A DNA stretch of 64,000 bases from IMG/VR virus record IMGVR_UViG_3300021962_000097, positions 788-64,787 of that record. One strand, given 5' to 3'. Below, piece by piece: positions 1 through 64,000 of the stretch. This DNA is from a virus (Duplodnaviria > Caudoviricetes). The stretch's first letter is position 1. Each line of letters begins with the position of its first letter. Position numbers and translations under genes: made by a program. The notes beneath the pieces are model-generated. The model had not been told where the DNA came from. It saw only the letters and a list, made by a program, of their open reading frames with translations, and searched no databases.

Positions 1-3000
1 TATCTTCAAGCCCTAATCTTCTAAAAGAAGTAATTTTACTAGTACCTATTCTACCTATAGAATTTATTGCAATAGGATTATTAGGTGTTACAGATACACA
101 ATAGTAGATACTACCTGCATCAATTCCTCCAATTGAAGAACCTGTAAACTCTAATAGTCTTCCTGCTTCAATGTTAGTTGTATTAGTTAATTCAATTACA
201 TTTCCATAACTATATGTTTGAATAGCGTTTGTATTAATCTGTTTACTATTAGCACCAACTGTTATAATATAATCATCAAAATTAGGATCTTGTGAATCCC
301 ATCCGTCTGAGAACCAAGGAGTACTACCCCAACCTTGTGCAATGTTAAATCCTAAACCAGTAATTTGAACACCACCGTAGTCAACTCCGCGCATCAGTTG
401 TCCTAGTTGCTTACCAAATTCTTTAGTTCCAGGATTGTAATACCAATTAATTCTATCAGCAGCTGATAGATAATTATAATCTTTCAAGTAGGTAATTTTA
501 ATAACAGCTCCTTTTGCTGGTGCTGTTAAGAATGTTAACAATCCATAGTAACTTGTATATCCCCTAGTTGTAGTTTTTTTGCTACTAAGTATGTAAGAAT
601 TTCTAAGAGCTGCTACTCCGTCAATTAAAACTTCTGAATCGGCTAGTTTAATGCTAGGACTCCATTTTAATATAAATTGTGTCTTACTGCCTGTTCCAAT
701 AAATTTAGAATCTGTTTCGCCTGATTCAATTTCTTGCAGTTCAGTAATATAATATTGACTAGTAACTCTGTCAAATTTAATTCTAGTATAATTTGATCTT
801 ACAAGACTACTACCAATTCTAGCACTTGCACTTGCGCTTACACCATTAGAATCTAATCCTCCTTGGAACACAACTGTCGGCACTGTTAAGTAGCCGCTAC
901 CGTTAGTAATCAAAGATATTCTTGCAACTTTTCCATTTGTTAAGTATGCCCTAGCAGTAGCTCCTGTGCCGCTATTACTTTCTATTATCACTGTAGGAGT
1001 GCTGATATAACCAGATCCACCATCGTTAATGATAATTTCAGTAACTTGGAAACCTACATTATCAGTCCAATTTTTCCAAGGATAATCTTCAATAAGTGCA
1101 GATTCGCTGAATACTTGGTTATCTACTATTGTCACTGGTACTGTTGTAAATCTACCATCTTCATATATCGGAGGTAAATCAAAATCAGTGACAACTGATT
1201 TGGCTGAATCAATTTTAGTATAAGAACTAATAAATTCTCTAATCTTTGTTCTATAAGGTTTTACTTCACTGATGTAAGATTCAAAATCAGATAAGTTATC
1301 ATTGTTGTATGTAACTTTTTCTTTTAAACTTCCTACATTGTGTTGAGCTTTAATAAAACTTGTTTTAAAAGCCCAGTCAATATATTGTTGTTCGTTATAA
1401 GCATATCTTAAACACGCAAAAAATGCATCAAGATAATCTTGTTTTAAATTATCTATAAGAATATCATTTTTAATGCTGTCTAATATAATTCTTAATTCAA
1501 CTTCTGCTGCATTATCATATCCGTCTCCGTCGAATGAGGGGCCATCATAACCTATACCACTATTTCTAAAATTATATAAGTTACTAGAGAATTGTATTGT
1601 ACCTTTTTCTCTACCAACTACTTTGTAAGATTGTGTATAATCAGCACTGGTACTATTTGCATATTTTTCTAATAATAACCATCCGCCTGAACCAACGTTT
1701 TTAATTTTAACTATTTGTCCAATCTCTATATTAACTGTGGCTAATTCATAAACAGAATTTAGAGAGAAATTTGCAGGTGTGAATTGACTATATCCTGTTT
1801 TATAGTAATCTACAGTATTCCAGTATTGTCTTACATCATAACTTTGACTCTTTACACGTGACCATGTTAAACTTGTTGAATCATAAGAATAGATGCTCCA
1901 TCTATCAAGTGCTTGTGAATCAAAATGTACTAGTGCAGAGAACGGTCTTAGAGTTAATACAGTCGTATCTTCGGTGTAACCTTCACCAGAATTTTCTATT
2001 ACAACTCCGGATATTCCCCCTGTAACATTTAAAATAGTTTTAATTTTTGCATTTATTCCAGAACCAGCAACGTCAATATAAGGTGCATAAACATATCCTG
2101 ATCCAGGATTATTTACAATAATGTCTATTATTCTGCCGTCGACAATTATAGGTGTTAATGATGGATACCTAACAGCAGTAATACCAATAGTTCTTAATTC
2201 TGTATCATAGTCTACTACTACATCATATTGTCCAAGAATTGTTGAAGGTTCTTTTTCAAAACTGTTAAGAGATGTAATATCTTTTTCTTCGACTATAATA
2301 TGTTTAAGTAGTGAAGAATTTACACGTTCAATATATTGTTTTAATGCCTCGTATCTATTAATAAACATACTTTGACGAGGACGATTTTCAACACCATATC
2401 TAAGTTTAGGTGGTAGTGTTACATCGGGTACTCGTCTACCTTTACTGTCTTTTCCACAAAGGCTATCAATAAGTTTACGCTCAATAGTAATAGGTAAATT
2501 TGTATTTGTATCATTACTAATTAACTTCCATTGATGATGACTATTAATGTCAGTGTCATCAATGGTCCAGTATTCAATGTAAAGATTTACATCAGTATGC
2601 TCTAACAAGTTTGCAACATTTACTAAACTAAACGTATTAGTTCCTGTGAACGCAATGTATTTGTAACCATAATTTTTAGGATCGGCTATAAGGTCTGCTA
2701 CATCCTTTGCAGATAGTTTTCTTCCTTTAACTTCTGGTATTATAGTTTTATTTTTTACCCAGAAGTAGTAAGTATTTCTAAAACTCTTAGAAACAGTATC
2801 ATATGTCTGTTTAATGCTGTAAGCAGAATTTCCATATAAACTTGTACCACTTATATTAGCAGTAAACCCTTCTATAGTATCTGCGATAGCATCCCAATCT
2901 TCAGGTAACAGACTAGATGATACCCATTCGTATATGTCTATACTAGCTGTTTCATACAATGTATTCCAAGTAGAATTCTTATATACACTATCACCGTTAT

Positions 3001-6000
3001 AACTGTCTAAAAACTTAGCTTTAGACATGTTCCACCATAGAGTACCAACATTAGAAGATGTCCAGGCTTGTCCGTTATCAACATTTAACGTTTCGGTTCC
3101 TACTGTATAAATTGCAGGATCATAATATGTTTTGTACTTAATTTCTTGATCTGCAATACCTGCAATTTTTCCTTGTATAGGATCAATAATATCTAAGTAA
3201 GAAACTAACTGTTGTGTCTTTTTATTATACAAAAATATTTGTTTAATTTTGTTAATGTCAATTTTATCAGCTTCTGTACGTAATGCAGACCATGAATATG
3301 TATTTGGTGATTTGGTATAAGAATATAATTTACCTGAGGTATATGTAGCATCTACTGCATTTATAGCGCTGGCGATAATAATATTATTAGCGGCAACTAA
3401 ATGTAAACCATAGTCATCTCCGTCGACATTTTCAGTTTTTAAATTTTCTGCAAAAACCCATTTGGTTGAGTATCTGTCATAAACATCAATTCTTCCAGAA
3501 TCAGTTACGATTGAACCATCATCTTTTATGCTGTCTCCGTTGGCGCTAGAAATTACAAGTGTTTCGTCATTGTTCATAAACGATACTTGAGTTCCGTATC
3601 CTTCAGATCCTTCTGGTAATCTGCTAGTAATTGTTTGATACAGTATGTATTCTGCGCCGGATAGTTTATAAATTTTTACATTACCTTGATTGGTATTAGT
3701 GGTTCTATTACCTATAGCAATGTAAGTGCCGTCTTTAGAAACAGATAAACTATAATCTGCACTAGTGACTCCGGGATTAATTGTATCAATAACTAGACCG
3801 TTACTCCCTAAGACCGTAACACTGTTAGTACCATATGAGGTGACTGCTATAGTAGAGCCGTCATTTGATGCTTTAATTGTCTTGCCAAAATACGTGCCAG
3901 CGACTGATGAAGTTACTAGATTTCCTGTGTTCCATTGTAAGATATCATCTACAATAGTATAATCATATTGGTATAGTTTTGCAGAAAAGTCTGCAGACTG
4001 TGTTGAGATAAAAAGTTTATTATCATCTGCAAATTCAACAGTTGATCCAAATTTTTCATTATCTGTTGCACTAGAAGATAATATAACCCTGTATAAATCA
4101 TATTGATTTGATGATTTACGATTGTATAAACATACCATCCCTTGGTTAGTTAGGTTACTAGTTTTACCTATATACTGTAATGAATTATTACCATACATCT
4201 TATAGGCTGTTGAGTTATATCCTGTACTAGTTGTATGTTCCGGAACTATTGAAGAGAAAGCACTGTTTAACAATACTGTCACTTTTCCAGTTGCTTCTAT
4301 CATTTCATATGGATCGCCTGGATTATTAGGAATACCCCAAGTATTGCCTGCTACTCCAGTTATATCAACTGTCGGCGATGTTACTAAAGTTTCACTTACT
4401 GTAAATACTGTATTGTTTTTAATAGACTTTACATAATAGTTTTGAGCAGTAGATAGTCCTCCAAATACAGAACCAATGAATCTAACTTTCATTCCTACAA
4501 CCATACCTTTGGTTGTATCAACAGTTATATACCCCCTATCAACCCCGTCAATTTGAGGAGATGTAGCTGTAGCATTAGTGGTTAAATTTCCAACTGTGGC
4601 AGTTAATGTGCTAGAAGGTATAGAATACTCTACCCATTCAGCTAAAATAAAATCACCTTGTGTAGAAGATGTAGTTGTACATTTATACAGTATATGGTCG
4701 TACATAACGATATCATTAAGTACATAGGTAATATTTGTTTGATAAAATCCTTGATAAGAAGAATTAAATTTTGCAGTAGATAGTGCCAAGGCAGTACCTA
4801 CACTTGCTTCTACATTACTAGCATAGATATTAGCAGTTTTGCTAATAGTAATTCTATAACCGTCTATATCAATTGATTTAACATAATATGGCCCTACATT
4901 TGATACAATATTTCCAAAAGCATTACCATCAAACACAACTGGCATTCCGACTTTCATACCTGCAGTATTTGTCAATGTTATTTTTGCAGAAGCACTATCT
5001 GTAGAAACAACTGTGGCCACAACATGAGGCACTGTTTTATAATAGTGTACAGTATAATCATCTACTTGTTTTGATCTTACATAACGATTATCGTCTGCCG
5101 ATCTTCCAATTTGCCATAAGATAGATGATTTTATAATGTCAGGCGATGCTTTGTATTCTCCTACTAAAGATAATACATTAGATGACAAAGGAGAACCAAC
5201 TGCTAGCCAGTTTTTATCTTTAGATATAGCTACAGTTTTTCCAAATGATCCAGCAGAAGTGTCATGCCAGAATGCAATATCTGCATCAGTAAAATTAAAT
5301 GTAAGATTAAGTGTCTGACTTCTTGACCAAGGAGCACTATATCCAAAACGATCATAAATTATCACACTGTCTTTATTTGTCGACACTACAAGAGTAGATG
5401 CTAAAGAATCAATTGCTAATTCATTTCCAAATTTTAGATCTGATGAAGGGTACTTGTTAGGAATATTGGTGTAAGAATAGACTGTGTTATATTCATAGAC
5501 AGACCATTTATTTTTTCCGTTGTTGTTTACCCATAGCAACTCTTTGTCTTTGATTTTTTTAGGAAGTTCTAAATCTATGTCATCAATATTTTCAATTTTT
5601 TGACTGTCAAAATAATACAAAGAAATATCTTCATAAGTTATAGACTGTGGAAAATTGTCGATAGTTGCAGTGACTGTAATAAGAGTTCCGTCAATATTAT
5701 CAATCTTATAGAATCCTTGAACCTTGTCAATGCCAGTGAGTCCTAAGTAGTCGCCTACTTCTAAATAATTCACAGTGTCAACTGTTATTGAAAGTGTTGT
5801 TTCTTCATATTCCAATAAACTTACACTGCTTCCAGTGTCAGTGATCCTATAAATGTTCCAGTAGGTTGGTGGTAACTCAAAAGTAGTCCATACATAATCG
5901 CCCACAGTAAACTTAGTAATATCATAAGATAACAGATCTGCCAGTGTATCTACATTAGCAGCTACTTCGTCTGCTCTGACATATCCAGGTGTTCTTAAAT

Positions 6001-9000
6001 AAGGACTAAAATTATTATTAACAGGCCAAGGATTTGAATTGTATGCTAAAGGTTTTAAGTAGATATCATTAGGTGTTTGTCTAATAACAAAATCTACTAA
6101 ACCAGGATCTACAGTATTAACTAGTTCAATAGCCTGAGGATTATTTTTAAACAGACTTTCGTCTAGTTCAAATTCTATTTCTTCAAATGCATTAATCGAA
6201 CCGTATTGGCCTACTCTGATTGCCCACTCTTCAAAAAAGGTTAGACTTTCTCGATCGTCAGCACTTAACACATCAAACAGTTTATTCAAAACATTTTGAG
6301 TGCCTTTTTCTATAATCATACCTTGATAAAATTTATACTCGCTAATATCATCTTTTATAATATTTTCAAGATATTGTCTCTTTTGATAACCAATTAAATG
6401 TTGAGCAATTTTTTGTTGCCCTAGGTCAAAGTTGTCACTGTCTAGGCTATAAAAATCAGTAAACTGTTCAGCTTTATACGACCAGTTAGGTAATAATCTT
6501 GAAGTTGGTTTATTAGGTAACTTAATCCATTCATTGCTAATAAACTCTGATGTTCCAACTAATTTACCGGCTGCACTATAATAAAATTCTTTGTACTTTA
6601 CAGTGTCTCCTAGATTATAATCTATCCATGGTTCCCAATCTTTTATTACCGCTTGATCATATATAAAACCGGGAACATTAAATCCGCCGTTCCAACCTGT
6701 TGATACATAACCCAAGACTTTTATTTTTTCTTGCCTATAACCTGTAGTTGGATCATATAAAGTATCATTGAATAGAGTTTTATTATCTAATAATAAAATA
6801 TGTTCTTTTTGTACAAAATAAAATACTGCTCCGTATATTCCATCAGAAGTTGTAGAATATGAAAATTCATTGTCTTCTCTATAAGAATTTATTAAGTCTT
6901 CATCTATTTTAGTGCCGTCAACTTTAAAAAATTCGTATACATTAAATTGATCTTTTATATCGTCAACAACTGATAATTCAGAAGAGATAGTTATAACATT
7001 AGCAGACGGACTAACTGCCAACACACTCGCACCTACGGTTGATAAACCGTCTAATTTCGTCCAATCATTTTCTACAAATATATCTCCAGGCTCTACAAAT
7101 ACATCGGCCTTGTAATAATCTCCATTAAACTTTACAATTTCTCCCACTTGGTAACTATCACTCGGTAACCAATCTTTCCATTTGTCTTCGCCAGTTGACC
7201 AATTTTGTGTAGTCCAGAACAAAAATTCTTTTGCACTGGTTACCCAATTAGTAACTTCACCTAAATTATTATTAAAATCGTCAAAAACAAATCCTTGATC
7301 TTTTAGATATTCTCCATAGCCTACTAAAAAGTCTACTACTTCTTGAATTGTTTTAAATTTTGTTCCATAGGCTACAGTAATAGGCTCAGTTCTATCCCAT
7401 GCAGTTCTAATAAAGGCATCCCTACCACCATTAATCGGTAAACCGTTTAATGTCATGTAATAAGATAAATCAAAGGTATTGCTAGAGGTATGAGTCGCTT
7501 TAACTTTATAATACCTAGTACCATACTTGACTGTTTTACCACTAGGATATAATTGATTTGGTGACCATTCAACAAACGATTCACTTATACCTCCTACATT
7601 TATACTATAGCCAGGAGCTGTCCATCCATAATAATAAAAATAAGGACTAGATTTACTATAGCCTTTTACTTCATATCCTGTAGACAATCGTGTTACTATA
7701 ACACCACTATAAACTAATTTTTTAATAGGACTAGAAGAATTTAAAATTACTGAATAATTTTCTTGAGGTACATAAATTCCTCCAATTGCTGTGGGACTCT
7801 TAGAATCTAATAATAAATTAAATCTTTCTTTTTCTGTGAATCCGCTTACACGATATGATAACTGCATTGAGCTATAAAATAGATCATACTTGTATTCGTT
7901 AAGAGATTTTTGATTATCGTGTTGAATATAGTCAACAACATAATTCACAAGTCCTGCAGTCTGCACTCGCTGAGTATCAGTATAAATGCTAGGTGTTACA
8001 ATATCTTTCAAACGAAGTCTTAATTTTGTTTCTTTATAAACAATTTGATCGGATGCATCGCGATAAATTCTAGAACGATCAAATAATAAGCCTATTGTTC
8101 TAGCAGGATACATCAATATTAGTGTAGAAATTACACTAAAAGGATAGTATGCACTTCTACGCCATGCACTTTCAACAGGACTAACATCACCAAAAATAAA
8201 ATCTTGGCCTGTTATTTCAGTTATAACTCCACTGGTTAAAGTATTTTCTGCAGGGCTAACAATTTTACCATCTTGATCAACAGGTAAATGGTCCATCAGA
8301 TAAGGTTTAACATATTTAGGATTTCTATAAATTGGTTGACCTGGAACTTTAATAATACCTTCAGAAATATCTTGCCACATAACTTTATTGTCTGAAGTAT
8401 AGGGTGCTGCACCATATTGATCAATCCACCAATATGGCATTACACTAAATCCTAACATTTCCCAAGGACAGATGTTAGGACGGTCTGTATCGTACATCCA
8501 GCGATAAATGCCTCTCCAGTATCCAGGCAAAGGTCTGCCATCAGGAGCGGGTAGTCCTCTATAATTAAAAGTCAGACTATTATATTGATCATAAGATAAA
8601 GGTTTTGTAAAATCCCTATTAATCAAACTAGTCCATTGATAAAAAGAAGGGGCTAGTATTTTATTAAATTCGTCTAAAGAATAGTCGTTATTTTGACTGT
8701 AACGAGGTATAAGTTCATTAACATCAAAAATATCAGGATTGTAAGACACTTTAATGTTATTAAAAATTCTTTTTTCTAATTCTAAAAGAAGGTCATCTCT
8801 ATAATCTTCATATGCTAGAACTACACTGCCGTCGTGGCCTTGAATAACATATCTAGGTGTTAGGAAACTGTTATCAAGATATTTCTTAGGTTCAAATTTT
8901 GGCCACATTCCTAATTTTGTTGGTGTTGCTGGCACAAAACTACCATCAGTACTTTCATATTCTACTATGGTGATGATGTCATCGTTAGATACTTCTGCAC

Positions 9001-11881
9001 GGTCGGTTAACACAATAAACCCGTCAGGATTAAATGTATAATCAATTTCATGTAAAATTTGATTATTATTAATATAAACTAAAACTGCTTTTGAAGACAG
9101 TTCATTTAAATTAAAAGAATTTGTTAACGGATAAGTTTTTGTTCTATAATCAACTACAGTTATTTTTGTGGTTGTTGCTGAGCCGTTAGGAATCATATCA
9201 CTAAAATAATATGATGATGTTTTAGGTTTATTTTTATTAATTTCATTTAGAATTAAATCAACAAATTCTACTGTGTCTGCATCAATTCCTAAATTTTCTG
9301 CTAAATTTATAAATGTTCTTTTAAATGAACCATAATCATCTCTTGCTTGTTCTAGAGCTTTGATAATGTTATTTGATTTATTTGTAAGATGGTACAAGGC
9401 TAAAGGTAATGCACCTTCATGCTGTACAAATCTTGTGCCGTAAGGACTGACATTTCCTAGATCTCTTAGATTGCTAGCACCAAGATACTCTCCGTCAAAT
9501 GTATCTAAATTATCTATAATTGAATCTACATGATCGATTACTTCTCCTAATGTAAATTCAAGAGGATTTTCATTCATTGGATTATTTTGAAGATTAACTG
9601 GTAATTCATAATATCCATTTGAATTTTTAGCTTGTGCTGCAAAAGTTTTTAATGTTATAACATCAGTTGTTTGATAATTAATACCTGCAGCATTTATGCT
9701 GTCTATTTTAAAATAAACATATTTGAATCTAATACCATCTTTTATTTCCCAATATTTTTGATCTAATCTCTTGCCGTTAATATAAACACGAACTTCAAGG
9801 TCAACAAGATCATTAATATTATCGTAGACGTCAATATCAAAATTATTTGTTTTTTCAGGATCCCTATAAATTCTTACAATAGGTTGATAGCGAGTAACGC
9901 TACTACGTTCCCAGCCCGACACATAAGAAATGTCAGTTAGACTGTCAAATTTAACTAATTTTCCAACAGAGATCGACTGTGTTTTAACATCAATTACTCG
10001 TTTATAGACAAACGTGTCACTTAATAAATTAAAATTAAAAACAATATCACCAATATTATTAATATTCTTATATGATAAAGGAAATCCTAATTTGCTATCG
10101 TTAGTACCCTTACCAATTTTGTATGAAAACAGTTTTGTTCCGGTGAAACTTGTACCATCATAGATTGTAATATCGCCATAGCTATAACCATTTTCGTCAA
10201 CTACATCAAATAAAGGAGGTTGATTAACACTTGTTTTTTGTTGTCCTTTGACCCAAGTAGAACCATTATAATAATAGGTCATTCCTTGATTTTGAACCCC
10301 GTACTTAATTAATACGGATTGGTTTTCTATTGGAGTAGAGTCTTCTACTAGATGTATCTGGCGTTGTAATGATTCACCAGGAGGTGTTACTCTAATAAAT
10401 TCTACTCTATAAATTTTGTTTTTTACAAGAATATCAGTATCTGCTAAAAATAATACTCGTTGGCCTTGAGCTAGATTAATGCCATCGACTACATATCCAG
10501 GTTGTCCTTCAACATTCGAAAATACATCTGTCGTGAAAGTATCTATAAGATCAACATCAACTGTAGCTTCTAATCCAAAATTATATAATTTTATTCCTGC
10601 TTCAAATTCAATAATTGGACGAACAGCACGAGCATCTTGATCTAAACTTGCTATTTGTCCGTTGACGGCATAGCTTGTTTCTATAACATTTTTATGATAC
10701 CATCTGTTATTTCTTGCCCATGGATTTCTATCTTTGCTTCCTCTATTGACCACAATATAATCTTTAGATGTACTAAAGGTTGTTGCAATATCAAAAGACT
10801 GTTGATCAAAAGGCGAATCATCAAACGGTACTTCAAAACTATCTGTAGTGGTACTAATAAGTTCTAGATCATTTTCTAAAATTAGTTGTATTTTCTTTCC
10901 AACACCTTCAACATAATAGAGTCCAGTCTTATACTGTTCAGGAGTAACGTTACCTTTGAATCGTAACTTCATTCCGTTGCTTAATTTTGTTCCATCAGCT
11001 AATTTAAAAGTTTTTTTGCCTACAATTTCATTTTCAACATCAATGGCAGTGTTTTCTTTAATGTCGTATATTTTAAAAATTCCTCCTAAATTAGGATCAT
11101 TTTCACTGACATAATAAAGAACATTAGGAGCTTTTTCAGGAACTTTAAAAGTTAGAGTCCCAGATTCAACTGCATAAACAGTGTCATTACCCCAGTTATA
11201 TCTATTATCTACTCCAGCAGAACGTTCTGTTTTAATACTAAAAGGTTCTCCAGGACTGTTTATTTCAAAATGGTAAGTCTGACCTCTGTAGAGTTTTACT
11301 GCTGGATTCCTATTCAATCCATTTGGTGTGAGTATGTATTCTTTATATCCACCTGCATCGTCGATGTTTACAGTATATGTACTTTCAATTTTTTGTTGAA
11401 GCCCGTAGACATTAATAACTGGAGGACCGTATGGTAGCCAATAGTATTGTTGAAAGTTGACAAACTTATCCCAATCAATATGTGGATTCCACGAATACAA
11501 TTCTTGTCTATTAAGACGCTCATGATTAGATACATCGGCTCCAAATACGCTTAGTTGATTTATATAATCGATGTAATCTTTATAAAAATTTACATTGTCA
11601 AGTGTGTCTTTTGAAACCATGCTAGGTTCTAATTGATAATTTTGACGTTGTATATTAGCAGCTTCAATAAAAATATCATTAGTAGTAGACGACTTGGCAT
11701 TTCGTCTGCCAATAAATCCTGTTAATTTTTTAACGGCGCCAGGCTGTGTGAGCTGGTCAATGGTTGCTTGGATGAATTTTTTGTTAGAATCAGTTCTATA
11801 ATATCTAGGTAATAGTTCAGAATTTTTTCTTTTTCTGTTTCCTGAGATTGGAACTGGGTTTTCTGATTGATTGTTACTCAT
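1..11881 (-). CDS. Giant virion/baseplate protein (>3,960 aa, 3' end outside window); positionally gp7-like baseplate wedge
   Basis: Not in the ORF track (no stop before the window edge). ATG at 11881 preceded by GGAG; translates MSNNQSENPVPISGNRKRKNSELLPRYYRTDSNKKFIQATIDQLTQPG. The same frame is open and protein-like at spot checks near 6300 (EYKFYQGMIIEKG) and at 2-240. Lies directly downstream of the gp6-like gene. The frame was not checked codon by codon. Confidence 0.85.
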   Translation of the reverse strand, partial: MSNNQSENPVPISGNRKRKNSELLPRYYRTDSNKKFIQATIDQLTQPGAVKKLTGFIGRRNAKSSTTNDIFIEAANIQRQNYQLEPSMVSKDTLDNVNFYKDYIDYINQLSVFGADVSNHERLNRQELYSWNPHIDWDKFVNFQQYYWLPYGPPVINVYGLQQKIESTYTVNIDDAGGYKEYILTPNGLNRNPAVKLYRGQTYHFEINSPGEPFSIKTERSAGVDNRYNWGNDTVYAVESGTLTFKVPEKAPNVLYYVSENDPNLGGIFKIYDIKENTAIDVENEIVGKKTFKLADGTKLSNGMKLRFKGNVTPEQYKTGLYYVEGVGKKIQLILENDLELISTTTDSFEVPFDDSPFDQQSFDIATTFSTSKDYIVVNRGSKDRNPWARNNRWYHKNVIETSYAVNGQIASLDQDARAVRPIIEFEAGIKLYNFGLEATVDVDLIDTFTTDVFSNVEGQPGYVVDGINLAQGQRVLFLADTDILVKNKIYRVEFIRVTPPGESLQRQIHLVEDSTPIENQSVLIKYGVQNQGMTYYYNGSTWVKGQQKTSVNQPPLFDVVDENGYSYGDITIYDGTSFTGTKLFSYKIGKGTNDSKLGFPLSYKNINNIGDIVFNFNLLSDTFVYKRVIDVKTQSISVGKLVKFDSLTDISYVSGWERSSVTRYQPIVRIYRDPEKTNNFDIDVYDNINDLVDLEVRVYINGKRLDQKYWEIKDGIRFKYVYFKIDSINAAGINYQTTDVITLKTFAAQAKNSNGYYELPVNLQNNPMNENPLEFTLGEVIDHVDSIIDNLDTFDGEYLGASNLRDLGNVSPYGTRFVQHEGALPLALYHLTNKSNNIIKALEQARDDYGSFKRTFINLAENLGIDADTVEFVDLILNEINKNKPKTSSYYFSDMIPNGSATTTKITVVDYRTKTYPLTNSFNLNELSSKAVLVYINNNQILHEIDYTFNPDGFIVLTDRAEVSNDDIITIVEYESTDGSFVPATPTKLGMWPKFEPKKYLDNSFLTPRYVIQGHDGSVVLAYEDYRDDLLLELEKRIFNNIKVSYNPDIFDVNELIPRYSQNNDYSLDEFNKILAPSFYQWTSLINRDFTKPLSYDQYNSLTFNYRGLPAPDGRPLPGYWRGIYRWMYDTDRPNICPWEMLGFSVMPYWWIDQYGAAPYTSDNKVMWQDISEGIIKVPGQPIYRNPKYVKPYLMDHLPVDQDGKIVSPAENTLTSGVITEITGQDFIFGDVSPVESAWRRSAYYPFSVISTLILMYPARTIGLLFDRSRIYRDASDQIVYKETKLRLRLKDIVTPSIYTDTQRVQTAGLVNYVVDYIQHDNQKSLNEYKYDLFYSSMQLSYRVSGFTEKERFNLLLDSKSPTAIGGIYVPQENYSVILNSSSPIKKLVYSGVIVTRLSTGYEVKGYSKSSPYFYYYGWTAPGYSINVGGISESFVEWSPNQLYPSGKTVKYGTRYYKVKATHTSSNTFDLSYYMTLNGLPINGGRDAFIRTAWDRTEPITVAYGTKFKTIQEVVDFLVGYGEYLKDQGFVFDDFNNNLGEVTNWVTSAKEFLFWTTQNWSTGEDKWKDWLPSDSYQVGEIVKFNGDYYKADVFVEPGDIFVENDWTKLDGLSTVGASVLAVSPSANVITISSELSVVDDIKDQFNVYEFFKVDGTKIDEDLINSYREDNEFSYSTTSDGIYGAVFYFVQKEHILLLDNKTLFNDTLYDPTTGYRQEKIKVLGYVSTGWNGGFNVPGFIYDQAVIKDWEPWIDYNLGDTVKYKEFYYSAAGKLVGTSEFISNEWIKLPNKPTSRLLPNWSYKAEQFTDFYSLDSDNFDLGQQKIAQHLIGYQKRQYLENIIKDDISEYKFYQGMIIEKGTQNVLNKLFDVLSADDRESLTFFEEWAIRVGQYGSINAFEEIEFELDESLFKNNPQAIELVNTVDPGLVDFVIRQTPNDIYLKPLAYNSNPWPVNNNFSPYLRTPGYVRADEVAANVDTLADLLSYDITKFTVGDYVWTTFELPPTYWNIYRITDTGSSVSLLEYEETTLSITVDTVNYLEVGDYLGLTGIDKVQGFYKIDNIDGTLITVTATIDNFPQSITYEDISLYYFDSQKIENIDDIDLELPKKIKDKELLWVNNNGKNKWSVYEYNTVYSYTNIPNKYPSSDLKFGNELAIDSLASTLVVSTNKDSVIIYDRFGYSAPWSRSQTLNLTFNFTDADIAFWHDTSAGSFGKTVAISKDKNWLAVGSPLSSNVLSLVGEYKASPDIIKSSILWQIGRSADDNRYVRSKQVDDYTVHYYKTVPHVVATVVSTDSASAKITLTNTAGMKVGMPVVFDGNAFGNIVSNVGPYYVKSIDIDGYRITISKTANIYASNVEASVGTALALSTAKFNSSYQGFYQTNITYVLNDIVMYDHILYKCTTTSSTQGDFILAEWVEYSIPSSTLTATVGNLTTNATATSPQIDGVDRGYITVDTTKGMVVGMKVRFIGSVFGGLSTAQNYYVKSIKNNTVFTVSETLVTSPTVDITGVAGNTWGIPNNPGDPYEMIEATGKVTVLLNSAFSSIVPEHTTSTGYNSTAYKMYGNNSLQYIGKTSNLTNQGMVCLYNRKSSNQYDLYRVILSSSATDNEKFGSTVEFADDNKLFISTQSADFSAKLYQYDYTIVDDILQWNTGNLVTSSVAGTYFGKTIKASNDGSTIAVTSYGTNSVTVLGSNGLVIDTINPGVTSADYSLSVSKDGTYIAIGNRTTNTNQGNVKIYKLSGAEYILYQTITSRLPEGSEGYGTQVSFMNNDETLVISSANGDSIKDDGSIVTDSGRIDVYDRYSTKWVFAENLKTENVDGDDYGLHLVAANNIIIASAINAVDATYTSGKLYSYTKSPNTYSWSALRTEADKIDINKIKQIFLYNKKTQQLVSYLDIIDPIQGKIAGIADQEIKYKTYYDPAIYTVGTETLNVDNGQAWTSSNVGTLWWNMSKAKFLDSYNGDSVYKNSTWNTLYETASIDIYEWVSSSLLPEDWDAIADTIEGFTANISGTSLYGNSAYSIKQTYDTVSKSFRNTYYFWVKNKTIIPEVKGRKLSAKDVADLIADPKNYGYKYIAFTGTNTFSLVNVANLLEHTDVNLYIEYWTIDDTDINSHHQWKLISNDTNTNLPITIERKLIDSLCGKDSKGRRVPDVTLPPKLRYGVENRPRQSMFINRYEALKQYIERVNSSLLKHIIVEEKDITSLNSFEKEPSTILGQYDVVVDYDTELRTIGITAVRYPSLTPIIVDGRIIDIIVNNPGSGYVYAPYIDVAGSGINAKIKTILNVTGGISGVVIENSGEGYTEDTTVLTLRPFSALVHFDSQALDRWSIYSYDSTSLTWSRVKSQSYDVRQYWNTVDYYKTGYSQFTPANFSLNSVYELATVNIEIGQIVKIKNVGSGGWLLLEKYANSTSADYTQSYKVVGREKGTIQFSSNLYNFRNSGIGYDGPSFDGDGYDNAAEVELRIILDSIKNDILIDNLKQDYLDAFFACLRYAYNEQQYIDWAFKTSFIKAQHNVGSLKEKVTYNNDNLSDFESYISEVKPYRTKIREFISSYTKIDSAKSVVTDFDLPPIYEDGRFTTVPVTIVDNQVFSESALIEDYPWKNWTDNVGFQVTEIIINDGGSGYISTPTVIIESNSGTGATARAYLTNGKVARISLITNGSGYLTVPTVVFQGGLDSNGVSASASARIGSSLVRSNYTRIKFDRVTSQYYITELQEIESGETDSKFIGTGSKTQFILKWSPSIKLADSEVLIDGVAALRNSYILSSKKTTTRGYTSYYGLLTFLTAPAKGAVIKITYLKDYNYLSAADRINWYYNPGTKEFGKQLGQLMRGVDYGGVQITGLGFNIAQGWGSTPWFSDGWDSQDPNFDDYIITVGANSKQINTNAIQTYSYGNVIELTNTTNIEAGRLLEFTGSSIGGIDAGSIYYCVSVTPNNPIAINSIGRIGTSKITSFRRLGLED

Positions 11882-11892
11882 TTATTCTCCGC

Positions 11893-14800
11893 TTATGCGC
11901 TAGTGATATTTTGTTGTAGTAATGCTGTAGGATCAATTACAATGCCTCCAGATGCCTTTATAGTGCTAGATGTAATATTTGTAATAATTTCAATGTCATC
12001 TACCGAAGCACCATTTATAAACAACTGATCAGACTCAGATGATATTTCAAATAAACTACCAAATGTTAAGTTGCTTGACTTTGGTACAATAATAAAATTA
12101 GTAATTAATGGTGCTAGTCTGTTCATGACATACGTCGACATTTCTGAAAAATAGAATTTGTCTCCAAAGTCCCAATTTTCTAAGGCAAAAAATTCATTAA
12201 TCGCAGCTAACACGTTAGCCTTAATTTCATTATCGCTTGATACTTGTGCTGAATTTTTAACAACTTTGAATACAGCCTGTAGATCTTGAGATGCAGATGG
12301 TCCAAACAAAACTTTATATCTTACAGGATGGTAGATAATTTCATCGCTAATAGATTTAATTAAATTAAGTTTTGGTGCGAGTGTTTGATATAAACTATCT
12401 GAGCTAGGAGGTAAAGGTTCATAGTCTCTACTACCTGCTATCCATTGTCTAAATTGTATGTCATAAGTTTTACTTAAAACAAATATATCTATAATATTGC
12501 TTAATCCAGGATCAATCCTTGATTCATAATCTGCACTATGTACATATTGAAATTTAATTTTATCTCTACCTAAAAAGGCTTTATAATCTAAAGATACTAT
12601 AAACGTTCCTGTTGTAAGACTATATTTCTTAACAACATCTGTATCAATAAAATAAAAATATTGTCCATCAGTTTTTTCAATATTGAAAGCGTTGGGTTCA
12701 GATCTTAAAACAGTTACAATACTTCCGCTATTATCTACATATCTATAATCTTCTTGACCTTGTTCTATTGTATATTTTTCTTGGATAATATATTTTGATT
12801 TTAAAATTTCAGCATCAGTAACTGTAATTGCAGGAGGTGCTACTAATGTTAAAAACAAATCTGGACGATCAACAATACCGTCATCGTTTGAGTCAGCAAA
12901 AACTATTTCAATTTTTTTAGTATCTTTATATCCATCAAGCCCTTTATAGTCGTCGTTGATTTCCCATGTTACGTCTAAACTTAACGGATTAGTATCAGCT
13001 GGCTTAGTATTAATATTTAAAACATTAATTTTATCTTTAACTATTAAATTTGAAGTGCCGTCATAGACTTTATCAGTGCTATCAAAATAGAAACGAATTT
13101 TATTTTCACTTTCAAATATATAACGCATTAATCTACTGGTAACTGTGTATTTTTCAGTGTCAGTAGTAAACAGTAATAACCAACTAGAATCTAAATTTTG
13201 ATTAGTATTATCACCTTGTTTACCAAGGCTGAATTCTGACTTAGAATCTAAATTAGTTTCAAAAATAATTTCCCATGATGCTGTATCTATTGCATATCTT
13301 AAACCAAATGGTTTATTAGCAAAAATTAAATCTACCATTGTAAGAATTACATTAGAATCAATTACGGTTCTCCACTTTGGTATTACTTGACTTACACGAG
13401 CTGCAAGACCGTTTAACGGATCTCCGGGTACAACTTGATTTAAAACAACAGGTCCAAGTCCTGTTGAGGCTACAACTCCAGTATTATTTGCAGTTCCGTC
13501 ACCTGTAATTGAAACTACAGATGCCCATATTGAAGTAGAACCGTTTAATGGTATCCCAGTGTTAGGTATAATGTCTAACTCATTATTATTTTTAGTTTGA
13601 AAATACTTTCCTGTTGGAGCAACAAATTTTATAAGAGTACCAACTTGAATATACTTTAGATTACTAGTTGTATAAGATCCCAGTTTATACTTTGACTGAT
13701 CATCTGCAGACTCAAAATATCCTGTAGAATCATTTGTTTCTTTTGTAACTCTATGCCATAAGATGTTTAAATTGTCATACGGCAATACTGAATATTTCTC
13801 ATAGTAGAAATTTCTTAAATTTTTATTTTTTAAAGATTCTATAATTTGATTATAGACGATGCCTTCAATATCTGTTCTTGACAAATAGCTAAAACTAAAA
13901 GATTCTGTATAATTCTGTTTGTAAATTACACCATCATCTGCAAATAAATTTGTAGAACTATACTTTCCAGTAGGATCTTTTAAATCAAAATATCTACTAA
14001 TACCACTGCTAGTTCTATTCACAGCTTTAATTTTAACAACATCTTGATTAACACTTAGTGGACTTATATTATAGTCTTCACCTGTAATCATTCTATTTTG
14101 AGTATAATATGTAGCAGGCGCATTAGCCTTAATATTGTCATTACTTTCTGTTGCTGTAGAATTATTAACAGTAGTTTGAAGATTTAAAGTAATTGTAAGT
14201 GTTTCACGTTGTCCTACATTAGACACATAAGGAATATCTACACTGATACCTTTCATGTCCTTAGGATTAATTGTGTAAGTTAATCCGTTACTAGTTCTAT
14301 AATAGGTCCTAAAAGAACCTAAAGGTAAATTTCCAAACGTTCCGTCACTGAACACTAGACTTACACGGTCACCTACTCTACTAACTACTCCATAAATATT
14401 TTTTATGTTTTTCTTTAGACTGTTATAGATAACATTGTTACCTTCGAAACTTGGTACTTTAGCCCATTCTTCTGCTTCAAGACCATTTTTATCTAAACGA
14501 TGTAACCAAACATCTGTATCATTAATATTAATACCATCAATATCAATTGACTCGTTATTATTAGGCTGAGTAATACTAAAAGTACCTTGATTTAATGTTC
14601 CTTGACGGAAATGTAAAAAGAATCCCGAGTTAGGACTCGCTGCGCCTCGGCCATCATCTCTATACAAAAATGCTAGGTGATTTCCTACTCGCGGTGTTTC
14701 TTCATAGATATAATCTTCTCCAGAAAACACTGTAGATACTAACTCAAAGCTCATAGTCCTACCGTCAATTGCTTTGTTAAAAGCGTATACAGGTACATCA

Positions 14801-15381
14801 GTATTAACACCTTGAATACGATATTGCTCTGTCGGTATGCCATAAATTGTATCTTTCGCTTCTGGGCTCCCGTATTGATTAGATTGCGGTAGTGACGCAT
14901 TGACAATTTTAATAAACTGATCGTACCAATTACTGTTAGCAGGATCATTCCATACTACAAGTTGCCCTGCGATATTACGGCCGTTGCTATCTATAATTGC
15001 TTGAGTAGTTCTTACGCTGGCAAACTTTAATAGACCGTTTGCAGGTTGGTTGCGCTTGGCATTATAACTGAGTAGGCGTGCTAGTCTTAGAACACTTTCT
15101 CGACGTTCTGCAAGCTCTAAGAAGTTTTCACGAGCATTTAAGTCAACACGGAAAGCTATGCTTTGGCCCAAGAACGCAATAAGGTCAATAAGGGCAAGGT
15201 ATTCGCTTGATTCAATGTAGTCGTTGTAGTCTTCTGGGTAATTTTGACGAATGTAGGAGATCATTGTCCTACGTAGATTCTCAAAGTCGTAACTTTGGAA
15301 GTCAGCATTGCGGAAAGATTGGTATACTTTTTTCCAATCTTCTGCTACTAATAATCTATTTTGTCTATCTGTTGATGACAT
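11893..15381 (-). CDS. gp6: Baseplate wedge protein, T4 gp6-like
   Basis: N-terminal DFENLRRTMISYIR..PEDYNDYIESSE..LIDLIAF..ENFLELAERRESVLRLARLLSY and central ESNDNIKANAPATYYTQNRMITGEDY motifs are typical of the gp6/baseplate-J family; adjacent to gp25. Confidence 0.85.
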   Translation of the reverse strand: MSSTDRQNRLLVAEDWKKVYQSFRNADFQSYDFENLRRTMISYIRQNYPEDYNDYIESSEYLALIDLIAFLGQSIAFRVDLNARENFLELAERRESVLRLARLLSYNAKRNQPANGLLKFASVRTTQAIIDSNGRNIAGQLVVWNDPANSNWYDQFIKIVNASLPQSNQYGSPEAKDTIYGIPTEQYRIQGVNTDVPVYAFNKAIDGRTMSFELVSTVFSGEDYIYEETPRVGNHLAFLYRDDGRGAASPNSGFFLHFRQGTLNQGTFSITQPNNNESIDIDGININDTDVWLHRLDKNGLEAEEWAKVPSFEGNNVIYNSLKKNIKNIYGVVSRVGDRVSLVFSDGTFGNLPLGSFRTYYRTSNGLTYTINPKDMKGISVDIPYVSNVGQRETLTITLNLQTTVNNSTATESNDNIKANAPATYYTQNRMITGEDYNISPLSVNQDVVKIKAVNRTSSGISRYFDLKDPTGKYSSTNLFADDGVIYKQNYTESFSFSYLSRTDIEGIVYNQIIESLKNKNLRNFYYEKYSVLPYDNLNILWHRVTKETNDSTGYFESADDQSKYKLGSYTTSNLKYIQVGTLIKFVAPTGKYFQTKNNNELDIIPNTGIPLNGSTSIWASVVSITGDGTANNTGVVASTGLGPVVLNQVVPGDPLNGLAARVSQVIPKWRTVIDSNVILTMVDLIFANKPFGLRYAIDTASWEIIFETNLDSKSEFSLGKQGDNTNQNLDSSWLLLFTTDTEKYTVTSRLMRYIFESENKIRFYFDSTDKVYDGTSNLIVKDKINVLNINTKPADTNPLSLDVTWEINDDYKGLDGYKDTKKIEIVFADSNDDGIVDRPDLFLTLVAPPAITVTDAEILKSKYIIQEKYTIEQGQEDYRYVDNSGSIVTVLRSEPNAFNIEKTDGQYFYFIDTDVVKKYSLTTGTFIVSLDYKAFLGRDKIKFQYVHSADYESRIDPGLSNIIDIFVLSKTYDIQFRQWIAGSRDYEPLPPSSDSLYQTLAPKLNLIKSISDEIIYHPVRYKVLFGPSASQDLQAVFKVVKNSAQVSSDNEIKANVLAAINEFFALENWDFGDKFYFSEMSTYVMNRLAPLITNFIIVPKSSNLTFGSLFEISSESDQLFINGASVDDIEIITNITSSTIKASGGIVIDPTALLQQNITSA

Positions 15382-15399
15382 ACTTTTTCCTGTTTTTAA

Positions 15400-15405
15400 T
15401 ATTTA
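15400..15405 (-). promoter_or_regulatory. Putative late promoter (TAAATA) for the gp6-like and giant genes
   Basis: GATAAATA on the minus strand in a short intergenic gap, followed by AGGA RBS; resembles T4 late TATAAATA. Confidence 0.6.
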
Positions 15406-15428
15406 TCGGTTATCATTAACTACGTATT

Positions 15429-15875
15429 TTACTCTGCTAACAATCCGTTGCTTTGATCAAAAGAGAGCCTCATACTTTGACTAATATTATAGGGCAAGTA
15501 TGTTAGTACACATTCAATTTGTATGCCGCTTTCGTAAGCAGTAACTATGACTTGATCAGCTTTTATTCTAGGGTCGTAATTAATAATATCAGTGACGTTC
15601 TTTGTTATAACTTGTTTTAAATCTTCAGTTAAAGGTTCAAATAGTGCGTCCCATATAACTGTGCCAAATGTAGGATTCATTAGTCTTTCGCCTTGGCGAA
15701 CATGGAAATGATTTAGTAAATCTTGTTTGATCAACTCAAGATCGAACAAAGAAAAATTTTCGCTAGCAGAACTGATTGTACTAAACCCCTTGTATGTTTG
15801 AGTCCCTGGTAATTCAGTCTCTTGGTAAGGTGGAATTAACACAATTTTTTCATATAAGTTAGCGTTTGTAGTCAT
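15429..15875 (-). CDS. gp25: Baseplate wedge subunit, gp25-like
   Basis: DLELIKQDLLNHF..RQGERLMNPTFGTVIWDALFEP..YDPRI signature of the gp25/GPW family. Confidence 0.9.
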   Translation of the reverse strand: MTTNANLYEKIVLIPPYQETELPGTQTYKGFSTISSASENFSLFDLELIKQDLLNHFHVRQGERLMNPTFGTVIWDALFEPLTEDLKQVITKNVTDIINYDPRIKADQVIVTAYESGIQIECVLTYLPYNISQSMRLSFDQSNGLLAE

Positions 15876-15885
15876 AATTTAATCC

Positions 15886-17397
15886 TTATCTAGTAGTTGG
15901 CGGTTTAATTTTTTCAAAAGTATCAGTGGTTGTAGTGTACTTTTTCCATGCTGTGGGAGTTTCAATCACTGAAGTATTTTCTCTGCTAGTTTTCTCTGCT
16001 GTAAATTTTGCAGGATCTAGATTTTCATGATGCGGCCAAGGTTCATGTGTTGGTATACGTTTCATTATGCTGGTATAAGTTTGAGCATCTTTTTCATCTG
16101 GTAATTTAAAAGTGGTCATTTCTGTCAAAGAAGCTGCTGTAGCGGCCGACGGACCATTCATATGAATCTGACTAGCCGATTCAATGTGTTGTTCTCCACT
16201 CTTAATATTAGTATTTGCACTGGCTGTAAATTTATTTGCGCCAGTAGTATTAAGATCAAACCCTGCTTTACACGTAATTTTTCCGTTGGCTCCTACATAA
16301 ATCTCTGTGTTAGCCACAGATTCCATGCGAGTTTTACCTCCAGACTTAATGTTAATATTACGCACTGCTTCTAAGTTTATGTCTCTATCAGCTCTAAAAT
16401 TAATATCTTGTTTAGTATGCACACTTATGCTGTCCTCAGCATAGATATCAATCTTACCATTACTAGATAATTCTATCCAACTAGTTCCGCTAGCATTGCC
16501 GATATAAATCAAATCTTCACTGTTGTGTAAAAGAATTTGATGTCCTGTACGAGTACGAATTCTTACAAGTTCGTTGTGTGGAATGTCAGGTTGTCCTGTA
16601 GTTTCTTTGTTAGCAATACTAGCATATTCTGGAGGGCCTTCTTTAGCTGATTTTTTACGAAGGAATTTGTCATCTCCGTCGTCCATAACAAATGTAGTTC
16701 CCCCAAGCCTACTAATAAAAGCATTGACTTGCTTGTTAAGTTTTCCAACTTTACCTTTAGGTGCACCAGACCGTTTATCTATTGGTCCTGGAGTGCTTAT
16801 GCCAAATACAGAACTTGGTGTTTCTCTACGAGCACTACTAGTAGTAATACCTCTTATGTCATCATTGATTAATCCTTGAGTATTCAATTTTTCTGCAAGA
16901 GGATGTTGAGGTTTTTTAATTTTTGTTGTGTCTAATTCAGCAGTTCCTGCAAGTTTTTTATTGTATTCTGCTACAGGTGATCTAGTATAAGTACCTTCAA
17001 CATTATATTTTGTAGCAGCAACACCCGGAACCATAAAGTTTTGGTCGTTGTCTGATATGCAGCCGATCCAGAATCCACGTTTAGGATCGCCATCAATGAA
17101 AATTACAACTACTGTAGAGCCAACGTCAGGTGGTATAAACCACATACCGTAACTTTTTTGTGTGCCATTATAATCATTATTATTACTTGTGTAGTCTACG
17201 CTGGTTTGACCAGCAAAAGGACTCATATACTTTACTTGAAATAAGTTACCTTCTGCTCCGCTTTCATTACCAACAGGTCTCAATAGTTCCACTTGCAACC
17301 CGCCCATATAATTTGGATCAAGATGGCTGACAACTTTAGCTAAAAATGGTCCAGGTTGTGGTGTAGGTTGTTGCGTTGATCTAATTTCTTGTGCCAT
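15886..17397 (-). CDS. gp5: Baseplate central spike, gp5/VgrG-like (OB fold + beta-helix, no lysozyme domain)
   Basis: DP..MG.LQV..YGMWFIPPDVGSTVVVIF..GDP..GFWIG OB-fold motif; RTRTGHQILL..GTSWIELSSNGKIDI beta-helix repeats. Confidence 0.8.
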   Translation of the reverse strand: MAQEIRSTQQPTPQPGPFLAKVVSHLDPNYMGGLQVELLRPVGNESGAEGNLFQVKYMSPFAGQTSVDYTSNNNDYNGTQKSYGMWFIPPDVGSTVVVIFIDGDPKRGFWIGCISDNDQNFMVPGVAATKYNVEGTYTRSPVAEYNKKLAGTAELDTTKIKKPQHPLAEKLNTQGLINDDIRGITTSSARRETPSSVFGISTPGPIDKRSGAPKGKVGKLNKQVNAFISRLGGTTFVMDDGDDKFLRKKSAKEGPPEYASIANKETTGQPDIPHNELVRIRTRTGHQILLHNSEDLIYIGNASGTSWIELSSNGKIDIYAEDSISVHTKQDINFRADRDINLEAVRNINIKSGGKTRMESVANTEIYVGANGKITCKAGFDLNTTGANKFTASANTNIKSGEQHIESASQIHMNGPSAATAASLTEMTTFKLPDEKDAQTYTSIMKRIPTHEPWPHHENLDPAKFTAEKTSRENTSVIETPTAWKKYTTTTDTFEKIKPPTTR

Positions 17398-19856
17398 TAT
17401 GCGCCGCCTCTTGTTCCTCGGTCGCCGCCAGGAACGCCTTGGTATGATCTATTAGTGCTGTTGTCAACAGTAGTTGTGCCCGTTTCTGAACCTGCTGCAT
17501 TTATATTTGCTCTTAGACTTGCAGCATTAGTTGAAGGTCCAGGTGTTGGCGAATCTGTTGTTTCAGGATCTGCTTGGATTTCAGCGCCTGGAAATTTAGT
17601 AGCATAATCAGCTTTATTTTTCTCGTAGGCTTCTTGCATGCCTCTTCTGTTTAAATGTAGTGTTTGAATAAATTGTCCCTTACTGAACGAATGACTTATA
17701 GTGTTGATTTTAAATAAACCAGAATAATTAATAAGTGTTTTTGAATCTGCAAAATCATACATACCTGTGCTTTGATTTATGTCAATAGGAGTTCTAAAAT
17801 TAACAACAATATCAACTTCACTGGTTTGATAATCAATAGATCCGGTGTCATTTAAATTAATGAATCCTGTGTTAGATGGAGAACTATAATTTCCTAATCC
17901 ACTATCTCCAATATAATACGGATCTCCTATAATTTTAAGATCTACAGTGAGCATGTCAGCACCTTCTGTAACTGCTTCATAGAACTGTCTAGCAACCCTA
18001 GTTTCAATAGTTTCAGCACCGCCTCCACCTTGTCTATCAGTACTAGTTCCTGTGCTTACAGGCAGAACTTTTAGACCAGTACTGCCTACTATCGGATTTT
18101 TCTGTCCTTCAAGTGGCGGACTTTCTACATTTTCTCCATCTACAGTACTATTGTTTGCTTGTTCTTTTACGTCTTGACTTTGATTGTTATTAGTAGCAGT
18201 AAATTTTGAATAAAATCCGCTTTTGATTTCTATATTAAAGTCTAGTATGTCTAAATTTTTTCCTGTATAGATGTAATTGTACTCTTTAATGGCTTGTCTT
18301 TTAAGGTTATCGAATCCAGGCGCAGGTGTATTTGGAGGCATAAACTTGCCAGAATGTACTCTATAAGGTACAACTCTGTAGACTACAAGTCTTGGCTTAG
18401 TGCCAGTCTTGGTATAATTTTCTTCGCTGGGTATTTGATAAAATTCAGTATCGATACGCCACCAAGGAATCATTCCATTATCATCAATTTGTTCTTTTTT
18501 AAGTGCTTGTCTTGCATAGTCACTTTGTAGAATAACTTGATTGATTGCATTAATAATATCACCGCTCTGCTTAAACTGAAGATTTCCAGTATTAATATCT
18601 ATAGGCTGAGCTATCCAAGTATCTGTTTCTTCGTCGTATACTTGCTCTTCTTTAGGATACGGTGCGTCTCCTTTTTTAACAATACTATAGCCCATACTAC
18701 TGGCACCAATAGCATTACAGTTATTAGGATCTTGAACAAGATTAGTTACTGTACCAATATTTGTTTCTACAACACCTAATTTTTGAAACAGTGTATTGTT
18801 ATTTGCAGTGTTACTAGGATTGGCTGTAGCAGTAGCGGTATTTTCTTTCTGATTAGGTCCAGAATTAGATGTAGAAGACGAGCTGGCAATTTCCATAGGA
18901 AATAAAATTACAATTTGATCTGCTACATTGATTGTACCATCTTTAACTTGAAGTTGTTGAAAATCGTTGAGAACTTTCTGTAGACTATTTTCGCCAGTTT
19001 GTAAAACTTCTTGAACTGTTTTTCCGCTTATGCTAACATCTGATTTTAATTTAGTGTATCTATCAGAATGAGCACCATCATTCCAAGCTATAGCTTCAAT
19101 TTTATATGTAGATCCTTTGCCCGTGACATGCATGTCTATGGTTTGAAATTTAAAAGGAATAAATTTTTTAAATTGAGGAAGATCAATTACTTCGTTTTGT
19201 TCTGTAAACCCTTTAAATTCTATTGTTAATAAGAAAGGTGCTTCATTATATCCATTATGACCAGAACGTTCACAAGCAACTGCAATGGATTGAATAAACA
19301 TTCCCATTGAATAAGGCTCTGTTACTTCAAATGACATAGTAGTAGCACTGGTATTTTGAGTAGTCTTGTCCCACCCATAGATACTATCCATGTTAAAATT
19401 ATCTATAAAAAAGTCAAACTGTCCATACTCTGTTTGTATTCTATTATATGGATCTCCATTGGCACTCTTACAAATGATTGTTTTAGGTCCAGTGGCTCTA
19501 TAGGTTGAATCAGGAAAATTTATTTCTTCGTCACTAAGAGTTGACAGCGTAAAAATATAAGTGTAACTAGCAAAAACATTAAGCACATTAGGATACGGAG
19601 GAAGAGCATCTACTGAAGTAGTGGCAGCTCTCATAGAAGGTGCTTTTAATAACTTACTAATATCAACATTGAAAGCTCCAAGAGGATCTTTTATAAAATT
19701 AGAAACTTGTCCTGGCAATTTATTAGCAGCAACTTGAAGTTGCGCTGTAGATTGAGGAAAATTAGCTGCTAGGTCTTTAGCTAGTCCAGCGCTATTAAGT
19801 TTATTAGTAGCTTTAGTGACTAGATTAGTGGCTGTCTCTTTTAGATCAAATGGCAT
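17397..19856 (-). CDS. Probable baseplate hub protein (gp27/GpD-like)
   Basis: 819 aa between the spike and gp53; C-terminal LKIIGDPYYI..YSGLFKINTISHSFSKGQFIQTLHL resembles hub-family termini. Confidence 0.55.
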   Translation of the reverse strand: MPFDLKETATNLVTKATNKLNSAGLAKDLAANFPQSTAQLQVAANKLPGQVSNFIKDPLGAFNVDISKLLKAPSMRAATTSVDALPPYPNVLNVFASYTYIFTLSTLSDEEINFPDSTYRATGPKTIICKSANGDPYNRIQTEYGQFDFFIDNFNMDSIYGWDKTTQNTSATTMSFEVTEPYSMGMFIQSIAVACERSGHNGYNEAPFLLTIEFKGFTEQNEVIDLPQFKKFIPFKFQTIDMHVTGKGSTYKIEAIAWNDGAHSDRYTKLKSDVSISGKTVQEVLQTGENSLQKVLNDFQQLQVKDGTINVADQIVILFPMEIASSSSTSNSGPNQKENTATATANPSNTANNNTLFQKLGVVETNIGTVTNLVQDPNNCNAIGASSMGYSIVKKGDAPYPKEEQVYDEETDTWIAQPIDINTGNLQFKQSGDIINAINQVILQSDYARQALKKEQIDDNGMIPWWRIDTEFYQIPSEENYTKTGTKPRLVVYRVVPYRVHSGKFMPPNTPAPGFDNLKRQAIKEYNYIYTGKNLDILDFNIEIKSGFYSKFTATNNNQSQDVKEQANNSTVDGENVESPPLEGQKNPIVGSTGLKVLPVSTGTSTDRQGGGGAETIETRVARQFYEAVTEGADMLTVDLKIIGDPYYIGDSGLGNYSSPSNTGFINLNDTGSIDYQTSEVDIVVNFRTPIDINQSTGMYDFADSKTLINYSGLFKINTISHSFSKGQFIQTLHLNRRGMQEAYEKNKADYATKFPGAEIQADPETTDSPTPGPSTNAASLRANINAAGSETGTTTVDNSTNRSYQGVPGGDRGTRGGA

Positions 19857-19859
19857 ATA

Positions 19860-20159
19860 TTATAATCCTAAAATTGTTTTCAAACTATTACCTTTAGGAA
19901 TATAAATTTGTGTGCCAGGGATAAAATCAAATACTGGATCTTGGAGGACATCTAAATTTCGTTGGATGAAAACCCACCAAAGAGCAGAATCACCATATAG
20001 ATCATATGCTAACAGGTCTGGACGATAGGTGTACTGGGCTTCTATGGTGTATAAAAAATCGTCAGGCTCTGCGGAAACTGTTCGTATAGATAAAATATCT
20101 AAATAATCATCTTTAACTTTGGTGTTAAACCAAGGACTTTTTGCTGTGTATTTGGCCAT
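19860..20159 (-). CDS. gp53: Baseplate wedge protein, gp53/LysM-like
   Basis: RPDLLAYDLYGDSALWWVF..N..F.PGTQIYIP motif. Confidence 0.8.
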   Translation of the reverse strand: MAKYTAKSPWFNTKVKDDYLDILSIRTVSAEPDDFLYTIEAQYTYRPDLLAYDLYGDSALWWVFIQRNLDVLQDPVFDFIPGTQIYIPKGNSLKTILGL

Positions 20160-21136
20160 TATACGTATCCCGATCCCGAACTTGTCATGTAATCTCCATT
20201 GACAAATTTTTGTAGGCTAAATGTTCTAACACTTTCTCTACTATAGATAGGCTGTAGGCTAATAGTAAAACTACTTTTAGTTGGTACATGACTACCGCCT
20301 TGAGCGCCGCCATTAGAAGAAAGTGCAGCATTTAAAAAGCTAGATCCTGCTCCAATAGCTGCACTTAAATTCTGTGCCCCTGGTATATTGCTTATTAGAT
20401 TACTAAGCTGTCCGCCGGCACCAGATGCACTTGATATTGTAGAAATATAATCAGACCCGGCATCTAATGAAACTTGAAAATTAGTAACAACTACCGGAAC
20501 ATTTTTAAACACATATTCACCATAACCATTTAAAGACAGTATAGGAGGAGGATTGCCCGCTGGGCTAGATTCTCCGCTGAACATTTTTGTAACTGATCTT
20601 AAAAAATGTAATGCAGCTATCCAGTATTGTGCCTGTACAGCATCTTCAACATTCATAGGAGCTATTATTGATATTGCATCTGGTTGACTGCTTTGATATG
20701 TTTGAAATGGATAGTTATTATGTACTGGATCTAGTCCGGCATATCTAGCCGTTGATCCTAGAGTAATTTGAGGAGTATAAGGAAATACAAGGCCTCCTGC
20801 GGCTTTCAATGGTGCAAACACTGCACTAGAATCAAAAATTGTTCCGCCTGGTACACTTAGTCTAACACGCCAATCACTATTCGCATCGGATCCGCCAAAC
20901 ATAGCCGATGCTCCTGTAATTTTTCCTATAACGTTTCCGCCAGCAGGAAGATTAACACTTCGAATTTTGCTGATTAAATTGGCTGGATTAGCTAAATTAC
21001 TAAGTGCAGAACTAAGTTGCATGCCTACATTAGAACTGGTGCCTAGTTGGCCAAAGGCCGCTTGTGCATTCGACCCATTAGATTGTGATCTTCCTATGAT
21101 GGTGTTTATGCCCGCGCCTAAATCAAAATTTGCCAT
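20159..21136 (-). CDS. Tail-tube initiator/baseplate protein (gp48/gp54-like)
   Basis: GLVFPYTP..PPPILSLNGYGEYVFKNVPVVVTNF tube-fold-like motifs; first gene of the baseplate operon, GGAG RBS. Confidence 0.55.
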   Translation of the reverse strand: MANFDLGAGINTIIGRSQSNGSNAQAAFGQLGTSSNVGMQLSSALSNLANPANLISKIRSVNLPAGGNVIGKITGASAMFGGSDANSDWRVRLSVPGGTIFDSSAVFAPLKAAGGLVFPYTPQITLGSTARYAGLDPVHNNYPFQTYQSSQPDAISIIAPMNVEDAVQAQYWIAALHFLRSVTKMFSGESSPAGNPPPILSLNGYGEYVFKNVPVVVTNFQVSLDAGSDYISTISSASGAGGQLSNLISNIPGAQNLSAAIGAGSSFLNAALSSNGGAQGGSHVPTKSSFTISLQPIYSRESVRTFSLQKFVNGDYMTSSGSGYV

Positions 21137-21155
21137 TTGAGTATCTCCTATACTC

Positions 21156-21161
21156 TATTTA
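21156..21161 (-). promoter_or_regulatory. Putative late promoter (TAAATA) driving the baseplate operon
   Basis: AATAAATA on the minus strand ~20 nt upstream of the 21136 start. Confidence 0.6.
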
Positions 21162-21162
21162 T

Positions 21163-21191
21163 TTGACAAAATTATCAGAGTAGTTTATAAT
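21163..21191 (+). promoter_or_regulatory. Consensus sigma70 promoter for the gp55-47-46 operon
   Basis: TTGACA (21163-21168), 17-nt spacer, TATAAT (21186-21191); AAGGA RBS follows. Confidence 0.9.
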
Positions 21192-21212
21192 TCTACATAA
21201 GGATCCCATAGA

Positions 21213-22037
21213 ATGACTAAAGTCAATTACTTAAACAATAAAGATATATTAGAAGAAATACACCGCTCAAAAAATACGTATTCAAGCTATACAAAGCCAG
21301 AATACAGTCGCTACGATCTTATACTGCCCAGTGTAGATAAGATCAATATACGTACTATAGCGGAAGCAAAACGAGCAAGAGCCAAACGACTTGGACATCA
21401 AGAGTATGATCGAAGAAAATCTGCTGGCGAGAAAGTCAAACAAGCAGACTGCGAAGTTGACTATAAGAAGATTGCCAAAACAGACGTTGTGTTTAGAATT
21501 ATGACCTTTGATCATATACCATTAAACAATGTTAGAAAGCGTAATCCAAAGACCGTAGCAGACGGGCGTGATAAAGTTAACTTTCCTCCATACCAACATT
21601 GGAAATTTAATGAAGAAGATGAGCTAGTTTGTGTGGGTAAAAGTCATTGGAAGGGCGATGTTGACACAGGATCTTTTAATAAAGACCACGGTCAGATAAC
21701 AAATACTCTAGCACGTATGTTTATCAAACTCTGCGAACGCTATGCTACCCGAGGTAATGTTAGAGGCTACACCTATAATGATGAAATGCGGGGACAGGCT
21801 ATTCTACAGTTAACACAGATCGGTCTACAATTTGATGAATCAAAGTCAGATAACCCGTTTGCCTACTACACTGCGGCAGTTACTAACAGTTTTGTAAGAA
21901 TTATTAACATAGAAAAACGTAATCAAGGCATTAGAGACGACATATTAGAAATTAACGGTATGAATCCTAGCTACTCTAGAACTAACAGTGGAGAGTACGA
22001 AGCTGGTCTAAGTAGATTTAACGAAGGTACTGAATGA
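21213..22037 (+). CDS. gp55: Late-transcription sigma factor, gp55-like
   Basis: NYLNNKDIL N-terminus; YTYNDEM..FDESKSDNPFAYYT..NSF.RII..EK C-terminal motif; upstream of gp47/gp46 as in T4-like phages. Confidence 0.85.
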   Translation: MTKVNYLNNKDILEEIHRSKNTYSSYTKPEYSRYDLILPSVDKINIRTIAEAKRARAKRLGHQEYDRRKSAGEKVKQADCEVDYKKIAKTDVVFRIMTFDHIPLNNVRKRNPKTVADGRDKVNFPPYQHWKFNEEDELVCVGKSHWKGDVDTGSFNKDHGQITNTLARMFIKLCERYATRGNVRGYTYNDEMRGQAILQLTQIGLQFDESKSDNPFAYYTAAVTNSFVRIINIEKRNQGIRDDILEINGMNPSYSRTNSGEYEAGLSRFNEGTE

Positions 22038-23044
22038 GTTTATTTAAAAAAATTGCCTGTTTTACAGACATACACTTTGGTCTTAAAAGTAATAGCCATA
22101 CACACAATCAAGATTGTTTAGATTTTGTTGATTGGTACATAGCAAAAGCTAAAGATGAAGGTTGTGACACTGGAATTTTTATGGGCGATTGGCATCACAA
22201 TCGAAATAGTCTTAATATCACTACTATGGACTATAGCCTTAGGGCTTTGGAAAAGCTAGGTAAGGCGTTTGATCAATTTTATTTTTTTCCTGGCAATCAT
22301 GATTTATACTATAAAGACAAACGTGATATTCATTCAGTTGAGTTTGGCAAATATATTCCCGGTGTTACTGTTGTTCACGAACCTACAACGATGGGCGATG
22401 TTCTACTTTGTCCGTGGCTAGTAGGGGATGAATGGCGCAAAGTAGAAAAGTCAAAGGCAAGATATTGCTTTGGACACTTTGAATTGCCCTTGTTCTATAT
22501 GAATGCCATGGTACAAATGCCAGATCACGGTGAAATACAGCTCAAACATTTTAAAAACTTTGAGCTAGGCTTTAGTGGGCACTTCCATAAACGCCAGCAA
22601 AGAGAAAATGTTATCTATATTGGTAATGCTTTTCCGCACAACTATGCAGATGCATGGGACGACGAACGTGGCATGATGATATTAGAGTGGGGCAAGCAGC
22701 CAGAATATCACACATGGGATGACCAGCCCAAGTTTAGAACTATTAAACTTAGCGAACTGATCGATGGTGCAGATAAAGTAATCAAATCTAAAATGCACTT
22801 TAGAGTAACCTTAGACATTGACATTAGCTACGAAGAAGCAAGTTTTATCAAAGAAACTTTTATGAAAGACTATGATATTCGTGAATTGACTCTAGTTCCT
22901 GCAAAGAAAGATGTCGAAGTTAACACTAATATTGACATACAAGCCTTTGAAAGCGTCGACGAAATTGTTAGTAAACAGATTATTAACATACAAAGTGAAC
23001 AATTTAAAGCCAATACACTATTGGCAATTTACAATAGCCTATGA
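22034..23044 (+). CDS. gp47: Recombination endonuclease subunit, gp47/Mre11/SbcD-like
   Basis: Metallophosphoesterase motifs TDIHFG, GDWHH, GNHD, GHFE, SGHFH; ATGA overlap with gp55. Confidence 0.93.
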   Translation: MSLFKKIACFTDIHFGLKSNSHTHNQDCLDFVDWYIAKAKDEGCDTGIFMGDWHHNRNSLNITTMDYSLRALEKLGKAFDQFYFFPGNHDLYYKDKRDIHSVEFGKYIPGVTVVHEPTTMGDVLLCPWLVGDEWRKVEKSKARYCFGHFELPLFYMNAMVQMPDHGEIQLKHFKNFELGFSGHFHKRQQRENVIYIGNAFPHNYADAWDDERGMMILEWGKQPEYHTWDDQPKFRTIKLSELIDGADKVIKSKMHFRVTLDIDISYEEASFIKETFMKDYDIRELTLVPAKKDVEVNTNIDIQAFESVDEIVSKQIINIQSEQFKANTLLAIYNSL

Positions 23045-24831
23045 TTCGCATTAAAGATTTAACCGTAAAGAACTTTATGAGTGTGGGTAACCAGACTCAA
23101 GCAGTGAACTTTTGTCGAGAACAGATGACTCTTGTACTAGGTGAGAACTTAGATCAGGGTGGAGACGACAGCGGAAGCCGCAACGGTACAGGTAAAACTA
23201 CAATTATCAATGCTTTGAGCTTTGCACTCTTTGGTCAAGCGTTAACTAACATCAAAAAAGATAACTTGATCAATAAGATCAACGTTAAAAATATGTTGGT
23301 CACGCTGACATTTGAAAAAGACGGACAAGAATATCGTATTGAACGTGGCCGCAAGCCCAATGTTCTAAGATTTTTTGTCAACGATCAAGAACAGGCCAAC
23401 GAAGAAACAGATGATGCACAGGGCGACATGCGAGAAACACAAAAGGATCTTGATGATATCCTAGGCATGAGCCACGACATGTTCAAACACGTTGTTGCAT
23501 TAAACACCTATACAGAACCGTTTTTATCTATGAAGGCGGGAGAACAGCGTGAAATTATTGAACAGTTACTGGGCATTACTCTACTTTCAGAGAAGGCAGA
23601 AGCTCTTAAAGAACTTATTCGCATCACTAAAGACGATATAATTCAAGAAACTGCTCAGATAGAAGCTACAAAAAAAGCCAACGAAAAAATTGAAGAAGGT
23701 ATTGCAGGATTAAAACGCAGACAAGACATGTGGTTGAAGAAACGCCAGGAAGATGTTGAGGCTCTAGCTCTACAGTGGTCTGAATTAAATCAATTAGATA
23801 TTATTGCAGAACTACAAGCGCATAAAGACTTAACTGAGTATAATCAAAAGCGTAAAGCCATTGACGAACTTAACAAACTTATTGCTCGCTGTGTTGCAGA
23901 CGAAGCAAAAGAAACTAAACAAATTGAAAAATTAAAGAAAGAGATTGCAGAATTAGAAAATCATAAATGCTATGCCTGCGGTCAAGACATGCATGATGCA
24001 AAGCACGAGCAAGTGCTAGCAGAAAAGCAAACAGCATTGCGAGAAGCAGCACTACAGGCGTTGGCCACTAACGGTCAGTGGATGGAGAATACAGATGCGC
24101 TTAATGCTCTAGGAGAACTAGGTGTTCAACCTACAGTGTTTTACAGTCGTGAAGAAGATGCTATCAATCATAGAAATACAATTCAAAATCTCGAACAACA
24201 GATAACTGCTAGAGAATCAGATCAAGATCCTTATCAAGAGCAAATTGATGAACTAAGTGAAACTGCTCTACAAGAAATTAGTTGGGATAAGGTAAATGAT
24301 TTGAATGATCTTAAAGAGCATCAAGAATTTCTGTTAAAATTGCTGACCAGCAAAGACAGTTTTATCCGTAAAAAAATTATTGATCAGAATTTGGCCTACT
24401 TAAACAATAGGCTGACTTACTATCTTGACAAAATGGGACTACCGCACACTGTAACATTCCTAAATGATCTTACTGTAGAAATTACACAGCTTGGACAAGA
24501 TTTAGACTTTGACAACTTGTCACGCGGTGAACGTAATCGTTTGATTCTAGGACTAAGCTGGAGTTTCCGTGATGTATGGGAAAGTCTATATCAAAATATT
24601 AATTTGTTGTTTATTGATGAGCTTATTGACAACGGTTTAGATGCCAGTGGCGTTGAAAGTGCATTGGCTGTACTAAAGAAAATGGCACGTGAACGCAACA
24701 AAAACATATATTTGATCAGTCACAAAGATGAATTAATTGGTAGAGTAAACAACGTTCTTAAAGTAATTAAAGAAAACGGGTTTACTAGTTATGATAACGA
24801 CCTTGAAGTATTAGATGAGCAGCAAGCATGA
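23041..24831 (+). CDS. gp46: Recombination ATPase subunit, gp46/Rad50/SbcC-like
   Basis: KNFMSVGN, Walker A NGTGKTT, coiled coil with CYAC zinc hook, signature LSRGE, Walker B LFIDE, ISH. Confidence 0.95.
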   Translation: MIRIKDLTVKNFMSVGNQTQAVNFCREQMTLVLGENLDQGGDDSGSRNGTGKTTIINALSFALFGQALTNIKKDNLINKINVKNMLVTLTFEKDGQEYRIERGRKPNVLRFFVNDQEQANEETDDAQGDMRETQKDLDDILGMSHDMFKHVVALNTYTEPFLSMKAGEQREIIEQLLGITLLSEKAEALKELIRITKDDIIQETAQIEATKKANEKIEEGIAGLKRRQDMWLKKRQEDVEALALQWSELNQLDIIAELQAHKDLTEYNQKRKAIDELNKLIARCVADEAKETKQIEKLKKEIAELENHKCYACGQDMHDAKHEQVLAEKQTALREAALQALATNGQWMENTDALNALGELGVQPTVFYSREEDAINHRNTIQNLEQQITARESDQDPYQEQIDELSETALQEISWDKVNDLNDLKEHQEFLLKLLTSKDSFIRKKIIDQNLAYLNNRLTYYLDKMGLPHTVTFLNDLTVEITQLGQDLDFDNLSRGERNRLILGLSWSFRDVWESLYQNINLLFIDELIDNGLDASGVESALAVLKKMARERNKNIYLISHKDELIGRVNNVLKVIKENGFTSYDNDLEVLDEQQA

Positions 24832-25069
24832 TGATATAATGAGTGCGTTTCGAACTTATTTCGAAGCAAACCAAAAGTGGGAAGTAGAAAGGACCAAACG
24901 GTCTTCTATACAACTACGGCAAAGTCTAAGTAGAATTAGAGAACTATGCTCAGATCAGCGTGTAATTGTACGTGAGTGGGCAAGGATTAAAGAGGCAGAA
25001 CTAGCAGAAAAAGAAGCAAGAAGACAGGCTCAAAAGAGGCAGAAGACGGAAGGCAGCAATGATAACTAA
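24815..25069 (+). CDS. Small basic helical protein, possibly Hc1 (histone H1-like)-related
   Basis: 84 aa, Arg/Lys-rich; ENxKW/F..K.S..xRxxL..I..L....R pattern recalls phage Hc1-like proteins; overlaps the gp46 end by 17 nt. Confidence 0.5.
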   Translation: MSSKHDDIMSAFRTYFEANQKWEVERTKRSSIQLRQSLSRIRELCSDQRVIVREWARIKEAELAEKEARRQAQKRQKTEGSNDN

Positions 25070-25074
25070 GTGCC

Positions 25075-25500
25075 ATGACATGGTACTTCCAAAATGAAAT
25101 CGTTGAATCGCTGCCCGAAGATTGCGTTGGGTTTGTATATCTAATTACAAATCTTACCACAGGCAGAAAATATATAGGCAAAAAATTAGCCAAATTTAGT
25201 AAAACAACATATAAAACAGTAAAATTAAAAAACGGAAGTAAAAAGAAAAAGAAAATTCGAAGCAAAATTGACTCCGATTGGAGAGATTATTACGGTTCGA
25301 ATATAGAATTAAGCAAAGACATAGAGACACTAGGCAAAGAAAATTTCAAACGAGAGATAATGTTTTACTGTAAAAGTAAAGCAGAATGTTCTTACATAGA
25401 GGCCAGAGAACAATTTACACACAAAGTTCTAGAATCAAAAGATTACTATAACGGACAGATCTCAGTCCGTGTACATGGCTCACATATATTAAAATCATAG
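25075..25500 (+). CDS. Stand-alone GIY-YIG endonuclease-family protein
   Basis: GFVYLITN..GRKYIGKK, DWRDYYGS, FKREI, E in YIEAREQ, YYNGQI; 141 aa with a poly-Lys insert. Confidence 0.88.
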   Translation: MTWYFQNEIVESLPEDCVGFVYLITNLTTGRKYIGKKLAKFSKTTYKTVKLKNGSKKKKKIRSKIDSDWRDYYGSNIELSKDIETLGKENFKREIMFYCKSKAECSYIEAREQFTHKVLESKDYYNGQISVRVHGSHILKS

Positions 25501-25935
25501 GCTCATAAGCGGTATAAGCAAGCACAAGCTAAAGTCGTGTGCCCACGCCAACTCGATAATAAGAGGGACGGAAATCTCTAGCCGCCAGAGTACTCAACCA
25601 CTACCCGAAAGGATGAGGATAGCAAAGCCCTTGCTGTTTGGTTGTTTTAGAATAATAGGCGAAATGAGGGAGAAAAACCCACGTTTACTGGCATGTTAGC
25701 GTATGCAAGTAGACCGCCGTCGTAATAAAGACTCTGCTCGTGGTACCGGACGACCGCCACTGTAATGCAGTAACGCTAGGTGACACATGTTCGACTCGGA
25801 TAATGTACACTTCTTTGCCCGGCCTGGGCAAAGTGTGACTGAACGATCTGGATAATATATTAAGTGCTTCGCACAATTACTTCTAGAAAAAAGCATTGAG
25901 CGTAGCGAAATGCAAGTGAGCTCTAGCTCACTTTT
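25501..25935 (+). ncRNA. Candidate large structured non-coding element (RNA or ssDNA), family unknown
   Basis: Longest non-coding gap in the window; 173/360 GC (48%) over 25501-25860 by hand count; more than 10 predicted helices, multi-way junctions and two possible pseudoknots; ends in a terminator-like hairpin. Confidence 0.65.
25914..25935 (+). terminator. Hairpin / probable intrinsic terminator
   Basis: AAGTGAGC-TCTA-GCTCACTT perfect stem running into TTTT. Confidence 0.6.
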
Positions 25936-25937
25936 AA

Positions 25938-25943
25938 TAAATA
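25938..25943 (+). promoter_or_regulatory. Putative late promoter TAAATA
   Basis: AATAAATA just after the terminator, 20 nt before ATG 25964. Confidence 0.55.
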
Positions 25944-25963
25944 GATTATTATTCAATGATCTT

Positions 25964-26893
25964 ATGAAATTTAAAGAAATTATCTCAGAAGCTAATAGAC
26001 AAGGAAGTGGTCTATTAGGTCCGATGGTTACAACTCCTTCTGGTATACAGATACCTATGTGGCCTAGTGCCAGTTTATCTGCTAGGTCAAGTCCTCCTCC
26101 TGCACCTAAGACAAAGACCGGTGGTGAAAAACTCACGCAGTACTCTAAGATACTTGGTAAAAAAGGTCTTAGAATATTGGGCAGCGATAGATATCGCCCT
26201 TATCTTACCAGTAAGAGCGACGCAATAAAAAATGGTGCAAGATTTCTAAGAATATGGCAATTTCTTGGCTTTGGGGAAATGCTGTTAGATTTCTTCAATA
26301 CCAAGGCAACCTTAGAAATAATGAAAGGCCTTCCAAACAACGATCCCAGTTATATCACTGAAGAAGAATATGATACTAATGTTAGACAAGCTGGAGAAAT
26401 ACTAGCCTTACAAATACTAGCCAGTGAAGCATTTCCTAGACTATTACAGGCTATGAGCTTAGGTAAATGGATAGTAAGGATCATAGGGTTTTTTGGTACA
26501 GCAGCTAGTTGGGGCGCAACACTTGCACTTTTTGTAGCTTCTGAAGTGGCTATGATAGCGTTTCAAAGGTGGTTAATGAGCCCTGAGGGTAAAAAAGCTC
26601 TAAGTTATTTGGTAGTCTACTGTGTAGATCCCTTGCTTACTTGGATGTATCCTACAAGTTTAATCAACAAGATCAAAGAGCTAGTGGGCATGGAACAGGA
26701 TAAAAAGCCAGACGAAACAAAGCCTGATGATGGCAACAAACCTTCTACAAATTCAAATCAAGCTGCACAACCCGACACCGGTGCAAGAACAGATACTACT
26801 ATAAGAACACCAAATGTACCTTCTAGCTATCAAGGTAATCCTAACGATCTAATGACGAAGCCACCTAAAAAAGAGCCTTTGCCCTTTAGTTAA
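25964..26893 (+). CDS. Hypothetical protein with hydrophobic helices; possible head-internal/ejected protein
   Basis: Start moved from 25910 (inside the terminator) to MKFKEIISEA at 25964; hydrophobic segment WIVRIIGFFGTAASWGATLALFVASEVAMIAF; Pro/Thr-rich tail. Confidence 0.7.
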   Translation: MKFKEIISEANRQGSGLLGPMVTTPSGIQIPMWPSASLSARSSPPPAPKTKTGGEKLTQYSKILGKKGLRILGSDRYRPYLTSKSDAIKNGARFLRIWQFLGFGEMLLDFFNTKATLEIMKGLPNNDPSYITEEEYDTNVRQAGEILALQILASEAFPRLLQAMSLGKWIVRIIGFFGTAASWGATLALFVASEVAMIAFQRWLMSPEGKKALSYLVVYCVDPLLTWMYPTSLINKIKELVGMEQDKKPDETKPDDGNKPSTNSNQAAQPDTGARTDTTIRTPNVPSSYQGNPNDLMTKPPKKEPLPFS

Positions 26894-27105
26894 ATCAAAG
26901 GCATTTGAGTTTTTTCTGTAATTTCAATATTCTCTTTGATAATTTTGCTTAGGATTTCACGATCTTCGTAGCTGTAGATGTAGAGTAGATCGTTAACAGT
27001 GACGCCACCTCGCATGTACCAACTGGTTCTAAACATACTTTCTTTAAGATCTTTAGCACTGTTGTCAATGCCCACTAGATAGGCTTCTATGTCAGAGTTT
27101 GGCAT
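26890..27105 (-). CDS. Baseplate/tail assembly chaperone C-part, gp51-like (probably expressed as a frameshift fusion)
   Basis: 71 aa, WYMRGG..L...YEDREI...IKENIE pattern; in the -1 frame of the upstream gene, no evident RBS. Confidence 0.65.
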   Translation of the reverse strand: MPNSDIEAYLVGIDNSAKDLKESMFRTSWYMRGGVTVNDLLYIYSYEDREILSKIIKENIEITEKTQMPLI

Positions 27106-27110
27106 TTCGA

Positions 27111-27935
27111 TTAAACGCCGACGAAAAAATTTGATTGATCCATTTGAATTGCAACACTGCTTTCATGGTCGCATGAGTCGCACTTGACCTGCATGTCGGG
27201 CACTCGCCAAGTTTGATTATTTTTGTCTATCTGCGCTTTGATAGCATCAAACATGCTTTTCTCACTGTTGACAATCCACTCCGTGATATACTCTCGCTCG
27301 TTTACCGCTCCAGTAGGTGCTTGCACACTGTCAATGCTGGCTATGTAAGATTCGTTTTGGATTACAGCCAACTTTTCATAGAGTTCAGCTATTATTTTAT
27401 TTTTAGCATCTTCATCTTCTATGGTCAATGCTTGCCGTAGCTGCCTTTGCAGTTCAAAGTTTTTTAAGTTAAAGTCAGTCATAGACTTATAATCTAGAGG
27501 ACGTATAAAGATTGTCAACTCCTCAACAGACACTCTATTATCATATTTGCAGTTACTGAAATGATCTACTAATGTCATTAGGTCAACGGTATAGTCATTT
27601 TCTGCTGCACAATTTGGACAGATATGTCCCACAGTCATATTAGTACCGTAGGTAGCTATGCGTATGGATATTAAGAGTAGATCAAGATCAAGATTGCAGA
27701 CTTCCCAAGCATTTCTAATATTGGGCACACAGCTTTGTATAACTCTAACTGTGGCTTCTCCATTCATCAATGCATCTGGAGTTTTGAGCAGAAGTTCGTC
27801 CATGCCAGTCATTGACATAACAGGCAGTTGTCCTGCAGCATTGTCTATGGCATCAGCACTAGAGTATATGCCCTGACTGGGCAATTGAATAAAAATTTTA
27901 GGCTGACGAAAATATTTTTGCAGCGGATTTGACAT
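27111..27935 (-). CDS. gp26: Baseplate hub assembly chaperone, gp26-like
   Basis: IQLPSQG, MTGMDELLLK, DLDLLLISIRIATYG, CPNC and CDSC pairs, C-terminal NFF. Confidence 0.78.
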   Translation of the reverse strand: MSNPLQKYFRQPKIFIQLPSQGIYSSADAIDNAAGQLPVMSMTGMDELLLKTPDALMNGEATVRVIQSCVPNIRNAWEVCNLDLDLLLISIRIATYGTNMTVGHICPNCAAENDYTVDLMTLVDHFSNCKYDNRVSVEELTIFIRPLDYKSMTDFNLKNFELQRQLRQALTIEDEDAKNKIIAELYEKLAVIQNESYIASIDSVQAPTGAVNEREYITEWIVNSEKSMFDAIKAQIDKNNQTWRVPDMQVKCDSCDHESSVAIQMDQSNFFVGV

Positions 27936-27950
27936 GTTTTTAACCTCAGA

Positions 27951-27973
27951 TAAATATAATACGAGTATTTATA
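27951..27973. promoter_or_regulatory. Pair of divergent late promoters
   Basis: TAAATA on + (27951-27956) and TATAAATA on - (27966-27973) in the 62-nt gap between divergent genes. Confidence 0.65.
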
Positions 27974-27997
27974 TACCCACTTTTTTGGTAAAAAATT

Positions 27998-30220
27998 ATG
28001 TCAATAACTAGAGACGAAATGTTAGAAGTCTTCCGTGAAGCCAACAGGCGAGGCTATCTAAGTGGTGGCAGCAGTGGAGGGACTCCAGCACCAACACCGG
28101 GTTCTGCACCCACTGGTTTTAATGAAGCCACCGAGGGTGCCAAACGAGCCATGAGTAAACTTGGGGATGTTTTACATGTAACAGGAGAAGAAGTCTACGA
28201 CGGTTTTAAAAAAATCAGCGATCAAAGTTACAAGTTAAACGATGCAACTAATAGTCTAGGTAGAATTTTTGGAGAAATGGGTGGTGCAGCCGGCCAAGCA
28301 GCTGGTACAGTTATACGAGATCTCGGTAACTACGGTCAGAGCACTGTGGAAAAATGGAGAGAAGTCAGCAAGTTTGGTGCTAGCTTTGGCAATGATGCTA
28401 TAGGTTTTAGAGCAGGTGCAGCACAAACTCGCATGAGCTTTGAAGAATATACTAGTTTTCTATCTAAAAATAAAGAAAGTCTAATAGGCCTAGGTTCATC
28501 AGTAACTGAAAGCGCAAGAGCATTTAACTCATTCTCAAAAGATTTCTTTGACACTGATACCGCAGATAAGATGCGGGCCATGGGGTATACTACAGAAGAA
28601 CTTAATGAGGTGTTGGTCAACAACATGGCCAGCCAACGATTAGTTAATCTCAATGAAAAAGAAGCACGTGGAGTGGCTATACGTGCGGCTGCAGATCTAG
28701 CTGAACAGATGGACGCTGTGGCCAAATTAACAGGCAAGAGCCGTCAAGAACAAGAAGAAGCTGCCCGCGCCAGAGCCACTGATGCACAGTATCAAGCTAT
28801 GGAAAAATTATCTTTAATGGGGCTAACCAATGAAGAAAAAGCAGCAAGATCAGCAGCTATACAGAGTATGCAGACTAGTGCTCATTCGCTAGGGCCTTCT
28901 ATCGAAGGTGTAGTTAAAGAAATGGCCACTGGCGGTGTACGCAGTAAAGAAGCTAGTGAACAAATGGCAGCTCTAGGACCAGCAGGACGTCAACTACAAG
29001 AAGCTGTTAATGCTGCTAAGAATGCTAAAACAGAAGAACAAAAAGCTGCTGCTGAAAGACTAATGGAAGATGCCAAGGCAGCAGTTATAGCACAACAAAA
29101 TACTACAGGCTATTTACAAGCACAACAGCTAGGCATTGGTGCATTTAAATCAGGTGCTGAAAGCACCATGGGCTACAGTAAGACTATGGATGCCATGGTT
29201 GTAGAAATGAATGCCACAAGGTCCAAAGACAATCAACTAAATCTTGCCAATGCTAAAGATGCTAAACTAGTTCAAGAAGAAATTAATAAACGAGCTAAAC
29301 TTGAACAAGAAGGTAAAACTAAAACCGGCGAACAAATAGAAGGTGCTGCTACTACAGATGCTATTGTTAAATTCCAAAGTCGTGCAGCAGATGCAGGGGC
29401 TGCTATTAATGCTAATCTTGTAGCACCTTTGAACGAAGCACTGGGCAAGAATATTAGAGAATACGGTGAGAGGAATGGTGATCCTTTACGAAATGTTAAA
29501 GATGGTGTGTCCTATAGAGCTCGGGTAGAAGCGCCTATAGCCGGCTTTACTCGATCTATAATAGGAGACGGTAATCAAGCCGCACAACCTCAAACTGTAA
29601 CTGATCCAACTACTGGACGAGAAAGACAAGTTCCTGATACAGTTGGAATGAATAGACAACGAGAATCTATGGTAAATCCTATGAACATGATAGGCAAACT
29701 AACCAATATGGATGTAACAACTCTAAATGTACTAGGTAAACTTAATCCAGGGGCTAGTAGACAGCATGGTAGTTTGGGAGAAACTGGTAACTTATTTGAG
29801 AATTTTGGATCCGGAACACTGGCCATGTTGCATGGACGAGAGTCCGTGATCACAGAAGATCAAATGAAAACATTTGTCAAAGGTGTACAGAGCAGTAATA
29901 TCGAAGGCACACTTAAATCCTTGTCATCAAATTTAAATACTATGGTGCCAAAATTACCTATGCCAAATATGGACAGACTGGGTAAAGAACAGGAAGTTGA
30001 AAGAAAACTAAATGCAATGTCACAATCTACAGCTGGCACAGCTGATAGATCAGCTGACCGAATGATGCTCGGAGATGCTAGCCTCTCTGACCTAGGTGAC
30101 AAGTTAGATCTGTTAAATAATAGTATTAATCAGTTAGTCGCACTATCAGCACAATCAGTAGAAGTCAGCACTAAGCAGGTTAAAGTCACCAAAGGATTGA
30201 GCGGAAACTTATTCGCCTAA
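27998..30220 (+). CDS. Probable tail tape-measure protein
   Basis: 740 aa, Ala/Glu/Gln-rich helical; C-terminal ENFGSGTLAMLHGRESVIT; next to gp26/gp51-like chaperones. Confidence 0.7.
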   Translation: MSITRDEMLEVFREANRRGYLSGGSSGGTPAPTPGSAPTGFNEATEGAKRAMSKLGDVLHVTGEEVYDGFKKISDQSYKLNDATNSLGRIFGEMGGAAGQAAGTVIRDLGNYGQSTVEKWREVSKFGASFGNDAIGFRAGAAQTRMSFEEYTSFLSKNKESLIGLGSSVTESARAFNSFSKDFFDTDTADKMRAMGYTTEELNEVLVNNMASQRLVNLNEKEARGVAIRAAADLAEQMDAVAKLTGKSRQEQEEAARARATDAQYQAMEKLSLMGLTNEEKAARSAAIQSMQTSAHSLGPSIEGVVKEMATGGVRSKEASEQMAALGPAGRQLQEAVNAAKNAKTEEQKAAAERLMEDAKAAVIAQQNTTGYLQAQQLGIGAFKSGAESTMGYSKTMDAMVVEMNATRSKDNQLNLANAKDAKLVQEEINKRAKLEQEGKTKTGEQIEGAATTDAIVKFQSRAADAGAAINANLVAPLNEALGKNIREYGERNGDPLRNVKDGVSYRARVEAPIAGFTRSIIGDGNQAAQPQTVTDPTTGRERQVPDTVGMNRQRESMVNPMNMIGKLTNMDVTTLNVLGKLNPGASRQHGSLGETGNLFENFGSGTLAMLHGRESVITEDQMKTFVKGVQSSNIEGTLKSLSSNLNTMVPKLPMPNMDRLGKEQEVERKLNAMSQSTAGTADRSADRMMLGDASLSDLGDKLDLLNNSINQLVALSAQSVEVSTKQVKVTKGLSGNLFA

Positions 30221-30229
30221 ACATAAAAT

Positions 30230-31960
30230 ATGAGTTGGAAAAAATATTTCTCTCCAGTGCCAGTTAACACTAATTCTAGTAATGTATCACCTTTGAATCC
30301 TAACAGCAAAGCAGGTCCAGCTCGTACAAACTACAGCAGTTACCTACCAGATATCTACACTGGATCACCTAACCGTGTTGAAAGATACATGCAGTACGAT
30401 ACTATGGACGGAGATCCAGAAGTAAATGCTGCGCTGGATATTCTAGCTGAATTTTGCACACAGTTAAGCAAGGAAAATAACACTCCGTTTACAGTACAGT
30501 GGCGTAATCGTGCTACAAATAGTGAAATAACAATACTTAGAGAATACCTACAGCAGTGGACAAAACTACAAAAGTTTGACACTAGAATCTTCCGCATCAT
30601 TAGAAATATATTCAAATATGGAGACGGATTCTTTATTAGAGATCCAGAAACTCAAAAATGGTTTTATGTAGATCCTGGTAAGATTGTTAAGATTATTGTC
30701 AACGAAAGTGACGGCAAAAAGCCAGAACAGTATGTTATTCGAGATATAAATCCAAACTTTCAAAACTTAGTTGTAACACAGATTACACCTAATACCACGC
30801 AGACTAACAATAGAGGTACTAGCTATGTTGCAGGTGGCGGACTTGCTCGTGGTATGACTGGAGCATATCCTGCACAACCAGGTACACGTTTTTCTACAGG
30901 TGAACAAGAACTAGCAGTTGATGCTAGACATATGGTACACCTAAGTTTGTCAGAAGGGCTAGATAACAATTATCCTTTTGGAAATAGTCTTTTAGAAAAT
31001 ATTTTTAAGACCTACAAACAAAAAGAATTACTAGAAGATGCTATTCTAATCTATCGTATTCAACGTGCTCCTGAGCGCAGAATCTTTTACATTGACGTAG
31101 GTAACATGCCCAGTCACTTGGCCATGAGCTTTGTAGAACGTGTAAAAAATGAAATTCACCAACGACGCATTCCTAGCCAAAACGGCGGTGGAACTAATGT
31201 TATTGACAGTGCTTATAACCCGTTGAGCATCAACGAAGACTACTTTTTCCCACAGACAGCAGAAGGTCGTGGATCAAAAGTAGACACACTACCCGGCGGT
31301 ACTAATCTAGGCGAGATTGATGATTTAAAGTATTTTACTAATAAATTATTCCGTGGTCTACGTATACCCAGCAGCTACTTGCCAACAGGTGCAGATGATT
31401 CGAATTCTCAATATAATGACGGCCGTGTGGGCACAGCTTATATTCAAGAGCTGCGTTTTAACAAGTATTGTGAGCGCCTACAAGCACTGGTAAGCAGTGT
31501 ATTTGATCAAGAATTTAAGATGTTTCTGTACTCAAAAGGTGTGAACATTGATTCATCTTTGTTCGATCTTAAGTTTAATCCTCCAATGAACTTTGCTAGC
31601 CAGCGCCAAGCAGAACTAGATGGCGGTAGAATTAATACATTTAACGTGGTAGCAGCTATTCCTTTCATGTCTAAACGCTTTACACTCAAGCGATTCTTGG
31701 GATTAACTGATGAAGAAATAGCAGAAAACGAACGCATGTGGGCCGAAGAAAAAGGCGAAAGCATACCTACGCATACAGACAGTGCCGGCGAACTACGTTC
31801 TGTTGGCCTAAGTCAAGCAGGTATAGATTCGGATATAGAAGCCAGCGCACCAGAATCAGCACCAGAAGATATGGTTCCGCCAGAACCTGGAGCAGCAGCT
31901 GGTGCACCAACACCAACATCAGCTGGCGCACTACCAGCTAGTCCAATGCCGGCTGCATAA
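30230..31960 (+). CDS. gp20: Portal vertex protein
   Basis: DPEVNAALD, LLEDAILIYRIQRAPERRIFYIDVGNMP, EDYFFP..GRGSKVDTLPGG.NLGEIDDLKYF..KL..GLRIPSS, ELRF.KY..RLQ. Confidence 0.96.
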   Translation: MSWKKYFSPVPVNTNSSNVSPLNPNSKAGPARTNYSSYLPDIYTGSPNRVERYMQYDTMDGDPEVNAALDILAEFCTQLSKENNTPFTVQWRNRATNSEITILREYLQQWTKLQKFDTRIFRIIRNIFKYGDGFFIRDPETQKWFYVDPGKIVKIIVNESDGKKPEQYVIRDINPNFQNLVVTQITPNTTQTNNRGTSYVAGGGLARGMTGAYPAQPGTRFSTGEQELAVDARHMVHLSLSEGLDNNYPFGNSLLENIFKTYKQKELLEDAILIYRIQRAPERRIFYIDVGNMPSHLAMSFVERVKNEIHQRRIPSQNGGGTNVIDSAYNPLSINEDYFFPQTAEGRGSKVDTLPGGTNLGEIDDLKYFTNKLFRGLRIPSSYLPTGADDSNSQYNDGRVGTAYIQELRFNKYCERLQALVSSVFDQEFKMFLYSKGVNIDSSLFDLKFNPPMNFASQRQAELDGGRINTFNVVAAIPFMSKRFTLKRFLGLTDEEIAENERMWAEEKGESIPTHTDSAGELRSVGLSQAGIDSDIEASAPESAPEDMVPPEPGAAAGAPTPTSAGALPASPMPAA

Positions 31961-31963
31961 ATA
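31958..31963 (+). promoter_or_regulatory. Putative late promoter TAAATA overlapping the portal stop codon
   Basis: CATAAATA, 5 nt before ATG 31969. Confidence 0.6.
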
Positions 31964-31968
31964 ATATC

Positions 31969-32208
31969 ATGATTCTTAGAGAACTTTTTTATATTGATCC
32001 AGATACTAAGGCTATTGCAACTGATCTAAGATACGATCAGGATCGTGATAATAGCCTTATACGTCGTGACGATACAAGAAAAACTAGACTTAGTTTAGGA
32101 CAAATTAACGAACTGAGAAAAAGTTCAGAAGCACATATTCTAGAACAAGAAGACGAGCTAAGTTTTATTCACACAATGTACGGACAAGAACCAGCACCAG
32201 CTGCTTAA
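31969..32208 (+). CDS. Small head-module protein (hypothetical)
   Basis: 79-aa ORF between portal and core genes; DTRKTRLSLGQINELRK. Confidence 0.75.
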   Translation: MILRELFYIDPDTKAIATDLRYDQDRDNSLIRRDDTRKTRLSLGQINELRKSSEAHILEQEDELSFIHTMYGQEPAPAA

Positions 32209-32220
32209 TACATTGTTTCT

Positions 32221-32250
32221 AGAAGATTTTTTTAAAATCTTCTGTTTTTC
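32221..32250 (+). terminator. AT-rich hairpin, possible terminator
   Basis: AGAAGATTTT-TTT-AAAATCTTCT followed by GTTTTTC. Confidence 0.45.
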
Positions 32251-32283
32251 CACCATTATAACACCATTTTTTACAGTTGTATG

Positions 32284-32289
32284 TAAATA
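32284..32289 (+). promoter_or_regulatory. Putative late promoter TAAATA for the core/protease/scaffold/capsid operon
   Basis: TGTAAATA upstream of AGGAG RBS and ATG 32325. Confidence 0.55.
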
Positions 32290-32324
32290 TAATCGACAGC
32301 CTTATACATTATAGGAGACCTAAT

Positions 32325-33155
32325 ATGACTGATCGTTCTAAGTTTGAGCTTATGCTCGACGCTCTAATTAATGAGCAACAAGATAAAGCAAAAGAAATTT
32401 TTCACGATATCGTAGTTGAAAAGAGCCGTGAAATTTACGAAAATCTTCTAGCAGAAGAAATGGAAGATGAAGACGAAATGGAAGAAGCCTTCGGCGATAA
32501 CGAAATTGGCGGTGATGCCAGTGATGATTTGATGCACGACGTTGAAGACGAAGAAGGCAGCGAAGACGACATGGGCGATGAAGAAGACATGGGCGGCGAA
32601 GAAGATATTGAAGATCGTGTAATGGATCTTGAAGATGCATTAGATGACCTAAAAGCAGAATTTGAACAACTGATGGCCGGCGAAGAAGGTGAAGGCCATG
32701 AGATGGATGACATGGGCGGCGACGACATGGACATGGGTATGGACATGGGTGGCGAAGATGAAACCGACGAAATGCTCAGTTTTGAAGCCAAGGACGAAGA
32801 TGAAGACGAAGACGAAGACGACTTAGAAGAAAGTCTAATGCGTGAATACGTTGAAAAAGTCTCTGCTCCAAAGCACGGTGACAATGGTGTTAATACCAAG
32901 TCAATCGTAGCAGGCAAAAACGACATGGGCGGTACAACTGCTAACATCGCTAAGAGCTTCTCAACAGAAAAAGGTGGTACACAAGGTGGACTACTAAATC
33001 CTTCTACTAAAGAAGAAAACTTCGGTAACATTAATGTTCCAGGTGCAAAAGCTGGAAAGTCAGCTTTTAAGAAATCTGAACCAGGTCACGGTGCAGAGAA
33101 AAAAGGCAAGCCAGAGCAAGCCGATAATAAGAAAAGTATTGTAGGTTCAAGATAA
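32325..33155 (+). CDS. Highly acidic prohead core protein (gp67-like)
   Basis: Start at 32325 with AGGAG RBS; long D/E/M-rich tracts; lies between portal and protease. Confidence 0.7.
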   Translation: MTDRSKFELMLDALINEQQDKAKEIFHDIVVEKSREIYENLLAEEMEDEDEMEEAFGDNEIGGDASDDLMHDVEDEEGSEDDMGDEEDMGGEEDIEDRVMDLEDALDDLKAEFEQLMAGEEGEGHEMDDMGGDDMDMGMDMGGEDETDEMLSFEAKDEDEDEDEDDLEESLMREYVEKVSAPKHGDNGVNTKSIVAGKNDMGGTTANIAKSFSTEKGGTQGGLLNPSTKEENFGNINVPGAKAGKSAFKKSEPGHGAEKKGKPEQADNKKSIVGSR

Positions 33156-33156
33156 G

Positions 33157-33786
33157 ATGAAATATCTTCGTGAGAACTTGAGTTTTGATCAAGCTCAGAT
33201 TACCCTCTTAGAAAGTGATGACAAAGAGGGTAAGAGTCTATACATGAGTGGTATTTGCATACAAGGTGGTATCCGTAATGCAAACCAACGTGTATATCCT
33301 GTACATGAAATTAGTAAGGCTGTTCAAACTCTTAATGATCAGTGTGCTGGTGGATACTCAGTACTCGGCGAAGTTGATCATCCTGATGACCTAAAAATTA
33401 ACCTAGACCGCGTCAGCCACATGATAACGCAAATGTGGATGGACGGTCCAAATGGTTATGGAAAGTTGAAAATCCTACCTACACCAATGGGTAACCTTGT
33501 TAAAAGCATGGTACAAAGCGGTGTAAAGTTAGGAGTATCAAGTCGTGGATCTGGAAACGTTCGTGAGGACGGTTCCGGTGAAGTGTCAGATTTTGAGATT
33601 ATCACAGTAGATGTGGTAGCTCAACCAAGTGCCCCAGGGGCATACCCTACAGCAATCTATGAACATCTTATGAATACTAAAGGTGGGAATAGGGCCGTTC
33701 GCATAGCGAACGAAGTGCAGGGCGATCCTCAGGCACAGCGTTATCTCAAAGAGAGCTTATTATCTATAATAAGCAAGCTCCAATAA
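33157..33786 (+). CDS. gp21: Prohead core protease
   Basis: RNANQRVYP, LGEVDHP, NLDRVSH, ILPTPMG, LGVSSRGSG, DVVAQPSAPGAY. Confidence 0.95.
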   Translation: MKYLRENLSFDQAQITLLESDDKEGKSLYMSGICIQGGIRNANQRVYPVHEISKAVQTLNDQCAGGYSVLGEVDHPDDLKINLDRVSHMITQMWMDGPNGYGKLKILPTPMGNLVKSMVQSGVKLGVSSRGSGNVREDGSGEVSDFEIITVDVVAQPSAPGAYPTAIYEHLMNTKGGNRAVRIANEVQGDPQAQRYLKESLLSIISKLQ

Positions 33787-33799
33787 AAAGGAGAATCAC

Positions 33800-34900
33800 A
33801 TGTTGGACGCATTGAAAACGTTAATTGAAAATAATGTGATTTCTGAAGAGACTAAAGTAGCTCTTGAGTCAGCTTGGGAAGCTCGTGTAAACGAGAACCG
33901 TGAACAAGTTACTCAACAACTACGCGAAGAATTCGCTCAACGTTATGAACACGATAAAGCCGCAATGGTAGAAGCTGTTGACAGAATGTTAACAGATAGC
34001 CTAGCTGTTGAAATCGCAGAATTTGAGGAAGATCGTCGTCAACTAGCAGAAGCTAAGGCAAAATATGCAGTAAAAATGCATAATGCTGGTAATGTAATGA
34101 AGGAATTCGTTGCACGCCAGTTAGCCGCAGAAGTACGCGAGTTACACGAAGATCAACTTGAAATGGCTCAGAAGTTTGGCAAGTTAGAAGAATTCGTCGT
34201 AGAAGCTCTAGCTCAAGAAATTGCAGAATTTTACAAAGACAAAACTGACCTAGCAGAAACTAAGGTTCGCTTAGTTCGCGAAGGCCGTGAAGCATTAACA
34301 CAAATGAAGACAAAGTTTGTACAACGTGCTGCTAAGATGGTTGAAGAAACAGTTAAAGTTAGTCTCACAAAAGAGATTAACCAACTGAAAGAAGACATCG
34401 ATGCTGCCCGTAAAGCAGATTTTGGTCGTAAGTTATTCGAAGCATTTGCTAACGAATATCAAACCAGTTATCTTTCTGAGAAATCAGAAACAAGTAAATT
34501 GCTCAAAGTTATAAACTTGAAAGATCTAGAAATTGCAGAAGCTCAACACGCTGTGGCTGAAGCTAAGAAGATCGCAGAAAGCAAAGAAACAGAAGCTCGT
34601 GCTCTTAAAGAAGGCATTGAGCGCCAAAAGATTATGCATGAATTGTTGAATCCTTTAAACAAGGAACAGCAAGGTATCATGACAGAATTGTTGGAAAGTG
34701 TACACACTACAAAATTAGAAAATAGTTTTAACAAGTACCTTCCCGCAGTAATCGAAGGCAAAGCACCGCAGAAGAAACAGGCACTAGTAGAGGCAAAAGA
34801 AGTTACAGGCAACAAAGTAAGTAACAGCGTAAGTAGTAGCGAGAACGATTCATCAAATAATATTGTTGACATACGTAGACTCGCTGGATTAAAAATTTAA
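33800..34900 (+). CDS. gp22: Prohead core scaffold protein
   Basis: Glu/Lys-rich coiled coil between protease and capsid genes; AGGAG RBS. Confidence 0.8.
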   Translation: MLDALKTLIENNVISEETKVALESAWEARVNENREQVTQQLREEFAQRYEHDKAAMVEAVDRMLTDSLAVEIAEFEEDRRQLAEAKAKYAVKMHNAGNVMKEFVARQLAAEVRELHEDQLEMAQKFGKLEEFVVEALAQEIAEFYKDKTDLAETKVRLVREGREALTQMKTKFVQRAAKMVEETVKVSLTKEINQLKEDIDAARKADFGRKLFEAFANEYQTSYLSEKSETSKLLKVINLKDLEIAEAQHAVAEAKKIAESKETEARALKEGIERQKIMHELLNPLNKEQQGIMTELLESVHTTKLENSFNKYLPAVIEGKAPQKKQALVEAKEVTGNKVSNSVSSSENDSSNNIVDIRRLAGLKI

Positions 34901-34911
34901 GGAGAATTTAA

Positions 34912-36081
34912 ATGTCAGAACTACTACATGGCCGCTGGACAGAAACTAAAGAAGCCCTATTAGAAGGCTTACAAGGCACAAAAAAATCAGTAATGGGAAT
35001 TACATTAGAGAATACACGTAAGTATCTTCTAGAAAGCCCAACAGCTGGTGCCACTTCTGCCGGCAACGTCGCAACATTAAATCGCGTGATTCTTCCAGTA
35101 ATCCGTCGCGTTATGCCAACCGTTATTGCTAACGAGTTAGTTGGCGTACAACCAATGACTGGTCCAGTGGGTCAAATCCATACTCTACGTGTTCGTTATG
35201 CAGATAACGGCGATGGCGTAGTAGCTGGTGAAGAAGCACTAAGCCCATTCAAAATTGCAGAAGCTTATTCTGGTAACAACAATGCATCTAATCCTAAAGC
35301 AGCTTCAACAGCTACTCTAGAAGGTGCAGCCGGTAAGCGCATGTCAATTCAAATCTTGAAGCAGACAGTTGAAGCTAAGACACGTAAGTTGTCAGCTCGC
35401 TGGACATTTGAAGCAGCCCAAGACGCACAAGCCCAACAAGGTATTGACGTTGAAGCAGAAATCATGGCTGCTCTAGCTCAAGAAATCACAGCTGAAATCG
35501 ACCAAGAGATCCTAGCTAGCCTAGCATCATTGGCTGGTACAGCTACAGAAGCATATGAACAACAAAACGTTTCTGGTACAGCAACATTCGTTGGTGATGA
35601 ACACGCTGCTCTAGCTGTTCAGATCAATCGCGTAAGCAACTTGATCGCTCAACGTACACGTCGCGGTGCTGGTAACTGGGCCGTTGTTAGCCCATTTGCT
35701 CTAACAATTCTTCAGTCTGCTACTACAAGCGCATTTGCTCGTACAACAGAAGGTACATTCGAAGCTCCAACAAACACCAAGTTCGTTGGTACATTGAACA
35801 GTGCTATGAAGATCTATGTTAACACATACGCAACTGATGCAACCGATGTTCTAATTGGATACAAAGGTTCTAGCGAATCAGACGCAGCAGCATTCTATTG
35901 CCCATACATTCCATTGATGAGCAGCGGTGTTGTTCTAGATCCATCAACATTCGAACCAGTCGTATCATTCATGACACGTTATGGTTATGTTGAATTGTCA
36001 AATACAGCATCATCTCTTGGTAATGCTGCTGACTACCTAGGTAAAGTTAGCATTGATAGCGGCAACGTTTCATTCAAGTAA
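34912..36081 (+). CDS. gp23: Major capsid protein
   Basis: PVIRRVMP..IANELVGVQPMTGPVGQI..LR, VEAKTRKLSARWT.EAAQD, EITAEIDQE, TRRGAGN, GYKG..E.DA..FYCPYIPL, DP.TFEP...FMTRYG. Confidence 0.97.
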   Translation: MSELLHGRWTETKEALLEGLQGTKKSVMGITLENTRKYLLESPTAGATSAGNVATLNRVILPVIRRVMPTVIANELVGVQPMTGPVGQIHTLRVRYADNGDGVVAGEEALSPFKIAEAYSGNNNASNPKAASTATLEGAAGKRMSIQILKQTVEAKTRKLSARWTFEAAQDAQAQQGIDVEAEIMAALAQEITAEIDQEILASLASLAGTATEAYEQQNVSGTATFVGDEHAALAVQINRVSNLIAQRTRRGAGNWAVVSPFALTILQSATTSAFARTTEGTFEAPTNTKFVGTLNSAMKIYVNTYATDATDVLIGYKGSSESDAAAFYCPYIPLMSSGVVLDPSTFEPVVSFMTRYGYVELSNTASSLGNAADYLGKVSIDSGNVSFK

Positions 36082-36103
36082 TTTTTACTTTAGTAAGAAA
36101 GAT

Positions 36104-36129
36104 AAGGGCTCTTCGGAGCCCTTTTTCTT
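36104..36129 (+). terminator. Intrinsic terminator after the capsid gene
   Basis: AAGGGCTC-TTCG-GAGCCCTT then TTTCTT; cUUCGg tetraloop typical of T4-like terminators. Confidence 0.9.
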
Positions 36130-36133
36130 GACT

Positions 36134-36139
36134 TAAATA
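36134..36139 (+). promoter_or_regulatory. Putative late promoter TAAATA
   Basis: CTTAAATA 4 nt before ATG 36144; no RBS. Confidence 0.55.
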
Positions 36140-36143
36140 TCTT

Positions 36144-36611
36144 ATGTTAGATCAAATCAAACAATATTACATTGATACTCCTAGTGATTTTGTAGACAAT
36201 ATCTACAAATTTAAAACTTTAACTAAAGCTCAACAACGCAGTAATCGTTTAGGCTGGCAATCTCCTCAACTAACAAACACATTAAGTATACCTTGGGCCG
36301 ATGAATTTTTAAATCTTTGCATCGCCACAGCAGATTTAAAATCTCCATTTAAACACATATGGTTCAATATAAGTCCATCAAAAGCCTATCACGGCTGGCA
36401 TAGTCACGGAGGTGCTAGACAAGTTGGAGTATACTACATAAAGACTCCAAGTGATTGCGGTAACATAGAGTTTAGACACGACACACAGACTAAAATATTA
36501 GAACCTGTACAAAGATTACTTTTAATATTTCCTTCGCAATTAGAACACAGGGTATTAGAAAATCGTTCTAATGAAGATAGAATCACGCTGGCATTTAACT
36601 TAGGAGCATAA
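36144..36611 (+). CDS. 2OG-Fe(II) oxygenase-superfamily protein
   Basis: WFN..HGWHSH, GVYY, LLIFPSQLEHRV, RITLAFN: HxH..H..R double-stranded beta-helix pattern. Confidence 0.85.
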   Translation: MLDQIKQYYIDTPSDFVDNIYKFKTLTKAQQRSNRLGWQSPQLTNTLSIPWADEFLNLCIATADLKSPFKHIWFNISPSKAYHGWHSHGGARQVGVYYIKTPSDCGNIEFRHDTQTKILEPVQRLLLIFPSQLEHRVLENRSNEDRITLAFNLGA

Positions 36612-36613
36612 CA

Positions 36614-36704
36614 TAAATACATTGTACGACTTACATTCCGTAAGTTTTATGCGGAAATCCGACCGCGTACGGCCTAGAACGCCGCTTTTCAAGGAGAAAA
36701 TAAA
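36614..36704 (+). promoter_or_regulatory. Late promoter (TAAATA 36614-36619) plus structured 5' leader
   Basis: Hairpins CTTAC/GTAAG, TATGCGG/CCGCGTA and CGGC/GCCG precede the AAGGAG RBS. Confidence 0.6.
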
Positions 36705-37709
36705 ATGGGACGTCCTCTAAACAAAAAATATTTTGGTAACCGAAATTTTGGTCGTGCAGGCGATCAAACAGCTGGCCCTAATTCAAACAGTCAAAACTAT
36801 GCAGATGATAACATCGGCGGCGAAGGTATCTCTTCTTATATACTACCAGGCCAACTAGGTAATATTGAAGTCGATAGTGATAGCGGTCAACCAGATCTAG
36901 TAATACCAGCACCTCAAATCCCAGGCGGCGTACAAGCCACTGCTACAGTAACTTGGGAAGTTTCTACTATTACAATTACTGATACTAACGACTACGGCAC
37001 AGGATATGTTAATGGTGAAACTGTGACATTTACAGGCCCAACAGGAGTTACTGCTACAGTAACCGTTGCTTCAGATGATATTACTGGTTTTACTATTGTT
37101 AATCGCGGTAGTTTTACAACTCTTCCAACAGGCGGATCATATCAAGTAGTCGGAGCAGTAGGTAATGATGCACAAGCAGAAATTACATGGCGTGTTAAGA
37201 CCATTGTTATGAATGAAAAAGGTTCAGGCTATACAACTGCTCCAACACTAAGCTGGGCGGCTGGCGAAGCAGGTCCTATCTCTGGCACAAGTCCAGGAGC
37301 ACCAACTGCTGTACTATCTACTGATTCAGGTATTATCGGCTCAGCAACTAATCAAGAAAACGCAATCATCATCCATGCTAACACAGGTAATGAAGGCGAT
37401 CAAATTGGAGACATTATTCGTCAAGTATCAACTCGCCGTTATAAAGTTAAAACAGCAGACGGTATTAGAATTTGTCAACTAACAGACGACGATACACCAG
37501 GCGTAGGATATGCCTACATTCAAGCTACAGATGACAACGGTAATACATACTTTGTTATGAAGTTGACATCAAAACTTGCTGTTCTTAAACAATGGACTAA
37601 TAACGAAGCTGAATGGCTATTTGCAGACAATGAAAGAGCACACTGGGTATTTTCAGATACTGAAAATTCATACAGCGCAGCTGATACAGTTGTAATTGAA
37701 AACGCTTAA
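36705..37709 (+). CDS. Virion structural protein (hypothetical)
   Basis: MGRPLNKKYFG start; Gly/Thr beta-rich with GSGYTTAP repeats; strong RBS. Confidence 0.75.
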   Translation: MGRPLNKKYFGNRNFGRAGDQTAGPNSNSQNYADDNIGGEGISSYILPGQLGNIEVDSDSGQPDLVIPAPQIPGGVQATATVTWEVSTITITDTNDYGTGYVNGETVTFTGPTGVTATVTVASDDITGFTIVNRGSFTTLPTGGSYQVVGAVGNDAQAEITWRVKTIVMNEKGSGYTTAPTLSWAAGEAGPISGTSPGAPTAVLSTDSGIIGSATNQENAIIIHANTGNEGDQIGDIIRQVSTRRYKVKTADGIRICQLTDDDTPGVGYAYIQATDDNGNTYFVMKLTSKLAVLKQWTNNEAEWLFADNERAHWVFSDTENSYSAADTVVIENA

Positions 37710-37714
37710 TTAAT

Positions 37715-37734
37715 ATAGGGGCCAAGGCCCCTAT
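37715..37734. terminator. Strong intergenic hairpin (terminator or mRNA-stabilising)
   Basis: ATAGGGGC-CAAG-GCCCCTAT; weak U-tract. Confidence 0.55.
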
Positions 37735-37746
37735 TAAGGATAACAG

Positions 37747-38661
37747 ATGTCAAAGATAGTAAAAGTAACTAGTGGCGGATCAAATAGCTATGCTGGGTCA
37801 TCAGCTGACTATAAAATTGTTGTAGATTCAGGCGGTAAGATTCTTTTTAACACTGGTAATCAAGTTGGTGAAGTTATCATAACTGGTAGTTTAACTGTAC
37901 TTGGTGCAGTCACATCTTTAGAAACAACAAATACACAAATTAATGACAATGTTATTGTTCTTAACAAAGGCGAAGCCGGTGCTGGCGTAACATTAGGCAC
38001 CAGTGGTTTAGAAATTGACAGAGGCAGTGTTAACGCTGCACTTTGGATTTATGATGAAACTACTGATGCTTGGACAGCTAGATATAAAACAAGCGGATCA
38101 TACATACCAGTAGCTACTAACAGTATTATTACTGGCGGTGATGATTTAACTTTAATTGGTGCAGGCACAGGTGTAATTACTGTTACTGGTACAGTTGATT
38201 ATGAAAATTATGTTACTAGTGACGATGTAATACCAAACAAAAAATATGTTGATGACTATGTAGCATATTACGTAGCAACTCATCCGCCGGATGAGATTAT
38301 TGATCAAGATACTAGAGTAACAGTAAGTGACTTTGCTACTTCAGGTAATCCTAGCGAAATAGAATTTGTAGTTGACAATCTTACACAAGCAACAATGACT
38401 ACCAATGGTCTACTAGTTGGCAGTGTAAGAACTAGCGGAAATACTATAAGTGAAGACACTAGTGATACATTGCATGTTGACGCTTATCTAGCTTTAGATA
38501 ATAGAGTATCAACACCATCAACTCCGAGTACAAATGTAAAATTATATTCTAAAGCAGTTCCAGGAAATGGAGGAACTGGTGTATACTTTGTTAATACACA
38601 AGGTACTAATGATGAATTAATTAGTAAAACAAAAGCACTTTTATTTGCTCTAATATTGTAA
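37747..38661 (+). CDS. Virion structural/fibre-associated protein
   Basis: GSLTVLGAVTSLETTNTQINDNVIVLNKG..GLEIDRG fibre motif; IPNKKYVDD. Confidence 0.7.
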   Translation: MSKIVKVTSGGSNSYAGSSADYKIVVDSGGKILFNTGNQVGEVIITGSLTVLGAVTSLETTNTQINDNVIVLNKGEAGAGVTLGTSGLEIDRGSVNAALWIYDETTDAWTARYKTSGSYIPVATNSIITGGDDLTLIGAGTGVITVTGTVDYENYVTSDDVIPNKKYVDDYVAYYVATHPPDEIIDQDTRVTVSDFATSGNPSEIEFVVDNLTQATMTTNGLLVGSVRTSGNTISEDTSDTLHVDAYLALDNRVSTPSTPSTNVKLYSKAVPGNGGTGVYFVNTQGTNDELISKTKALLFALIL

Positions 38662-38670
38662 GGAATAAAA

Positions 38671-39249
38671 ATGGCGTTAGTAAGCACGATCTTAACAAAT
38701 ACAGCACAACCAATCAGCGATGATCTAGCGTCATCCTCTGCTGTGACTGTGATGTTATTTTGTAACTATAACACTCCAAGTAGTGTTGACAGTGCTTTAG
38801 GCAGACAATGGCTAGAAGTATATGCAGTAAAAGACGGAGATAGTGCCGGGACTGCTAATAAACTAATGCATCGAGTACCATTAGATGCCGGAGATACTTT
38901 TACATTTAGTACCGAAAGAATTGTTTTAGATGCACACGACAGGATTTGGGCAAATACCTTAGGACAAGGAGTTGCCAGTGTAATTATGGGAGGCACGGGT
39001 AGTTCATATACAAATGGTGACCCGGTTTATTTTTCTGACCCAGATTTTCCCGAAGGTGTAACCGCTACTGGTTATGCACTAGTATCTGGAGGAGCGGTAA
39101 CTGGAGTTTATATTACAGAAGCTGGATCAGGATATATTAATCCTCCATCTATAGATTTTACACAATCTGGTGATGGTCTAGCAACTGGAACAGCAGTATT
39201 ATTAAGTACTGATCAGGTTACTTGTACAACCAGCTATGTGTTAATCTAA
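38671..39249 (+). CDS. Virion structural protein (hypothetical)
   Basis: AAGGA RBS; contains a GSGY.NPP beta-repeat insert. Confidence 0.7.
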   Translation: MALVSTILTNTAQPISDDLASSSAVTVMLFCNYNTPSSVDSALGRQWLEVYAVKDGDSAGTANKLMHRVPLDAGDTFTFSTERIVLDAHDRIWANTLGQGVASVIMGGTGSSYTNGDPVYFSDPDFPEGVTATGYALVSGGAVTGVYITEAGSGYINPPSIDFTQSGDGLATGTAVLLSTDQVTCTTSYVLI

Positions 39250-39251
39250 TC

Positions 39252-42200
39252 ATGAAATTCATTCGTAGACAAAACCTTAATACTCAAAATGCTCTTGATA
39301 AGAAAGTTTTAATAAAACCTAACGGTGATATTGAATTTAATCCAACATCATCAGTAACTGTCAACGGAGAATTTATCACTGTAGGTACACAGGTTGCAGG
39401 ACCTGAAGTTACGAATGTAATGTATGTTACCTTAGACGGTAATGATGATAACGATGGTAAGGGCGAAGGCCCTAAACAAGCTAAACGAACTATTAAATCA
39501 GCATGTGAAGCAGCTCAAGAAGGCACTACTATCTTTGTTAGAAGCGGAGAATACTACGAAGATAATCCTATTAGAGTTCCGCCAAAAGTAAGTATCATCG
39601 GAGATAATCTACGCAGAACAATTCTAAAACCATTAAATGGTACAACAAAATGGAATATAGCATTTGTTGAAAGAACTGATGGTGTTGTTACTGTTACTAC
39701 AGATGTTGAACACGACTTAAATGTGAAAGACAGAGTAAGAATAATATCATCTGAAGCCGGAATTGATGACGAGTGTGCAAACGTAGAAACTATTCCAGAC
39801 TCTATGTCGTTCACCTATATTGACTACGGAGATAATATTGCCTATGCAGCAGCCACAGGCACTGTAGAAAGAGGAACAGACTTCCTATTAGTCAACAGTC
39901 AAAATTATATTGCACAACTGGTATTCAAAGCTATACCTGCACCTGCCTATTGCGTTAATATTGATAATGATGCTGTTGTTGACACCTCTCCCTACATTCA
40001 AAACTGTTCTAATATTAATGGTCCCTGGATGAACAACGGCGAAGAATGGTTTCCATTTATCACAGAACAAAGAAACACCGCAGGTAGAATGGTAACTGGC
40101 CCTCGTCCATTATTAGACGACGAAATTGATCCGTTGTATCTAGATGTCTATGGTATTAATCAACGTGGTGCGGGTGGCGGCATGTTAATTGACGGTGACA
40201 GGTATAGTTCAGTTTCACCTATTAAGTCAATGGTAGCCGATGCATTTACACAAGTTGCACAAGGTGCTATAGGATTTCATATTACTAATTTTGGATACAT
40301 GCAGTTGGTATCTTGCTTTAATGTGTTCTGTCATATTGCTTATTATACAACCAAGGGCGGATATCTAAGTATATCAAACTCGGTATGTGACTTTGGTAAC
40401 TACGGATTTGTAGCTGATGGTTATTATAAAATTCCATACGATAGTGGAATTGTTTTATCTGACTATTATTCGTATGTTGCGTCGGTGACTATTAATAGCC
40501 CTGGTAGTCATTATACCATAGCTCCTATAGTCACTTTTGATCCTCCTACAATACTAGGAGGCTCACAAGCTCAAGGTACAGCAATCATAGATACATCAAC
40601 TGGATTATTAGTTGCGATCAGTGTTGATGATCCAGGAGCAGGTTATGATTTTCAACCTAATATTACACTAACTGGTGGAGGTGTAGATCCCTTACTAGTA
40701 CAAGGTAGTGCTACTGCTAATTTGTATAAAAATGAAACAATCACGGTCAGTAATCTAAGTAACAAGCCTCAAGTAGGTAGTATCATATTTTTAGAAAATG
40801 ATCCAACTAGTTACTATGTTACAGACACGGAAAATACAAACCAAGTTTTTACTTATAATGAAATAAAATGCCGACGCGATGTTGAACTTATTTTAGATGC
40901 AGTCTTAACTGATATGACGTTTGGTTCAAACTATGCTAGTACTGCTGCTGGATTATCATATTTAAGATCCTATTCGGCCAAGGTTACTAGTCTACAAAAA
41001 TCACAGACAATAGCAGGTCTAAACGAAGCAAGGGATCTCGCAATAGCGCTGACTGTAAATCTTACAGCTCAAACAGCCATAACTAATAATTTTGCCATCG
41101 TAACTGATATTATCGATAATGGATTAATAAGTGTACCGTCAATAAGTATTCCTAACGCTATAACTAGAGAAGATGGCTATTCACAAGCTAAAGATATACT
41201 CATAGCCAACAAGTTATTCATACAAGACGAAATTACTGCCTGGATTGCCTATAACTATAATGTATTAGACTACGACAGCATAACATGTTCACGCGATGTA
41301 GGATTAATTGTTGATGCATTGTGTTATGATTTAATGTTTGGATCTAATTTTAGGACTATAACAGCCGCACGTAGCTACTATAGAGCAGGCGCCGCAGTAG
41401 TTACACAACAACAAAAAGCAGCTACACTGGCAGCGTTTCGTTATTTAAAAACAATAGTAGCTGCAAAAATTACTGATAATGCAACTGCTAAAGCCAGTGT
41501 AGAAAATAACATGGATATTATTATTAATGTTCTTGAAAACGGGTTAGACGAAATTGGCGGGCTAATTAGACCAGATCCAACGGGATATAGTGTTAATTAC
41601 AAACTTGCAAGAAATTTAATTGAGGATAATAGAGACTTTATTAAAGCAGAAGTTAGCGCTTATCTTAATATTAATTGGACAGCAATATGGACAGCACTAG
41701 GTGCAACCGGTCAAGAAAAATGTCAACGAGATATTGGATACATTTTAGATGCACTATATTATGATCTTACCTATGGCGGCAATTTAGAAACTACTATTGC
41801 TGGTAACGCATATTATTCGTTTGCTGTACTGCAAATTGATCCTAGTGAAAAAGCAGCAACTTTAGATGCCTATGGTTACATGAAAACAATCATAGGAGAA
41901 ATTGCTCAAAATAATGACATTATTCAGCTACAAGGAACTGTACTACAAGTTACTGGGCTGCCTGGATCGCTGGCTGCGGCTAATGATGCAAAAGACTTAA
42001 TTCAAAATGTAATAGATATTATAGACACAGGTACTTATACTGAGGTAGAGCCGAGTATAACATGGGTAAGTGCTGCATTACAAGAAGAAAATACAGCACT
42101 TCAATATGCAAGAAGTTCTATACAAGATTCTGTAATCAAATATATTAACGCTAACAATTTTATCTACGATGTAAACACTTGTCGTAGAGATATTGATTAT

Positions 42201-44762
42201 ATCATCGATGCAATGGCCTATGACCTTGCCTACGGCGGCAACACAAAAACCGTTGATGCTGCTGCTGCATATCTTGAAGGCAGTGTTATTATAGGACAAG
42301 TAGAAGAAACTCTAGCAGCTTATACATATTGGAAAACTATAGTCGGCAACATTGTAAGAAATATTTCAATTACACCGACTCCTGGAAATAATACCAGCCA
42401 AGACACTAGTATTCCAAAAGGTTCTCCGGTCCCAGTTAGCGGTCCTGCTACTTATGCACAGGAGCTATTACAAATTGTCATAGATGTAGTTGATCATGGC
42501 ACAGGATATCTTCCGGATCCAGCTACTATGCCTGACTACACATTAGGCGATGGTGCATTAGCTGTTATCAGAACAGATATACTAAGCAATGTATCAGATA
42601 TACAAGATAGTGTTATCGATTATTTGAACAATTCTTATGGCGGAACTGTCGACATAAAAGTTTTCCCCCAAATTATCAGTATTGCAGCAAATACTACAGC
42701 AAGATTTCATAATGTTTCAACTGTTAGTACTGGTGGCACCGCACTAGAATACGTAGGCGCAGGAGTAACTTACAACGCATTGCCATTTTTTGGTGGAGAA
42801 CCAGTGCCTGCCAACGAACGTGTAGAGATTAATAACGGTAAATGTTTTACAGTTACAAATGATCAGGTGGGTAATTTCCGTGTTGGTTCGATATTTAATG
42901 TAAACGCATTAACTGGTGAAGTTACTATCGATGCTGAAAATATCGCTCTAAACGGCATTGCTAGCATTGGTCCCTTTAAAAGAAACGGTATACCTGTTGG
43001 TGTAATACTGAGAGAAATTAGCGATAGTCCTTTATTAATTAACAGTCAAGGAACGCAAGCCCACGATACTGTTCCAACGCAGTATGCAGTTAGCACCTAT
43101 GTAGAAACAAATTATCTTAATAAAGTTACGCTTAATGCTGAGACTGTGGCCAGTAACTCTATTACATTTAATGGAAGTATTGCAGTCAATGGCGGTACAA
43201 TAAGCACAACTTATAGTAATTTTACTTTAGTCAATTCTGGCGCAACAACTGTTAATTTTGCCGGTGAAGCAACAACTATTAATATCGGTGACGCTACTGG
43301 TACAGTATATATCAATGGTGATTTACAAATTAAAGGTGGAGATTTAACCACCAATCAAACAACATTTAATCTTTTAGATACTACTGCTACTACTATAAAT
43401 TTTGGTGGCGATGCTACGACTATCAGTATTGGTAAAGACAGTGGCACGACCACAGTTAATAACAATTTTAAAGTTAATATAAATTCAACTTTAGGTGATG
43501 ATACTACTGCACAAAACACGTTGAATGGCAAACTTACAAGTAACCTTCCAGATAATACTGGATCAGCTGTTGAATTTAAAGAAAGTACAAATAGTTACTT
43601 GAAGTTTGATACTTCAAACAGTCTCGAGCTTACTACTTTTGGACCAACACCATTAGTTGCATTTAAAAATTCTACAGATGCTAGCAGTACTACAACTGCA
43701 TCTACAACATTTGACGGTGGTGTTGGTATTGCTAAAAAATTATATGTTGGTACAAATTTAACAGTCAATGGAAGTGTTGCTTTAGGTGACGACAGAACAG
43801 CAGATATTCATACGATAGATGGTACACTTTCAGTTAATATTCCTGACAATACAGCTATAGCATTTCAAGTAAAAGAAAATACACAAACTTATATTACGGC
43901 AGTTACTACCAACGGCAGTGAGAGTGTAACAATTGAGTCAACTCCGCTACTACTAGTTAATAACTCTACCGATAACACGTTAGGCACAAATAACAGTGGA
44001 GCACTACAAGTTGCCGGTGGCGTAGGTATTACTAAAAACTTAACTGTTGGAAATGATTTAAGAGTAACTGGTAATACAGTAATGACTGGTGATTTAGAAG
44101 TTCGTGGCGGCGACGTAACTACTAACCAAACAACATTCAATTTATTAAACACTACTGCTACTACAGTTAATGCTTTTGGTGATGCTACTACAATTACCAT
44201 AGGTGCAAGTGGTGCTAATACATTCACACTAAATCATGGAACGCTAGTTGGAAGTCAAACGACACAAAATGTATTCAATACAGTGGCAACTACTGTTAAT
44301 GCATTTGGCGCAAGTACTACTACTTCTATCGGCTCTGCAATCAGCGGTACTACTACAATCAACTATGATGCCAATATTAAACATGACTTAACAGTTGATG
44401 GTGATCTGCAGGTTAAAGGCGGCGATTTAACCACTAATCAAACAACATTTAATTTATTAAACACTACTGCTACTACATTAAACATAGGCGGTGATGCTAC
44501 CACCGTCAATCTTGGCAAGAGTACAGGAACGGTAAATATTGGTGCGTTAACATTAGTCACTGATTTAGAAGTGCAGTATGGTGGTACAGGTGCAGGCACA
44601 TTTACAACAAATGGTGTAATTTACGGAAACAGTACAAGTGCTCTACAAGTCACTGCCGCTAGTAATCCAGGAAGCAATGCAACTACAAGTTATGGAATTT
44701 TAACCACAGACGGAACGAATGTTCCTGTCTGGACAGATGTGATAGATGGCGGTACTTATTAA
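39252..44762 (+). CDS. Large fibre/virion protein: parallel beta-helix (pectin-lyase-like) scaffold, four phycobiliprotein-like repeats, C-terminal fibre repeats
   Basis: Probable ATG at 39252; YVTLDGNDDNDG..RTIKSA..IFVRSGEYYEDNP..SIIGDNLR; SPYIQNCS; four CxRD repeats; repeated GDLQ.KGGDLTTNQTTFNLL. Confidence 0.85.
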   Translation: MKFIRRQNLNTQNALDKKVLIKPNGDIEFNPTSSVTVNGEFITVGTQVAGPEVTNVMYVTLDGNDDNDGKGEGPKQAKRTIKSACEAAQEGTTIFVRSGEYYEDNPIRVPPKVSIIGDNLRRTILKPLNGTTKWNIAFVERTDGVVTVTTDVEHDLNVKDRVRIISSEAGIDDECANVETIPDSMSFTYIDYGDNIAYAAATGTVERGTDFLLVNSQNYIAQLVFKAIPAPAYCVNIDNDAVVDTSPYIQNCSNINGPWMNNGEEWFPFITEQRNTAGRMVTGPRPLLDDEIDPLYLDVYGINQRGAGGGMLIDGDRYSSVSPIKSMVADAFTQVAQGAIGFHITNFGYMQLVSCFNVFCHIAYYTTKGGYLSISNSVCDFGNYGFVADGYYKIPYDSGIVLSDYYSYVASVTINSPGSHYTIAPIVTFDPPTILGGSQAQGTAIIDTSTGLLVAISVDDPGAGYDFQPNITLTGGGVDPLLVQGSATANLYKNETITVSNLSNKPQVGSIIFLENDPTSYYVTDTENTNQVFTYNEIKCRRDVELILDAVLTDMTFGSNYASTAAGLSYLRSYSAKVTSLQKSQTIAGLNEARDLAIALTVNLTAQTAITNNFAIVTDIIDNGLISVPSISIPNAITREDGYSQAKDILIANKLFIQDEITAWIAYNYNVLDYDSITCSRDVGLIVDALCYDLMFGSNFRTITAARSYYRAGAAVVTQQQKAATLAAFRYLKTIVAAKITDNATAKASVENNMDIIINVLENGLDEIGGLIRPDPTGYSVNYKLARNLIEDNRDFIKAEVSAYLNINWTAIWTALGATGQEKCQRDIGYILDALYYDLTYGGNLETTIAGNAYYSFAVLQIDPSEKAATLDAYGYMKTIIGEIAQNNDIIQLQGTVLQVTGLPGSLAAANDAKDLIQNVIDIIDTGTYTEVEPSITWVSAALQEENTALQYARSSIQDSVIKYINANNFIYDVNTCRRDIDYIIDAMAYDLAYGGNTKTVDAAAAYLEGSVIIGQVEETLAAYTYWKTIVGNIVRNISITPTPGNNTSQDTSIPKGSPVPVSGPATYAQELLQIVIDVVDHGTGYLPDPATMPDYTLGDGALAVIRTDILSNVSDIQDSVIDYLNNSYGGTVDIKVFPQIISIAANTTARFHNVSTVSTGGTALEYVGAGVTYNALPFFGGEPVPANERVEINNGKCFTVTNDQVGNFRVGSIFNVNALTGEVTIDAENIALNGIASIGPFKRNGIPVGVILREISDSPLLINSQGTQAHDTVPTQYAVSTYVETNYLNKVTLNAETVASNSITFNGSIAVNGGTISTTYSNFTLVNSGATTVNFAGEATTINIGDATGTVYINGDLQIKGGDLTTNQTTFNLLDTTATTINFGGDATTISIGKDSGTTTVNNNFKVNINSTLGDDTTAQNTLNGKLTSNLPDNTGSAVEFKESTNSYLKFDTSNSLELTTFGPTPLVAFKNSTDASSTTTASTTFDGGVGIAKKLYVGTNLTVNGSVALGDDRTADIHTIDGTLSVNIPDNTAIAFQVKENTQTYITAVTTNGSESVTIESTPLLLVNNSTDNTLGTNNSGALQVAGGVGITKNLTVGNDLRVTGNTVMTGDLEVRGGDVTTNQTTFNLLNTTATTVNAFGDATTITIGASGANTFTLNHGTLVGSQTTQNVFNTVATTVNAFGASTTTSIGSAISGTTTINYDANIKHDLTVDGDLQVKGGDLTTNQTTFNLLNTTATTLNIGGDATTVNLGKSTGTVNIGALTLVTDLEVQYGGTGAGTFTTNGVIYGNSTSALQVTAASNPGSNATTSYGILTTDGTNVPVWTDVIDGGTY
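40850..42640 (+). repeat. Four ~140-150-aa helical CxRD repeats
   Basis: Cys codons at 40869, 41286, 41721 and 42180 (spacing 139/145/153 aa): KCRRDVELILDAV, TCSRDVGLIVDAL, KCQRDIGYILDAL, TCRRDIDYIIDAM, each followed by D(L/M)x(F/Y)G(S/G)N. Confidence 0.9.
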
Positions 44763-44763
44763 C

Positions 44764-44806
44764 GGGTGACGAAAGTGTTAGCCCGGGGCGACGAAAGTCT
44801 TGACCC
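44764..44806 (+). repeat. Tandem 21-nt hairpin repeat in an intergenic leader
   Basis: GGGTGACGAAAGTGTTAGCCC / GGGCGACGAAAGTCTTGACCC, 17/21 identical, 22-nt period. Confidence 0.8.
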
Positions 44807-44826
44807 AACCTAGATAGGAAGAAGAG

Positions 44827-47800
44827 ATGGCGACAAAAATTAAGCATAAACGTTCCAGCGTACCTGGAAATAATCCAACCTCTGGACAGATTGACCAAGC
44901 AGAATTTGCGTTTAACACAGCAGACGGATCAATTTTTATCAAGAATGATGCAAACGACATCATTGAAATAACAGCAAATTTATACAAGAAAAATACCAGT
45001 ATTGCACTAACTGATACAGGAGTTGATGGAACCATCACTATGAAAGCTGATGGTGTGCAAACTATTCAATCTACTTCTACATTAACCAGCATTGGACAAG
45101 ATGTTAGTATTGAAGATGCAAAAGAATTACGACTAAAAGAACTAGCATCTAACGGATCAAATTATGCAGCTTTTAAAGCTCCTGATAATTTAGCCAGCAG
45201 TTATACATTTACCTTGCCTACTACTAACGGCAATTTAGGTCAGTTAATGGCCACTGATGGAAATGGACAATTATTTTTTACTGATTCAGATACATTTGGT
45301 GGTAACAGAGTTTATGTTTCGGCCAGTAAGGGCAATGACCTTAATGACGGTATTACTGCCCCAGTTTTGACCATTAAACGTGCTCTACAAATTGCCAGCG
45401 GATTAGTTTATACTTCGGGCAGTCTCGTTAACGGACAAAAAGTTAATGTTGTTGTAGCAGCCGGAGACTATACAGAACAAAACCCTTTGATTATTCCAGA
45501 TAACGTGACAGTAAAAGGAGATAGTCTTCGCTCGGTTGTAATACGTCCTGCTAATGCCAATCAAGACATGCTGCGTGTACGTAACGGGTGTTACTTTGGC
45601 GAATTTACATTTAGAGATGGTCTAAGTGGCGGTGTTCCTAGTTATACTTTCAACTATGCAGTTGCGTTTGATGACCCATTAGATGTAACTGCTTCTAGAA
45701 CTGGCTATACATATTTGCCTTCTACTAAACCAAAAATTACACAATCACCATACGTACAGAACTGTTCTATAATCAGTTTCTTAGGAGGAAACGGTGTACT
45801 AGTGGACGGCAGTAAGGTCGTAACACCTAACACTCCTACCAATCAAATTGAAGCTGAAAATCCAGTATTACTTGCACCGCCCGAGCAAGGTAAGAGTATG
45901 GTGGCTAACGCATTCACCATGTTGTCATTTGGTGGTACAGGATGGCGATTGATCAACGATGCTTATGCACAGATTGTATCATGCTTCCAAATTTTCATGT
46001 TAAATGGTGTTTATACACAAAGTGGAGGCTACTGTTCTATCACCAACTCCGCTACTAACTTTGGTTTATACGCACTTAGAGCCAGCGGTTATAGCAGTAG
46101 TGCATTTGAATTTGACAGAGGCTATATAGGTACAACTGGAACTATTGGTAGTACTCAAACAATTACTGCATTCGGGTGGACTAGAGTTGACGGACCAGTT
46201 AACGAATTTGTAGTTAGAGTTCGTGACGAATTAACCAATGCTGATTTAACCAGCACTTACAAAACATCACTGCCAGGATACTTATCTACAAGTTTTAATG
46301 CTGCCACAGATGTAAACACCGTAACTAACGTATTCACTATTACCAGTCACGGATTTCTAAACGGAGATGCTGTTGTATATGATTCAAATGGTGGTACTGA
46401 TATATCTCCTTTGTTTAGCGGAGAGCAATTTTACATTGGTTTCTTAACTGGCAATACATTTAAACTTTTTTATGATGATAGTCTTACAAGAGAAGTTGAT
46501 ATTATCAGTGTTGGTAGTGGAACTCAATACTTCAACAAACAAGATTATGAGATGTATGTTGAAGAAGTTATCGAAACACATAATCAATTTCAAACTCTTA
46601 CACTAGATGCTGGTAGTCCGTCTGGATATACTTTTAACATAGGTGATGTGATTCTAGGCACAACTGGCGGCAATCCTAACAACGCCTACGTCTATAGTTA
46701 TGACAGCATGACTAAAGAGTTAGTAGTGTGCGTCAACAAGGTAACTATTGGTCTTACTGAAACTAGAAATAATTTTACAACAGCCAGTCAAATAACCAGT
46801 GTAGACGGCGTAGCCGCTAGTTATTTTATGACATCTGGAGTTGCATCAAAATCAGATTTATACGGTGCAACATTTAAAATTAAGCCTTCAATCATAGGAG
46901 GTGCTTATACTAATCTTGTCACCCTTCCTGGAAAACAAATTTGGTTCCACAGACCAAGTATTACTAACTCATCTGGACACACTTGGGAATATGCAGGTAG
47001 CGGCACTGACTATAATGCCTTACCACAAAACGGCGGCAAAGGCGATCCGTTCTATGAACAAGTAGGACAAAATTTAGGAAAAGTTTATACATCTGGAACT
47101 AACGAACTCGGTGACTTTAAAGTTGGTAACTTTATTACTGCCTTTAACAGAACAGGTAACGTTACATTTACTAATAAAATCACAGTTGATACACTAGACG
47201 TTTTGAGACTAGGTGTAGGTGGAGTAACAGTTGAAACTATCAGTACTGACGTTGAACTAGGCGGCAACGAAACCGGAGGACCAAAAGATACAAGAATTAG
47301 TACTCAGCTGGCAATTTACAGTTATAATCAAATTCATCTTGGCAACGTTATTGACAAAAACGTCAGTACTAATGCAGTGCCCGGCTCGCTGGTACAGTTA
47401 AATTCTAATGGTCAAATTAACAGCGATCTTATACCAACATCAAGAAGTTTTAGCAGTTTTAGTTCTGCTGGTCTAAACAGTAGATTAAGTATTACAGATA
47501 ATATACCAGCAGGCGATGTGCTAGGCGGAGATATTGCCGTAGAAGCATTTTACCAACAAGAACTTGTATTAGATAATCCAATAACAGCAGCAGTAGGAAC
47601 GCCTGTTATTCAGACTACAGGTAACACTGCTACAACATCTATCACTTCAACTAGTAACTCATTTACTGTTACTCATACTGGAACGTTAGTAAACGGTACT
47701 TATGTATTGATAGAAGGTGTAACACCCTCTGCTTATAACGGCGTATGGTTAATTAATAGAGCTAGCTCAGGTACATTTACTGTTTTTACTAATATCAATC

Positions 47801-50800
47801 CTGGAACTGCTACAGTACAAGGTACAATTTATTATGGTGGTGCAAGCGGTAGACTAAAAGGGGCTTATACGGCTGCTACTAATGTTATTGTTGGCAGTGT
47901 GTTTAGCAATTTTAATACAGCTTTTGTTTCTGGAGCTAGCAATTTAATTATTGGCACCGATAGGACTCCTAGTGATACCAACACTGCTGTAACAATCAGC
48001 AGTGCTGCCGCAGCTACAACTGCAAGTTTAAATTATTTTTTAAATATTGCAACTTACTCACAATATTTTGTATTAGAAAATTCAGCGACACCAACATTTA
48101 CCAATGGTAGTATCAGCAAGGCTTTTAGGTATAGCAATGTTGGTTACATTACAACCGGTGCTGCACATAATTTTTCTACTGGTAATGAAACAAAAATTGA
48201 TGCAGGCACTGATGCTTTTGACGGCTCTGGTTATGTCACCGTTATTAGCTCAACAGAATTCAGCTACTCTAATACTGGAACTAGCACCACTGCCAGTGCT
48301 ACTACAACAGCAACAGCTACTCTAGTAGGTGTCACAGGTACTAGTACAACAGGCAGTGTGGCAGCAGCTAGTTTAACTGGAACAATTACCTTGGGTGATT
48401 ATGTATTTGGTGCCACATTACCTTACGGAGCCAAAGTAACGGCAGTTGATATGGCTGTTGATCCAAGAACATTTACTATATCATGGCCTTCAACAGCCAC
48501 CGTTACCGGTACTAGTACTGCAACTCTGACATTTATTACTCCGGCTGTTGAGACAGGAACAGTTCGTTCAGTATTAACAGCCAGTGATAACCAAGCTCAA
48601 GCAGAATTTGTTGAGTTAAGATCAGGAGTATTAACCAGTGTTAATAATTTATCTGGACTAACTGGAGGGAGTAGTTATGTAGCAGGTACATATTCTCGTG
48701 TACCGTTAATTAATCAAACAGTGGCGACTACTAGTATCAGCAGTACTGCTACGGTGGCAACCATCACTCACGGTACAACAGTTATTGGTACTTTTGTCAC
48801 AGGATCTACAGTGGTAATTGCAGGTACTACGGCCTCAAGCGGAAGCGCAGATCAATATAACGGCACATGGACAGTAACCAGCGGATCAAGTGGTTCATTT
48901 ACTATAACTGGTACATTTACCAACGGTGCAACAGCCAGCGTTCAAGGCACAATAGCCAGTGGTGTAGGAGAATGTGCCCTAGCAGATATAACTGTATCTG
49001 GTGCTGGTGCTGTTACTAATGTTGACTTAGTTTTTGGCGGTGCAAATTATGCGGTCGGCAGTACATTAACTACAAGTAATACATATCTTGGTGGCGCTGG
49101 CAGCGGGTTTAAAATAACTACTAGCGCAATAGAAAAAAGAGCCTATGTAAAATTAACTGGCGGCCAACAATTTATTGCAACAGCAGGGGCACCAGACTTT
49201 GTAGAAGAAAATGCCAGCGGAGTTTTAACTGCTACAGCAACAGCTACAGTGGTTGCAACATTTGATGCTCAATCAACAGGCGTTGGTGGCGGTGTTGACA
49301 CTGTACTCAATAGAATTACCACATTAGCCGCTCATGGATTTACTACAGGTGATCCGGTTATATACGATCCGGGAGTTGACCCTGCCATAGGAGGATTAAC
49401 CAGTGGAGAAGTCTATTACGTTAAAGTTATTACTGGTACAACAATAGAACTGTACCCAAGTTATGGTATAAGCACTATCATAGTTTTAACTACAAGTACA
49501 GGTGCAGGCCATACGTTGACAAGAAAAACAGTTGACATTGTTAATAACACAATAACTTTCCCTGCACACGGTTTTAATACTGGAGATGCATTCCGTATAA
49601 ACGGTGCTGATTTACCTTTCTTTAGTGGTGTTCAAGTAACTTCTGGTGCTCACTATTTTGTTGGATCAATTACAACAAACAGTTTTAGTGTACACGAATT
49701 AAGAAGCGATGCACTAGACAGTGTCAGTGGAGTAACTATTAATCCAGTTAATATTACTGCCATAGGATCTGGCACAATCACTATTACTAAAAACAATATT
49801 AAAATTACAGCAGTAGTTAATACTAGTAGCAATCTAAGCGATAATTGGAATAGTTTAACTACCAGTACTATTGATGCCAGCAGTATTATCAGCGGAATAA
49901 TTTCGACTACTAGACTAGCAACTGGAACTGCCAATAGCAGTACGTTTTTGAGAGGCGATAGCGTATGGAGTACTGTGGTACAAAGTGCAACACTAGCAGG
50001 CGGATCAGCACTGACATTAAGTGGTACTGGTGTAGGACCGTATACCGGCGCTTTAACTTTTGATGTCACTAAAGCAGATAAAACTGGAGGTAGCGGAGGA
50101 TATTCAACTACTGGTGTAGCCAGTTTTAACACAACTCAATTCTCAGTTGGTACAGGCGATACATTATCAGCTGGCCAGGTGTTAATTAAATCGGGTGTTA
50201 TTGATGCAGGTACACTTGACACTTATGATTCAAGTTATTTCTTAAATCCCAGCAACTTGACCAGTGCTGTGCCAGTGAACAAAGGCGGAACTAATTTAAC
50301 TTCATATGCCACAGGCGATACAATCTATGCCAGCGGTACAACGACATTAAACACTTTGAATATTGGTGTAGCAGACAGTGTTATGACCAGCACAGGCTCA
50401 GCACCACAGTGGAGCCAAGGATTGGCACTGGCTAAGAATTTAAGTACCAGCGCAGCAGACATTACTACAGCTAGCACCAGTGCAGCCACTGTGTTTAATA
50501 CTAATTCTACAGCAATAAAATTAGGCGGTGCTGCCAACAACGTCTACGTTGGATCGAGCACAGCAAGCCAATCACTAAGCTCAAATGTAAAAAGTTATAC
50601 AACTGCCGGGTCCGCTAGTACAACTGTAACGGTGAATGTTGGATTAACAGCATCAATTAGCACAGTGGAACGAGCTACAAATACAGCTACAATAACTACT
50701 GGTAGCAATCATGGATTGACAACAAATGATGTAGTCACGGTTGTGTGTACCAGTGACAGTTCATTCAGTGCTGTTGCAGTGTCAGTAACTGTTACAGGAT

Positions 50801-52143
50801 TAACTACTTTTACCTATACAAATAATGGCGGAGACACTGGTAGTACTGGCGGCACAGGTAGTGTGTATATTGGTGCTACTGGAATTGCTCTAGGTACAAC
50901 AGCAGCCAACAATGATACATTCTTAATATTTGCCAGCACTACAGGTGTAAGAGCAGGTATGTTAGTACAAGGTAGTGCTAACATACAAGCAGGAACTACA
51001 GTCATTGGAGTTAACAGTACAAGAGTATATCTAAGTGCTGCCGTAACAGGTACTATTGCCAGTACTACAGCCATTATCTTTACTGATACTAATACTAGTC
51101 TTGGTATTATCACTGGCGATCAAATTACCATCGCCAGCTCAACTGTGACTAATTTAGATGGAACATGGCCAGTTACTTCAGCAGGTCCAACCTCAACAAC
51201 ATTTAATATTAAAACAACTATTGCAGTCACAGCTACAAATGACACCAGAGTCGGCACTATAGTAAGAATAAACAATCTACTGTTAAAAAATAGAACAGTA
51301 ACTCTAGGCAGTAGTGAAGCTGGGACAAGTCCTGTAGCAGCCACACTCAAAGGTGAAAATGCTGTGGGCACTGATGTTGCAGGTGCAGCCTTGACTGTTC
51401 GCCCCGGACTATCAACTGGTAGTGCTACAGGTGCAGTGATTAACTTCCAAACAGGTACTACTGGATCAACTGGAGATACGACTCAGTCAGCTATTACTAG
51501 AATGAGTTTAACACAAAGTACAGCCGATACCACACTTGATTTGACCACAGCAATGACCACAGCCAATGTGTTTAACACTGGGGCAACCACTGTCAACGCA
51601 TTTGGCGCAGCCACAAATATCAGCATGGGCACAGGTGCAGGTACATTTACCATTGGTAATGCACTGACTGTGCTTAACAGTACTAAGTCTATTCAAATTC
51701 CAGTAGGTACTACCTTAGAAAGACCTACACCAGTAACTGGACAAATACGTTTCAATTCAACATTAAGTACATTTGAAGGTTATGGTGCCAGTGGTTGGGG
51801 AAGCCTAGGCGGTGTTAAATCAGTTGACGGTTTTACTTATATTATTCCAGAAACAAGTCCGGGTGCAAGTAATGGTGAATTAGAATTCTATGTTGAAGAT
51901 GCTGCTGGTACTGGAACCGTTAAAGCCGCTGGCCTAAACAGAATAAAATTAGCAGTACTGCCAACTACAGCTTCTACCACAAGTACTAGCGGTGCTCTAA
52001 CAGTGGCAGGTGGCGTTGGTGTTTCTGGCAATGTCTATGTTGGCTCAGGTAGTAGAGTTGGATTTGTAAATGCCAGTGATGTTAGTGCAGTGTATCAATA
52101 TTATAACTCGGCTACTAACAGTTTAGATACAATTTTTGGATAA
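44827..52143 (+). CDS. Very large tail-fibre-like protein (2,438 aa), paralogous beta-helix scaffold
   Basis: N-terminal IKHKRSSVPG..P..EFAFNTADGSIF fibre-attachment motif; YVSASKGNDLNDG..TIKRAL; SPYVQNCS; repeated HG(F/L)xTGD beta-modules; C-terminal GTTLERP..GQIRFNS..FEGY. Confidence 0.85.
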   Translation: MATKIKHKRSSVPGNNPTSGQIDQAEFAFNTADGSIFIKNDANDIIEITANLYKKNTSIALTDTGVDGTITMKADGVQTIQSTSTLTSIGQDVSIEDAKELRLKELASNGSNYAAFKAPDNLASSYTFTLPTTNGNLGQLMATDGNGQLFFTDSDTFGGNRVYVSASKGNDLNDGITAPVLTIKRALQIASGLVYTSGSLVNGQKVNVVVAAGDYTEQNPLIIPDNVTVKGDSLRSVVIRPANANQDMLRVRNGCYFGEFTFRDGLSGGVPSYTFNYAVAFDDPLDVTASRTGYTYLPSTKPKITQSPYVQNCSIISFLGGNGVLVDGSKVVTPNTPTNQIEAENPVLLAPPEQGKSMVANAFTMLSFGGTGWRLINDAYAQIVSCFQIFMLNGVYTQSGGYCSITNSATNFGLYALRASGYSSSAFEFDRGYIGTTGTIGSTQTITAFGWTRVDGPVNEFVVRVRDELTNADLTSTYKTSLPGYLSTSFNAATDVNTVTNVFTITSHGFLNGDAVVYDSNGGTDISPLFSGEQFYIGFLTGNTFKLFYDDSLTREVDIISVGSGTQYFNKQDYEMYVEEVIETHNQFQTLTLDAGSPSGYTFNIGDVILGTTGGNPNNAYVYSYDSMTKELVVCVNKVTIGLTETRNNFTTASQITSVDGVAASYFMTSGVASKSDLYGATFKIKPSIIGGAYTNLVTLPGKQIWFHRPSITNSSGHTWEYAGSGTDYNALPQNGGKGDPFYEQVGQNLGKVYTSGTNELGDFKVGNFITAFNRTGNVTFTNKITVDTLDVLRLGVGGVTVETISTDVELGGNETGGPKDTRISTQLAIYSYNQIHLGNVIDKNVSTNAVPGSLVQLNSNGQINSDLIPTSRSFSSFSSAGLNSRLSITDNIPAGDVLGGDIAVEAFYQQELVLDNPITAAVGTPVIQTTGNTATTSITSTSNSFTVTHTGTLVNGTYVLIEGVTPSAYNGVWLINRASSGTFTVFTNINPGTATVQGTIYYGGASGRLKGAYTAATNVIVGSVFSNFNTAFVSGASNLIIGTDRTPSDTNTAVTISSAAAATTASLNYFLNIATYSQYFVLENSATPTFTNGSISKAFRYSNVGYITTGAAHNFSTGNETKIDAGTDAFDGSGYVTVISSTEFSYSNTGTSTTASATTTATATLVGVTGTSTTGSVAAASLTGTITLGDYVFGATLPYGAKVTAVDMAVDPRTFTISWPSTATVTGTSTATLTFITPAVETGTVRSVLTASDNQAQAEFVELRSGVLTSVNNLSGLTGGSSYVAGTYSRVPLINQTVATTSISSTATVATITHGTTVIGTFVTGSTVVIAGTTASSGSADQYNGTWTVTSGSSGSFTITGTFTNGATASVQGTIASGVGECALADITVSGAGAVTNVDLVFGGANYAVGSTLTTSNTYLGGAGSGFKITTSAIEKRAYVKLTGGQQFIATAGAPDFVEENASGVLTATATATVVATFDAQSTGVGGGVDTVLNRITTLAAHGFTTGDPVIYDPGVDPAIGGLTSGEVYYVKVITGTTIELYPSYGISTIIVLTTSTGAGHTLTRKTVDIVNNTITFPAHGFNTGDAFRINGADLPFFSGVQVTSGAHYFVGSITTNSFSVHELRSDALDSVSGVTINPVNITAIGSGTITITKNNIKITAVVNTSSNLSDNWNSLTTSTIDASSIISGIISTTRLATGTANSSTFLRGDSVWSTVVQSATLAGGSALTLSGTGVGPYTGALTFDVTKADKTGGSGGYSTTGVASFNTTQFSVGTGDTLSAGQVLIKSGVIDAGTLDTYDSSYFLNPSNLTSAVPVNKGGTNLTSYATGDTIYASGTTTLNTLNIGVADSVMTSTGSAPQWSQGLALAKNLSTSAADITTASTSAATVFNTNSTAIKLGGAANNVYVGSSTASQSLSSNVKSYTTAGSASTTVTVNVGLTASISTVERATNTATITTGSNHGLTTNDVVTVVCTSDSSFSAVAVSVTVTGLTTFTYTNNGGDTGSTGGTGSVYIGATGIALGTTAANNDTFLIFASTTGVRAGMLVQGSANIQAGTTVIGVNSTRVYLSAAVTGTIASTTAIIFTDTNTSLGIITGDQITIASSTVTNLDGTWPVTSAGPTSTTFNIKTTIAVTATNDTRVGTIVRINNLLLKNRTVTLGSSEAGTSPVAATLKGENAVGTDVAGAALTVRPGLSTGSATGAVINFQTGTTGSTGDTTQSAITRMSLTQSTADTTLDLTTAMTTANVFNTGATTVNAFGAATNISMGTGAGTFTIGNALTVLNSTKSIQIPVGTTLERPTPVTGQIRFNSTLSTFEGYGASGWGSLGGVKSVDGFTYIIPETSPGASNGELEFYVEDAAGTGTVKAAGLNRIKLAVLPTTASTTSTSGALTVAGGVGVSGNVYVGSGSRVGFVNASDVSAVYQYYNSATNSLDTIFG

Positions 52144-52152
52144 GGATTATAA

Positions 52153-52332
52153 ATGAAGATAGATTTTCAATTTGACACTCAATATGGAAAATTTTGTGAT
52201 GCTTTGCATTTATCAGACGATCACAGCTTAACTGATGCAGAGATTGAAGCAATGAAGCAACAACGATTGACAAATTGGATTGCGGTTATCACTGCGTCCC
52301 CTGAAGAAGTTGTTGAACAACCAACGGAGTAA
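52153..52332 (+). CDS. Small hypothetical protein (59 aa), probable fibre partner/chaperone
   Basis: Below the ORF-track cutoff; AAGGA RBS; MKIDFQFDTQYGKFCDALHLSDDHSLTDAEIEAMKQQRLTNWIAVITASPEEVVEQPTE; fills the gap exactly. Confidence 0.8.
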   Translation: MKIDFQFDTQYGKFCDALHLSDDHSLTDAEIEAMKQQRLTNWIAVITASPEEVVEQPTE

Positions 52333-52335
52333 TAC

Positions 52336-55185
52336 ATGGCAGATAGATATTGGGTTGGCGGATCAGGTACATGGGATGCAACCAGTACGACTAACTGGGC
52401 CACAAGTTCTGGCGGTGCTTCAGGAGCAAGTGCGCCTACAGCATCTGATAACGTTTTCTTTGACTCCAACTCCAATGTAGGAACAGGCGCATTTACTGTT
52501 ACTGTTTCTGCGGCTGTTTGTAACGATATAACCATTGGTGGGGCAAGTGCGCCACAAGCATTAGACGGTGCAATGACGCTGGCTTTTGCGTCATCTACAT
52601 TGACTGTATCTGGCTCATGGACTAATCAGGCGACTAATTTTGCTGTAACAAATACAGCAGCAACAGTGACATTTAACGCCACTACTACAGGTAAAACGAT
52701 TACAACCAATGGTGTAACTATTGGAGTTACTATTACGCTCAATGGTGTTGGTGGGGCATGGACGCTTGGATCAGCATTAAATATTAGTATATATACACTT
52801 ACTCTTACAAATGGAACGTTTGATACATCAGCAAGTAACTATGCTGTTACTGCTAGTGCTTTTTCTTCAAGCAATTCAAACATAAGGACAATAAATTTAA
52901 ACGGATCAACTGTTACGTTAGGCGCCGTTAGCACTGCTTGGCAAATGACAACCAGCACTAATGCAACGCTAAATGCTGGAACATCAACCATTAATCTCAC
53001 ATCTAGTAATTTAATTTTTGCCGGAGGTGGGTTAACTTACTATAATGTTCAGTTTACAAGCACCAGTGCAGGTGCATTGTTTCAAGTACTTGGGGCAAGT
53101 ACATATAATAATTTTACAGTTGCTACGGCTAGTGCAACTGGTTTAAGTAGGCTAATTTTTACCGCAAGTCAAACAATTAACGGCACATTGACTGCTAACG
53201 GTTCAAACGGTAACATTAGGCTATTTGTCAACTCACAAACGATAGGAACAACGGCAACATTAACTTGTGCCGCAATTGCCGCTATGACTGATGTTGACTT
53301 CCGTGACATAACAATAGCAGGAGCGCATGGCACGTTGTCTGGTACTCGATTGGGAGACTGCGGAGGTAACAGCAATATTACGTTTGTGGCTGGAGCAAAT
53401 AAGTATTGGAACTTAGCGGCAGGTGGCAACTGGAGCGCCACGGCTTGGGCGTTAGGTTCAGGTGGATCAGTAGCAGATACAAACTTTCCGTTACCTCAAG
53501 ACACAGTAATCATTGAGAATACAGGACTCAATACTAGCGCAACAGTTACTATCAATGCAGGTTACAACATTGGCACATTAGATACATCAACACGTACTAA
53601 CGCAATGACGTTAGCGTCAAGTGGAAATGCCCCAACTTTTTATGGAAACTTTACATACGGTTCTGGTGTAACTCCAACAGGAACTGGAACATATACATTC
53701 TCTAATCGCTCCACAAAAACACTCAACTCTGGTGGTAAAACATTTACTCAACCAATAACAATAACTGCTCCCAGTGGAGGTATTCAACTTGTTACAAACA
53801 ATCTGACGCTAGGCACAACGCTTACCACTACTTTAGCGCAAGGTACGTTAGACTTGAATAACCTGACACTAAGTACAGGATTGTTCAGCTCAAACACCTC
53901 AAATACTCGAACTATTGCTTTTGGTAGTACAGGATCAATTGTTACTACCACGACTACCGCTGGATCAACTGTTCTTTCGATGGCAACTGCCACAAACTTT
54001 ACGTTTACTGGCACATCGAACATATCAGCAGCAATGTCCACGACAAGGACGTTTAACTTTGGTGGCGCTGGAGCAACAACCTCAAACAGGTTAAACATTA
54101 ACCTGACATCAGGCGCATCTGTTCCTACGTTTACAGGATCGTTTCGTCAAGTTAACTTTACCGGATCAACATGTAACACCGGCTCACAAACCATCAATTG
54201 TCACGGGTTTACGCTTGCATCAGGAGGGACTTATACAACCACTACTTTTACAACAGTAGGTACAGGCACATTAACATCAAATGGAAAATCAATATCAACT
54301 CTTAGGGTTAATGCGTCTGGCATAACAACTACGCTTTCTGATGCTTTGATTTGCACTAGCATATGGTATTTGACCCAAGGCACAATTGATCTTAATGGGT
54401 TTAGTTTAACTACGCCCGGTTATTGGGGAGATAGCACTTTTGCAAAAAATATAACTTTTAACGGTGGGACTATTTTTATAACAATAGCTAACCCTTTTGC
54501 GTGGGATAACGTTAGCGGTAGTGGAAATCTTACCACGACAGCAGGTACTGGCACAGGCACAATCTCCATGACTGCCGCAACTGCCAAGGCGTTTCAAGGC
54601 GGAGGGGCTACGTATAACTGCACATTGAATCAAGGTGGTGCTGGTGATTTGACCATCACAGGCTCAAACACATTTGACAACATCACAAATACGGTTCAGC
54701 CAGCATCGGTCTTATTCACCGCAGGAACAACAAGCACGTTCTTGTCTGGGTTTTCACTGTCTGGCACTGCTGGAAACCTGATAACCATAGGTTCTGCCAC
54801 TGCCGCAAGCCATACGTTATCCAAGGCAAGTGGTACTGTGTCTGTGTCTTACTGCTCCATTAGCAGGTCATCTGCCACAGGTGGCGCCACTTACCTAGCA
54901 TTTACCGGCAATGGCAATGTGGACGGTGGAAACAACACTGGTTGGTTATTCAGTGGTACCAGTGTGGCCTCTAGAATAACATCAACGGGTGTGTTGTCCA
55001 TAGCTGGAGAATTAGATGAAGTTACACAGACTACCATTAGACTGACCTCATCTAACCTATACTCGAGTGAATTTGATGAATATACATTGCAAGGCGCAGG
55101 TGGCGGACTTGCTAAACGAGAAACATCCACTGGAAAAATTCAAGTGACCGGACAGTTTGATGAATACAACAAGCCCTATGCATAA
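52336..55185 (+). CDS. Beta-solenoid fibre/adhesin-like protein
   Basis: MADRYWVGGSGTWD..NW..SGG..P..SDNVFFD, with an internal repeat of that module (KYWNLAAGGNWSATAW); Thr/Gly/Ser-rich. Confidence 0.8.
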   Translation: MADRYWVGGSGTWDATSTTNWATSSGGASGASAPTASDNVFFDSNSNVGTGAFTVTVSAAVCNDITIGGASAPQALDGAMTLAFASSTLTVSGSWTNQATNFAVTNTAATVTFNATTTGKTITTNGVTIGVTITLNGVGGAWTLGSALNISIYTLTLTNGTFDTSASNYAVTASAFSSSNSNIRTINLNGSTVTLGAVSTAWQMTTSTNATLNAGTSTINLTSSNLIFAGGGLTYYNVQFTSTSAGALFQVLGASTYNNFTVATASATGLSRLIFTASQTINGTLTANGSNGNIRLFVNSQTIGTTATLTCAAIAAMTDVDFRDITIAGAHGTLSGTRLGDCGGNSNITFVAGANKYWNLAAGGNWSATAWALGSGGSVADTNFPLPQDTVIIENTGLNTSATVTINAGYNIGTLDTSTRTNAMTLASSGNAPTFYGNFTYGSGVTPTGTGTYTFSNRSTKTLNSGGKTFTQPITITAPSGGIQLVTNNLTLGTTLTTTLAQGTLDLNNLTLSTGLFSSNTSNTRTIAFGSTGSIVTTTTTAGSTVLSMATATNFTFTGTSNISAAMSTTRTFNFGGAGATTSNRLNINLTSGASVPTFTGSFRQVNFTGSTCNTGSQTINCHGFTLASGGTYTTTTFTTVGTGTLTSNGKSISTLRVNASGITTTLSDALICTSIWYLTQGTIDLNGFSLTTPGYWGDSTFAKNITFNGGTIFITIANPFAWDNVSGSGNLTTTAGTGTGTISMTAATAKAFQGGGATYNCTLNQGGAGDLTITGSNTFDNITNTVQPASVLFTAGTTSTFLSGFSLSGTAGNLITIGSATAASHTLSKASGTVSVSYCSISRSSATGGATYLAFTGNGNVDGGNNTGWLFSGTSVASRITSTGVLSIAGELDEVTQTTIRLTSSNLYSSEFDEYTLQGAGGGLAKRETSTGKIQVTGQFDEYNKPYA

Positions 55186-55206
55186 GTAACTATATGGACA
55201 AATAAC

Positions 55207-58200
55207 ATGGCAAAACTATTATCAGGAACAAGAATATATGGAACAGCAACAGTTGATTCCACACTGACACTGCAAGATCTAGTAACATCTGCGGCCACGG
55301 CTAACATAGCAAATACAACATCAACAACAGTTAATGCATTTGGTGCAGCCACAACACTGGGGATTGGCGGCTCAACTGGTACGCTGACCCTGGGAAATCC
55401 AACCATTGCTACCAGTGTTACCAGCGGTACACTGGCCTTGTTCAACACTGGCCTAACAGGTACTATGAACATCGGTGGCGCAGCAGGTACATTTAACATC
55501 GGGTCAAGCACTTCAACTGTTACTTTCAATGGTACCACTATTAACTTAAACGGTACTAATCCTAGCATTGCCAGTACTAATACTGGCACAGCATCGCTAT
55601 TCAATGCCAACATTACTGCAATTAACTTTGGTCAAGCAGCAGCAATTTCTATGGGCGGTACTGGCAGTAATGTCACAGTACGAGGCAATCTACTGGTAAA
55701 CGGTAATACCATACTAGGTGATGCTTCTGGCGATTCAGTGACTTACAATGCCAGTACGGCCACAGTGGCTACAACTTATTCGTTCACCAATACTGATACT
55801 GGTACAAACACCGTAGTTTATCCAATTAAATTTGCACACACACTGTCATCTGGTACAGCAGCCGTGGGTATCGGATCAGGATTCCAATTTACTGCACCTA
55901 ATGCTTCTGGTACGGTGATTGCCGGCGGCAGTGTTGAAGCTGTATCAACCAATGTAACAGCAACATCAGAAGCCTATGATGTTGTAGTTCGAGCATATAC
56001 CGCTGGCGCCAGCGGTCAAGTACTAAAAGCCAATGGTACAACTTTAGAAGTTGGAGCATCTAACACTAATACTACTATTAAAACACTAGGTACTGGTACA
56101 TTAACTGTAACAGGTGGCACAACTGGTGCATCTAGTGCAGGCGCTATAGTCACAGTCAGCGGTGGAGCTGGTGGAGCAACTACAGGTGCAGGTGGACAGG
56201 CAGTATTCAAAGGTGGTGACGGTACTACTTCTAGTACAGGAGGTGATGTAACACTCAAAGGCGGTGCCGCAGTAGGTACAAATATTGCAGGCGCAAACAC
56301 TGTAATTGAAGCAGGTAATGGTACTGGCACAGGTGGTTCTGGTAACATAATATTTAGAACAGCCAGTGCAGGCTCTAGTGGTAGTACTGCTGATACTATG
56401 ACTGATAGATTAACTATTAATAGTAGTGGTCTTATTTCTTTTGCCGGCGCAGTTACTATTGGCGGAGATCTAACAGTTAATGGAACCGTAACTACCATTA
56501 ATTCAAGTACAGTCACTATCGATGACAAAAATATTGAACTAGCCAGTGTGGCAGCCATCACAGGCTTAACTGTAACACTAACCAACGGTAGTCCAACAGT
56601 TACATTTATCGGTGTAAGTACAACCACTGGTTTACTAGCAGGCCAAACATTAACTATCACTAGTGTACAAAGTGGTAGTCCTGCATTTGGTGTAGGCGCA
56701 ACTATTCTAAGTGTTGACAGTCTAACGCAGGTAACAATGACTGATAATACTACTGGAACAACAGGTAATGTAACCATTAGCTCAAGCGGATCTAGCGATG
56801 CTACAGCAGATGGCGGCGGTATTACTGTTAAAGGCGCTACAGATAAAACATGGAGTTATGTAAATTCAACTACTGCTTGGACCAGTAATCAAAATATTGA
56901 TGCTGCCTCAGGTAAAACTTACAAAATAAATGGTACCGATGTACTAAGTGCAAGTGCTGTACTACAAAATTCTGCTACATCAAGCATAGGTGCAACTGGT
57001 AGTGCTGCCACAGTTAATATTGGCAGCACATCAAACAACAATATTTTAAACATCTATGCTAATGGTACCACAGGTACTGCTACACTAGGCACAAACGTTA
57101 CCAACGGAACTGTTAACATATTTGCAGGTGTAACCGATACGGTTAATTACAGTGGCGCAGCAACTAGTATTACGGTTGGTAACACTGCAACCGCAGCACA
57201 GAGTGTCAGTATGTTTACAGCCAGCACTGGTTCAAGTACATACAATTTTGCCACAGGTGCCACACTTAATGCAAATACCAAAGCTATTAATATTGGTACT
57301 GCCGGTGTTAGCGGATCAACTACTAATATCAGTATTAACAGCACAGTCAGTGGAGCACTTGGCACAACAACCATTGGCGGTGCAACTCTAACAGCATCGA
57401 CTCCGACTGCTGTTAATTTAGGCACTAGCACATCATCATTAACTACAGTTACCGTTGGTGGTGCAATCACTGGAAATATATTAAAAATTGCCGGTACAGC
57501 CAGCGGTACTGCTAATCTTACTACAGATGTAACCAACGGTACGCTAAACATTGGTCAAAGCGTTACAGGCACAGTGGCCATTGGTGCAAGCGGTACAGTA
57601 CAATTAGGTACTAGTGCCACTGTGGCAACCACTGCTCAAGTTGGCGGTGCCGTAACTGGGAATACACTCAAGGTAGCTGGTACAGCAGGAGGCACTGCTA
57701 ATATTACTACAGATGTAACCAGTGGTACATTTAATATAGCTCAAAGTGTAACTGGAACTACTACACTCGGATCAAGTGGTACTGTACAACTTGGTACAAG
57801 CACAGGATCAACAACTGTGGCACAAGTTGGTGGTGCTATCGATGGCAACACACTAAAAATTGCCGGTACAGCAGCAGGAACAACCAGTGGCATTACCACT
57901 GATGTGACCAGTGGTACATTTAACATTGCACAGTCAGTAACAGGTACTGTAAAAATTGGTTCAAGTGGTACAGTTCAATTAGGTACTAGTGCCAGCGTGG
58001 CAACTACTGCTCAAGTTGGCGGTGCTGTAACAGGCAACACATTGAAAATTGCTGGTACAGCAGGAGGCACTACTAATATTACTACAGATGTAACCAACGG
58101 TATATTCAATGTTGCACAAAGTGTAACTGGTACAACTAACATTGCCTCAAGTGGTACTGTACAACTAGGTACAAGCACAGGCGCAACAACTACTGTACAA

Positions 58201-58974
58201 GTTGGTGGCGCAATTACAGGTAATATTCTTAAGATTGCAGGTGTAGCAGCAGGTACTGCTAATATTACAACTGATGTAACCAGTGGTACACTAAACATTG
58301 GACAAAGTGTTACAGGCACTGTGGCCATTGGTTCAAGTGGTACTGTACAACTAGGTACAAGCACTAGTATAGCCACTACCGCACAAGTTGGTGGTGCTGT
58401 AACAGGCAACACATTGAAACTAGCAGGCACTGCCAGCGGTGCTGTAAACATTACCACAGACGTAACCACAGGATCAGTTAATTTATTTGCTGGAGTAACT
58501 ACTGGTACAGTAACAGTAGGTGGCGCTACAGCAGGCACGTTAGCCATTGCATTCAACAAGGCCAGTACCAGTACAACAACAGGGGCAGTGACCATTGCAG
58601 GCGGACTTGGTGTTGCAGGTGCTGTTAACGCACAGACCAAGAGCTTTATTATTGATCACCCAACTAAACCTGGTAAACTATTAAAACATGGTAGCTTAGA
58701 AGGCCCTGAATTTGGTGTTTATGTACGTGGACGTTGTCAAGGCAAGTATATTCAACTTCCTGATTACTGGATAGGACTAGTTGATGCTGACACGGTAACA
58801 GTTGATCTAACACCTATTGGAAGCCATCAGAAATTGTACGTAGAACGAGTAGAAGGTGATCGAGTTTACATTGCCAATGATGCTCTGTTTGGACGATCAG
58901 TTGACTGTTTCTACACAGTATGGGGCGCACGTAAAGACGTTGGCGCATTAGATATTGAAGTAGACAAAGAATAA
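55207..58974 (+). CDS. Tail-fibre protein with tandem 62-aa repeats and a C-terminal chaperone-like domain
   Basis: GDLTVNGTVTTINS..IDDKNIEL..ADGGGIT.KG..DK; C-terminal KSFIIDHPTKPGKLLKHGSLEGPEFGVYVRG..LPDYW. Confidence 0.85.
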   Translation: MAKLLSGTRIYGTATVDSTLTLQDLVTSAATANIANTTSTTVNAFGAATTLGIGGSTGTLTLGNPTIATSVTSGTLALFNTGLTGTMNIGGAAGTFNIGSSTSTVTFNGTTINLNGTNPSIASTNTGTASLFNANITAINFGQAAAISMGGTGSNVTVRGNLLVNGNTILGDASGDSVTYNASTATVATTYSFTNTDTGTNTVVYPIKFAHTLSSGTAAVGIGSGFQFTAPNASGTVIAGGSVEAVSTNVTATSEAYDVVVRAYTAGASGQVLKANGTTLEVGASNTNTTIKTLGTGTLTVTGGTTGASSAGAIVTVSGGAGGATTGAGGQAVFKGGDGTTSSTGGDVTLKGGAAVGTNIAGANTVIEAGNGTGTGGSGNIIFRTASAGSSGSTADTMTDRLTINSSGLISFAGAVTIGGDLTVNGTVTTINSSTVTIDDKNIELASVAAITGLTVTLTNGSPTVTFIGVSTTTGLLAGQTLTITSVQSGSPAFGVGATILSVDSLTQVTMTDNTTGTTGNVTISSSGSSDATADGGGITVKGATDKTWSYVNSTTAWTSNQNIDAASGKTYKINGTDVLSASAVLQNSATSSIGATGSAATVNIGSTSNNNILNIYANGTTGTATLGTNVTNGTVNIFAGVTDTVNYSGAATSITVGNTATAAQSVSMFTASTGSSTYNFATGATLNANTKAINIGTAGVSGSTTNISINSTVSGALGTTTIGGATLTASTPTAVNLGTSTSSLTTVTVGGAITGNILKIAGTASGTANLTTDVTNGTLNIGQSVTGTVAIGASGTVQLGTSATVATTAQVGGAVTGNTLKVAGTAGGTANITTDVTSGTFNIAQSVTGTTTLGSSGTVQLGTSTGSTTVAQVGGAIDGNTLKIAGTAAGTTSGITTDVTSGTFNIAQSVTGTVKIGSSGTVQLGTSASVATTAQVGGAVTGNTLKIAGTAGGTTNITTDVTNGIFNVAQSVTGTTNIASSGTVQLGTSTGATTTVQVGGAITGNILKIAGVAAGTANITTDVTSGTLNIGQSVTGTVAIGSSGTVQLGTSTSIATTAQVGGAVTGNTLKLAGTASGAVNITTDVTTGSVNLFAGVTTGTVTVGGATAGTLAIAFNKASTSTTTGAVTIAGGLGVAGAVNAQTKSFIIDHPTKPGKLLKHGSLEGPEFGVYVRGRCQGKYIQLPDYWIGLVDADTVTVDLTPIGSHQKLYVERVEGDRVYIANDALFGRSVDCFYTVWGARKDVGALDIEVDKE
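57406..58524 (+). repeat. Six tandem 186-189-bp coding repeats
   Basis: GTVQLGTS..QVGGA.TGN.LK.AG...GT.NITTDVT.G units start at ~57406, 57592, 57778, 57967, 58153 and 58339. Confidence 0.9.
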
Positions 58975-58984
58975 GGAAAATAAA

Positions 58985-59722
58985 ATGGCATTCGGAATAG
59001 GACCAATATTAGCACAACCAACTAGTTTAGTTTTAAGTCTAGATCCTGGGAATAGTCGCTGTTACAGTGGCACAGGATCTACACTAACAGACCTAAGTCT
59101 AGCAGTCAGCACTGTTGATAGGCGAGGACTTGAACCAGCAATCACATTAGTAAACACTCCTACATATTCGAGTAATAATGGAGGCTATTTTACCTTTAAC
59201 GGAACTTCGAATTATGCAACAGCAACAAATTTAACACCGTCAACTGTGGTATCAATCAGCGCTTGGATATACATGGCCGATTGGACTGTGGCCACAGTGG
59301 GTACTTTTGTATCAAATGCTGACAGCGACGGCACCGTCAGATACCAGATTGGACTTAATAATGCCAGCTATTCTAACAGTCTAGGTGCAATCATCAAATA
59401 TTCATCAGGTACACTGACAGTGAGTTACGCAAAAAGCTCATTGACAGCCGGCTGGCATTCTGTAATCGTAACATTTGACGGCTTGAACGCAAGATTATAT
59501 GTAGACAGCGTCCTAGTATCTACTAGTTCTACGCTATCTACATCAACTCCGATAGATTATTCGTCTGTGAATACTTTGGGACTTGGCGCAAAAGTTTCGG
59601 GAGGAACAATAACAGAGTATATAGGCTGTGCCATAGGACCAGTAAATGTTCATGCAAGCACACTTACACAAGCAGAAATTACTACATACTTTGGCGGGCT
59701 ACGCAGTAGATACAGCATATAA
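58985..59722 (+). CDS. Concanavalin A-like lectin/LamG-domain virion protein
   Basis: LVLSLDPGN..YSGTGS, GGYFTFNGTSNY, SISAWIY, WHSVIVTFDG..LYVD, LTQAEI. Confidence 0.85.
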   Translation: MAFGIGPILAQPTSLVLSLDPGNSRCYSGTGSTLTDLSLAVSTVDRRGLEPAITLVNTPTYSSNNGGYFTFNGTSNYATATNLTPSTVVSISAWIYMADWTVATVGTFVSNADSDGTVRYQIGLNNASYSNSLGAIIKYSSGTLTVSYAKSSLTAGWHSVIVTFDGLNARLYVDSVLVSTSSTLSTSTPIDYSSVNTLGLGAKVSGGTITEYIGCAIGPVNVHASTLTQAEITTYFGGLRSRYSI

Positions 59723-59731
59723 GGCTTTCGA

Positions 59732-59737
59732 TAAATA
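59732..59737 (+). promoter_or_regulatory. Putative late promoter TAAATA
   Basis: GATAAATA 6 nt before ATG 59744; no RBS. Confidence 0.6.
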
Positions 59738-59743
59738 TACTAT

Positions 59744-60373
59744 ATGGCAAATTCCGACAAAAACATAGTTATTACACCCAATGTAGGCAGCTCAACAGCA
59801 CAGCCTAACGTTGTTTATACGGGGCAAAACAATACTCCTATTACTCTACGGGTCGCTGATGATGGTACACTAAGTTGGGAAGCCAGCAGCGGTAGACTAA
59901 TGTCTGCTATAACCAGTCAAACTAGCACACTGTTCAGTGTTAACGATGCATCGGGCTTGCCAGTTTTTGAAATAACAAATACCAGCATTGTAGCCTATGC
60001 TCCTATCACAGGAGCAGCAGGATCTACACTGATGACGGACATTAGCGGTCTAGCCGATGGCAGTCGTTCAGTGTTTGACATAAAAAATGAGCAAACTATT
60101 ATAAGCTCAACTTATATCACTGATAGTAAGGATGTAGAAGTTGTAGTTAACGGACAACAACTAACGCCTTACACACAACCCCAACCTAGTGCTTGGATAT
60201 CAGCTTTTGACAGCTATTCCAGTAAGATGTTTAGGGTAAGAGAAAATCGGCTAATTATATACAACGCCCCAGATGTTGGCAGTCAAATAAGCGTTACAAT
60301 AAAAAAGACTGCGGCAACACGACAAAGACAAAGATATCCGTTTAGACCAGCAATGATTGCCTTAGGAGATTAA
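59744..60373 (+). CDS. Virion structural protein (hypothetical)
   Basis: MANSDKNIVITPN; LFSVNDASGLP fibre motif; VVVNGQ..IIYNAP beta-module. Confidence 0.75.
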   Translation: MANSDKNIVITPNVGSSTAQPNVVYTGQNNTPITLRVADDGTLSWEASSGRLMSAITSQTSTLFSVNDASGLPVFEITNTSIVAYAPITGAAGSTLMTDISGLADGSRSVFDIKNEQTIISSTYITDSKDVEVVVNGQQLTPYTQPQPSAWISAFDSYSSKMFRVRENRLIIYNAPDVGSQISVTIKKTAATRQRQRYPFRPAMIALGD

Positions 60374-60378
60374 CAAAA

Positions 60379-63300
60379 ATGGCCAAGCACGTAATTTTAG
60401 AAGCATACACATTTACCCCAAGTACTCGCACAATAGCGATTACAGGTAAATCTATCAGAAGAGAACAACTGCTTCTAATCACCAACACTACTACCAACAC
60501 GGTAATTTATAATTTTTCTGACCCAGATTTGAAGGCAACTAGTTATACTAATGCAGTCAGCACTACAACTGGTCAAGAAACAACTACAGTAGTTTTAAAC
60601 TATAATACAACTGCAATGTCGTCAACAGACAAATTGAGTATTATGGTTGAAGAAATTTATACTGAGATAATACCTTCAGAAACCATGCGAGATCCGGTGG
60701 ATAAAATGCGTGTGTCAACTCCGCAGAGTTTAATCGACACTGACTTTGAATACGGAACTCAACCTACCAAGTGGGAAAGTTTGCAAATGTTGAATAATCG
60801 TCCTAGTTCATTTTACGATTCAACACAATATGTTTTACTTAGTGCGATAACATCATCGACTACTACTGTAAGTGTGACCATGCAGGCGTTTAGTGGTAGC
60901 ATCACAACCAGCGCAGCCGTTTCTACTATTACTGGTATTGCTAGTACAGCAGGACTTTATCCTGGTATGACGTTGCTTAAACAAAGCGGTACCGGTACGC
61001 TAGGTGCAAATGCAGCTATTATCAGTGTTGACAGTGCAACACAGGTTACCGTACAAGGTACTTCTGCTCATACTGCTGGAACTATTGTGTTTACACTGAC
61101 TATGCCCAGTGTAGGTCAACCAATATTTGTACAAGGTACATTAGATACTGGGTATGCAGATGGCTGGTGGCTATGCACTGCCAGTACTGCAGCAACCGGT
61201 GTGTTTACCTACAGCACTACTGTTGCACCGACTATGATTGGCGGCACACTTTTTGACGGTACAAAGACTTTTATCTATTACGGTACATTTTATACTGGCG
61301 CACTAATTCCATGGGGTGGTACAGCCATTGTTACAGACGGTACTAGAGCCACAGTGACTACTACAAACGGTCACGGACTTCGTATCGGTGACAGTGTCTT
61401 TGTAGTGGGTACTACTACTAACACTGCTCTAAACAATACATGGATAGTTGAACGAACATTAACCAGTAATACATTTACTTTCTTAACATCGGCAGCAGCT
61501 ACTACACATACTACTCCTTCGGTAGCCGGCGTTAGCGGATTATATCCAAGAGGTCAAGGATATGTTGTACATAGACCGTTTGACGGCGGCGTACAGTTCA
61601 GTGATGTAGTACCATATCACGGTTATCAAGTTATTCGTCAAACTAGACGACAATTCCGTTATCAATCTGGTAAAGCTATGCAGTTCTCAACGGGTAGTAT
61701 TATGAAACCGTCGTTGGTAGTTGATAACATCACCAATGGCGGCAGTGGCGCAACAGTTACAGTAACTTGCAAGTATCCACATGGATTGCTACCAGGTGGA
61801 TACATTAAGGTCAGTGGTTCTCTTGATGCAGCGTATAATGGTATTTTTGTTGTGGCCACAGTAACTAGCACACGAGTATTCACTTATACAAGTACAGCAT
61901 TATATACAGCTTCAGGCAATAGTACAACACTAACACTAACTGCTGGTACTACACCAAGTACAGCTCCAGCTCCAGGATTTCCGTTAACGGTTAGTCCATA
62001 TGCTTGGTACGGATCAGCTAACCGAGTAGGTCTATTTGATGGACAAAACGGTTTCTTCTTTGAGTATGACGGGCAGAACATTTACTGCGTTAAACGATCA
62101 AGCACACAACAGATTAGCGGCAGCTCAGCTGTTCCAACTGGTAGTGCCACAGTAACCGGTACCGGTACTAAGTATAGTCAAGAATTAAAACCAGGTGACT
62201 ATATTGTTCTTCGTGGTATGAGTTATGTCGTGCAGTCTATTGCTTCAGATACTAGCATGTTTATCTATCCTGAGTACAGAGGCGCATCTAATGTTAGTAA
62301 CGTAATCATTAGCAAGACTATTGACAGCAAATATGTACAAAGTTCATGGAATATTGACAAGATGGATGGCACCGGTGCAAGCCTGTACAACTTAGATCTT
62401 ACACGTATGCAGATGTTCTACATCGATTACACATGGTACGGTGCTGGTGCAATACGCTTTGGATTCAAGAATAATCGTGGTGAAGTTATCTATTGCCACA
62501 GAATTCCAAACAATAACATAAACACAGAAGCATACATGCGTTCTGGTAACTTGGTAGCACGATATGAGACTAACAGTCTTGCACCATATACCTATTTGAC
62601 CAGTACGTTGACCAGCGGCGTTACTGCCAGTATGGCTGTGGCAGATACTAGTTTATTCCCAAGTTCTGCCACTGTAGTGGTTAGCCAAAGTGGAAATACA
62701 GGTGCTGTTATTGAGTACGTTCAATACACTGGTAAAACCGGTACCACACTAACGGGCCTAACACGCAACTATCAAGGTATTACTATACCAGGTGCTGGCT
62801 CAGCCGCAGGCGGAAGTGGAGCAGCAACAACCTTTACTGTAACAGGTGCAACTACAGCCAGTGCAGGCGGAACAGCACCTGTCAAGGTTGAATTCTACGG
62901 CCCAAGCCAAGCCAGTACTATTGGACACTGGGGTTCAGCAGTTATCATGGACGGGCGCTATGACGATGATAAATCTCTAGTGTTCGTTGGCGGTATGAAC
63001 AGAAGTCAGTTGATCAGCAACGTGGCTCAAGATGCAACTGTTCCTTTAATCAGCCTTCGTATTAGTCCAAGTATTGATAACGGCTTAACTGGTGTACTAG
63101 GTTCTAGAGAAATTGTGAATCGTATGCAGTTGGTCATGCGATCACTGTCAACTATTACTACAGGTACAAATTGTACCTTCTTGATCTCTTTGAGATTGAA
63201 TGGTCGTGTCAGTGCAGGCGTGTTCACTAGTGTAGGTGGTTCAAGTCTAGCACAGCTTGCTGTACATACTAGTGGTACAACTATTCTTGGCGGTGAAAAC

Positions 63301-63528
63301 GTATTTGGTTTCTATACTGCCAGCGGTGTTAACACAGAAGACTTGAATCAAGTTCGTGACTTAGGTACTAGTATTCTAGGCGGAGGTACAACTAACACAT
63401 GTCCAACTACTGCTAATAATGTGTATCCAGACGGTCCTGATATTATTACAATTTGTGCGACTAACGTGACCACAGTAACTACTAACTCAATTCTAGCACG
63501 TATTAGCTGGACAGAAGCACAGGCTTAA
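60379..63528 (+). CDS. Large virion structural protein (1,049 aa)
   Basis: YTFTP..LLLITNTT.N.VIYNFSD N-terminus; DPVDKMRVSTPQSLIDTDFEYG.Q.TKWE; RQTRRQFRYQSGK; YIDYTWYGAG.IRFG; AGGAG RBS. Confidence 0.8.
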   Translation: MAKHVILEAYTFTPSTRTIAITGKSIRREQLLLITNTTTNTVIYNFSDPDLKATSYTNAVSTTTGQETTTVVLNYNTTAMSSTDKLSIMVEEIYTEIIPSETMRDPVDKMRVSTPQSLIDTDFEYGTQPTKWESLQMLNNRPSSFYDSTQYVLLSAITSSTTTVSVTMQAFSGSITTSAAVSTITGIASTAGLYPGMTLLKQSGTGTLGANAAIISVDSATQVTVQGTSAHTAGTIVFTLTMPSVGQPIFVQGTLDTGYADGWWLCTASTAATGVFTYSTTVAPTMIGGTLFDGTKTFIYYGTFYTGALIPWGGTAIVTDGTRATVTTTNGHGLRIGDSVFVVGTTTNTALNNTWIVERTLTSNTFTFLTSAAATTHTTPSVAGVSGLYPRGQGYVVHRPFDGGVQFSDVVPYHGYQVIRQTRRQFRYQSGKAMQFSTGSIMKPSLVVDNITNGGSGATVTVTCKYPHGLLPGGYIKVSGSLDAAYNGIFVVATVTSTRVFTYTSTALYTASGNSTTLTLTAGTTPSTAPAPGFPLTVSPYAWYGSANRVGLFDGQNGFFFEYDGQNIYCVKRSSTQQISGSSAVPTGSATVTGTGTKYSQELKPGDYIVLRGMSYVVQSIASDTSMFIYPEYRGASNVSNVIISKTIDSKYVQSSWNIDKMDGTGASLYNLDLTRMQMFYIDYTWYGAGAIRFGFKNNRGEVIYCHRIPNNNINTEAYMRSGNLVARYETNSLAPYTYLTSTLTSGVTASMAVADTSLFPSSATVVVSQSGNTGAVIEYVQYTGKTGTTLTGLTRNYQGITIPGAGSAAGGSGAATTFTVTGATTASAGGTAPVKVEFYGPSQASTIGHWGSAVIMDGRYDDDKSLVFVGGMNRSQLISNVAQDATVPLISLRISPSIDNGLTGVLGSREIVNRMQLVMRSLSTITTGTNCTFLISLRLNGRVSAGVFTSVGGSSLAQLAVHTSGTTILGGENVFGFYTASGVNTEDLNQVRDLGTSILGGGTTNTCPTTANNVYPDGPDIITICATNVTTVTTNSILARISWTEAQA

Positions 63529-63541
63529 TAGGAGAGTAAAG

Positions 63542-63925
63542 ATGTCAACTAGAGACTATAGTGTACATCAAGTTAGTTCAACTGCACCTAGTGGTGGAAA
63601 AGTCGGTGACGAGTATTATAATCCAACGACTAATAAACTCTATAAATATGTTGCTTTAAATGGGACTAGTCCTGCTTATGCAGAAACTCTGACAGCAGAT
63701 GCCAACGGTAATATAGGCTTTGGCAAAACTGCCGCTTATAAACTTGATGTAGCAGGCACTGTGAATGCTACTTTTGTTCGCGCAGCAGTGATACTGACTA
63801 ATCAAATTATTGATCAAAATCTAGTCATAGGCGGTGGCAACAATGGATTAAGTGTAGGACCTGTTAGCCTGACAGCAGGTAATACCATAACTGTAAGCGC
63901 AGGACAAAGACATATCATACTATGA
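63542..63925 (+). CDS. Small fibre-associated hypothetical protein
   Basis: AGGAG RBS; GNIGFG..YKLDVAG fibre motif; N.LSVGPVSL..TITV. Confidence 0.75.
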   Translation: MSTRDYSVHQVSSTAPSGGKVGDEYYNPTTNKLYKYVALNGTSPAYAETLTADANGNIGFGKTAAYKLDVAGTVNATFVRAAVILTNQIIDQNLVIGGGNNGLSVGPVSLTAGNTITVSAGQRHIIL

Positions 63926-64000
63926 CAACTCTAATCACCGGCGTTACATATACAAGTGGATGGCAAGTAACTGCTGACACAACTGGCACACTGAACATAC
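63922..64000 (+). CDS. Partial CDS (5' end only)
   Basis: ATGA overlap with the previous stop; MTTLITGVTYTSGWQVTADTTGTLNI, open to the window end. Confidence 0.6.
   Translation, partial: MTTLITGVTYTSGWQVTADTTGTLNI

What the first reader, a model, noticed from the sequence alone, without database searches (positions are those of the whole stretch)
25063..25935. Minimal GIY-YIG nuclease followed immediately by a ~430-nt highly structured non-coding element: candidate nuclease-RNA system
Seen: the 141-aa GIY-YIG protein has only the catalytic domain plus a poly-basic insert (KTVKLKNGSKKKKKIRSK), with no C-terminal DNA-recognition domain. Right after its stop begins the only long non-coding stretch in the window, GC-enriched (48% by hand count). 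Helices include GCACA/TGTGC (25522-25542); CTCT/AGAG; CAACCA/TGGTTG (25595-25644) enclosing CC-GAAA-GG and ATAGCAA/TTGCTGT; GGCG/CGCC enclosing GGG/CCC and TTTACT-GCAT/ATGC-AGTAGA; CTGC/GCAG enclosing GTGG/CCAC and CGG-ACGA-CCG; and GTTCG/TGAAC enclosing ACAC-CTTTGCCC/GGGCAAAG-TGT. Two loops can form pseudoknots: TTAGCGT (~25696-25702) with ACGCTAG (25773-25779), and GCCGC (25581-25585) with GCGGT (25509-25513). The unit is bounded by a late-promoter-like TAACTA (25063) and a terminator (25914). Established: HEARO/omegaRNA-IscB and TnpB-reRNA are nuclease-plus-adjacent-RNA systems, and ROOL/GOLLD are large phage RNAs. I do not recognise this sequence as any of them. Inference: an undescribed ribonucleoprotein (possibly an RNA-guided or RNA-regulated GIY-YIG) or a new large phage ncRNA/ribozyme.
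Basis: partly seen in the sequence, partly recalled or inferred. Interest (0 to 1): 0.9.

Follow-up and report, generated by a model that had tools for sequence, protein, structure and literature searches.

The report
Large structured phage RNA, known core
This is a roughly 425-base, intricately folded RNA gene of large freshwater phages; its first third was already catalogued as the Polynucleobacter-1 motif, and it lies beside a small DNA-cutting enzyme gene through shared gene order, not because the two work as one machine.

Summary
A 141-aa Seg-type GIY-YIG gene (25075-25500) is followed 8 nt later by a ~425-nt non-coding RNA (about 25508-25933).

- **Structure:** 61 of 86 tested pairs show compensatory changes (0 of 500 shuffles reach this).
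- **Known part:** the 5' third (25517-25647) is Rfam RF01718, Polynucleobacter-1 (80.9 bits, cut-off 37). The other two thirds match no Rfam family.
- **Distribution:** the full RNA recurs in about 114 IMG/VR contigs of T4-like phages, always after the gp47/gp46-like genes. Relatives occur in integrative islands of Polynucleobacter, Limnohabitans and other bacteria.
- **Nuclease-RNA system not supported:**
  - Close nuclease homologues (73-84% identical) lack the RNA in 13 of 74 loci. One sits in a complete 162-kb phage genome with no copy.
  - 532 deposited phage records encode the nuclease; a blastn search found the RNA in none.
  - The RNA also follows a PD-(D/E)XK nuclease (9 loci) or other ORFs, and has no adjacent nuclease in bacteria.
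- **Unexplained:** two 13-nt direct repeats (25793-25805, 25845-25857) change in concert, letter for letter, in 78 of 78 sequences.

Most likely this is an autonomous, trans-acting mobile-element RNA of unknown function.

The parts
22034..24831 (+). gp47-like (22034-23044, Mre11-type phosphoesterase) and gp46-like (23041-24831, Rad50/SMC-type ATPase) genes. They form the conserved upstream part of the same-strand gene block. The names gp46/gp47 are recalled from T4.
   Evidence: Pfam Metallophos; AAA_23, SMC_N and Rad50 zinc hook. tblastn finds gp46 in 100 and gp47 in 76 of the 118 pattern loci, at fixed distances upstream of the RNA.
24815..25069 (+). 84-aa ORF of unknown function between gp46 and the nuclease gene.
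   Evidence: ORF list. No Pfam or PHROG family. tblastn match in 14 of 118 loci.
25075..25500 (+). Stand-alone Seg-type GIY-YIG nuclease, 141 aa: catalytic domain plus a basic beta-hairpin insert, with no DNA-binding tail.
   Evidence: PF19835 E 1.9e-33 over the full profile. phrog_447 E 8.8e-38. The GIY (G19, V21, Y22) and YIG (Y33, G35) motifs, R93, E94, E109 and N126 are invariant in 29 homologues. AlphaFold pLDDT 91.3. The best meaningful Foldseek match is the I-TevI catalytic domain 1ln0_B (prob 0.93, E 0.12).
25508..25933 (+). The whole ncRNA (about 425 nt), from the 5' pseudoknot strand to the terminal hairpin and its T run.
   Evidence: Conserved end to end in relatives. Covariation. 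One copy per phage record.
25509..25585 (+). 5' pseudoknot: GCGGT 25509-25513 pairs with GCCGC 25581-25585, the loop of the CTCT/AGAG hairpin. It starts upstream of the Rfam model.
   Evidence: Pair 25509-25585 is A-T in 40 and G-C in 28 of 78 rows; 25511-25583 is G-C in 68 and A-T in 7. Bacterial copies appear to keep it with other letters (CTACCG/CGGTAG against CTACTG/CAGTAG), read by eye.
25517..25647 (+). 5' domain, equal to Rfam RF01718 Polynucleobacter-1 (helices GCACA/TGTGC, CTCT/AGAG, CAACCA/TGGTTG, CC-GAAA-GG, GATAGC/GCTGT). The second Rfam hairpin is degenerate in this window.
   Evidence: cmscan 80.9 bits against cut-off 37, E 1.4e-15, model positions 1-141 of 141, with two non-canonical pairs and deletions in the second hairpin. 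Helices 1-6.
25658..25718 (+). Central domain, first half: GGC/GCC closing helix, GGG/CCC hairpin (25669-25680) and the 11-bp hairpin 25684-25694/25703-25713.
   Evidence: helices 7-9; 11 of 11 pairs of the long hairpin have changes on both sides. Also.
25696..25779 (+). Pseudoknot 1: loop TTAGCGT 25696-25702 pairs with ACGCTAG 25773-25779.
   Evidence: 6 of 7 pairs have changes on both sides and 96.6% of cells pair (helix 10). MI pairs with WC 0.96-1.00.
25719..25754 (+).
   Evidence: Pair 25721-25752 is C-G in 43 and U-A in 39; 25722-25751 is G-C in 50 and A-U in 30; 97.8% of cells pair (helix 11).
25734..25770 (+). CTGC/GCAG helix (25734-37/25767-70) enclosing GTGG/CCAC (25740-43/25757-60).
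   Evidence: helices 12 and 13: 4 of 4 and 2 of 4 pairs with double changes.
25793..25805 (+). Repeat R1 (G ACTC GG ATAAT), the first of two direct repeats that change in concert.
   Evidence: Positions 25798, 25799, 25802 and 25804 carry the same letter as 25850, 25851, 25854 and 25856 in 78 of 78 rows. At least 11, 5, 3 and 2 changes respectively are needed on a tree built from the rest of the RNA.
25813..25833 (+). Hairpin CTTTGCCC/GGGCAAAG between the two repeats.
   Evidence: helix 14: 4 of 8 pairs with double changes and 78.7% paired (the alignment register slips here).
25845..25857 (+). Repeat R2 (G ATCT GG ATAAT), 47-58 nt after R1 in 79 of 80 unique relatives.
   Evidence: Bacterial copies have the same pair, with 7-8 of 8 following letters identical in 18 of 21.
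25864..25874 (+). Small hairpin GTGC-TTC-GCAC.
   Evidence: helix 15: 4 of 4 pairs with double changes.
25893..25913 (+). Hairpin GCATT/AATGC around the conserved GAGCG-TA-GCGAA (tandem G-A motif with a GC/GC stem).
   Evidence: Inner GC/GC pairs are 96.9% paired with double changes; the outer helix is only 53% paired in A1 because of register slips (helices 16, 17). The motif is found in 66 of 81 unique relatives and, by eye, in bacterial copies.
25915..25935 (+). Terminal hairpin AGTGAGC-TCTA-GCTCACT followed by T's, the likely transcript end.
   Evidence: A hairpin of at least 6 bp lies within 45 nt after the GAGC..GCGAA motif in 63 of 81 unique relatives. Not listed by the consensus scan.
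25964..26893 (+). Downstream ORF of about 309 aa. The listed ATG at 25910 lies inside the RNA's last hairpins, so 25964 is the more likely start. It evolves fast and has no family.
   Evidence: tblastn match in only 3 of 118 loci.

Best explanation
Two separate features share a conserved gene order.

(1) The RNA at about 25508-25933 is an autonomous, highly structured non-coding RNA. It is the full-length form of the Rfam motif Polynucleobacter-1, which models only the 5' third. It has three pseudoknots, a conserved tandem-G-A hairpin and a terminal hairpin. It is carried in one copy by a clade of T4-like freshwater phages whose near-complete members are 345-400 kb. Related versions sit in integrative islands of Polynucleobacter, Limnohabitans and related bacteria.

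Inferred: in the phage it is made as the 3' end of the gp47-gp46-nuclease transcript, since it starts 8 nt after the stop codon. It then persists as a stable folded RNA that acts in trans on a factor not encoded next to it, most likely a host factor. The two concertedly evolving repeats R1 and R2 would be two equivalent recognition sites for that one partner.

(2) The 141-aa GIY-YIG protein is a vertically inherited, strongly conserved DNA nuclease of T4-like phages (PHROG 447). It works without the RNA, probably in phage DNA metabolism beside the Mre11/Rad50-type genes.

Shown: the RNA's existence, extent, fold and distribution, and its independence from the nuclease. Inferred: co-transcription, trans action, and the role of R1/R2.
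For: Known core: RF01718 at 80.9 bits, cut-off 37. No other Rfam family matches 25400-26000 at E up to 10.

Extent: 105 of 118 pattern loci align to the window's 25648-25940 by blastn, the 40 strongest at 76-100% identity over about 190-300 nt. Conservation runs from 25505 to 25935.

Fold: 61 of 86 pairs are compensatory and 0 of 500 shuffles reach the observed score. The 5' pseudoknot is supported.

Independence from the nuclease:
- The ORF ending just upstream is GIY-YIG in 100 of 114 loci (plus 2 truncated), PDDEXK_15 in 9 and another ORF in 2.
- Of 74 close GIY-YIG loci, 61 have the RNA a median 19 nt after the ORF and 13 have none.
- A complete 161,882-bp genome has the nuclease and no RF01718.
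- 532 deposited phage records encode the nuclease. blastn of the RNA finds none among 50,697 records, and the covariance model finds 0 of 4.

Bacterial copies: 27 of 37 genome loci match the 5' domain. There are 1-2 copies in 5 of 5 genomes checked. 13 of 121 genomes of one genus score over the cut-off. The context is DUF6641, a small tyrosine recombinase, an AAA ATPase and an integrase-like gene.

No shared protein: island proteins have no significant relative in the window (best tblastn E 0.05). DUF6641 is in 0 of 4 RNA-bearing phage records.

Co-transcription: contigs from four metatranscriptome runs bridge the ORF end and the RNA (records 3, 9, 16, 18).

R1/R2.
Against: - No experiment or raw-read data show the transcript, its ends or its stability. 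The metatranscriptome evidence is contigs of relatives (88-97% alike) and may include DNA.
- The partner of R1/R2 was not found: not in cis, not in the window, and not in four large relatives' genomes beyond control levels.
- Within this phage clade the nuclease-RNA adjacency is very tight (61 of 74; 102 of 113). A lineage-specific functional tie, such as expression control, is therefore not excluded.
- The central domain of the phage RNA is not detectable in bacterial copies: covariance model R1 finds 0 of 21 and nhmmer finds none at E up to 10. Full-length homology of phage and bacterial RNAs rests on the 5' domain plus 3' motifs aligned by eye.
- Recombination among phages could inflate the count of independent concerted changes in R1/R2.
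Confidence: 0.7

Rival explanations
1. Cis-acting 3' element. The RNA is a structured 3' UTR that protects the gp47-gp46-nuclease mRNA from 3' exonucleases, or that sets termination or read-through at the point where same-strand and opposite-strand gene blocks converge. It would have no trans function.
For: It starts 8 nt after the stop codon and ends in a conserved hairpin. RNA-library contigs bridge the ORF and the RNA. Weinberg et al. 2010 list the motif as a likely cis-regulator (table entry read). In several bacterial loci an ORF starts just after the RNA.
Against: About 425 nt with three pseudoknots and many invariant unpaired bases is far more than mRNA protection needs. Flanking genes differ between phage, PDDEXK-type phage and bacterial contexts. 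Bacterial copies are divergent from their upstream gene and appear, by eye, to have their own terminal hairpin.
Confidence: 0.12
2. Ribonucleoprotein. The RNA binds the adjacent GIY-YIG nuclease and guides, scaffolds or inhibits it, for example as an RNA antitoxin-like inhibitor.
For: Tight adjacency in this clade: 102 of 113 loci and 61 of 74. The gene in the slot is a nuclease of one kind or another in 111 of 113 loci. The nuclease lacks a DNA-binding domain and has a basic hairpin.
Against: Nuclease homologues 73-84% identical occur without the RNA, including in a complete genome. 532 deposited phage records encode the nuclease, and blastn found the RNA in none. Two unrelated nuclease folds occupy the slot. 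Bacterial copies have no adjacent nuclease. No variable guide-like segment has a match elsewhere.
Confidence: 0.05
3. Intron-less homing. The GIY-YIG and PD-(D/E)XK genes are free-standing homing endonucleases that settled next to a very conserved RNA gene because their cleavage site lies in it.
For: Two unrelated nuclease families alternate at exactly the same position beside a highly conserved sequence. PHROG relatives of the GIY-YIG protein are annotated as homing endonucleases.
Against: The distribution is not sporadic. No 'empty' site was seen among 114 loci. The protein is more conserved than gp46 in the same loci (for example L005 84% against 66%, L014 80% against 60%). It has no DNA-recognition domain. 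It sits in other genomic contexts at about 80% identity.
Confidence: 0.05
4. Ribozyme or self-assembling ornate RNA. The fold is a catalytic or homo-oligomeric RNA-only machine, as found for GOLLD, ROOL and OLE. R1 and R2 would be two equivalent processing or contact sites.
For: Size, three pseudoknots and many invariant unpaired nucleotides. It resides on mobile elements. The abstract of Nature 2025;643:1135 (seen in the listing) reports homo-oligomers for GOLLD, ROOL and OLE.
Against: No similarity to any Rfam ribozyme or large RNA. Nothing here tests catalysis or assembly. This overlaps with the best explanation and does not exclude it.
Confidence: 0.1

Closest known systems
Rfam RF01718, Polynucleobacter-1 RNA (Weinberg et al., Genome Biol 2010;11:R31)
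   Same: Window 25517-25647 matches the whole 141-position model at 80.9 bits. The taxa and habitat match those listed in the paper's table: Burkholderiales, fresh water/estuary.
   Different: The model covers only about a third of the conserved RNA. It misses the 5' pseudoknot strand (25509-13), the central domain with two pseudoknots, the twin repeats, the tandem-G-A hairpin and the terminal hairpin. In this window its second hairpin is degenerate. The table marks the motif as probably cis-regulatory; the contexts found here do not favour that. The paper's supplementary files, which may describe gene context, could not be read.
Large ornate bacterial and phage RNAs: GOLLD, ROOL, OLE
   Same: Over 400 nt, multiple pseudoknots, carried by phages or mobile elements, no adjacent obligatory protein gene, function unknown.
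   Different: No sequence or structure match to those Rfam families. It is smaller than GOLLD or ROOL (sizes recalled). Oligomerisation was not tested.
T4 Seg-type GIY-YIG endonucleases (SegA-G) and the I-TevI catalytic domain
   Same: Pfam SegE_GIY-YIG over the full profile. Catalytic motif residues are invariant. The best meaningful structural neighbour is the I-TevI catalytic domain.
   Different: No C-terminal DNA-binding region. Widespread and strongly conserved instead of sporadic. It has a basic beta-hairpin insert. In GenBank records it is usually labelled 'NAD synthetase', which the domain content does not support.
OMEGA systems (IscB/TnpB with omegaRNA/reRNA; HEARO RNA)
   Same: A nuclease gene next to a large structured RNA on a mobile genome.
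   Different: The nuclease and RNA occur apart. There is no guide segment, no RuvC/HNH effector and no transposon end. HEARO is in Rfam and does not match.
Regulatory RNAs whose single effector sequence pairs with two identical target repeats (P4 CI RNA with seqA/seqC; P1/P7 c4 RNA with a1b1/a2b2). Recalled, not tested.
   Same: Two direct repeats that must stay identical because one partner reads both. This is the only ordinary logic I know that predicts the R1/R2 pattern.
   Different: No complementary third sequence was found within -650 to +700 nt or in the genomes searched.

Membership tests
Rfam RF01718 Polynucleobacter-1 | Covariance-model score at or above the curated gathering score (37 bits) | tested here: met
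   80.9 bits, E 1.4e-15, model positions 1-141 of 141.
Rfam RF01718 Polynucleobacter-1 | All consensus helices of the model present | tested here: inconclusive
   Five helices are present and covary (helices 1 and 3-6). The second hairpin has two non-canonical pairs and deletions in this window but is intact in most relatives (helix 2: 93.4% paired).
Rfam RF01718 Polynucleobacter-1 | Occurs in Burkholderiales and in fresh-water or estuary samples | tested here: met
   Genome hits lie mostly in Polynucleobacter, Limnohabitans, Comamonadaceae and Burkholderiaceae, plus some MAGs labelled as other phyla. Runs holding the window are labelled freshwater, estuary, aquatic, marine or aquaculture.
GIY-YIG nuclease superfamily (Seg type, PF19835) | Profile match over the catalytic domain, with conserved GIY and YIG motifs, Arg, Glu and Asn | tested here: met
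   E 1.9e-33 over 1-123 of 123. G19, V21, Y22, Y33, G35, R93, E94, E109 and N126 are invariant in 29 sequences. Which of these are catalytic is inferred from I-TevI (recalled).
Free-standing homing endonuclease (Seg/Mob type) | A DNA-binding or recognition domain joined to the catalytic domain | tested here: not met
   141 aa with a single domain.
Free-standing homing endonuclease (Seg/Mob type) | Sporadic presence or absence among close relatives, with empty sites | tested here: not met
   Present in 102 of 113 informative RNA loci, with no empty site. At least 597 viral contigs and 532 phage records carry it.
Free-standing homing endonuclease (Seg/Mob type) | Cleaves the endonuclease-free allele near its insertion site | not testable with these tools
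   Needs enzyme assays.
RNA-guided nuclease systems (IscB/TnpB-omegaRNA type) | The nuclease and its RNA always co-occur | tested here: not met
   13 of 74 close nuclease loci lack the RNA, as does a complete genome. The RNA occurs without this nuclease in 11 phage loci and in bacteria.
RNA-guided nuclease systems (IscB/TnpB-omegaRNA type) | A variable guide segment next to a conserved scaffold, matching targets elsewhere | tested here: not met
   The variable segments (linker 25874-93, the region upstream of and entering the inter-repeat hairpin 25803-24, and the loop 25622-36) have no match in the window at up to 3 substitutions, apart from one 3-mismatch hit for the 15-mer, which is compatible with chance. 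R1/R2 complements are not enriched.
Type III toxin-antitoxin (ToxIN-like) | Tandem RNA repeats upstream of an endoribonuclease toxin gene that processes them | tested here: not met
   There are only two 13-nt repeats inside a large fold. The RNA lies downstream of the gene. The protein is a GIY-YIG DNA nuclease family member.
Large ornate RNA class (GOLLD/ROOL/OLE-like; a descriptive class, not a homologous family) | Over 400 nt, complex conserved fold with pseudoknots, no coding potential, unknown function | tested here: met
   About 425 nt, three pseudoknots, covariation and no conserved open frame.

The most novel reading that the evidence does not exclude
The RNA belongs to a new class of large mobile-element RNAs with two matched, re-programmable recognition sites. 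R1 and R2 read the same short sequence on one trans partner: a host or phage nucleic acid, or two subunits of one protein. That partner differs between lineages. Phages and the bacterial islands carry rival versions of the same RNA, to take over or to block that partner during infection. The identical-letter covariation would then be the footprint of a kind of RNA specificity switch not described before.
Probability: 0.15. Interest if true: 0.85.

Novelty: new variant of a known kind. Interest (0 to 1): 0.6.

Why it matters
A motif that has sat in Rfam since 2010 as a 141-nt candidate cis-regulator turns out to be the 5' domain of a far larger RNA. That RNA has three pseudoknots and is carried by T4-like freshwater phages (near-complete relatives 345-400 kb) and by integrative islands of the likely hosts. 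This adds a member to the short list of large, complex bacterial and phage RNAs of unknown function, whose folds have repaid structural study. It also gives a corrected boundary and structure for building a proper model.

The letter-for-letter concerted change of two repeats is an unusual constraint. It gives a concrete handle for finding the RNA's partner.

The negative result matters too. The attractive 'GIY-YIG plus guide RNA' idea is not supported, and the small nuclease that databases label 'NAD synthetase' is a widespread stand-alone GIY-YIG protein of T4-like phages.

Tried and rejected
- **Single-sequence folding** is not exceptional (z -1.28).
- **blastn of the RNA** against 50,697 phage records: no match.
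- **Strict RNA pattern** in 185,579 species genomes: 0 hits. The relaxed pattern was needed. 4 of the 118 viral pattern hits were chance.
- **A common partner for R1/R2:**
  - No consistently placed complementary site within -650 to +700 nt.
  - No complement in the 64-kb window at up to 2 substitutions beyond chance-like hits.
  - Complement patterns in four large relatives' genomes are about as frequent as the reversed-pattern control.
- **Guide-like variable segments:** no targets in the window.
- **Gene-60-type translational bypass** (matched codons about 50 nt apart around a hairpin; recalled): rejected. Open codons upstream of R1 are a median 5-9 in all three frames, and the spacing varies from 47 to 58 nt.
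- **Mini-CRISPR array:** rejected. The 'spacer' is a conserved hairpin that covaries.
- **CsrA-type GGA sites:** rejected. Only the GG state gives GGA.
- **Shared protein partner:** island proteins have no significant relative in the window, and DUF6641 is in 0 of 5 phage records.
- **Homology of the central domain between phage and bacterial copies:** nhmmer found none at E up to 10. Covariance model R1 found 0 of 21 bacterial and 0 of 3 L055-type loci.
- **PDB search with the nuclease:** by sequence, nothing relevant. Foldseek found no match at E up to 0.001.
- **Parts of the RNA not covered by RNA-library contigs** (3' of about 25790 in most runs) are not evidence of absence.
Full report
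**What is at the coordinates.**
The + strand carries gp47-like (22034-23044) and gp46-like (23041-24831) genes, an 84-aa ORF, and then a 141-aa ORF at 25075-25500. The 141-aa protein matches Pfam SegE_GIY-YIG over the whole profile (E 1.9e-33) and PHROG 447. AlphaFold gives one confident domain (pLDDT 91.3), in which the basic stretch forms a beta-hairpin. The only meaningful Foldseek neighbour is the I-TevI catalytic domain (prob 0.93, E 0.12).

From 25501 to about 25935 no frame is conserved. GC rises to 46.7%, against 38.2% for the window.

**A known family covers one third.**
cmscan places Rfam RF01718, Polynucleobacter-1, at 25517-25647 (80.9 bits, cut-off 37). Nothing else matches 25400-26000 even at E up to 10. 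The only paper in the library that names the motif is Weinberg et al. 2010. I saw its table entry: RNA likely, cis-regulatory likely, Burkholderiales and fresh water/estuary. Its supplements were not available.

**The RNA is much larger than the Rfam model.**
- 105 of them align by blastn both to the window's Rfam part and to 25648-25940. For the latter, the 40 strongest matches are 76-100% identical over about 190-300 nt.
- Of the other 13, cmscan on 11 found RF01718 in 7 and not in 4, which are chance hits.
- L059 and L066 were not scanned, but they have the same flanks as L055.

Conservation runs from 25505 to 25935.

**Fold.**
I tested a 17-helix structure on alignment A1 (83 distinct rows).
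- 91.5% of cells pair, against 77.3% in shuffles.
- 61 of 86 pairs change on both sides.
- The covariation score is 0.400, against 0.157 for shuffles (0 of 500 reach it) and at most 0.083 when partners are slid.

TTAGCGT/ACGCTAG is supported. GCGGT 25509-13 / GCCGC 25581-85 is supported, where pair 25509-25585 is A-T in 40 and G-C in 28 of 78 rows.

That second pseudoknot puts the RNA's 5' end no later than 25509, 8 nt after the stop codon and upstream of the Rfam boundary.

The 3' part holds a UUC-loop hairpin, a hairpin with a conserved GAGCG..GCGAA tandem-G-A motif, and a terminal hairpin. That arrangement is present in 63 of 81 unique relatives.

**An unexplained constraint.**
Two 13-nt direct repeats, R1 (25793-25805) and R2 (25845-25857), flank a hairpin.
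- At four variable positions they carry the same letter in 78 of 78 rows.
- A tree built from the rest of the RNA needs at least 11, 5, 3 and 2 changes at those positions.
- The repeats do not pair with each other in a way that covaries.
- No common complementary partner was found in cis, in the window, or in four large relatives' genomes.
- Bacterial copies have the same pair, with 7-8 of 8 letters identical in 18 of 21.

Recombination between phages could reduce the true number of independent events. It cannot explain why mixed states are never seen.

**Is the nuclease tied to the RNA?**
Inside this clade the adjacency is tight. The ORF ending just upstream is GIY-YIG in 100 of 114 loci, plus two truncated ones recognised by their C-termini. 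The pair is nevertheless separable in both directions.
- *RNA without this nuclease:*
  - 9 loci have a PDDEXK_15 protein in the slot (PF24608; PHROG 244, annotated as a RusA-like resolvase).
  - 2 loci have unrelated ORFs.
  - Bacterial copies lie divergent from a DUF6641 gene.
- *Nuclease without the RNA:*
  - At least 597 viral contigs encode a relative.
  - Of the best 80, 74 have at least 200 nt downstream.
  - 61 of those have the RNA a median 19 nt after the ORF. 13 have none by nhmmer or cmscan.
  - 11 of the 13 have 1.5 kb of downstream sequence. In 10 of these 11, a 287-383-aa membrane-like ORF directly abuts the nuclease gene.
- *A complete genome without the RNA:* a 161,882-bp genome with terminal repeats carries a 77%-identical nuclease and no RF01718.
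- *Deposited phages:*
  - 532 deposited phage records encode the protein, all below 60% identity and mostly labelled 'NAD synthetase'.
  - Four of them (Melnitz-3, ACP17, S-SSM4, phiM12) lack the RNA both locally and genome-wide.
  - blastn of the RNA finds nothing in that collection.

**Carriers.**
Large records that carry the RNA have one copy each, and two are 345 and 400 kb at 94-100% estimated completeness. The window's own record is rated 18% complete at 64.8 kb.

In bacteria the 5' domain is present in 27 of 37 pattern loci, mostly Burkholderiales. It occurs in 1-2 copies per genome. It scores over the cut-off in only 13 of 121 genomes of one genus. The surrounding islands carry an integrase-like gene, an AAA ATPase, a 188-aa tyrosine recombinase, DUF6641 and variable cargo.

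The bacterial RNAs are also long, about 480 nt or more. By eye they share the 5' pseudoknot, the R1-hairpin-R2 module, the tandem-G-A hairpin and a terminal hairpin. Their central domain is not detectably related to the phage one. No island protein has a significant relative in the window.

**Expression.**
Contigs of relatives in four metatranscriptome runs from four studies bridge the nuclease ORF and the RNA: 25329-25603, 25338-25630, 25165-25604 and 25454-25712. This fits co-transcription. However, contigs cannot show ends, strand or level, and DNA carry-over is possible.

**Reading.**
The RNA is the full-length form of Polynucleobacter-1. It is an autonomous, complex mobile-element RNA, probably released or retained from the 3' end of the recombination-gene transcript, and acting in trans through a partner that is not encoded beside it. 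The nuclease is an independent, conserved stand-alone GIY-YIG enzyme of T4-like phages. The RNA-guided or RNA-regulated nuclease idea is not supported. What the RNA does remains unknown. The twin repeats are the best lead.

Noticed in passing
window 36629-36707 (+): A second Rfam hit, RF02980 freshwater-2 (70.9 bits, cut-off 49.9). The model ends in a Shine-Dalgarno-like AAGGAG and an ATG, so it is probably a 5' leader of the next gene.
   Followed up: no
window 25910-25964: The listed ATG at 25910 of the 327-aa ORF lies inside the RNA's last hairpins. The in-frame ATG at 25964 is the more plausible start. The protein has no Pfam or PHROG family and is found in only 3 of 118 related loci.
   Followed up: partly
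L003:3963-4484 (+), and equivalents in L055-type loci and L076: In 9 related phage loci the slot just upstream of the RNA holds a 172-aa PDDEXK_15 nuclease (PHROG 244, 'RusA-like Holliday junction resolvase') instead of the GIY-YIG gene. This may be a non-orthologous swap of a DNA-structure nuclease after gp46.
   Followed up: partly
L167-L170 (bacterial chromosomes G115, G028, G041): The bacterial RNA copies sit in islands of about 8-10 kb. These carry an integrase-like 424-aa gene, an AAA ATPase, a 188-aa tyrosine recombinase, DUF6641 and variable cargo. In L169 the cargo looks, by eye, like a cytosine methyltransferase with a partner gene. G115 has two such islands 18 kb apart.
   Followed up: partly
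L139:86-2398 (-): The 770-aa gene just downstream of the RNA in one Polynucleobacter chromosome has a GIY...YIG-like motif by eye. It gave no Pfam hit, and part of it is masked.
   Followed up: partly
GenBank phage records (e.g. NC_020875.1 150222-150656, NC_027204.1 162711-163124): The stand-alone GIY-YIG protein is widely annotated as 'NAD synthetase'. The domain content (GIY-YIG only) does not support that name. In S-SSM4 it lies beside a tRNA-Arg gene.
   Followed up: partly
L227:1920-2675: One gp46-linked locus has the GIY-YIG gene followed by a 93-aa ORF and a gap of about 470 nt that has no RF01718 match. The RNA may have been lost or replaced there.
   Followed up: no
L084 (alignment A1 columns 341-388) and L042 (A1 columns about 264-466): L084 carries an insertion of about 49 nt, with a tandem TATAGTCAAC repeat, in the loop region after GTGG/CCAC. 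L042 lacks the segment equivalent to about 25705-25826. Both are natural variants that could inform which parts are dispensable.
   Followed up: no
window 25550-25561: In this window's sub-clade the degenerate second hairpin of the 5' domain reads AACTCGATAATA. This resembles the R1/R2 repeats (2 substitutions from R2).
   Followed up: no
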